The notes under the pieces: model-generated
Told to the model about the DNA's origin: nothing
The model's database searches: none
Seen by the model: only the letters and a program-made list of their open reading frames with translations
IMG/VR virus record: IMGVR_UViG_3300039313_000010
Source: a virus
Taxonomy: Duplodnaviria; Heunggongvirae; Uroviricota; Caudoviricetes
Direction: 5' to 3' (one strand)
Length of the DNA stretch: 4,795 nt
Made by a program: the position numbers and the translations under genes
Part shown: one piece after another, positions 1-4,795 of the stretch
Layout of the letters: each line of letters opens with the position of its first letter
Position numbering within the stretch: the stretch's first letter is position 1

Positions 1-530
1 CTTGAGCCATCAGGCGCGTCAGCAGGAGCATCAATGGCATAGCGCGGTGCCAGATTCGGTAAGCCAACAGCCTCCTGGAGTTTCTGACAGGCACCAAGCA
101 CAGATGAGTTAGACAGGTTTAACTCCCGACGCATAAAGTCCAGCAGAATCACACCAGCCTGCATCTTGTCAGCAGCCTGTCCGGATAATTTTTCCGGTGC
201 GCTGGTTACCATGTCGAAAGTGCGGATCACCTTCAGATGGAATGACGGGCTGATCCACATTGCATAGGCATACACCAGTTCTTTGCAGACATACGTCCCC
301 TGGTTATTTCCGCCATTAATAACGCTAACTGGTTGATTCTTTTCCAGAGGCGGAATTCCACCCTCGGTGAAAAGTTGTTCAATCAGTTCACAGGTTTGCT
401 TATTGGAGAGCCAGTATTTCGGGCGGTTTTTTTGTTCTCCCCCGGCAGCCCGATGCAGATCGTTCAGGCTGTAACGCCCATAAGCATCACGACGAACTTC
501 AATACCATCAATGACCATCAGATTATTCAT
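1..530 (-). CDS. KilA-N domain protein (phage antirepressor-like); N-terminal 176 codons only, ORF runs off the window start
   Basis: Own minus-strand translation from ATG at 530-528 is open to position 1: MNNLMVIDGIEVRRDAYGRYSLNDLHRAAGGEQKNRPKYWLSNKQTCELIEQLFTEGGIPPLEKNQPVSVINGGNNQGTYVCKELVYAYAMWISPSFHLKVIRTFD... RBS-like AGAGGAG lies 7 nt upstream of the ATG, 17 nt after the rusA stop. Absent from the ORF track because there is no stop in the window. KilA-N assignment is from remembered family pattern, not a search. Confidence 0.7.
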   Translation of the reverse strand, partial: MNNLMVIDGIEVRRDAYGRYSLNDLHRAAGGEQKNRPKYWLSNKQTCELIEQLFTEGGIPPLEKNQPVSVINGGNNQGTYVCKELVYAYAMWISPSFHLKVIRTFDMVTSAPEKLSGQAADKMQAGVILLDFMRRELNLSNSSVLGACQKLQEAVGLPNLAPRYAIDAPADAPDGS

Positions 531-549
531 ACTTCGTTTCTCCTCTTGA

Positions 550-939
550 TCAGGCGGCTGCACCCGCCGTTTTCTCGTACTTACTGATAGTGATCTCGAC
601 CTTCCCTTCCGGGATAACCGGTCCCCACTCCACCAGCATTCTTTTCACCTGACTGTCGTCTTCCCACACACCCGCGTGGGTCAGGGCGTCAAACAGCGCC
701 TTGTTATAGTTGTCCAGATCGCGGATCCGGTTATCCGGTGGAAACAACACGATCTCCACTGCAGCAGGTGCCGACGTTGGTTTCGGCAGACGACGTAACT
801 GCTCAACTATTGCTGCGCACGCCGCGCTCTGGAATTTTCGCCCCGCCGTGCTTATCAGGCTCTTACCAGCAAACGCCCCTTTGTTGGGGTGTCGCCAGTA
901 CGTGTTCACGCTGGGCGGAAAAGGCAGAATAAGCTTCAT
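550..939 (-). CDS. rusA: Crossover junction endodeoxyribonuclease RusA (Holliday junction resolvase)
   Basis: 129-aa ORF with the motifs LPFPPSVNTYWRH, IRDLDNYNKALFDALTHAGVWEDDSQV and GKVEITI, which match E. coli RusA as I remember it. Its ATG (939-937) overlaps the upstream gene's TGA (938-936) as ATGA. Position among nin-like genes of a lambdoid prophage is typical. Confidence 0.9.
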   Translation of the reverse strand: MKLILPFPPSVNTYWRHPNKGAFAGKSLISTAGRKFQSAACAAIVEQLRRLPKPTSAPAAVEIVLFPPDNRIRDLDNYNKALFDALTHAGVWEDDSQVKRMLVEWGPVIPEGKVEITISKYEKTAGAAA

Positions 940-1262
940 ACTTTCAGGCCCCTCTCATGTAACCAGTGGGCTGCACGCAGCCTGGCGTTTTCCTCACCGG
1001 CAAGCAGTGAGCGGATAATCCCGACCGCCTCGCTGTCGTCGTCCTTCACCGCGGTATGAAGCGTTATCCCCCGGGCCACGCCACGCTTTATCGTGATGAC
1101 GCCTTTTTTCTCCAGAGCACGAAGATGCTCCACCGCTGCATTCACCGAACGGTATCCCAGCATGGTTGCCACCTCCTGATTGGTTGGTGGGAAGCCACGT
1201 TCTTTCTGATAAGAAATCAGCATATCCAGCACCTGCTGCTGGCATTGAGTTAACGTCGTCAT
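936..1262 (-). CDS. Stand-alone LexA-like N-terminal DNA-binding domain protein, 108 aa, no S24 peptidase domain
   Basis: MTTLTQCQQQVLDMLISYQKERGFPPTNQEVATMLGYRSVNAAVEHLRALEKKGVITIKRGVARGITL aligns along its length with the E. coli LexA N-terminal domain ([66 protein letters not shown], from memory). The ORF stops about 40 aa after the winged helix; no Ala-Gly cleavage site or Ser/Lys catalytic region follows. Start chosen at ATG 1262-1260, which overlaps the upstream stop as TAATG; the track's in-frame ATG at 1295 is the alternative. Confidence 0.75.
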   Translation of the reverse strand: MTTLTQCQQQVLDMLISYQKERGFPPTNQEVATMLGYRSVNAAVEHLRALEKKGVITIKRGVARGITLHTAVKDDDSEAVGIIRSLLAGEENARLRAAHWLHERGLKV

Positions 1263-1744
1263 TAAGCCCCCACGTAATTCCCTGACAGATACCACTCTTC
1301 ACCCGATGCAGCGCGCTTGCTGCTTTTCCGTAAGCACCGCTCACGACGCGCCAGAAAATTGTTTCGTTCTGGCTGGGAGTGGCTTTCACGGAATGCCGCC
1401 ATCCACACGGTTGCAGCACGACGAAATAAGCCCCTGGACTCCAGTTCTTCCGCCTGGCGGGCTAGGCACAAAATCACCCGCGGGTCGTTAGTGCCGACAT
1501 AGAAATTGCGCACAGGTCTGGTTTCACGAACTGGTTGTGGTTCCTGCGCTCTCTCAGTCAGGCGCGGGAAATGTCTGCGTGTATCTCCTTCACAACGGTG
1601 AGCCACACGCCCACTCTGACGTAACTTGCTTGCTGACTGCAGAACTCGCTGCCGTGAGTAACCAGCAAAAGCATCCGCAATGTCTCCGGAAGTACACCCC
1701 GGATGGGCTTCAATGAATTTCTGAACGTCATTTAACAGACTCAT
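1262..1744 (-). CDS. Hypothetical protein with N-terminal winged-helix-like region and C-terminal PerC-like motif
   Basis: ORF 1262..1750 in the track. Preferred start is ATG 1744-1742 (MSLLNDVQ...), preceded by AGGGGG with a 5-nt spacer; the GTG at 1750 overlapping the upstream TGA is the alternative. C-terminal segment LESRGLFRRAATVWMAAFRESHSQPERNNFLARRERCL resembles the PerC/Pch signature (G-x-W-R-R-A-A-x-x-W ... R-R-x-x-C) as I recall it. Family call is from memory. Confidence 0.6.
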   Translation of the reverse strand: MSLLNDVQKFIEAHPGCTSGDIADAFAGYSRQRVLQSASKLRQSGRVAHRCEGDTRRHFPRLTERAQEPQPVRETRPVRNFYVGTNDPRVILCLARQAEELESRGLFRRAATVWMAAFRESHSQPERNNFLARRERCLRKSSKRAASGEEWYLSGNYVGA

Positions 1745-1746
1745 GA

Positions 1747-2688
1747 TCACCCCCTGAATCCTGCCGGGATCTGGCTGTAGTCCACGTTGTCGTAACTGGC
1801 TTTGAAGTACGGGTCTTCACGTTTTTCTGTGTGCGTGCTGACGGACGGCGATAAGCGCAGGGAAAGCTCATCCCATTTTTCCCGCAACTTCGACGGGCTG
1901 AGCACGTTACGGCACCAGAACGGATCGCGGCTGACGCGGCTGTACATCTCGCAGATTTGTTTGTGAGTACGACCATCCTGCACACACATCAGGCGAATTT
2001 CGTTTGCCCAGGCTGTCCAGTTAGGTTCTTTGGGACGAACCACCTCGCCGTCACATTCGGCGGCCTGCTCGTACAGGGCGATGATTTTTTTCCAGAGCCA
2101 CTGTGCGCAGGTCAAATCATCCTGCGTTCCCCACTGGCGCTTTATAGGGCTGAATACAACCGCATCAGGATGGCGAGTTAAAAACTCCTGTTCAGCCGTC
2201 TGCGTGTCCGGTTGCGAAGCGTCCGGACGAGAAGGTTTTTTATCTGACGGATCATGTTTTGATTTTACTGACGGATCCCCGCCAGATTCTGACGGGTGAA
2301 AACCCGCTTTTTTGCCAGATTTCGACGCATCAAATTTTGACGGGTCAGATTTTGATGCGTCAGATTTTGACGGGTCAGAATCTGACAGTTGAGAAAATGC
2401 CGCTGCCTGAAGCTTCGCAACGTTAAGCTGATAAACATTCGACGCATTGCGGTTACCCTGGCGACGCGCCCTACGCGTTAACCAGCCTTCTGCTTCCAGC
2501 CGTGCGATAGCCGTTCTGACGGTACTCATCCCCGCGCCAATCTGGCGGGCAATGGTTTCAATTGATGGCCAGCACACACCTTCGTCATTACTGAAATCAG
2601 CCAGGCGGGCCATAATTGCCACGCTGGATAATTTCATGCCTGATGCAGCGCAACCATCCCATACATAGCCGGTTAATTTAGTGCTCAT
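1747..2688 (-). CDS. Phage replication initiation protein (lambda O-like): N-terminal HTH domain, iteron-encoded repeat linker, C-terminal domain
   Basis: 313-aa ORF with RBS GAGG 6 nt before ATG 2688. N-terminal segment (SSVAIMARLADFSNDEGVCWPSIETIARQIGAGMSTVRTAIARLEAEGWL) is HTH-like. The central peptide repeat SDPSK/SDASK/SDPSK/FDASK is encoded by 15-bp tandem DNA repeats, the same layout as the lambda O gene carrying ori-lambda iterons. Sits where O sits relative to cro and cII. Confidence 0.85.
   Translation of the reverse strand: MSTKLTGYVWDGCAASGMKLSSVAIMARLADFSNDEGVCWPSIETIARQIGAGMSTVRTAIARLEAEGWLTRRARRQGNRNASNVYQLNVAKLQAAAFSQLSDSDPSKSDASKSDPSKFDASKSGKKAGFHPSESGGDPSVKSKHDPSDKKPSRPDASQPDTQTAEQEFLTRHPDAVVFSPIKRQWGTQDDLTCAQWLWKKIIALYEQAAECDGEVVRPKEPNWTAWANEIRLMCVQDGRTHKQICEMYSRVSRDPFWCRNVLSPSKLREKWDELSLRLSPSVSTHTEKREDPYFKASYDNVDYSQIPAGFRG
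2242..2391. repeat. Iteron array, candidate phage replication origin inside the initiator gene
   Basis: Five exactly phased 15-bp units at 2317, 2332, 2347, 2362 and 2377 (agatttcgacgcatc / aaattttgacgggtc / agattttgatgcgtc / agattttgacgggtc / agaatctgacagttg), plus three degenerate copies at 2242-2298 containing tctgacgg or actgacgg. Each unit has a short GTCA...TGAC dyad. Moderately AT-rich flank at 2231-2270. Confidence 0.65.
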
Positions 2689-2697
2689 GACCGACCT

Positions 2698-3036
2698 CTA
2701 TTTCCCTGAATTTACGACGAAACTGTTCGAGCGGGCTGAAGCACTCATGCTCATAGCCTTCGCGGAGGTAGATAACACGTTGTGTTTCCGGTTCCCAACG
2801 AATGACTCTGACGGGCACTCCGTAGTGATCTTTGAACCAGCGGTTAACTTGTCGCAAAGGACTGTCTCCTTCTGCCGGTTGAAATCACCCACAGCCCACT
2901 CAGCAAAGCTGTGGGTTACAATTTCCCTGTCACCTGGTACATTCACTGCATAGCAATATTCCACCTTCGCTTTTCCACCCGGTACAGGAAGCGCAATCAG
3001 TTGCGAGCGACGGTAGTGTGTTGTTAAACTGTTCAT
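2698..3036 (-). CDS. Hypothetical protein, 112 aa, between the cII-position gene and the replication initiator
   Basis: ATG 3036-3034 overlaps the upstream TGA as ATGA; the stop at 2698-2700 lies 10 nt before the RBS and ATG of the initiator gene, so it fits the operon. No family recognised. A plus-strand ORF (2681..2953) is open antisense to it, so coding strand is not fully certain. Confidence 0.5.
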
Positions 3037-3590
3037 GCGTTAGTTTCTCCACAACCAGAAGCAATCGACGCCACGACGCCCGGAGCTGCACACTCGCGGG
3101 CGTCATTACTTTCTGAAACACAAAAGATTTTGTAGACCAGTGCTGCATGCTCCTGCAGCTTCGAAATTGAGAGGTACAGCTCGTCGTTAATTGCTGTCTT
3201 CTCATGCGGTTCCACTACACCGTCTTCGATTGCTGAACGAATCTGTTTTGAATAACTGCCGATCTGTTCAATGACTTCCAGCAGACGCTGGTTAATATCG
3301 GCGTTGTCCACATCCTCGACGTCAGGAAGAGACACAAATACGCCATTTGCAGACTGCGCCACAGCATCAGCAATGAAGTGAGTGCCACCAGCACGCTGTA
3401 AAACCATTGCCCATCCCAGCGGGAAAATCTGATCGCCATCGGCACGAAGGCGGTTAAATAATGCGTTCTCTGTTACGTCCAGCCAGTCAGCAGCTTCAGC
3501 GTACCCCCCCGGCAACGCTGCGATAGTTTTTCTGACAGCTTTCACGTACCACTCAGGCTGTTTTTCTATTTTCCAGTGATGCTTACCCAC
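3033..3590 (-). CDS. Early regulatory-region protein in the cII position (about 185 aa), function uncertain
   Basis: Track ORF 3033..3701. Start trimmed to GTG 3590-3588, which has a strong RBS (GAGGAG, 6-nt spacer) and begins 28 nt after the cro-like stop. The upstream ATGs at 3701 and 3668 have no RBS and would overlap the cro-like gene by 50-80 nt. Resemblance to YdaT-like prophage proteins is a guess from position only. Confidence 0.65.
3075..3115 (+). terminator. Candidate intrinsic terminator hairpin on the plus strand (possible oop-like antisense RNA 3' end)
   Basis: 8-bp GC-rich stem GACGCCCG (3075-3082) pairing with CGGGCGTC (3097-3104), 14-nt loop, then ATTACTTTCTG (6 of 11 T). Only the plus-strand transcript gets a U-rich tail. 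Lies inside the 3' part of the minus-strand cII-position gene. The T-tract is imperfect. Confidence 0.3.
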
Positions 3591-3618
3591 GGTTAACTCC
3601 TCGTTTCTGTGGTTACGT

Positions 3619-3882
3619 TTACGCAGCTGAACCGCTAACTTTTGAATAGCACTCAGGTAATCCATCATTTGGATTGGGGTAAATATCAGGACGCAGTTCA
3701 TGAGGGGTCACGGACCAGTTTCCCAACTCACAAAGTTGTAAAACCCGTTCTGACGGGACTTGATTGTTAATTACCCAATTAGCGACGGATTGAGTGGACT
3801 TAAAACCAAAGTGACGGGCTACTTCAGATAAAGATTTTCCCGCAGCTTTTACTGCTTTCTCTGTGTAGTTTTGAGATGACAT
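3619..3882 (-). CDS. Cro-like HTH DNA-binding protein (Cro/YdaS-type), first gene of the rightward-equivalent early operon
   Basis: 87-aa ORF with an HTH segment (KSLSEVARHFGFKSTQSVANWV) followed by VPSERVLQLCELGNWSVTPHELRPDIY. RBS GGAGAAAGG lies just upstream of ATG 3882. Divergent from the repressor gene. Confidence 0.8.
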   Translation of the reverse strand: MSSQNYTEKAVKAAGKSLSEVARHFGFKSTQSVANWVINNQVPSERVLQLCELGNWSVTPHELRPDIYPNPNDGLPECYSKVSGSAA

Positions 3883-3890
3883 ACCTTTCT

Positions 3891-3907
3891 CCTCTGAAAT
3901 TCAGAGG
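3891..3907. promoter_or_regulatory. Perfect 17-bp palindrome CCTCTGA-AAT-TCAGAGG overlapping the cro-like RBS
   Basis: 7-bp perfect inverted arms with a 3-bp spacer, read directly. Sequence differs from the other three sites, so it may bind a different protein or form an RNA hairpin in the cro-like 5' UTR. Confidence 0.4.
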
Positions 3908-3912
3908 GATGA

Positions 3913-3929
3913 TGCTACTTAAAATAGCA
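3913..3929. promoter_or_regulatory. Operator-like 17-bp dyad TGCTAC-TTAAA-ATAGCA
   Basis: 5-bp inverted arms TGCTA/TAGCA around cttaaaa. Shares CTAC at positions 3-6 and TAG at 13-15 with the sites at 3936 and 3981. Contains a -10-like hexamer. Confidence 0.45.
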
Positions 3930-3935
3930 GAATAC

Positions 3936-3952
3936 AACTACTTAAAATAGAA
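3936..3952. promoter_or_regulatory. Operator-like 17-bp site AACTACTTAAAATAGAA, weaker dyad
   Basis: Its 13-bp core CTACTTAAAATAG (3938-3950) is an exact direct repeat of 3915-3927, 23 bp away. Immediately precedes ATG 3953. Confidence 0.45.
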
Positions 3953-4693
3953 ATGACTAGCGTATGTGATGCGAGTAACCTTCTACCTATGGTAGAAGAA
4001 CAGAAGTATCCAGATTTCGCCAAGAGACTAAACGAGCTAATGACAAACAAGGGAATTTCTGTCACCCAACTCAAAAGTCTTGTGGGCGTTACATATGAAA
4101 TGGCGCGGCGATACACAATCGGCGCTGCGAAGCCTCGTGCCTCTGTCATGAATAAACTTGCATTGGCTCTGGGGGTATCAGCTTCATATTTAGAATATGG
4201 TGTTGGCGAGAGAGAAGGATGTAAGGAAATGGCAAGCATCCCCAATCCAACAAAACCCGATGTATACAGGATAGAAGTTTTGGATCTTAGCGTTAGCGCA
4301 GGACCTGGAACCTATATGCTTTCAGACTATGTTGATGTGCTCTACGCCATTGAGTTCACAACAGAGCATGCCCGTTCTCTTTTCGGTAATCGTTCTCAAG
4401 ATGATATTAAAGTTATGACTGTAAATGGCGACAGCATGTCCCCTACTCTAGTTTCCGGAGATCGACTGTTTGTCGACATTTCTGTTCGCAACTTCCAAAC
4501 TGATGGTGTTTACTCTTTCGTTTATGGTAAGACGTTCCACGTTAAACGTCTACAAATGCAAGGCAACAAACTCGCCGTTCTTTCGGATAATCCAGCCTAT
4601 GAGAAATGGTACATTGATGAGAAGTCCCAAGATCAACTTTATGTTATGGGCAAAGCATTGATACACGAATCAATTAAATACAACCGGCTTTAG
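3953..4693 (+). CDS. Phage cI-like repressor: N-terminal XRE-type HTH, C-terminal S24 (LexA/CI-type) self-cleaving peptidase domain
   Basis: 246-aa ORF. HTH segment FAKRLNELMTNKGISVTQLKSLVGVTYEMARRY. Candidate Ala-Gly cleavage site in LSVSAGPG. Catalytic Ser motif in MTVNGDSMSPTLVSGDRLFVD and Lys motif in FHVKRLQMQGNKLAVL. No RBS before ATG 3953, which fits a leaderless PRM-type transcript; ATG 3989 (MVEEQKYPDF...) is the alternative start. Confidence 0.9.
   Translation: MTSVCDASNLLPMVEEQKYPDFAKRLNELMTNKGISVTQLKSLVGVTYEMARRYTIGAAKPRASVMNKLALALGVSASYLEYGVGEREGCKEMASIPNPTKPDVYRIEVLDLSVSAGPGTYMLSDYVDVLYAIEFTTEHARSLFGNRSQDDIKVMTVNGDSMSPTLVSGDRLFVDISVRNFQTDGVYSFVYGKTFHVKRLQMQGNKLAVLSDNPAYEKWYIDEKSQDQLYVMGKALIHESIKYNRL
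3981..3997. promoter_or_regulatory. Perfect 17-bp palindrome TTCTACC-TAT-GGTAGAA centred on the in-frame ATG 3989 of the repressor gene
   Basis: 7-bp perfect inverted arms, read directly. Shares the CTAC...TAG half-sites with the two intergenic sites. Its centre is 45 bp from the centre of the 3936-3952 site. Confidence 0.4.
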
Positions 4694-4795
4694 TTCTTCG
4701 TTTAGACTATAGGGAAGGTGCGAACAAGTTCCTGATATGAGATCATCATATTCATCCGGAGCGCATCCCAGAGGGACATCATGAGCCATCAACTC

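What the first reader, a model, noticed from the sequence alone, without database searches (positions are those of the whole stretch)
2242..2391. 15-bp iteron array inside the replication initiator gene: candidate origin with lambda-like architecture but a different repeat unit
Five exactly phased 15-bp repeats (consensus close to AGATTTTGACGGGTC) plus three degenerate upstream copies lie in the middle of the O-like gene, where they encode a pentapeptide-repeat linker (SDPSK/SDASK...). Lambda places its origin iterons within O in the same way, but with about 19-bp units, so this looks like a distinct iteron specificity. The array pins down the likely replication origin and the initiator's binding site.
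Basis: partly seen in the sequence, partly recalled or inferred. Interest (0 to 1): 0.55.

Follow-up and report, generated by a model that had tools for sequence, protein, structure and literature searches.

The report
Replication-origin repeats inside a prophage initiator gene
A run of 15-base repeats inside a prophage replication-initiator gene is conserved as DNA rather than as protein, so it is very probably the phage's replication origin; it is built like phage lambda's but has its own repeat, and is an ordinary new example of a known design.

Summary
Five phased 15-bp units lie at 2316-2390. A sixth full site lies at 2283-2297, and two further half-site copies lie at 2234-2277. All sit in the interdomain linker of a 313-aa initiator gene (1747-2688, minus strand) of an SfIV/SfII-like lambdoid prophage.

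The protein has an HTH_36 winged-helix N-domain, not lambda's Phage_rep_O. Its C-domain is 38% identical to that of lambda O.

Across 79 homologues from many Enterobacterales genera the repeats are conserved as DNA:
- The Ser codon in the D-x-S repeat is TCA in 86% of cases, against 17% elsewhere in the same genes.
- Identical residues share the same codon 85% of the time in the linker block, against 39% in the N-domain. This held in all 2,237 pairs compared.
- The middle residue of the peptide repeat varies freely.

The repeat block travels with the N-domain across three C-domain classes. Relatives with the same C-domain but another N-domain carry different repeats (12, 22, 23 and about 19 bp) at the same position.

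This is the lambda/P22/L pattern of an origin inside the initiator gene, so I rate it a new member of a known kind. Binding and origin activity are inferred, not tested. No P-like helicase loader lies in the window downstream of the initiator. Interest 0.3.

The parts
1747..2688 (-). Replication initiator gene (313 aa): N-terminal winged-helix domain, linker, and a lambda-O-like C-terminal domain
   Evidence: ORF listed. It is 98-99% nt identical to the 'replication protein / primosomal protein / DNA replication protein O' genes of Shigella phages SfIV and SfII and several E. coli phages. It matches PHROG 391 'replication initiation O-like' at E 3e-134.
2398..2688 (-). Coding region of the N-terminal DNA-binding domain (aa 1-97). 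This domain is the presumed iteron reader
   Evidence: Pfam HTH_36 matches aa 23-70 at E 4e-11. Weaker matches are to GntR, MarR, DnaD_N and RepC-N winged-helix families. The domain is 59-99% identical in 79 homologues from other Enterobacterales.
2316..2390 (.). Five head-to-tail 15-bp iterons. In gene orientation the unit is TCTGAC-NN-GTCA(A/G)AA, with the dyad core TCA(G/A)A-A-TCTGA at each junction. They encode S-D-x-S-K
   Evidence: In homologues the core occurs at 19.9 per kb in the linker against 0.25 per kb outside it. The modal count is 5 copies per locus and the dominant spacing is 15 bp. Close relatives differ by +1 or +2 whole units.
2283..2297 (.). Sixth, isolated full site (CAGATTCTGACGGGT on the plus strand; CCGTCAGAATCTGG in gene orientation)
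   Evidence: It is an exact match to the core. It lies in the F(H/D)P(S/P)ESGG block, whose nucleotides, including third codon positions, are almost invariant in 76 homologues.
2234..2277 (.). Two GATCCGTCAG half-site copies 24 bp apart, each followed by an A-rich run (GATCCGTCAGTAAAATCAAAACAT / GATCCGTCAGATAAAAAACC in gene orientation). GATC sites are at 2250 and 2274
   Evidence: The codons GAT-CCR-TCA-GTA-AAW-TCA are conserved at the nucleotide level, with 2.0 bits at the third positions of GAT, TCA and GTA.
2232..2271 (.). The most A+T-rich 40-mer of the gene (70% A+T). It is the candidate unwinding tract on the C-domain side of the iterons. 2232 is also the mosaic junction with the C-domain module
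   Evidence: Homology to mEp460_4F5, which has the same C-domain but another N-domain, starts at gene nt 457, which is window 2232. The corresponding lambda-type tract reads about 77% A+T (my count on the sequence).
1858..2193 (-). Coding region of the C-terminal domain (aa 166-277), homologous to the C-terminal domain of lambda O
   Evidence: tblastn gives 38.4% identity to O of lambda, 434, 933W and others at E about 5e-17. BLASTP against the phage 434 O protein gives E 2e-25.

Best explanation
The segment 2232-2391 is a cis-acting DNA element embedded in the linker-coding part of the phage's replication initiator gene. It is most probably the phage origin of replication.

Shown:
- The initiator has an N-terminal HTH_36 winged-helix domain and a lambda-O-like C-terminal domain.
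- The DNA between them carries six dyad-symmetric sites (core TCA(G/A)A-A-TCTGA). Five are packed at exactly 15 bp.
- Next come two GATC-containing half-sites in an A-rich tract.
- This DNA is under purifying selection at the nucleotide level that is stronger than the selection on the encoded peptide.
- It is inherited as one module with the N-domain.

Inferred by analogy with lambda O and ori-lambda:
- After prophage induction the gene is transcribed leftward from the early promoter.
- The N-domains of the newly made initiator, probably as dimers, bind the sites and assemble a nucleoprotein complex.
- The adjacent A-rich tract (2232-2271) is destabilised.
- The C-domain brings in the replicative helicase.

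Because no P-like, DnaC-like or DnaB-like gene lies in the window downstream of the initiator, the helicase must come either through host loading factors or through an unidentified phage partner. That step is unknown. The S-D-x-S-K peptide repeat is largely a by-product of the DNA sites lying in a tolerant, probably disordered, linker.
For: 1. The repeats are real and non-random.

2. Position. They lie between the N-domain and the lambda-O-like C-domain, as do the annotated gpO iterons in a lambda-type O gene.

3. Constraint at the DNA level, measured in 79 homologues of 59-99% N-domain identity:
- The Ser codon of [DE]xS is TCA in 432 of 503 cases, against 244 of 1,454 elsewhere in the same genes (Fisher p 5e-175).
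- The x residue takes 16 different amino acids, yet its third base is a purine in 84% of cases.
- Third codon positions in the conserved block reach about 2.0 bits, against a mean of 0.54 bits at invariant residues of the N-domain.
- Identical residues use the identical codon 85.3% of the time in the block, against 38.6% in the N-domain. The block was higher in 2,237 of 2,237 pairs.
- Yersinia phage YeP3 encodes D-G-S (GACGGGTCA) where others encode D-P-S (GACCCGTCA). The dyad is kept while the amino acid changes.

4. Module linkage. The same N-domain plus repeat block is fused to three unrelated C-domain classes: 18 lambda-O-like, 57 Phg_2220_C-type and 7 EKP1-type.

5. Co-variation. With the same C-domain, other N-domains carry other repeats at the same place:
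- mEp460_4F5, 23 bp
- Klebsiella phage Mulock, 12 bp
- Providencia phage PSTRCR_117lys, 22 bp
- lambda/434, 18-19 bp
.

6. The array changes by whole 15-bp units among near-identical prophages.

7. Literature. Lambda, P22 and phage L each have distinct iterons within the O/18 coding region (PMC8022706). The lambda origin lies in the middle of O and consists of iterons plus an AT-rich tract (PMC7466680).
Against: - There is no experimental evidence of binding or of origin activity for this module. The SfIV genome paper does not describe an origin.
- The A+T-rich tract is modest: 70% over 40 bp, against about 77% in the lambda type.
- No DnaA boxes were found.
- No helicase-loader gene lies in the window downstream of the initiator, so the lambda mechanism cannot be transferred in full.
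- A 15-bp centre-to-centre spacing puts successive sites on nearly opposite faces of the helix, unlike lambda's spacing of roughly two helical turns. The geometry of any complex is therefore unknown.
- Sequence alone cannot settle which register (TCTGAC-NN-GTCAGA or GTCAGA-A-TCTGAC) is the unit of binding.
- Nucleotide-level conservation shows a DNA function. It does not by itself show that the function is initiation.
Confidence: 0.8

Rival explanations
1. The repeats matter only as protein. On this view a pentapeptide-repeat (SDxSK) flexible linker is selected, and the DNA periodicity is a by-product of recent duplication or slippage.
For: The array is in frame and encodes a low-complexity Ser/Asp/Lys-rich peptide. 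Unit number varies among close relatives, as expected for slippage. The linker has no predicted secondary structure in a low-confidence model.
Against: - Synonymous positions are far more conserved than in the well-conserved N-domain of the same genes.
- The central residue varies over 16 amino acids while the flanking nucleotides stay fixed.
- Nucleotides are kept when the amino acid changes: S/L/Q all keep the final A, P/S keep CA, and DPS changes to DGS by a dyad-preserving CC-to-GG swap.
- Recent duplication cannot explain conservation across genera from Escherichia to Proteus and Rahnella.
Confidence: 0.03
2. The array is a binding site for the initiator, but its main role is regulatory. 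It could act in autorepression, as a transcriptional roadblock, or by titration or handcuffing to limit initiation. DNA unwinding would then start elsewhere in the phage genome.
For: Iterons of plasmid replicons have such control roles (established knowledge; reviewed in PMC4980987). The A-rich tract next to the array is only moderately A+T-rich. The window's richest A+T segment is instead the immunity-region operator zone at 3920-3959.
Against: - The position and order of parts (sites, then an A-rich tract, then the C-domain) match the lambda origin.
- The A-rich block is itself conserved at the nucleotide level.
- No second cluster of the motif exists in the window or in the 3.3-kb loci of the homologues: 0.25 per kb outside against 19.9 per kb inside.
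- A regulatory role and an origin role are not mutually exclusive.
Confidence: 0.1
3. The conserved DNA is the target of some other factor than the initiator's N-domain. Candidates are a host protein such as SeqA (through Dam methylation at the GATC pair) or another phage protein. Alternatively it acts as a recombination or packaging signal.
For: Two GATC sites 24 bp apart are invariant in the 76 aligned homologues. Several relatives carry a Dam-type methylase gene directly downstream. The single-stranded region folds unusually well, with z = -4.9.
Against: - The motif block is linked to the N-domain whatever lies downstream: a PerC-like gene, a methylase or a toprim protein.
- It is replaced by a different repeat when the N-domain is replaced.
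- GATC is not enriched in the window overall.
- The good fold is expected from dyad-symmetric sites.
Confidence: 0.05

Closest known systems
Phage lambda origin (ori-lambda) inside gene O, and lambda O protein
   Same: The origin elements lie in the middle of the initiator gene, in the DNA that encodes the linker between an N-terminal DNA-binding domain and a C-terminal domain. Dyad-symmetric repeated sites are followed, on the C-domain side, by an A-rich tract. The C-domain is homologous (38% identity). The gene sits in the early rightward operon after the cro/cII-like genes (PMC7466680).
   Different: - The N-domain belongs to another Pfam family: HTH_36 rather than Phage_rep_O.
- The unit is 15 bp with core CA(G/A)AATCTG, not 18-19 bp TCCCTCAAAACGAGGGA.
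- The sites abut one another at 15 bp rather than about 20-24 bp centre to centre.
- There are six sites plus two half-sites instead of four.
- The A-rich tract is weaker and carries two conserved GATC sites.
- No P gene follows.
P22 gene 18 and phage L gene 18 intragenic repeats
   Same: These are lambdoid initiators that each carry their own repeat family inside the coding region. P22 has four repeats of about 20 bp. Phage L has six imprecise 11-bp repeats, which were proposed from sequence to be its origin (PMC8022706).
   Different: The repeat sequence and the initiator N-domain differ. Those phages have a DnaB-type helicase gene (gene 12) next to the initiator, which is absent here.
Other mosaics with the same lambda-O-like C-domain (mEp460_4F5, Klebsiella phage Mulock, Providencia phage PSTRCR_117lys)
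   Same: The architecture is the same, with repeat arrays directly upstream of the C-domain coding region. mEp460_4F5 is 96% nt identical to the window over the C-domain half.
   Different: They have different N-domains and different repeats of 23, 12 and 22 bp. This is the co-variation that ties the repeats to the N-domain.
Iteron-type plasmid replicons (e.g. RepA/pi/TrfA systems)
   Same: They have repeated initiator-binding sites next to an A+T-rich region, and the initiators carry winged-helix DNA-binding domains (PMC4980987; established knowledge).
   Different: Plasmid iterons are typically 17-22 bp direct repeats in helical phase. They lie in an intergenic oriV and are read by monomers with two winged-helix domains. 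Here the sites are dyad-symmetric, 15 bp apart and inside the gene. No plasmid Rep family matched above its Pfam threshold; the only such match was RepC-N at 17.6 bits against a cut-off of 24.4.

Membership tests
Lambda-type intragenic origin (iterons plus A+T-rich tract inside the initiator gene) | An array of at least four repeated sites within the initiator's coding region, between its DNA-binding and C-terminal domains | tested here: met
   There are six full sites and two half-sites at gene nt 298-455 (aa 100-152). The N-domain covers aa 1-97 and the C-domain aa 166-277. The annotated gpO iterons of a lambda-type O gene lie at nt 349-433.
Lambda-type intragenic origin (iterons plus A+T-rich tract inside the initiator gene) | Sites have internal dyad symmetry, consistent with binding by a dimer | tested here: met
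   The arms TCAGA / TCTGA flank a central A. Alternatively the arms are TCTGAC / GTCAGA around NN. The binding stoichiometry itself was not tested.
Lambda-type intragenic origin (iterons plus A+T-rich tract inside the initiator gene) | An A+T-rich unwinding tract next to the iterons on the C-domain side | tested here: inconclusive
   The gene's most A+T-rich 40-mer (2232-2271, 70%) is in the expected place and is A-rich on the coding strand, as in lambda. However, it is interrupted by two GC-containing half-sites and is weaker than lambda's (about 77%).
Lambda-type intragenic origin (iterons plus A+T-rich tract inside the initiator gene) | Repeats are specific to, and inherited with, the initiator's N-terminal domain | tested here: met
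   The same block is fused to three C-domain classes. Different N-domains on the same C-domain carry different repeats.
Lambda-type intragenic origin (iterons plus A+T-rich tract inside the initiator gene) | The DNA element is selected as DNA and is not merely a consequence of the peptide | tested here: met
   Shown by codon-level tests in 79 homologues.
Lambda-type intragenic origin (iterons plus A+T-rich tract inside the initiator gene) | The initiator binds the repeats, and the fragment supports initiator-dependent replication | not testable with these tools
   This needs gel-shift or footprinting and a mini-replicon assay. No published test was found.
Lambda O protein family (Pfam Phage_rep_O initiators working with P) | N-terminal Phage_rep_O (PF04492) DNA-binding domain | tested here: not met
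   The window protein matches HTH_36 (PF13730, E 4e-11) and has no PF04492 match. The phage 434 O protein matches PF04492 at E 6e-36 in the same kind of search.
Lambda O protein family (Pfam Phage_rep_O initiators working with P) | C-terminal domain homologous to that of lambda O | tested here: met
   38.4% identity over aa 166-277 at E about 5e-17. BLASTP gives E 2e-25.
Lambda O protein family (Pfam Phage_rep_O initiators working with P) | A P-type helicase-loader gene immediately downstream | tested here: not met
   The downstream gene (1262-1750) is PerC-like and shows no similarity to P (E 0.22). In SfIV the six annotated genes downstream of the initiator include no helicase or loader by name; two of them are hypothetical proteins.
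Plasmid iteron replicons (Rep_3/RepA-like) | A Rep initiator of a plasmid Rep family, and direct repeats of about 17-22 bp in helical phase in an intergenic oriV | tested here: not met
   No plasmid Rep family matched above threshold. The repeats are 15 bp, dyad-symmetric and intragenic. Plasmid-collection hits are prophages in large replicons or an excised e14 circle, not independent replicons.

The most novel reading that the evidence does not exclude
The module may work differently from lambda in its later steps. A run of abutting, alternately oriented half-sites every 7-8 bp (15-bp units) could be coated by a continuous initiator filament rather than wrapped like an O-some. The strictly conserved pair of GATC sites in the A-rich tract could make opening depend on Dam methylation, as in oriC and P1; several relatives carry a methylase gene next door. 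The lambda-O-like C-domain would recruit the host helicase without any P-type loader. Together these would make a P-independent, methylation-gated variant of the lambdoid origin.
Probability: 0.15. Interest if true: 0.5.

Novelty: new member of a known kind. Interest (0 to 1): 0.3.

Why it matters
The finding places the probable origin of a very common enterobacterial prophage replication module. Parts of the window match 3,579 of 5,426 complete E. coli genomes, and 182 genomes carry nearly all of it. The module is that of the Shigella serotype-converting phages SfII and SfIV, and the initiator's first 79 residues survive in an e14-like element. The report also gives the candidate recognition sequence of an HTH_36-type initiator.

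It is a clear case of a coding sequence whose synonymous sites are fixed by an overlapping DNA signal, while the peptide it encodes drifts. That is a useful caution for codon-based selection analyses and for recoding or synthetic-phage work.

The apparent lack of a helicase loader makes the module a simple system for asking how an O-type C-domain recruits DnaB. None of this changes the accepted picture of lambdoid replication.

Tried and rejected
- Structure prediction. AlphaFold2 on the single sequence gave mean pLDDT 43. That is too poor for fold searches, so none was run. I judged the large protein-database searches not worth their cost for this question and did not use them.
- Sequence search of the PDB. 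It gave only weak MarR-family matches to the helix-turn-helix region (E about 0.008).
- Plasmid collection. I looked for an independent replicon built on this initiator. The hits were prophages within very large records, an excised e14 circle (OR902851.1) and a 16-kb prophage fragment. None is informative.
- DnaA boxes. Matches were at chance level and none lies in the element.
- GATC enrichment in the window. None found.
- Rfam. No match.
- Antisense terminator-like hairpin at 2293-2306. Its stem is not kept in the homologues (sequences), so I treat it as chance.
- Literature. The Stx-phage 'Eru' replication-region paper concerns other modules and does not mention iterons. The SfIV genome paper does not describe an origin. 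The SfV genome paper is not held. Searches for the e14 and CPS-53 gene names gave nothing relevant.
- Clustering of C-domains. Single-linkage clustering merged classes. I replaced it with assignment to three reference C-domains.
Full report
**What the window is.** The 4,795 bases are the early-right region of a lambdoid prophage. It is closely related (98-99% nt over the initiator gene) to Shigella phages SfIV and SfII and to several E. coli phages.

Reading right to left on the minus strand:

| Coordinates | Strand | Gene |
|---|---|---|
| 3953-4693 | + | cI-type repressor with an S24 peptidase domain |
| 3619-3882 | - | YdaS/Cro-like gene |
| 3033-3701 | - | YmfL/CII-like gene |
| 2698-3036 | - | small protein of unknown function |
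| 1747-2688 | - | 313-aa initiator |
| 1262-1750 | - | PerC-like protein |
| 936-1295 | - | protein with a LexA-type DNA-binding domain |
| 550-939 | - | RusA |
| 1-531 | - | start of a KilA-N protein |

Parts of the window match 3,579 of 5,426 complete E. coli genomes, and 182 genomes carry nearly all of it.

Tandem Repeats Finder reports a period-15 array at 2316-2379 with consensus CAGATTTTGACGGGT. The repeat finder puts units in register at 2316, 2331, 2346, 2361 and 2376 and finds degenerate copies between 2245 and 2297.

The motif TGAYSSRTCA occurs 11 times against 1.9 expected, with seven copies clustered at 2245-2377. The core CARAWTCTG marks six positions in the array: 2283, 2316, 2331, 2346, 2361 and 2376. 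It gives 16 strand-hits against 4.9 expected, and no shuffle reached that number.

In the gene's orientation the array reads TCA GAT TCT GAC CCG TCA AAA TCT GAC GCA TCA AAA TCT GAC CCG TCA AAA TTT GAT GCG TCG AAA TCT GGC. It encodes S-D-x-S-K repeats. Next come GGT TTT CAC CCG TCA GAA TCT GGC GGG and then two copies of GAT CCG TCA G followed by A-rich sequence.

**The protein.** The N-terminal 100 residues match Pfam HTH_36, with weaker matches to GntR, MarR, DnaD_N and RepC-N winged-helix families. There is no Phage_rep_O match. The O protein of phage 434 gives that match at E 6e-36.

Residues 166-277 are 38% identical to the C-terminal domain of lambda O and its relatives. The protein is therefore O-like in its C-domain only.

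The repeats fill gene nt 298-455, between the two domains. In the phage 434 record, whose O gene is of lambda type, the four gpO-binding iterons are annotated at nt 349-433 of O. An A-rich tract follows them.

I collected 79 homologues of the N-domain from one-genome-per-species contigs (59-99% identity; Escherichia, Klebsiella, Yersinia, Rahnella, Pantoea, Proteus, Providencia and others). I also collected 80 near-identical viral contigs.

- **Peptide variation.** Within the linker the middle residue of D-x-S takes 16 different amino acids. The flanking nucleotides stay fixed.
- **Ser codon.** It is TCA in 432 of 503 cases, against 244 of 1,454 elsewhere in the same genes. The third base of the x codon is a purine in 84% of cases.
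- **Third positions.** In a codon-anchored alignment of the block F(D/H)P(P/S)ESGGDPSV(N/K)S..DPS, the third positions of TTT, GAT, TCA and GTA carry 2.0 bits. Nucleotides persist even where the amino acid changes (TCA/TTA/CAA; CCA/TCA). Third positions of invariant residues in the N-domain average 0.54 bits.
- **Control for relatedness.** I compared the two regions within the same pairs of genes. Identical residues use the identical codon 85.3% of the time in the linker block and 38.6% in the N-domain. The linker was higher in all 2,237 pairs.
- **YeP3.** Yersinia phage YeP3 encodes D-G-S (GACGGGTCA) where others encode D-P-S (GACCCGTCA). The dyad is kept and the residue changes.

The DNA is the selected object and the peptide is largely a passenger.

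**What the conserved unit is.** Unbiased k-mer counts in the linkers give CAAAATCTG and CAGAATCTG as the most enriched 9-mers. CAGAATCTG is present in 73 of 79 loci and is essentially absent from the flanks.

Anchored on this core, the sites occur at 19.9 per kb inside the linker against 0.25 per kb outside. The modal number is five per locus (range 0-10; two loci have none). Spacings are 15 bp (207 cases), 48, 30 and 33 bp.

The core is a dyad, TCA(G/A)A-A-TCTGA. In a 15-bp tandem array it alternates with the second dyad, TCTGAC-NN-GTCAGA. Sequence alone cannot say which is the unit of binding.

The isolated, most conserved site (YCAGAATCTGG) and the Providencia arrays keep TCARAATCTG but lose GAC. 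Both favour the first register.

Among near-identical prophages the gene exists in 313-, 318- and 323-residue forms that differ by whole 15-bp units.

**Linkage to the N-domain.** The N-domain plus repeat block is joined to three unrelated C-domain classes:
- lambda-O-like: 18 sequences, including the window
- Phg_2220_C type: 57 sequences, as in Citrobacter phage phiNP
- a third type: 7 sequences, as in EKP1 and Proteus prophages

Conversely, mEp460_4F5 is 96% nt identical to the window across the C-domain half, up to window position about 2232. It has a different N-domain and five 23-bp repeats in the same place, followed by an A-rich tract.

Klebsiella phage Mulock has 12-bp repeats there and Providencia phage PSTRCR_117lys has 22-bp repeats. 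Lambda and 434 have their 18-19-bp iterons. So five N-domain types carry five repeat types at one position. This is the modular pattern long described for lambdoid phages. A recent genome paper states it explicitly for lambda, P22 and phage L (PMC8022706). The lambda arrangement is summarised in PMC7466680.

**Mechanism.**

*Shown:*
- the domain architecture;
- the site array;
- selection on the array at the DNA level;
- inheritance of the array as one module with the N-domain.

*Inferred by analogy with lambda:*
- The N-domain binds the sites, probably as dimers given the dyads.
- The resulting complex destabilises the adjacent A-rich tract (2232-2271; 70% A+T, the richest 40-mer in the gene).
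- The C-domain recruits the helicase.

*Unknown:* how the helicase arrives. The next gene is PerC-like and unrelated to P. None of the genes annotated downstream of the initiator in SfIV is named as a helicase or loader. In full-length or N-domain relatives from Klebsiella, Citrobacter and Yersinia a methylase gene lies immediately, or one gene, downstream of the initiator.

**Differences from lambda to keep in mind.**
- The 15-bp packing puts neighbouring sites on nearly opposite helix faces.
- The A-rich tract is weaker.
- Two GATC sites within it are invariant in the homologues.
- There are no DnaA boxes.

**Rivals.**
- A purely peptide-level explanation is excluded for practical purposes by the codon data.
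- The array could be mainly regulatory, with unwinding elsewhere. This cannot be excluded without experiments. It is disfavoured because the order of parts matches lambda, the A-rich block is itself conserved, and no second motif cluster exists.
- Binding by another factor is disfavoured by the strict linkage to the N-domain and the lack of any constant neighbouring gene.

**Verdict.** It is a new member of a known kind: a lambdoid intragenic origin with its own iteron and an HTH_36 reader domain. I found no paper describing this origin, but a specialist would expect it. The nucleotide-over-peptide conservation is unusually clean, and the loader-less arrangement is a reasonable experimental lead. 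Interest 0.3.

Noticed in passing
window 550-1750 and 1-531 (minus strand): No helicase or helicase-loader gene lies in the window downstream of the initiator. The downstream genes are a PerC-like protein (1262-1750), a LexA-DNA-binding-domain protein (936-1295), RusA (550-939) and a KilA-N protein (1-531, cut by the window edge). The lambda-O-like C-domain therefore has no visible P partner. BLASTP of the PerC-like protein against P gives E 0.22.
   Followed up: partly
window 2250-2253 and 2274-2277; loci L002, L003, L004, L167: The first of the two GATC sites, which lie 24 bp apart in the A-rich part of the element, is invariant in all 76 aligned homologues (the D codon is always GAT, followed by CC); the second is highly conserved but not invariant. 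Several relatives carry a Dam-type adenine methylase gene within one or two genes downstream of the initiator. This suggests a possible methylation link, as at oriC and P1 oriR, but GATC is not enriched in the window overall.
   Followed up: partly
window 3915-3927 and 3938-3950: An exact 13-bp direct repeat, CTACTTAAAATAG, occurs twice, 23 bp apart. It lies in the 78% A+T divergent region between the repressor gene and the cro-like gene. These are probably operator sites of the immunity switch.
   Followed up: no
window 3033-3701 versus 3619-3882 (minus strand): The 222-aa YmfL/CII-like ORF overlaps the cro-like ORF by 83 bases. The SfIV counterpart is annotated at only 552 nt, and the Pfam and PHROG matches begin at about residue 40-54. 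The true start is therefore probably an internal codon.
   Followed up: no
window 2293-2315 (plus strand): A terminator-like hairpin with a T-run (CGGGTGAAAACCCG CTTTTTTGCC) lies antisense to the initiator gene, between the tandem array and the sixth site. The stem is not preserved in the Klebsiella, Citrobacter or Yersinia homologues, so it is probably fortuitous.
   Followed up: partly
L060 (E. coli CP178308.1) and L170 (OR902851.1): The first 79 residues of this initiator (97% identical) are fused to an unrelated sequence in one E. coli chromosome. I read this as the e14-type deletion product (my own inference, not tested). A 15-kb 'plasmid' record carrying icd, mcrA and invertase genes looks like an excised e14 circle rather than a plasmid.
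   Followed up: partly
L102 (IMGVR_UViG_2531839147_000009): One near-identical relative has a frameshifted initiator of 145 aa. The reading frame is lost at the A-run (GGCAAAAAAGCG) directly after the tandem array, so this homopolymer may be a slippage hotspot that inactivates the gene.
   Followed up: no
L005 (Elizabethkingia phage EKP1), L014 (Vagococcus sp.), L036 (Chryseobacterium sp.), L041 (Martelella alba): Enterobacterial-type copies of this module (61-88% identity in the N-domain) sit in records attributed to distant taxa. Host misassignment or contamination seems more likely than real transfer.
   Followed up: no

What the first reader, a model, noticed from the sequence alone, without database searches (positions are those of the whole stretch)
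2681..2953. Long plus-strand ORF antisense to the 112-aa gene and overlapping the initiator start
A 90-aa plus-strand ORF lies opposite the minus-strand 112-aa ORF, with its ATG overlapping the initiator start region. Its first half is globular-looking ([53 protein letters not shown]) with about 40% G at codon position 1, against about 14% in its second half. The minus-strand ORF has proper operon context (ATGA overlap and a downstream RBS) but a low-complexity, Ser-rich C-terminal half. The two share wobble positions. Either one is a shadow of the other or this is a genuine antisense-encoded small protein; I cannot decide from sequence alone.
Basis: seen in the sequence. Interest (0 to 1): 0.4.

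Follow-up and report, generated by a model that had tools for sequence, protein, structure and literature searches.

The report
Shadow ORF opposite nested prophage genes

Summary
The window is the immunity/replication region of an e14-like lambdoid prophage of E. coli. The plus-strand ORF at 2681-2953 exists, but I find no sign that it is a gene.

- **Mirror of a missed gene.** Its first 59 codons are the exact reverse-complement codons of a third ORF, 2678-2857 on the minus strand. That ORF matches Pfam DUF4222 (E 9e-19) and has its own AAGGAG ribosome-binding site and a TTG start.
- **Chance level.** Given only the minus-strand proteins, the plus frame stays open for 90 or more codons in 27% of synonymous resamplings.
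- **Not conserved.** Stops break it in 12 of 35 homologous loci. Its ends drift. It has no ribosome-binding site and no promoter-like site. 16 of 20 polymorphic sites fall on its first codon position, which is the DUF4222 wobble position.

The 112-aa ORF is ymfM (SfiC). Its N-terminal half is under purifying selection. Its tail reads through DUF4222 in another frame without sequence constraint, yet that frame is open in all 34 distinct homologues (parsimony test P about 2e-8). The two minus-strand genes therefore look like a conserved nested pair. The K-12 reference annotates only ymfM and PGAP annotates only DUF4222. The published filamentation clones carry both.

The parts
2681..2953 (+). 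The ORF of the finding: 90 codons, non-coding shadow ORF
   Evidence: It is listed. Codons 1-59 are the reverse complement, triplet for triplet, of the DUF4222 gene. It has no Pfam or NCBIfam match. The chance of staying open for at least 90 codons is 0.27. It is broken by stops in 12 of 35 homologous loci and its ends vary by hundreds of bases. Its pN/pS is 1.30. No promoter-like site is found on the plus strand, and no Shine-Dalgarno sequence precedes 2681 or 2687.
2678..2857 (-). DUF4222 gene, 59 aa, TTG start; the real coding frame under the first two thirds of the plus ORF
   Evidence: Pfam PF13973 match: E 8.6e-19, 67 bits against a cut-off of 27, profile positions 3-52 of 53. PGAP annotates it as WP_001250269.1 in APEC O18 and BW25113. 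The start codon at the same aligned position is ATG in 28, GTG in 3 and TTG in 3 of 34 homologues. Its pN/pS is 0.21. 16 of 20 polymorphic sites are at its third codon position. The AlphaFold model has pLDDT 83 and shows a small beta-barrel.
2866..2871 (-). Shine-Dalgarno AAGGAG, 8 nt upstream of the DUF4222 TTG start
   Evidence: Read from the sequence. A purine-rich GGAG-like motif 8-11 nt upstream of the start is present in most of the homologous loci.
2698..3036 (-). ymfM (SfiC), 112 aa. The N-terminal half (2858-3036) is unique coding sequence. The tail (2698-2857) reads through the DUF4222 gene one base out of phase.
   Evidence: MG1655 annotates the homologue as b1148, 'cell division inhibitor YmfM'. 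N-terminal half: dN/dS is mostly 0.1-0.6, and 14 of 22 polymorphic sites are at codon position 3. Tail: pN/pS is 1.74 and AlphaFold pLDDT is below 50 for residues 53-106. Even so, the frame is open in all 34 distinct homologues. All 16 inferred changes at the four stop-risk columns stay pyrimidine, against 18 of 55 at other four-fold sites.
3033..3036 (-). ATGA overlap: stop of the cII-like ymfL and start of ymfM (translational coupling)
   Evidence: Read from the sequence. The same GGAGA..ACGCATG context occurs in most homologues.
2695..2700 (-). ymfM stop TAG (2698-2700), overlapping the GAGG ribosome-binding site (2695-2698) of the replication gene
   Evidence: Read from the sequence. The ymfM-frame stop falls at the same DUF4222 codon (ATA or TTA followed by a purine) in 31 of 34 homologues.
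1747..2688 (-). O-like replication initiator. Its ATG (2686-2688) lies inside the last codons of DUF4222 and in the CATG palindrome that gives the plus ORF its ATG.
   Evidence: PHROG 391, 'replication initiation O-like', E 3e-134, and Pfam HTH_36. Iteron-like repeats with a 15-nt period lie at 2239-2390.
3033..3701 (-). ymfL, cII-like regulator, upstream gene of the operon (PGAP start corresponds to window 3590)
   Evidence: Pfam Phage_CP76 E 2e-13 and PHROG 101, 'CII-like transcriptional activator'. PGAP names it 'protein YmfL'.

Best explanation
The plus-strand ORF is not a gene. It is a shadow ORF, a by-product of how the opposite strand is encoded.

The minus strand carries the early operon of an e14-like prophage: cro-like gene, ymfL (cII-like), ymfM, DUF4222 and an O-like replication initiator. 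Two genes are nested there. ymfM (112 aa) starts at the ATGA overlap with ymfL. A 59-aa DUF4222 gene starts inside ymfM, one base out of phase, from its own AAGGAG ribosome-binding site and TTG codon. Both end at the ribosome-binding site and start codon of the initiator.

The plus ORF's first 59 codons pair triplet for triplet with the DUF4222 codons. A stop can arise in that frame only from a TTA, CTA or TCA codon in DUF4222. Such codons are few, and some are also excluded because they would close the ymfM frame. The plus frame is therefore open about half the time by chance. Its protein-like first half and G-rich first codon position mirror DUF4222.

Shown here:
- The Pfam membership of the 59-aa ORF.
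- The frame-specific substitution patterns.
- The loss of the plus ORF in homologues.
- The selective avoidance of stops in the ymfM frame.

Inferred, not shown:
- That both minus-strand products are actually made.
- That translation of ymfM through DUF4222 serves to deliver ribosomes to the initiator start, or simply adds a disordered tail.
- That DUF4222 is a small beta-barrel regulator like its relative RgdR.
For: - **Locus identity.** Window 2600-3100 is 100% identical to the E. coli APEC O18 chromosome and 98.8% identical to K-12-derived strains such as BW25113. The region is present in 2004 of 5426 complete E. coli genomes.
- **The third ORF.** The 59-aa ORF matches Pfam DUF4222 at E 8.6e-19 and is the only gene PGAP calls in this stretch.
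- **Polymorphism.** Among 69 close haplotypes, 16 of 20 variable sites in the overlap are at DUF4222 codon position 3. That position is codon position 1 of the plus ORF.
- **Divergent homologues.** Among 14 divergent representatives, pN/pS is 0.21 in the DUF4222 frame, 1.74 in the ymfM frame and 1.30 in the plus frame.
- **Chance openness of the plus frame.** It is expected to be open over DUF4222 with P 0.42-0.51, and for at least 90 codons with P 0.27.
- **Observed openness of the plus frame.** It is open in 24 of 34 distinct homologues over the first 53 codons and stop-free over the whole gene in 23 of 35 loci. Its stop-to-stop length ranges from 32 to 157 codons.
- **No expression signals.** There is no promoter-like site, no Rfam family and no Pfam or NCBIfam hit for the plus ORF.
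- **The ymfM frame.** It is open in 34 of 34 homologues, against an expectation of 0.07 per sequence. At cluster representatives, purine-ending codons at stop-risk Val/Leu codons number 0 of 57, against 12 of 31 at non-risk ones (Fisher P 7e-7). All 16 inferred changes at risk columns stay pyrimidine, against 18 of 55 elsewhere (P 1.7e-8).
- **N-terminal half of ymfM.** dN/dS is about 0.1-0.6.
- **Control.** The DUF4222 gene rgdR has 7 stops in the equivalent frame.
Against: - No expression data of any kind were available, so absence of plus-strand translation is inferred and not shown.
- The plus ORF is intact in all 69 close haplotypes. These are too similar for a stop to be expected, so this says little either way.
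- It is open in 71% of distinct homologues against about 42% expected. This excess is modest. Shared ancestry and the ymfM-open constraint, which raises the expectation to about 0.6, can account for it.
- Automatic gene callers have called the plus ORF in some phage records (URC09955.1), and PHROGs holds families built from such calls (phrog_13771 and phrog_14536).
- For the nested-pair part: three of six distant DUF4222 genes without a ymfM-like upstream ORF (YeP2, PSTCR8lys, yong2) also have a largely open equivalent frame. Part of the openness may therefore be intrinsic to the family's codon choice.
- The independence of the 14 sequence clusters is approximate.
Confidence: 0.9

Rival explanations
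1. The plus-strand ORF encodes a genuine small antisense protein, translated from a transcript that runs against the early operon.
For: The ORF is 90 codons long with in-frame GTG and ATG starts. Its first half looks protein-like. It is intact in all 69 close haplotypes and open in 24 of 34 distinct homologues. Gene callers and PHROGs list it.
Against: It is interrupted in 12 of 35 homologous loci, and both of its ends vary. 16 of 20 polymorphic sites hit its first codon position and its pN/pS is 1.30. It has no Shine-Dalgarno sequence, no promoter-like site and no curated family match. Its length is within chance (P 0.27). Its protein-like look is what the mirror image of a real gene's codons would give.
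Confidence: 0.03
2. Only DUF4222 is functional in the overlap. The ymfM reading frame runs on through DUF4222 by chance and inheritance, and the tail is neither selected nor needed. On this view the real ymfM product is its first 60 or so residues.
For: The tail has no amino-acid constraint (pN/pS 1.74) and is predicted to be unstructured. PGAP does not call ymfM. Three distant DUF4222 genes also have a mostly open equivalent frame. With the family's own codon preferences, my rough hand estimate of chance openness is 0.15-0.33, higher than the 0.07 obtained with local codon usage.
Against: The frame is open in all 34 distinct sequences, which fall into 14 clusters. Four-fold sites are otherwise nearly randomised between sequences (median pairwise identity 0.41). 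All 16 inferred changes at the four stop-risk columns avoid purines, against 33% elsewhere (P 1.7e-8), and the Fisher test gives P 7e-7. The ymfM stop falls at the same place in 31 of 34 sequences. The 63-aa 'short YmfM' entries are sporadic frameshift variants, not a natural short form. rgdR, phiNP and EKP1 have 7, 7 and 2 stops in that frame.
Confidence: 0.15
3. The 112-aa ORF and the 59-aa ORF are the two halves of one ancestral gene split by a frameshift (a pseudogene or sequencing error), or they are joined in vivo by programmed -1 ribosomal frameshifting.
For: A shift of -1 takes the ymfM frame into the DUF4222 frame. The protein database holds YmfM-N::DUF4222 fusions of 102-119 aa (P0085, P0150, P0178, P0184).
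Against: Those fusions are rare and each switches frame at a different point, as expected of random indels or assembly errors. The two-frame arrangement is the same in all 34 distinct homologues and in about 2000 E. coli genomes. DUF4222 has a conserved start codon and a ribosome-binding site at one aligned position. In L007, L008, L182 and L201 its frame is closed only 1-2 codons upstream of that start. I saw no slippery heptamer in the short window where both frames are open (read by eye).
Confidence: 0.04

Closest known systems
Shadow (mirror) ORFs on the strand opposite a real gene, in the codon-aligned antisense frame
   Same: The plus ORF's triplets coincide with those of the DUF4222 gene. 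Stops can arise only from TTA, CTA or TCA sense codons, so the frame is stop-poor. The expected chance of being open is 0.42-0.51. The related gene rgdR has only 1 stop in 99 codons in this frame.
   Different: Here the shadow falls across two nested genes. The need to keep the ymfM frame open removes some TTA and CTA codons, which further favours an open plus frame (0.60 against 0.51).
ymfM / SfiC of E. coli K-12 cryptic prophage e14 (b1148), SOS-inducible inhibitor of Z-ring formation (Ansari et al., bioRxiv 10.1101/2020.11.19.390815)
   Same: It is the same gene. The region is 98.8% identical to K-12-derived strains, in the same position between ymfL and the replication gene, and the same length of 112 aa.
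   Different: The published work treats the ORF as one gene. The cloned ymfM ORF also contains the DUF4222 ribosome-binding site, its start and 53 of its 59 codons, which is the whole Pfam domain. The library clone D1-8E and the ymfM deletions cover both genes as well. The window's prophage has an intact replication gene, whereas in K-12 it is fused to a terminase fragment.
RgdR (ECs1581), the only DUF4222 protein I found with experimental work: a prophage regulator of LEE type III secretion and motility in EHEC O157 (Flockhart et al. 2012, PMC3378721)
   Same: It belongs to the same Pfam family (RgdR residues 17-68, E 2e-23) and is 41% identical over 49 residues. Both are small prophage proteins encoded immediately upstream of a replication gene and overlapping its start.
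   Different: RgdR is 99 aa, with extra N- and C-terminal segments. Its RGD motif aligns with V-N-R in the window protein. It lies in a P4-like element upstream of a primase. No gene overlaps it: the frame equivalent to ymfM has 7 stops. A regulatory role for the window protein is therefore only a lead.
Out-of-frame nested phage gene pairs such as lambda Rz/Rz1 (from my own knowledge, not tested here)
   Same: One gene lies within another on the same strand in a different frame. Each has its own start and ribosome-binding site, and the arrangement is conserved across related phages.
   Different: DUF4222 is not fully embedded. It runs 20 nt past the ymfM stop. The two products have no known functional link. 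The outer gene's overlapping part shows no amino-acid constraint, only stop avoidance.

Membership tests
Genuine protein-coding gene on the plus strand (the finding) | Reading frame kept open in diverged homologues | tested here: not met
   There are 1-3 stops in the equivalent frame in 12 of 35 loci. Stop-to-stop length ranges from 32 to 157 codons and both ends shift. Over the first 53 codons, 10 of 34 distinct sequences are broken.
Genuine protein-coding gene on the plus strand (the finding) | Purifying selection in its own frame | tested here: not met
   pN/pS is 1.30. 16 of 20 polymorphic sites in the DUF4222 overlap fall on its first codon position.
Genuine protein-coding gene on the plus strand (the finding) | Translation and transcription signals, or a match to a curated protein family | tested here: not met
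   No Shine-Dalgarno sequence precedes 2681 or 2687. No promoter-like site is found in 2300-3300. There is no Pfam hit, and the only NCBIfam listing is far below its cut-off (11.9 bits against 425). The PHROG hits reflect automatic ORF calls.
Genuine protein-coding gene on the plus strand (the finding) | Detected transcript, ribosome footprints or peptide | not testable with these tools
Pfam DUF4222 (PF13973), for the 59-aa ORF 2678-2857 | Profile match above the curated gathering score over the whole domain | tested here: met
   67.3 bits against a cut-off of 27, E 8.6e-19, profile positions 3-52 of 53. PGAP names it 'DUF4222 domain-containing protein'.
Pfam DUF4222 (PF13973), for the 59-aa ORF 2678-2857 | Behaves as an independent gene: conserved start, ribosome-binding site and purifying selection | tested here: met
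   A start codon is at one aligned position in 34 of 34 sequences (ATG 28, GTG 3, TTG 3), with a purine-rich motif upstream in most loci. pN/pS is 0.21. The model is confident, with pLDDT 83.
RgdR-type regulators (functional subgroup of DUF4222) | RGD motif at residues 20-22, shown to matter for T3S activation (PMC3378721) | tested here: not met
   In the pairwise alignment the motif position corresponds to V-N-R in the window protein. Identity is 41% over 49 residues.
RgdR-type regulators (functional subgroup of DUF4222) | Regulatory activity on LEE1 or motility, and non-specific DNA binding | not testable with these tools
   These are experimental properties.
YmfM / SfiC of prophage e14 | Orthology: same sequence, length and position between ymfL and the replication gene | tested here: met
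   The region is 98.8% identical at the DNA level to K-12-derived strains. MG1655 b1148 is a 339-nt ORF next to ymfL with an ATGA-type overlap.
YmfM / SfiC of prophage e14 | Inhibition of Z-ring formation caused by the 112-aa product itself | not testable with these tools
   The published clones and deletions contain both nested ORFs. No frame-specific mutant is described in the text I could read.
Conserved out-of-frame nested gene pair (Rz/Rz1-like arrangement) | Two same-strand ORFs in different frames, each with its own start signals | tested here: met
   ymfM has an ATG in the ATGA overlap, with GGAG upstream. DUF4222 has a TTG start with AAGGAG 8 nt upstream.
Conserved out-of-frame nested gene pair (Rz/Rz1-like arrangement) | Both frames maintained by selection across diverged relatives | tested here: met
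   The DUF4222 frame has pN/pS 0.21. The ymfM frame has no stop in 34 of 34 sequences, against 0.07 expected. Stop-creating synonymous changes are avoided (P 7e-7, P 1.7e-8). Caveat: some distant DUF4222 genes are also largely open in that frame.
Conserved out-of-frame nested gene pair (Rz/Rz1-like arrangement) | Both protein products made in vivo | not testable with these tools
   This needs tagging, ribosome profiling or proteomics of an induced lysogen.

The most novel reading that the evidence does not exclude
The stretch annotated in K-12 as the single gene ymfM (SfiC) is a conserved dual-coding locus. The SOS-inducible block of Z-ring formation assigned to the 112-aa YmfM protein may be caused wholly or partly by the nested 59-aa DUF4222 protein, which every published ymfM clone and deletion also carries. 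I put the dual-coding part at about 0.8. The probability given below is for the stronger claim that DUF4222 is needed for the filamentation phenotype.
Probability: 0.3. Interest if true: 0.6.

Novelty: new member of a known kind. Interest (0 to 1): 0.4.

Why it matters
The plus ORF on its own does not matter. It is an ordinary shadow ORF and should not be annotated, although some phage records do annotate it.

What matters is what casts the shadow. The same 340 bases are annotated as ymfM alone in the E. coli K-12 reference and as DUF4222 alone by PGAP in thousands of genomes. The comparative evidence says both frames are maintained. ymfM was published as the long-sought sfiC division inhibitor on the basis of clones and deletions that contain both ORFs. 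The assignment of that phenotype to one protein is therefore open, and two point mutations could settle it. The locus also gives a clean natural example of a frame kept open by stop avoidance without any amino-acid constraint.

Tried and rejected
- **Programmed -1 frameshift or split pseudogene.** Rejected. DUF4222 has a conserved start and ribosome-binding site. Its frame closes 1-2 codons upstream of the start in four loci. The database fusions switch frame at different points.
- **A natural 63-aa 'short YmfM' (phrog_20047) ending at the DUF4222 start.** Rejected. These entries are frameshift variants that run into the third frame.
- **An oop-like antisense RNA or other RNA element that would give the plus strand a transcript.** The Rfam scan gave only a spurious miRNA hit in the iteron repeats. 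The promoter scan found nothing.
- **Two scans of viral contigs with the window proteins.** They returned only near-identical E. coli prophages. These were useless for divergence tests but served for the polymorphism count.
- **Sequence search of the PDB with both protein alignments.** Nothing for DUF4222, and only chance-level hits (E above 0.4) for YmfM.
- **Fold search for DUF4222.** It gave only weak matches to small beta-barrel domains of the SH3, KOW and Tudor type (best E 0.058, TM about 0.65). This is not enough to name a function.
- **First simulation script.** It timed out and was rerun.
- **Records not available.** NC_002655 is not in the genome collection. The e14 analysis paper PMC331406 is not held.
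- **Not done.** I ran no further search on the plus ORF translation, because the DNA-level comparison already answered the question.
Full report
**The observation.** The ORF listing shows a plus-strand ORF of 90 codons at 2681-2953 (GTG start) opposite a minus-strand ORF of 112 codons at 2698-3036. The in-frame ATG at 2687-2689 lies in the palindrome CATG, whose other strand holds the ATG of the 313-aa initiator gene at 2688-2686.
- The ATGA overlap is at 3033-3036.
- The GAGG ribosome-binding site ahead of the initiator is at 2695-2698.
- The tail is Ser-rich (11 of the last 52 residues).
- The plus ORF and the 112-aa ORF share their third codon positions.

The composition figures are overstated. 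G at codon position 1 is 34% in the first 59 codons and 19% in the last 31. Its triplet boundaries coincide exactly with those of the plus ORF.

**Where we are.** Window 2600-3100 is 100% identical to the chromosome of E. coli APEC O18 and 98.8% identical to K-12-derived strains. The stretch is present in 2004 of 5426 complete E. coli genomes. It is the immunity and replication region of an e14-like lambdoid prophage. The genes are:
- a cI-like repressor on the plus strand (3953-4693);
- on the minus strand, a cro-like gene, ymfL (cII-like; Pfam Phage_CP76), the 112-aa ORF, and an O-like replication initiator with 15-nt iteron-like repeats.

In K-12 MG1655 the 112-aa ORF is b1148, annotated as 'cell division inhibitor YmfM'.

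**The third ORF is a real gene.**
- The 59-aa translation matches Pfam DUF4222 over the whole domain (E 8.6e-19, 67 bits against a cut-off of 27). The 112-aa and 90-aa translations match no Pfam family, and neither has an NCBIfam match near its cut-off.
- PGAP annotates exactly this ORF as WP_001250269.1, 'DUF4222 domain-containing protein', in both APEC O18 and BW25113. It annotates nothing for ymfM.
- The ORF has an AAGGAG motif 8 nt upstream of its TTG start (2866-2871).
- In 34 distinct homologous sequences the start codon at the same aligned position is ATG 28 times, GTG 3 times and TTG 3 times. Most loci have a purine-rich motif upstream. These sequences come from phage records and from one genome per bacterial species.
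- With an alignment of 48 relatives, AlphaFold gives a confident small beta-barrel (pLDDT 83).

**Which frame is under selection.**
- In 69 closely related haplotypes from viral contigs, 16 of the 20 variable sites in the overlap are at the third codon position of DUF4222. That position is the second codon position of ymfM and the first of the plus ORF.
- Among 14 diverged representatives, pN/pS in the overlap is 0.21 in the DUF4222 frame, 1.74 in the ymfM frame and 1.30 in the plus frame.
- Upstream of the overlap, the ymfM frame is constrained. 14 of 22 variable sites are at its third position, and dN/dS is mostly 0.1-0.6 within each of three sequence groups.
- Sequence-level purifying selection is therefore on the minus strand only.

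**The plus ORF is what chance gives.**
- In the codon-aligned antisense frame a stop needs a TTA, CTA or TCA codon on the sense strand.
- When the DUF4222 protein is re-encoded with the codon usage of the surrounding genes, that frame stays open in 42% of trials on average.
- When both minus-strand proteins of this window are re-encoded, the plus frame stays open for at least 59 codons in 51% of trials and for at least 90 codons in 27%. The figures are 60% and 32% if the ymfM frame is also required to stay open.
- In homologues the frame is stop-free over the first 53 codons in 24 of 34 distinct sequences and over the whole gene in 23 of 35 loci. Stop-to-stop lengths range from 32 to 157 codons and both ends move by up to about 200 nt.
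- Eight sequences carry TTA at one DUF4222 codon, which puts a stop in the plus frame. Nothing selects against such stops.
- There is no Shine-Dalgarno sequence before 2681 or 2687, no promoter-like site on either strand in 2300-3300 and no Rfam family.
- The G-rich first codon position mirrors the C-rich third position of DUF4222 (33% C).
- Some phage records and PHROG families do contain this translation. That only shows that gene callers are taken in by it.

**The unexpected part: the ymfM frame.**
- In every one of the 34 distinct homologues, the ORF that starts at the overlap with the cII-like gene runs through the whole DUF4222 gene, one base out of phase. In 31 of 34 it stops at the same DUF4222 codon, about 9 nt before the replication gene.
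- One exception, L201, reads on into a downstream gene. L202 is cut by a contig end.
- Given the DUF4222 protein and local codon usage, this frame should be open in only about 7% of sequences, with a range of 4-16%. The other sense frame has 2-10 stops over the whole gene.
- Synonymous sites are close to randomised between lineages. The median pairwise identity at four-fold sites is 0.41, and there are 14 clusters at a 0.7 threshold.
- Yet at the Val and Leu codons where a purine in the third position would create a stop in the ymfM frame, cluster representatives use a purine 0 times in 57. At Val and Leu codons where it would not, the count is 12 in 31 (Fisher P 7e-7).
- On a neighbour-joining tree, all 16 inferred changes at the four risk columns go from pyrimidine to pyrimidine. 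At other four-fold sites only 18 of 55 changes that start from a pyrimidine do so (P 1.7e-8).
- The tail itself has no amino-acid constraint and is predicted to be unstructured (pLDDT below 50 for residues 53-106).
- My reading is that the frame is kept open by selection, and therefore translated, while the peptide it encodes is free to vary.

**Controls and caveats.**
- The frame equivalent to ymfM has 7 stops in the characterised DUF4222 gene rgdR, 7 in Citrobacter phage phiNP and 2 in Elizabethkingia phage EKP1.
- In Yersinia phage YeP2, Providencia phage PSTCR8lys and Hafnia phage yong2 that frame is largely open without a ymfM-like upstream ORF. Part of the openness may be intrinsic.
- With the family's own codon preferences, my hand estimate of the chance of openness rises to roughly 0.15-0.33. 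The parsimony test does not depend on that figure.
- The 63-aa and the 102-119-aa variants in the protein database are sporadic frameshifts at different positions. They do not point to a short natural form, a fused ancestor or programmed frameshifting.

**What is known about the two genes.**
- Ansari et al. (bioRxiv 10.1101/2020.11.19.390815) cloned 'the open reading frame' of ymfM into pBAD24 and saw filamentation with loss of Z rings. They concluded that ymfM is the long-sought sfiC.
- That insert contains the DUF4222 ribosome-binding site, its start and 53 of its 59 codons, which is the whole Pfam domain.
- The original library clone D1-8E and the ymfM deletions also cover both ORFs.
- The preprint describes no frame-specific mutant, and no paper in the library links ymfM with DUF4222. 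I could not read the journal version.
- The only DUF4222 protein with experimental work that I found is RgdR (ECs1581). It is a 99-aa prophage regulator of type III secretion and motility with non-specific DNA binding (PMC3378721, PMC10877973).
- RgdR is 41% identical to the window protein over 49 residues, and its RGD motif is not conserved here.
- Like the window gene, rgdR sits immediately upstream of a replication gene and overlaps its start. The same neighbourhood is seen in phiNP, YeP2 and EKP1.
- The fold search gives only weak matches to SH3, KOW and Tudor-like beta-barrels.

**How it most likely works.** Shown:
- The plus ORF is a mirror image of DUF4222 and of part of ymfM, within chance expectation and not conserved.
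- DUF4222 is a conserved gene with its own start.
- The ymfM N-terminal half is a conserved coding region.
- The ymfM frame through DUF4222 is protected against stops.

Inferred: after derepression of the prophage, the early transcript is translated as a coupled chain. Ribosomes pass from ymfL to ymfM at the ATGA overlap. Some ribosomes initiate internally at the DUF4222 TTG. Both sets terminate on top of the initiator's ribosome-binding site and ATG, where they may promote its translation. Whether the YmfM tail has a role of its own, and which product blocks cell division, cannot be decided from sequence.

**Verdict.** The finding as written, a possible antisense-encoded protein, is not supported. 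It is an ordinary shadow ORF. Underneath it is a conserved out-of-frame nested gene pair. This is a known kind of arrangement in phages, but I found no description of it for this locus. The two main annotation systems each show only one of the two genes. Interest is moderate, because it reopens, in a directly testable way, which product is SfiC.

Noticed in passing
window 2678-3036; L204 (MG1655) 2323-2661; L001 and L002: The annotations conflict. The K-12 MG1655 reference annotates only ymfM (b1148, 'cell division inhibitor'). PGAP annotates only the nested DUF4222 gene and leaves the ymfM N-terminal half (window 2858-3032) without any feature.
   Followed up: yes
window 2239-2390: Iteron-like direct repeats with a 15-nt period lie inside the O-like replication gene and encode the repeated SKSD/ASKSD peptide. 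They are probably the phage origin. The only Rfam hit in the window (mir-5880, E 0.0025, far below its gathering score) falls on these repeats and is spurious.
   Followed up: partly
L210 (phage SfV) 752-1588; L211 (ST64B) 758-1915; L212; L201: In SfV, ST64B and Citrobacter braakii (L201), the ymfM-like ORF runs through DUF4222 and continues in frame into the downstream Rha/Ash-type regulator gene, giving one ORF of 279-405 codons that records annotate as a single 'transcriptional regulator' or 'antirepressor'. A Stx2a-converting phage (L212) shows the same read-through in that frame, but no ymfM-like start is evident there. It is unclear whether these are true fusions or an over-extended start.
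   Followed up: partly
proteins P0085, P0150, P0178, P0184, P0182, P0185, P0196: Public protein sets contain sporadic frameshift variants of this locus. Some are YmfM-N::DUF4222 fusions of 102-119 aa. Others are 63-aa truncations, and a 63-aa PHROG family (phrog_20047) looks to be built from such forms. Each switches frame at a different point, which suggests indels or assembly errors.
   Followed up: yes
L213 (E. coli O157 Sakai, prophage Sp7) 13305-13604; L207, L208, L209: DUF4222 genes, including the characterised regulator rgdR, repeatedly sit directly upstream of a replication gene (primase, O-like or HTH initiator), abutting or overlapping its start. This holds in lambdoid phages, a P4-like element and an Elizabethkingia phage, and hints at a replication-linked role for the family.
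   Followed up: partly
L004 (phage vB_EcoS-733R5) 1513-1800: A deposited phage genome annotates the plus-strand shadow ORF as a hypothetical protein (URC09955.1) and omits both real minus-strand genes. PHROGs holds families built from such calls (phrog_13771, phrog_14536).
   Followed up: yes
alignment A3: P0190, P0195, P0208: Some YmfM proteins are mosaics. They combine an SfV-type or mEp390-type N-terminal half with an e14-type tail, so recombination breakpoints fall near the DUF4222 start and the tail travels with the DUF4222 gene.
   Followed up: no
window 3033-3701: The longest ORF for ymfL is 222 aa from the ATG at 3701. PGAP starts the gene at the position equivalent to window 3590 (185 aa), and the longer form overlaps the cro-like gene by 83 nt. 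The true start was not examined.
   Followed up: no

What the first reader, a model, noticed from the sequence alone, without database searches (positions are those of the whole stretch)
3001..3115. Candidate oop-like antisense small RNA opposite the 3' end of the cII-position gene
On the plus strand a possible promoter TTGCGA(3001-3006)-18-TAAACT(3025-3030) would start a transcript near 3037-3039, ending at the hairpin and T-rich tail at 3075-3115. That gives roughly 75 nt, fully antisense to the last codons of the cII-position gene. Lambda has the same arrangement: the roughly 77-nt oop RNA overlaps the cII 3' end and drives its decay. Promoter and terminator are both only moderately good, so this is a hypothesis.
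Basis: inference. Interest (0 to 1): 0.45.

Follow-up and report, generated by a model that had tools for sequence, protein, structure and literature searches.

The report
Prophage antisense small RNA (ECS003)
The predicted small RNA is real: a roughly 71-base antisense RNA of an e14-like prophage, already detected in E. coli K-12 in 2011 as ECS003, built and placed like phage lambda's OOP RNA but unrelated to it in sequence, and still without a tested function.

Summary
Confirmed, and already known as an entity. Window 2960-3115 is identical to the e14 prophage of E. coli K-12. Published data there show the predicted transcript: ECS003 (Shinhara 2011) with a mapped start at window G3037 and a ~70-nt Northern band, and a very strong Term-seq 3' end at window 3107 (Adams 2021). 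The RNA is 3037-3107 (+), antisense to the last 24 codons of ymfL.

ymfL is a phage-186-type CII homolog (Pfam PF06892), not a lambda-type CII. By sequence alone the promoter is at chance level. Comparison rescues it: in about 60 Enterobacterales species, TTG of the -35 and TAnnnT of the -10 are invariant while flanks vary. The two-hairpin fold is kept by compensatory changes.

It is an analog of lambda OOP, not a homolog. The overlap with the CII-like gene shrinks to about 11 nt in some lineages. What never varies is coverage of the Shine-Dalgarno region of the next gene: ymfM (the SfiC division inhibitor) or an antirepressor.

Most likely it silences that junction of the early operon by pairing. 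This is inferred, not tested. No Rfam family or RefSeq annotation exists.

The parts
3001..3006 (+). -35 hexamer TTGCGA of the sRNA promoter. It lies inside codons 11-12 of ymfM on the other strand.
   Evidence: Sequence. In 58 distinct sequences found without using the promoter as a search criterion, TTG is 100% and C 97% conserved, and the 18-nt spacing is constant.
3022..3030 (+). Extended -10: TG-n-TAAACT, with the hexamer at 3025-3030. It lies inside codons 3-5 of ymfM.
   Evidence: Sequence. T-12, A-11 and T-7 are invariant and A-9 is 97% conserved, while the other hexamer positions and the encoded amino acids vary: TAAACT, TACACT, TACAAT, TAAATT, TAATAT, TAGAAT, TAAAAT. The TG is present in only about a quarter of relatives.
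3037..3107 (+). Mature sRNA, 71 nt (ECS003 of K-12 e14).
   Evidence: An experimental TSS lies 3 nt into the ECS003 read block, at 3037. The Term-seq 3' end 1203751(-) maps to 3107. The Northern band is ~70 nt. The covariance model hits 3037-3113 at 82.6 bits, though the window was in the seed alignment.
3037..3071 (+). 5' stem-loop that starts at nucleotide 1. The basal helix pairs 3037-3041 with 3067-3071 and the upper helix pairs 3043-3048 with 3057-3062. The anti-Shine-Dalgarno CUCC (3047-3050) sits at its tip.
   Evidence: MFE fold. The basal helix is kept in relatives at 96.9% of cells paired; the fourth pair is UA in 33, AU in 18 and UG in 14 sequences. The apical part varies in length and sequence.
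3075..3104 (+). Terminator hairpin: GACGCCCG-GAG, loop CUGCACA, CUC-(G)-CGGGCGUC.
   Evidence: Fold. RNAalifold predicts 10 pairs with none broken in 54 sequences. In the model-based alignment 99.7% of cells are paired and 5 pairs change on both sides. The helix has 30 G-U against 1 A-C cells, so the plus strand is the folded one.
3105..3115 (+). Weak U-rich tail AUUACUUUCUG. The observed 3' end is at 3107.
   Evidence: Relatives mostly have better tails, such as CACUCUUUUC and CACUUCUUUUU.
3108..3442 (+). Read-through extension. A minor longer form reaches about 3149 and a Rho termination region lies near 3442.
   Evidence: The ECS003 116-nt read block and the faint ~120-nt band. A Rho termination region at 1203416(-), antisense to ymfL, maps to window 3442.
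3033..3590 (-). ymfL, the CII-position gene: 185 aa by PGAP, with the longest ORF running to 3701. It is a phage-186-type CII homolog. Its last 24 codons are opposite the sRNA.
   Evidence: Annotation. Pfam PF06892 Phage_CP76, E = 2e-13, with the domain ending before the sRNA-overlapped tail.
2698..3036 (-). ymfM (112 aa), annotated as a cell division inhibitor (SfiC). Its ATG (3036-3034) overlaps the ymfL stop as ATGA. Its SD, GGAG (3050-3047), and the whole -1 to -71 leader are complementary to the sRNA. Its first 12 codons carry the sRNA promoter.
   Evidence: ORF list, NC_000913.3 annotation, and the filamentation data of bioRxiv 10.1101/2020.11.19.390815.

Best explanation
Window 3037-3107 (+) encodes a real, abundant, constitutively made 71-nt cis-antisense small RNA. 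It is known as ECS003 in K-12 e14 and is probably STnc1300 in Salmonella ST64B.

Anatomy. It is transcribed from a sigma-70 promoter buried in the first 12 codons of the gene that follows the CII-like gene. It runs convergent to the early (pR-type) operon and ends at an intrinsic terminator hairpin. It folds into a 5' stem-loop beginning at nucleotide 1 plus the terminator stem-loop, the same two-hairpin plan as lambda OOP.

Proposed mechanism (inferred). The RNA pairs perfectly with the early-operon mRNA across the ymfL-ymfM junction. The duplex covers positions -1 to -71 of ymfM, including its Shine-Dalgarno sequence, and the last 24 codons of ymfL. It should block 30S binding at ymfM. As with OOP, it should also be a substrate for RNase III, uncoupling and destabilising the flanking cistrons.

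Proposed role (inferred). In a lysogen it is a second lock, besides the CohE repressor, on leaky expression of the SOS-inducible division inhibitor YmfM. In relatives the locked gene is an antirepressor. During infection or induction it would also trim the level of the CII-like regulator.

Shown versus inferred. Shown: the RNA, its ends, abundance, constitutive and Hfq-independent level, promoter conservation, the fold, and complementarity. Inferred: every regulatory consequence. The confidence of 0.55 is for the regulatory model; existence of the RNA with these ends is about 0.97.
For: Existence and ends:
- ECS003 sequence, TSS, Northern band, and an unchanged level across growth conditions and in an hfq knockout (PMC3175480).
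- Term-seq 3' end at window 3107 with 14-28 million reads (PMC7815308).
- Identity of window and K-12 over the promoter and RNA.

Selection on the promoter at the DNA level. A genome scan whose pattern did not include the promoter gave about 60 Enterobacterales species. All carry TTG(C)-N20-TAnnnT at fixed distance; 12 chance hits in other phyla do not. The invariant T-12 is a third codon position and the Gln codon is always CAA. The encoded residues vary (S/I/N, L/V), the reverse of what protein-level constraint would give.

Selection on the RNA fold:
- 98.9% of cells are paired, against 31-53% when partners are slid.
- The covariation score is 0.274, against at most 0.079 when slid.
- Six pairs show double changes, and 0 of 500 shuffles reach the observed values.
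- There are 53 G-U against 8 A-C cells, so the plus strand is the folded one.

Conservation is not due to coding. In Klebsiella- and mEp390-type relatives the CII-like ORF stops at +60 to +63, so the same hairpins lie in an intergenic spacer.

The invariant target feature is the next gene's leader. CAT abuts the TSS and the anti-SD CUCC sits at the tip of the 5' hairpin in all 19 BLAST-derived relatives, and in every scan-derived one by construction of the patterns. This holds whether the next gene is YmfM-like or Rha/antirepressor-like.

ymfM is toxic (it blocks Z-ring formation) and SOS-inducible, so a constitutive silencer makes biological sense.

Precedents: OOP/cII, P22 sar/ant and SymR/symE.
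Against: - No functional experiment exists. Shinhara et al. only suggested RBS masking.
- In K-12 lysogens the target operon is repressed, so abundance of the RNA says nothing about its effect.
- The ymfL stop and ymfM start overlap (ATGA). ymfM may therefore be translated by coupling from ribosomes that would strip the sRNA off.
- The weak U tail lets some transcription run about 335 nt further into ymfL, which could matter more than the short RNA.
- The long near-identical blocks could owe something to frequent recombination at a mosaic joint rather than to selection alone.
- The invariance of the terminator loop CUGCA is not explained by simple cis-pairing.
- Whether YmfM or the overlapping DUF4222 product is the active protein is not settled.
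Confidence: 0.55

Rival explanations
1. Strict OOP equivalent. The only relevant target is the CII-like (YmfL) message. Pairing at its 3' end triggers RNase III cleavage and 3'-to-5' decay, lowering CII-like protein and favouring lytic growth. On this reading the overlap with the next gene's RBS is incidental.
For: The position, size and two-hairpin plan match lambda OOP: 77 nt and -28.5 kcal/mol against 71 nt and -28.7 kcal/mol. In the window all 71 nt lie opposite ymfL codons. The RNA always accompanies a PF06892 CII-type gene. Even in lambda the RNase III cut lies outside cII, 12 nt downstream, so a small ORF overlap does not exclude this reading.
Against: In about a quarter of the gene contexts the overlap with the CII-like ORF is only about 11 nt. 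The TSS always abuts the next gene's ATG and the anti-SD is always present, whereas lambda OOP stops short of the O gene's SD. There is no LexA box as there is in lambda pO.
Confidence: 0.15
2. The promoter matters and the RNA is a by-product. RNA polymerase bound at, or firing from, the convergent promoter interferes with early-operon transcription into ymfM and the replication genes. Alternatively it modulates transcriptional activation of the nearby origin, as proposed for lambda pO.
For: The promoter core is the most invariant element. It sits head-on to the early operon, about 650 bp upstream (in early-operon direction) of the iterons at ~2313-2387. A pO/pR interplay in lambda replication is described in PMC3985674, which I saw by title and abstract only.
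Against: It does not explain why both RNA helices are maintained by compensatory and strand-specific G-U changes. It also does not explain why the RNA accumulates to very high levels.
Confidence: 0.1
3. A trans-acting regulator. The abundant RNA pairs through its conserved single-stranded parts (anti-SD loop, CGCCAC linker, CUGCA loop) with host mRNAs. Alternatively it pairs with the homologous junction of other resident or incoming phages, giving cross-talk between prophages.
For: The loop and linker are invariant even where non-coding. E. coli genomes carry up to 4 copies of the family, with identical 16-nt and ~38-nt blocks. The level is very high and constitutive in a cryptic prophage.
Against: No target is known. 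The RNA level is Hfq-independent, which is unusual for trans-acting enterobacterial sRNAs. Conservation of the blocks also follows from the cis functions (promoter, SD, terminator).
Confidence: 0.1
4. Non-functional pervasive antisense transcription from a fortuitous promoter, stabilised by a hairpin that exists for other reasons.
For: The promoter matches consensus at only 8 of 12 positions, a chance-level match, and no phenotype is known.
Against: The critical promoter positions are invariant across about 55 species against the grain of codon usage. The helices covary. The RNA is abundant. The hairpins are retained where they are non-coding.
Confidence: 0.03

Closest known systems
ECS003, cis-antisense sRNA candidate of the E. 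coli K-12 e14 prophage (Shinhara et al. 2011, BMC Genomics 12:428)
   Same: It is the same RNA. The sequence is identical over the promoter and 3034-3115, with the same strand, TSS and ~70-nt size. The authors already suggested that it masks the ymfM RBS.
   Different: Nothing in the RNA itself differs. The window comes from a relative of e14 with a different repressor/cro module and an intact replication module. The family-wide conservation, the fold, the embedded promoter and the OOP analogy were not described there.
Lambda OOP RNA (77 nt, pO-oop-tO)
   Same: Both are short constitutive transcripts convergent with the pR operon. In both the promoter overlaps the start of the gene after cII, the body crosses the junction, and the 3' part overlaps the cII 3' end (52 nt in lambda). 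Both have two hairpins of almost equal stability and an intrinsic terminator.
   Different: There is no detectable homology. The partner gene is a 186-type CII (PF06892), not lambda CII. The next gene is ymfM or an antirepressor, not the replication gene O. The 5' end covers the next gene's SD, whereas OOP stops just short of O's SD. There is no LexA box. The U tail is weaker. The overlap with CII is variable across the family.
STnc1300, an unstudied ncRNA in Salmonella prophage ST64B
   Same: It is annotated at D23580 2097213-2097351. That interval spans the ymfL-like/antirepressor junction at 2097281-2097284, and its right end falls within a few nt of the predicted 3' end of the ST64B family member (L015 938-1008). 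It is on the plus strand in strain 14028 and is expressed at 150-4400 TPM in all 17 conditions.
   Different: It is annotated as 139 nt, about 70 nt longer on the 5' side. I could not verify sequence or strand against D23580 itself, so the equivalence is probable, not shown.
P22 sar RNA and E. coli SymR (cis-antisense RNAs that cover the RBS of an antirepressor or of an SOS-induced toxin)
   Same: On the RBS-masking reading this is the nearest mechanism. Each is a small constitutive antisense RNA whose promoter lies just inside the target gene and whose body covers its translation-initiation region. The review PMC5415839 states the roles: sar inhibits anti-repression, and SymR represses the SOS-induced symE. 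The architectural details are from my memory of Liao/Wu/Susskind 1987 and Kawano/Storz 2007.
   Different: There is no sequence relationship; Rfam finds nothing here. Here the RNA also overlaps the upstream CII-like gene, and the target YmfM is a 112-aa division inhibitor.
Phage 186 early operon: apl-cII-fil-dhr
   Same: The gene order is the same: a CP76-type CII followed directly by a cell-division inhibitor (fil in 186, ymfM here).
   Different: The covariance model finds no counterpart of the sRNA at the 186 cII-fil junction.

Membership tests
ECS003 / this enterobacterial prophage sRNA family (no Rfam accession) | Sequence identity with the published ECS003 RNA and its promoter. | tested here: met
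   100% identity over window 3034-3115 against K-12. The promoter block is identical.
ECS003 / this enterobacterial prophage sRNA family (no Rfam accession) | Two-helix fold (a 5' stem from nucleotide 1 plus a terminator) supported by covariation. | tested here: met
ECS003 / this enterobacterial prophage sRNA family (no Rfam accession) | Location downstream of a PF06892 CII-type gene, with the TSS abutting the start codon of the next gene. | tested here: met
Lambda OOP RNA | Short (~77 nt) transcript with its own constitutive promoter and an intrinsic terminator, convergent with the pR operon. | tested here: met
   71 nt, with ends. The level is unchanged across conditions.
Lambda OOP RNA | [quoted passage not shown] | tested here: met
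   In the window it is opposite the last 24 codons of ymfL. Across the family the overlap ranges from 72 nt down to about 11 nt.
Lambda OOP RNA | Sequence or structure homology with lambda oop. | tested here: not met
   The covariance model R1 gives no hit on the lambda locus at E <= 0.001. The best hit with filters off is 6.6 bits, E = 1.3. The local alignment score is at chance, p ~ 0.3.
Lambda OOP RNA | The partner is a lambda-type CII protein. | tested here: not met
   A Pfam scan of YmfL and six relatives returns only PF06892 Phage_CP76, the 186-type CII.
Lambda OOP RNA | A LexA-binding sequence in the promoter region (reported for pO). | tested here: not met
   No CTG-N10-CAG and no near-consensus SOS box lies at 2990-3045. 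The lambda feature is as cited.
Lambda OOP RNA | RNase III-dependent cleavage of the RNA-mRNA duplex and lowered CII activity. | not testable with these tools
   This needs rnc+/rnc- end mapping and reporter or lysogeny assays.
Type I toxin-antitoxin (antisense RNA antitoxin) | A cis-encoded antisense RNA covering the translation-initiation region of a toxic protein's mRNA. | tested here: met
   The RNA is complementary to ymfM positions -1 to -71, including GGAG at 3050-3047. ymfM expression blocks division.
Type I toxin-antitoxin (antisense RNA antitoxin) | The toxin is a small (usually under 60 aa) hydrophobic membrane peptide. | tested here: not met
   YmfM is 112 aa and reads as hydrophilic. 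It is reported to prevent Z-ring formation.
Type I toxin-antitoxin (antisense RNA antitoxin) | An unstable antitoxin RNA against a stable toxin mRNA, giving post-segregational or stress-triggered killing. | not testable with these tools
   Half-lives are unknown. The very high steady-state level suggests a stable RNA, which would argue against this feature.
Any Rfam 15 family | A match to a curated covariance model. | tested here: not met
   Nothing matches at 3000-3150 up to E = 10 in the window. Nothing matches at the homologous site of four relatives up to E = 1.

The most novel reading that the evidence does not exclude
ECS003 is the founding member of a widespread, unannotated family of Enterobacterales prophage sRNAs. 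The family forms a portable 'junction lock': its promoter is written into the first 12 codons of whatever gene follows a 186-type cII. That gene may be the SfiC/YmfM division inhibitor or an antirepressor module that itself carries C4/IsrK RNAs. The RNA silences that gene in an antitoxin-like manner. Because long blocks are identical between heteroimmune phages, the abundant RNA of a cryptic prophage such as e14 would also act in trans on related incoming or co-resident phages. That would bias their lysis-lysogeny choice or block their antirepressors.
Probability: 0.25. Interest if true: 0.55.

Novelty: already known. Interest (0 to 1): 0.33.

Why it matters
The RNA is present in about half of complete E. 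coli genomes: 2732 of 5426, with up to four copies each. It also occurs in about 55 other Enterobacterales species. In K-12 it is one of the most abundant 3' ends. Yet it has no gene name, no Rfam family, no RefSeq feature and no tested function.

It sits directly on the start of ymfM, the SOS-inducible SfiC division inhibitor. A second, RNA-level control of SfiC is therefore directly testable with one silent point mutation.

It also shows that the OOP layout has arisen, or been retained beyond recognisable homology, next to a different CII family. That bears on how general antisense control of the lysis-lysogeny junction is.

For annotation, the covariation-supported alignment made here could seed an RNA family.

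Tried and rejected
- Consensus scans for promoters and terminators found neither element. Sequence-only statistics therefore could not decide the matter.
- Rfam gave no family in the window or in four relatives. The mir-5880 hit at 2313-2387 is an artefact of the origin iterons.
- Homology to lambda oop was rejected.
- A counterpart in phage 186, the type phage of the CII family, was not found.
- No LexA box lies at the promoter. The CTG-N10-CAG at 3143-3158 lies downstream of the mature RNA and is G+C-rich in the centre.
- RNAalifold on the plain MAFFT alignment recovered only the terminator, because indels put the 5' helix out of register. I added the 5' basal helix by hand, built a covariance model and re-aligned. 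That alignment leans toward the given structure, so I relied on the slid-partner control and the G-U/A-C asymmetry.
- I considered explaining the conservation by the YmfL C-terminal tail. I rejected this because the same hairpins are intergenic in Klebsiella- and mEp390-type phages, and because the tails differ in sequence following the RNA's compensatory changes.
- A literature follow-up of ECS003, and of ymfL or e14 with antisense RNA, found no functional study.
- The dRNA-seq paper of Thomason et al. 2015 is not held.
Full report
CONTEXT. The window is the immunity-replication region of an e14-like lambdoid prophage, read in reverse of the usual map. It is 100% identical over 1151 nt to E. 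coli CFS3273 and about 97% identical to K-12 e14. The genes, on the minus strand unless stated, are:
- cI-like repressor, 3953-4693 (+);
- cro-like gene, 3619-3882;
- ymfL, 3033-3590;
- ymfM, 2698-3036;
- a DUF4222 gene, 2678-2857;
- an O-like initiator with internal iterons, 1747-2688;
- then PerC-like, LexA-like and RusA genes.
YmfL carries Pfam PF06892 (Phage_CP76), the phage-186 type of CII. The 'cII-position gene' is therefore a CII, but not of the lambda family.

THE OBSERVATION. On sequence statistics alone they are unremarkable.
- The promoter matches consensus at 8 of 12 positions with an 18-nt spacer, plus an extended -10 TG. The 9/12 scan misses it.
- It is one of 16 equally good sites in the window, against 17.2 +/- 4.3 in shuffles.
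- The bulged hairpin also escapes the terminator scan.
- The predicted transcript does fold unusually well: two hairpins, -28.7 kcal/mol, z = -4.37.

PUBLISHED EXPERIMENTS ON THE IDENTICAL SEQUENCE. K-12 e14 is identical to the window across the promoter and 3034-3115.

Shinhara et al. 2011 (PMC3175480) sequenced RNAs under 200 nt and listed ECS003.
- It is the third most abundant of 229 new candidates.
- It is cis-antisense to ymfL and ymfM, and its printed sequence equals window 3034-3149.
- It is 'class A': it has both a predicted sigma-70 promoter and an experimentally determined TSS 3 nt inside the block, at window G3037.
- The dense part of the reads is 78 nt. The Northern band is ~70 nt, with a faint ~120-nt band.
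- The level did not change with medium, growth phase, heat or cold shock, or in an hfq knockout.

Adams et al. 2021 (PMC7815308) list a Term-seq 3' end at MG1655 1203751(-), classed as antisense to ymfL. The two rows shown to me (of three ymfL occurrences in a three-condition table) give counts of 14.5 and 28.0 million, higher than the tRNA and sRNA ends in the parts of the table I read. The MG1655 annotation places the ymfM ATG at 1203822-1203824, so this 3' end is window 3107, three bases past the stem. A Rho termination region at 1203416(-), window 3442, catches read-through.

The RNA is thus 3037-3107, 71 nt.

COMPARATIVE EVIDENCE. The RNA is selected, not noise.

Distribution:
- BLAST finds the 141-nt block in 88 phage records of Escherichia, Shigella, Salmonella, Klebsiella and Citrobacter at 75-99% identity.
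- It occurs in 2732 of 5426 complete E. coli genomes.
- A scan of one genome per species used a pattern that specified only CATGCG, CTCCA and the 5' arm and loop of the terminator. It returned about 60 Enterobacterales contigs and 12 chance hits in other phyla.

Every true hit, and none of the chance hits, has the rest of the element.

In 58 distinct sequences, TTG of the -35 and T-12, A-11 and T-7 of the -10 are invariant. C of TTGC and A-9 are 97% conserved. The spacer length is fixed. The spacer sequence, the other hexamer positions and the flanks vary.

These positions are read on the other strand as codons 3-4 and 12 of the downstream gene. The invariant T-12 is a third codon position, and the Gln codon is always CAA and never CAG. 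Meanwhile the amino acids change (Ser/Ile/Asn, Leu/Val). That is the signature of selection on a promoter, not on a peptide.

THE FOLD. RNAalifold on 54 distinct relatives predicts the 10-pair terminator with no broken pair and four pairs with compensatory double changes. I then built a covariance model that adds the 5' basal helix and re-aligned 84 hits, of which 73 are distinct.
- 98.9% of cells pair, against 31-53% when the 3' partners are slid by 1-3 columns.
- The covariation score is 0.274, against at most 0.079 when slid.
- Six pairs change on both sides.
- No shuffle out of 500 reaches the observed pairing or covariation.
- Wobble pairs are strand-specific: 53 G-U against 8 A-C cells overall, and 30 against 1 in the terminator. 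The folded, selected molecule is therefore the plus-strand RNA, not the mRNA.

The 5' helix begins at nucleotide 1, an arrangement expected to protect against 5'-end-dependent decay and consistent with the high abundance. That last point is inference.

WHAT IT IS ANTISENSE TO. I located the flanking ORFs in 85 distinct contexts. The CII-like ORF (PF06892 in all seven proteins tested) ends at different places relative to the TSS.
- At -4, with an ATGA overlap onto the next gene, as in the window.
- At +3 to +17.
- At +60 to +63 in Klebsiella- and mEp390-type phages. There the protein ends ...SRKKK opposite the U tail, and the whole RNA body lies in an intergenic spacer.

Conservation of the hairpins is therefore not a by-product of the YmfL tail. 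The tail lies outside the Pfam domain and varies following the RNA's compensatory changes ([30 protein letters not shown]).

In contrast, the TSS always abuts the start codon of the next gene, and the RNA always contains the complement of that gene's Shine-Dalgarno sequence at the tip of the 5' hairpin. This holds whether the gene is YmfM-like (108-120 aa) or a ~380-aa Rha/antirepressor type. The two kinds of downstream gene share only their first ~12 codons, which are the promoter. The promoter thus travels with the cII-sRNA module and marks a mosaic joint.

MECHANISM. Shown: the RNA, its ends, its abundance and its perfect complementarity to positions -1 to -71 of ymfM and the last 24 codons of ymfL. 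Inferred: the duplex occludes the ymfM ribosome-binding site and, as for OOP, is cut by RNase III, lowering expression of both cistrons.

ymfM is annotated as the SfiC cell-division inhibitor. It is SOS-inducible, and its induced expression abolishes Z rings (annotation). A constitutive silencer of leaky transcripts in lysogens is plausible. Shinhara et al. already suggested RBS masking. I give this junction-silencing model 0.55. Within that figure, existence of the RNA is about 0.97 and any regulatory effect is untested.

The rivals are: a strict OOP role on the CII-like message only (0.15); promoter interference or a replication role with the RNA as by-product (0.10); trans action on host or other prophage RNAs (0.10); and noise (0.03).

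Points against the favoured model:
- possible translational coupling through ATGA;
- read-through transcription;
- the unexplained invariance of the terminator loop CUGCA;
- uncertainty over whether YmfM or the overlapping DUF4222 product is the active protein.

COMPARISON WITH KNOWN SYSTEMS. What it works like: lambda OOP in layout, size, two hairpins and convergence on the cII/next-gene junction. For the RBS coverage it resembles P22 sar and E. coli SymR (plus my own recollection of the primary papers).

Whether it is a member of the OOP family: no.
- The covariance model does not find lambda oop.
- Local alignment is at chance.
- The partner CII belongs to another family.
- The next gene is not the replication initiator.
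- The 5' end reaches 10 nt closer to the next start codon than OOP does.
- There is no LexA box.

Phage 186, the type phage of this CII family, has the same cII-then-division-inhibitor order (cII-fil) but no counterpart of the RNA.

In Salmonella ST64B an annotated but unstudied ncRNA, STnc1300, spans the same junction and ends where the family member is predicted to end. It is probably the ortholog.

NOVELTY AND SCORE. The RNA itself and the antisense idea have been in print since 2011, so the finding is 'already known'.
- exact ends on the window;
- the promoter-in-codons conservation;
- a covariation-supported fold;
- the breadth of the family;
- the variable overlap with CII against the constant overlap with the next gene's RBS;
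- the conclusion that it is an OOP analog rather than a homolog.

It remains unnamed, absent from Rfam and from RefSeq annotation, and functionally untested. Interest is modest at 0.33. A specialist would not be surprised by an OOP-like RNA in a lambdoid prophage. The link to SfiC control and possible prophage cross-talk is cheap to test, however.

Noticed in passing
window 2678-3036 (minus strand): The ymfM ORF (2698-3036, 112 aa, no Pfam hit) overlaps a DUF4222 ORF (2678-2857, 59 aa, PF13973, E = 8.6e-19) out of frame for 160 nt. PGAP annotates DUF4222 and not ymfM in most genomes, whereas NC_000913.3 annotates ymfM as the cell division inhibitor. The C-terminal halves of YmfM-like proteins are Ser/Thr/Ala-rich and may be shaped by the other frame. 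Which product causes SfiC filamentation deserves a frameshift or stop-codon test.
   Followed up: partly
L015 (Salmonella phage ST64B) 395-583, minus strand, inside the Rha/antirepressor-type ORF that replaces ymfM: Rfam finds a C4 antisense RNA (RF01695, 79.7 bits) and isrK (RF01394, 64.3 bits) on the sense strand. In these relatives the sRNA promoter is therefore followed by a P1 immI-like antirepressor module with its own RNA control. This probably explains the very high lysogen TPM reported for STMMW_20221.
   Followed up: partly
L217 (phage 186) 1436-2180: Phage 186 cII (the CP76 type protein) is followed directly by fil, a cell-division inhibitor. This is the same order as ymfL-ymfM in e14-like prophages, but without the antisense RNA.
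   Followed up: yes
window 3086-3090 and 3071-3074: The terminator loop CUGCA is invariant in 54 of 54 distinct relatives and the CGCC(A) linker nearly so, including lineages where they are non-coding. Terminator loops normally drift. A kissing-loop contact, a protein site or a DNA-level site are all possible.
   Followed up: no
window 3915-3927 and 3938-3950: The 13-bp sequence CTACTTAAAATAG occurs twice in the 70-bp divergent region between the cro-like and cI-like genes. These are probably operator sites of this immunity type.
   Followed up: no
window 2313-2387: Repeats of the TCAGATTTTGACGGG type lie inside the O-like initiator gene, probably origin iterons placed as in lambda. They produce a spurious mir-5880 Rfam hit (30.7 bits, far below the gathering score of 97).
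   Followed up: partly
window 3590-3701: The longest ymfL ORF (222 aa, ATG at 3701) overlaps the cro-like gene by 83 nt. PGAP starts ymfL at GTG 3590 (185 aa). Relatives also differ widely in apparent N-terminal length (150-250 aa), so the true start is uncertain.
   Followed up: no
window 3143-3158: The palindrome CTGCATGCTCCTGCAG lies where the minor ~116-120-nt form of ECS003 ends (read block to 3149). It might be a secondary pause or processing site for read-through transcripts.
   Followed up: no

What the first reader, a model, noticed from the sequence alone, without database searches (positions are those of the whole stretch)
3891..3997. Four 17-bp dyad sites at 22, 23 and 45 bp spacing, including one centred on a repressor start codon
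Centres fall at 3899, 3921, 3944 and 3989. Three sites share CTAC-N6/7-TAG half-sites (3913-3929, 3936-3952, 3981-3997). The fourth (3891-3907, CCTCTGA-AAT-TCAGAGG) is a perfect palindrome of different sequence that overlaps the cro-like RBS. This resembles a lambda OR1-3 operator set, with two additions: a perfect site inside the repressor coding start (possible autoregulation or roadblock) and a second specificity at the cro side (possible Cro-like site or translational hairpin).
Basis: seen in the sequence. Interest (0 to 1): 0.6.

Follow-up and report, generated by a model that had tools for sequence, protein, structure and literature searches.

The report
Prophage switch operators plus cro hairpin
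This is the on/off control region of an HK022-like E. coli prophage: three of the four symmetric sites are ordinary repressor binding sites, one of them on the repressor's own start codon as in phage HK022, and the fourth looks like an RNA hairpin that hides the cro ribosome-binding site, not a protein site.

Summary
In detail: all four dyads are at the stated coordinates and are far beyond chance.

**Operators.** Sites A (3915-3927), B (3938-3950) and C (3983-3995) are operators of one family, CTAC-N5-GTAG.
- They are conserved in 38 sequence variants of the region.
- Pairs 23 bp apart recur as OL-like sites 1.5-2.7 kb beyond cI.
- Their half-site changes with the repressor's recognition helix across related immunity groups.
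- A site centred on the A of the cI ATG is already annotated as oR3 in phage HK022, whose CI is 42% identical. It is therefore not an addition.
- A -10-like hexamer lies exactly 7 nt upstream of that ATG in all variants. This suggests a leaderless PRM transcript, with C acting as the autorepression site.

**Fourth dyad (3891-3907).** It is not a second operator.
- Its arms change between relatives that keep the same Cro recognition helix.
- Complementarity is kept through compensatory and G·U changes that mostly pair only in cro-sense RNA.
- It is therefore an anti-Shine-Dalgarno hairpin.
- Its 5' arm lies between the predicted PR -10 and the predicted start. PR transcripts probably lack it, so it would silence only read-through transcripts, as in IS10. 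This last step is inferred; no start sites were mapped.

The parts
3619..3882 (-). cro-like gene (87 aa, YdaS/Cro family)
   Evidence: Pfam PF15943, E = 2.2e-11. Nearest solved structure is the Xylella prophage Cro, 3bd1, E = 1.9e-5. The helix-turn-helix is invariant across the close relatives.
3889..3895 (-). cro Shine-Dalgarno sequence (AGAGGAG); GGAG ends 6 nt before the ATG
   Evidence: Read directly from the sequence. GGAG is invariant in 28 variants.
3891..3907 (-). Fourth dyad: anti-SD/SD hairpin in cro-sense RNA (5' arm 3907-3901, 3' arm 3897-3891)
   Evidence: Perfect inverted repeat. Folds at -10.7 kcal/mol with the SD paired. In 24 variants the SD is always in a stem, mean -9.5 kcal/mol, mean z -3.0. 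In fixed register 84% of cells pair against 73.5% in shuffles, 26 cells have double changes against 9.6, and 4 of 7 pairs change on both sides. There is only one copy in the 25-kb prophage.
3909..3914 (-). Predicted PR -10 (CATCAT; CATTAT or TATTAT in relatives)
   Evidence: Conserved block directly next to site A in all variants. It is at the same position relative to the spacer operator as the annotated HK022 pR -10. It is a consensus match only; the start site is not mapped. The predicted start is G3902/A3901.
3915..3927 (.). Operator A (CTACTTAAAATAG), inside the PR spacer
   Evidence: The CTAC and TAG ends are invariant and the central 5 bp vary in 38 variants. CTAC-N5-GTAG is the commonest form.
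3932..3937 (-). Predicted PR -35 (TTGTAT), 17-bp spacer
   Evidence: TTG is invariant and abuts site B in all variants. The PL-side pairs in relatives have the same design.
3938..3950 (.). Operator B (CTACTTAAAATAG), weaker type, abuts the PR -35 and the predicted PRM -35
   Evidence: Lies 23 bp from A in 33 of 38 variants and 22 bp in 5. Its right half AAAATAG, together with the AAATGAC that follows it, is invariant.
3953..3958 (+). Predicted PRM -35 (ATGACT); also an upstream in-frame ATG
   Evidence: ATGAC(T/G) in 38 of 38 variants and ATGACA in three isolated phages. The spacer to the -10 is exactly 17 bp in all 38.
3976..3981 (+). Predicted PRM -10 (TAACCT; TAATCT in most relatives)
   Evidence: 37 of 38 variants read TAANCT and one reads TACTCT. 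It is followed by exactly 7 nt and then the ATG in 38 of 38. HK022 (TATAGT) and a second immunity group (TATTAT) have the same geometry; a third group has GATATT followed by 6 nt.
3983..3995 (.). Operator C (CTACCTATGGTAG; perfect dyad 3980-3998), centred on A3989 of the cI ATG; equivalent of HK022 oR3
   Evidence: Nearly invariant in 38 variants. Related immunity groups have their own half-site at the same place: TGAACTCATGGTTCA and TTAACTAATGGTTAA. HK022 oR3 is annotated on the cI ATG.
3989..4693 (+). cI repressor gene (234 aa; HTH_3 plus Peptidase_S24); alternative start at 3953 gives 246 aa
   Evidence: Pfam. 42% identical to HK022 CI over the full length. PGAP start at 3989.

Best explanation
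The region 3891-3997 is the right-operator control region of a lambdoid prophage. Its repressor is a relative of phage HK022 CI with a different DNA specificity.

**Operators**
- A, B and C are CI operators with consensus CTAC-N5-GTAG. Cro probably uses them too.
- A lies in the spacer of the leftward cro promoter PR. B abuts the PR -35. CI bound cooperatively to this 23-bp pair would shut PR.
- The same pair design recurs at PL in relatives.
- C is the counterpart of HK022 oR3. It is centred on the A of the cI ATG, between a conserved -10-like hexamer and the start codon.
- The maintenance transcript therefore most likely starts at or next to the ATG, leaderless as in lambda. High CI occupancy of C would then block its own promoter.

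**Fourth dyad**
- It works as RNA. Its promoter-proximal arm is an anti-Shine-Dalgarno sequence that pairs with the cro ribosome-binding site.
- That arm fills the 6-7 nt between the predicted PR -10 and the predicted start. PR-initiated cro mRNA should therefore lack it and be translatable.
- Any cro-sense transcript that enters from upstream would carry both arms and be translationally silent.

**What is shown and what is inferred**
- Shown: the motifs, their conservation, the OL pairs, the covariation with the repressor helix, and the hairpin covariation.
- Inferred: protein binding, both transcription starts, leaderless translation, and the insulating role.

**Sub-confidences**
- A, B and C are operators: about 0.85.
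- The fourth dyad is an RNA hairpin and not a protein site: about 0.75.
- It acts only on read-through transcripts: about 0.4.
For: **Operators**
- The motif is enriched in the window and in the full prophage.
- The CTAC and (G/A)TAG ends are conserved while the centres vary, in 38 variants.
- An OL-like site lies 1.5-2.7 kb downstream of the cI ATG in every locus that extends far enough. It is a pair 23 bp apart where the second site is well enough conserved to match.
- All CTAC loci share the CI helix GV(T/S)YEM(A/V)RRYT. GAAC-type and TAAC-type loci have different helices.
- In each of the three types, a site of the cognate type is centred on the A of the ATG.
- HK022 oR1-3, pR and oL are annotated in GenBank, with oR3 on the cI ATG. 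HK022 CI is 42% identical.

**PRM**
- ATGACN, 17 bp, a -10-like hexamer (TAANCT in 37 of 38), 7 nt, then ATG is the layout in all 38 variants and in three isolated phages.
- There is no Shine-Dalgarno sequence before either ATG.
- RNA starting at 3989 is unstructured. RNA starting at 3953 buries the AUG in a hairpin.

**Hairpin**
- 24 variants all pair the SD, mean -9.5 kcal/mol, mean z -3.0.
- Compensatory series seen: CCTCT/AGAGG, CCTAT/ATAGG, CCTGTGAA/TTCACAGG, CCTTGG/CCAAGG.
- G·U pairs make the cro-sense fold 4-8 kcal/mol more stable than the opposite sense in several lineages.
- Covariation score 0.334 against 0.173 in shuffles, with 0 of 500 shuffles as high. Sliding the partner drops pairing from 84% to 29-66%.
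- RNA starting at the predicted PR start (G3902) folds at only -0.6 kcal/mol, with the SD free.
Against: - No binding data and no mapped transcription start exist for this phage.
- The simple promoter scan does not call the proposed PR or PRM in the window. Both are 7 of 12 matches. Its only hit is a different plus-strand pair, TTAAAA-18-TAAAAT at 3919-3948.
- B would be centred near -45 of the proposed PRM, against -42 for lambda OR2. Activation by CI is therefore doubtful.
- No source of upstream cro-sense transcription was found. Cargo genes between cI and OL are all on the cI strand, and no promoter-like site was found on the minus strand of cI.
- The hairpin is missing from three isolated phages with the same operators, so it is dispensable for the switch.
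- The sense asymmetry is not uniform: 7 of 24 variants fold better in the cI sense.
- The loci compared are related prophages, so shuffle-based significance is inflated.
Confidence: 0.7

Rival explanations
1. The fourth dyad is in the native PR transcript. The start would lie upstream of the predicted one, or a second upstream promoter would exist, for example one using the invariant TATTTT inside site B. The hairpin would then be a constitutive attenuator or sensor of Cro translation that sets the Cro level during lytic growth.
For: The hairpin is conserved with covariation and always includes the SD. No upstream source of read-through was identified, which is awkward for an insulator. A -10-like TATTTT is invariant on the cro strand inside site B.
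Against: The conserved TTGNNN-17-CA(T/C)TAT promoter ends 1-2 nt before the 5' arm in every variant. HK022 pR is annotated at the equivalent position. The first purine after a pyrimidine run falls 7-8 nt after the -10, which is the usual start distance by established knowledge of sigma-70 start selection. The TATTTT candidate has no conserved -35 or TG extension.
Confidence: 0.25
2. The fourth dyad is a DNA operator of a second specificity, for Cro or another phage regulator. It would lie across PR +1 at the position HK022 uses for oR1 and give Cro autoregulation.
For: It is a perfect 17-bp dyad 22 bp from site A. It starts 1 nt after the predicted PR -10, exactly where HK022 oR1 sits. It co-occurs with a Cro family different from HK022 Cro.
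Against: The arm sequences differ widely: CCTCT, CCTAT, CCTGT, CCTTGG, CCCTTTTG, CTCTTGG. This holds among relatives with an unchanged Cro recognition helix QSVANW, even within the subgroup with identical FKSVQSVANWI. Several variants keep pairing only through G·U, which means nothing for a DNA dyad. There is no second copy anywhere in the prophage, and none at OL. The operators that stay constant alongside the constant Cro helix are the CTAC sites.
Confidence: 0.08
3. The maintenance promoter is the plus-strand pair TTAAAA-18-TAAAAT (3919-3948), with a start near 3955. cI would then be translated from a leadered mRNA, from ATG 3953 or 3989. C would act as an RNA hairpin or roadblock and not as a +1 operator.
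For: It is the only site passing the promoter scan. The -10 part AAAAT is invariant. The frame from ATG 3953 is open in all 12 independent spacer lineages, against stops in 5 of 12 in each other frame; joint chance is about 0.009.
Against: Its -35 lies in the variable centre of site A, and the first T of its -10 is not conserved. It leaves unexplained the invariant 17-bp spacing and the hexamer 7 nt before the ATG (TAANCT in 37 of 38 variants). Other immunity groups with unrelated sequence also place a -10-like hexamer 6-7 nt before the ATG. A start near 3955 would bury AUG 3989 in a stable hairpin with no SD.
Confidence: 0.2
4. The dyads are chance palindromes in AT-rich intergenic DNA with no function.
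For: None beyond the low G+C content of the region.
Against: See the shuffle controls, conservation over 38 variants, recurrence at OL and covariation.
Confidence: 0.01

Closest known systems
Phage HK022 right operator (oR1, oR2, oR3) and CI repressor
   Same: The repressor is homologous: 42% identity over the full length, with an HTH plus S24 peptidase architecture. Operators are 13-15-bp dyads of the form xxAC-N5-GTxx. One operator lies in the PR spacer, directly followed by a CAT(A/T)AT -10. One operator is centred exactly on the A of the cI ATG, with a -10-like hexamer 7 nt upstream. An OL pair about 23-24 bp apart lies beyond cI.
   Different: The half-site is CTAC, not GAAC, and the recognition helix differs. 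Spacings are 23 and 45 bp, against 24 and 33. The cooperative pair is shifted one position upstream relative to PR: one site in the spacer and one upstream of the -35, where HK022 has one at +1 and one in the spacer. The HK022 oR1 position is taken by the anti-SD hairpin. Cro belongs to an unrelated family. OL is 1.5-2.7 kb away with cargo genes in between, against about 0.7 kb in HK022.
Phage lambda OR1-3 with PR/PRM and the leaderless cI mRNA (established knowledge, not tested here)
   Same: It has divergent cro and cI, three related dyads, adjacent sites about 23 bp apart, a promoter-distal site placed to autorepress the maintenance promoter, and a second operator cluster at PL. No SD precedes the cI ATG, and a -10-like hexamer lies at the right distance for a start at the A of the AUG.
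   Different: The autorepression site is centred on +1 and the start codon, not on the promoter spacer. B sits about 3 bp further from the predicted start than lambda OR2, so positive control is uncertain. The operator and protein sequences are unrelated to lambda's.
Fold-back inhibition in IS10 and IS50: read-through transcripts carry an inverted repeat that hides the transposase start signals, while transcripts from the element's own promoter start inside the repeat and lack the 5' half. Recalled from Davis, Simons and Kleckner 1985, not verified here. An SD-sequestering 5'UTR hairpin in IS200 is described in PMC4513863.
   Same: An inverted repeat has the ribosome-binding site as its 3' arm. 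Its 5' arm lies upstream of the predicted native start. RNA with both arms folds at -10.7 kcal/mol, and RNA from the predicted start folds at -0.6 kcal/mol.
   Different: The context is a phage lysis-lysogeny switch gene and not a transposase. The 5' arm doubles as the promoter discriminator. Neither the start site nor any read-through transcript has been shown.
e14 prophage (E. coli K-12) ymfK/ymfT control region
   Same: It has a divergent S24 repressor and a small Cro of the same broad family, followed by ymfL. A dyad overlaps the cro-side ribosome-binding site.
   Different: In e14 that dyad is an ordinary operator copy, TGTAC-N7-GTACA, with the SD in its centre. It has the same half-sites as the other e14 operator. 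Here the dyad has no operator half-sites, and the SD is in an arm.

Membership tests
Lambdoid CI/Cro operator set (OR type) | Divergent genes for an HTH plus S24-peptidase repressor and a small HTH Cro | tested here: met
   Pfam HTH_3 plus Peptidase_S24 on the plus strand. YdaS/Cro family on the minus strand, with a match to PDB 3bd1 Cro.
Lambdoid CI/Cro operator set (OR type) | Several dyad sites of one consensus between the genes, about two helical turns apart | tested here: met
   A, B and C share CTAC-N6-TAG. A and B are 23 bp apart. Enrichment: 0 of 200 shuffles reach the observed count.
Lambdoid CI/Cro operator set (OR type) | A second cluster of the same sites (OL) at the far side of the repressor gene, on the leftward early promoter | tested here: met
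   Not visible in the window, because IS5 begins about 16 bp after cI. It is present in every complete relative, often as a 23-bp pair with a TTGATT -35 between the sites.
Lambdoid CI/Cro operator set (OR type) | Operator sequence changes together with the repressor's recognition helix between immunity types | tested here: met
   CTAC, GAAC and TAAC half-sites go with three different helix sequences.
Lambdoid CI/Cro operator set (OR type) | Sites overlap functional divergent promoters | tested here: inconclusive
   Conserved -35-like and -10-like hexamers flank the sites. They fall below the scan threshold in the window, and no start is mapped.
Lambdoid CI/Cro operator set (OR type) | Repressor and Cro bind the sites | not testable with these tools
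   Needs EMSA or footprinting.
HK022-type oR3 (operator on the cI start codon) | Operator of the cognate type centred on the A of the cI ATG, in a phage with an HK022-related CI | tested here: met
   The centre is 3989, the A of the ATG. HK022 oR3 lies at 487-501 of locus L084 with the cI CDS starting at 494. CI is 42% identical.
Leaderless cI mRNA from PRM (lambda type) | Transcript start coincides with the A of the AUG | not testable with these tools
   Only geometry is available: the -10-like hexamer is followed by exactly 7 nt and then ATG in 38 of 38 variants, and there is no SD.
SD-sequestering hairpin acting on read-through transcripts (IS10/IS50 fold-back type) | Inverted repeat whose 3' arm holds the SD, maintained by compensatory change | tested here: met
   
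SD-sequestering hairpin acting on read-through transcripts (IS10/IS50 fold-back type) | The native promoter starts inside or after the 5' arm | tested here: inconclusive
   The predicted -10 ends 1-2 nt before the 5' arm in all 28 variants. The start itself is inferred from the usual -10-to-start distance.
SD-sequestering hairpin acting on read-through transcripts (IS10/IS50 fold-back type) | Read-through transcripts exist and are poorly translated | not testable with these tools
   No source of read-through was found by sequence.
Cro-specific operator (second DNA specificity) | Sequence conserved wherever the recognition helix is conserved | tested here: not met
   The arms vary freely under a constant helix. 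The dyad is absent from three phages with the same Cro family.
Intrinsic terminator | G+C-rich hairpin followed by a T run | tested here: not met
   No terminator-like site in 3780-4100 on either strand.

The most novel reading that the evidence does not exclude
Both divergent promoters of this switch may start transcription inside a palindrome, so that only transcripts from the proper promoter are translated.

- PR transcripts would lose the anti-SD arm and expose the cro ribosome-binding site.
- PRM transcripts would begin at the AUG in the centre of operator C and be read as leaderless mRNA.
- Any transcript entering from outside would fold both start regions shut.
- The upstream ATG at 3953 has a 12-codon frame that is kept open although its amino acids are not conserved. 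It would then give a second, extended CI from long establishment-type transcripts, by translating through the hairpin.
Probability: 0.2. Interest if true: 0.6.

Novelty: new variant of a known kind. Interest (0 to 1): 0.4.

Why it matters
The operator set itself is ordinary. It adds a new DNA specificity (CTAC-N5-GTAG) to the HK022 branch of lambdoid repressors. It also gives a clean natural series of three half-sites matched to three recognition helices, with the same site on the start codon. That series could serve studies of how repressor specificity evolves.

The more interesting point is the cro hairpin. If its 5' arm really lies upstream of the PR start, a phage switch gene is protected from stray transcription by the trick known from insertion sequences. 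This would bear on how prophages stay silent when embedded in transcribed chromosomes.

The open upstream frame raises a testable question: is the repressor made in two forms, from maintenance and from establishment transcripts?

Tried and rejected
- **LexA box in the fourth dyad.** CTG-N5-CAG is too short for CTGT-N8-ACAG, although the prophage encodes a protein that has only a LexA DNA-binding domain. Rejected by inspection.
- **Intrinsic terminator at either perfect palindrome.** There is no T run.
- **Known RNA family.** Rfam at E up to 1 finds nothing in the region.
- **Second copy of the fourth dyad, for example at OL.** None in 25 kb; the only other hit, with one mismatch, lies in unrelated flanking chromosome.
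- **A small plus-strand ORF.** It would use the right arm as an SD, start at ATG 3909 and stop at TAG 3948-3950, 2 nt before ATG 3953. Relatives have an early stop, no ATG, or a 22-bp A-B spacing that breaks the frame. Rejected.
- **A sigma-70 promoter upstream on the cro strand that would put the anti-SD arm into RNA.** No conserved -35/-10 pair was found, and none in the cI antisense strand.
- **Cargo genes between cI and OL as a source of cro-sense read-through.** They are all on the cI strand.
- **e14 as a model with public start-site data.** Its RBS-overlapping dyad is an ordinary operator, so it is not comparable.
- **Literature.** The HK022 papers by Carlson and Little and by Cam et al. 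are not held. No paper in the library contains the operator sequences in a relevant context.
- **Species-representative genome scan.** It gave only 2 loci. The viral-contig scans were the productive ones.
Full report
**Setting**

The window is the early region of a lambdoid E. coli prophage.
- On the minus strand lie RusA, a LexA-domain protein, a PerC-like protein, a replication initiator, a CII/CP76-like protein (YmfL) and a small Cro of the YdaS family (3619-3882).
- On the plus strand lies an HTH plus S24-peptidase repressor.
- The same DNA, at 99.9% identity, covers at least 80% of the query in 205 complete E. coli genomes. In IHE3034 it belongs to a prophage next to tRNA-Arg and intD.
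- In IHE3034, PGAP starts the repressor at the ATG equivalent to window 3989.
- The window ends in IS5, which begins about 16 bp after the cI stop. The left operator of this copy therefore cannot be seen in the window.

**The observation**

The four dyads are exactly as described.
- CTAC-N6-TAG occurs at three sites, against 0.18 matches expected. No shuffle of 200 reaches the observed count.
- The two perfect inverted repeats, at 3891-3907 and 3980-3998, are the only ones in the 4795-bp window with arms of at least 7 nt and loops of at most 5 nt.

**Three of the sites are operators of one family**

I collected about 150 related loci from viral contigs, using the repressor and then Cro as queries. 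They contain 38 distinct versions of the control region.
- In all 38, the CTAC and (G/A)TAG ends of site A are kept while its central five bases vary.
- Site B is a weaker version, C(T/A)AC...ATAG. It lies 23 bp from A in 33 versions and 22 bp in 5.
- Site C is nearly invariant.

- In the complete IHE3034 prophage, the only other CTAC-N6-TAG match in 25 kb is a perfect CTACTTTAAGTAG, 2.2 kb beyond the cI ATG. A degenerate partner lies 23 bp away, with TTGATT between the two.
- Every relative long enough has such a site 1.5-2.7 kb downstream, several as clear 23-bp pairs.
- The PL-side and PR-side arrangements have the same design: weak site, TTGNNN, 4 nt, strong 13-mer, CANNAT.

**The specificity tracks the protein**

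- All CTAC loci, including three isolated phages (Providencia PSTCR8lys and PSTRCR_117lys, and Escherichia Phi06_2987 S), share the helix GV(T/S)YEM(A/V)RRYT.
- Relatives with a nearly identical C-terminal domain but a different N-terminal domain have other half-sites: TGAAC-N5-GTTCA or TTAAC-N5-GTTAA.
- In each type, one site of the cognate kind is centred on the A of the repressor ATG: CTACCTATGGTAG, GAACTCATGGTTC and TAACTAATGGTTA.
- This parallel change shows that the start-codon palindrome is first of all an operator.

**This is already known from HK022**

- HK022 CI is 42% identical to the window protein over its whole length.
- GenBank X16093 annotates oR1, the pR -10, oR2, the pR -35 and oR3. 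oR3 spans 487-501 of locus L084, where the cI CDS starts at 494. The HK75 record repeats this.
- HK022 operators are TGAAC-N5-GTTCA.
- The site on the repressor start codon is therefore the HK022 oR3 arrangement and not a new addition.
- HK022 CI is reported to bind adjacent operators cooperatively and to loop OL to OR (PMC8053113, citing Carlson and Little 1993). I could not read the original papers.

**Promoters (inferred)**

*PR, on the cro strand.*
- The window reads TTGTAT, 17 bp, CATCAT. Relatives read TTGATT or TTGCAT with CATTAT or TATTAT. Site A fills the spacer and B abuts the -35.
- This matches the annotated HK022 pR, where oR2 is in the spacer and is followed by CATAAT.

*PRM, on the cI strand.*
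- All 38 variants read ATGAC(T/G), exactly 17 bp, a -10-like hexamer (TAANCT in 37, TACTCT in one), exactly 7 nt, then ATG. The three isolated phages read ATGACA, 17 bp, TA(A/G)NCT, 7 nt, ATG.
- HK022 (TATAGT, 7 nt, ATG) and the second immunity group (TATTAT, 7 nt, ATG) have the same geometry with unrelated sequence. The third group has GATATT followed by 6 nt.
- Neither candidate ATG has a Shine-Dalgarno sequence.
- The simplest reading is a maintenance transcript that starts at or next to A3989, leaderless as lambda cI mRNA is known to be. C would then cover about -9 to +10 and shut the promoter when occupied.
- The promoter scan does not call these weak hexamers. It calls only TTAAAA-18-TAAAAT at 3919-3948. 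Its -35 lies in the variable centre of A, so I rank it second.

**The fourth dyad is RNA, not a protein site**

In the close relatives its outer arms look conserved, but the left arm is simply the complement of the cro SD. The wider set decides the matter.
- The sequence after the -10 changes from CCCTCTGA...TCAGAGGAG to TCCTATGA...TCATAGGAG, TCCTGTGAA...TTCACAGGAG, CCTTGG...CCAAGGAG, CCTTCTG...CAGGAGG, CTCTTGG...CCAGGAG and CCCTTTTG...TAGGAGGG.
- The arms always remain complementary and the SD is always in the 3' arm.
- All 24 variants folded put the SD in a stem, with mean -9.5 kcal/mol and mean z -3.0.
- On a fixed-register alignment, which understates the case because some lineages pair in a shifted register, 84.2% of cells pair against 73.5% in shuffles. 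Twenty-six cells carry changes on both sides against 9.6. Sliding the partner drops pairing to 29-66%.
- Several lineages keep pairing only through G·U pairs, which exist only in the cro-sense RNA. There the sense fold is 4-8 kcal/mol more stable than the antisense fold. This trend is 16 to 7 among the variants, not unanimous.
- Cro's recognition helix, QSVANW, stays constant across all these changes, and so do the CTAC operators. Cro therefore most likely reads the CTAC sites, and the fourth dyad is not a sequence-specific protein target.
- The three isolated phages with the same operators have no such hairpin, folding at 0 to -0.9 kcal/mol. It is an accessory of one prophage clade.

**How the hairpin may work**

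- In every variant the 5' arm begins 0-2 nt after the predicted -10. The first purine after the pyrimidine run lies 7-8 nt after the -10, which is the usual start distance.
- If PR starts there (G3902 in the window), its mRNA lacks the anti-SD arm and folds at only -0.6 kcal/mol with a free SD. RNA that includes the arm folds at -10.7 kcal/mol.
- This is the layout known from IS10 and IS50, where only read-through transcripts carry both halves of a repeat that hides the translation start. That comparison rests on my recollection of the IS10/IS50 literature. PMC4513863 describes a related SD-sequestering hairpin in IS200.
- I therefore favour a role in silencing cro on transcripts that enter from upstream.
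- The weak point is that I found no source of such transcripts. Cargo genes between cI and OL are all co-oriented with cI, and no antisense promoter was detected.
- If the real start is upstream of 3908, the hairpin is instead a built-in attenuator of Cro translation. Only 5' end mapping can decide.

**An unexplained extra**

- The -35-like ATGACT contains an ATG that is in frame with cI, 12 codons upstream.
- The amino acids of this stretch are not conserved.
- None of 12 independent spacer lineages has an in-frame stop. Five of 12 have one in each of the other frames. The joint chance of all 12 being open is about 0.009.
- On long cI-sense transcripts AUG 3989 is buried in the operator-C hairpin. 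The upstream AUG sits in an A-rich open stretch.
- A second, extended CI made from establishment-type transcripts is therefore possible. I could not test this.

**Verdict**

- The operator reading is right for three sites.
- The start-codon site is a known HK022 feature.
- The fourth dyad is best read as an anti-SD hairpin.
- The region is a new specificity and a rearranged layout within a known kind of switch. It carries one moderately interesting and testable twist.

Noticed in passing
window 3953-3988: The 12-codon frame from the upstream ATG into cI is open in all 12 independent spacer lineages. Each of the other two frames has stops in 5 of 12. Joint chance is about 0.009. The amino acids are not conserved. 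Gene callers split between 234-aa and 246-aa forms.
   Followed up: partly
window 4709-4795: The end of an IS5 element (100% identical to insH-bearing IS5 copies) begins about 16 bp after the cI stop. It cuts this prophage copy off from the cargo genes and the OL region seen in relatives.
   Followed up: partly
window 3915-3927 and 3909-3914: This copy, and many identical ones, carries the weaker ATAG end at site A and CATCAT as the PR -10. Most relatives have GTAG and CATTAT. Both the operator and the promoter look slightly degraded here.
   Followed up: no
window about 3820-3832 (inside cro): An operator-like CTACTTCAGATAA lies in the cro helix-turn-helix coding region. Several relatives have a full CTAC-N5-ATAG there, about 95 bp from site A. 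It could be a coding coincidence or an extra operator like the HK022 OFR site.
   Followed up: no
window 2316-2379: A 15-bp unit is repeated 4.3 times (consensus CAGATTTTGACGGGT) inside the replication-initiator gene, where lambdoid phages keep their origin iterons. It also produces a low-complexity DPSK/DASK run in the protein.
   Followed up: no
L001 13265-14341 and equivalent intervals in L012, L023, L034, L036, L043, L046, L048, L049, L052, L053: The interval between cI and OL carries different cargo genes in different relatives: ParA-like, small two-gene modules, a lipoprotein-like ORF. All are on the cI strand, like rexAB in lambda.
   Followed up: partly
window 3989-3997 and the equivalent positions in L059, L002, L084: Codons 2-3 of the repressor are dictated by the right half of the operator: GTAGAA (Val-Glu), GTTCAG or GTTCAA (Val-Gln), and GTTAAG (Val-Lys) in the three immunity types.
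   Followed up: partly
L161 1540-1625 (E. coli K-12 e14): e14 has TGTAC-N7-GTACA operators. One of them holds the croE (ymfT) Shine-Dalgarno sequence in its central spacer.
   Followed up: no
window 936-1295: A 119-aa protein consists only of a LexA DNA-binding domain, with no peptidase domain. It is encoded between the PerC-like gene and rusA.
   Followed up: no
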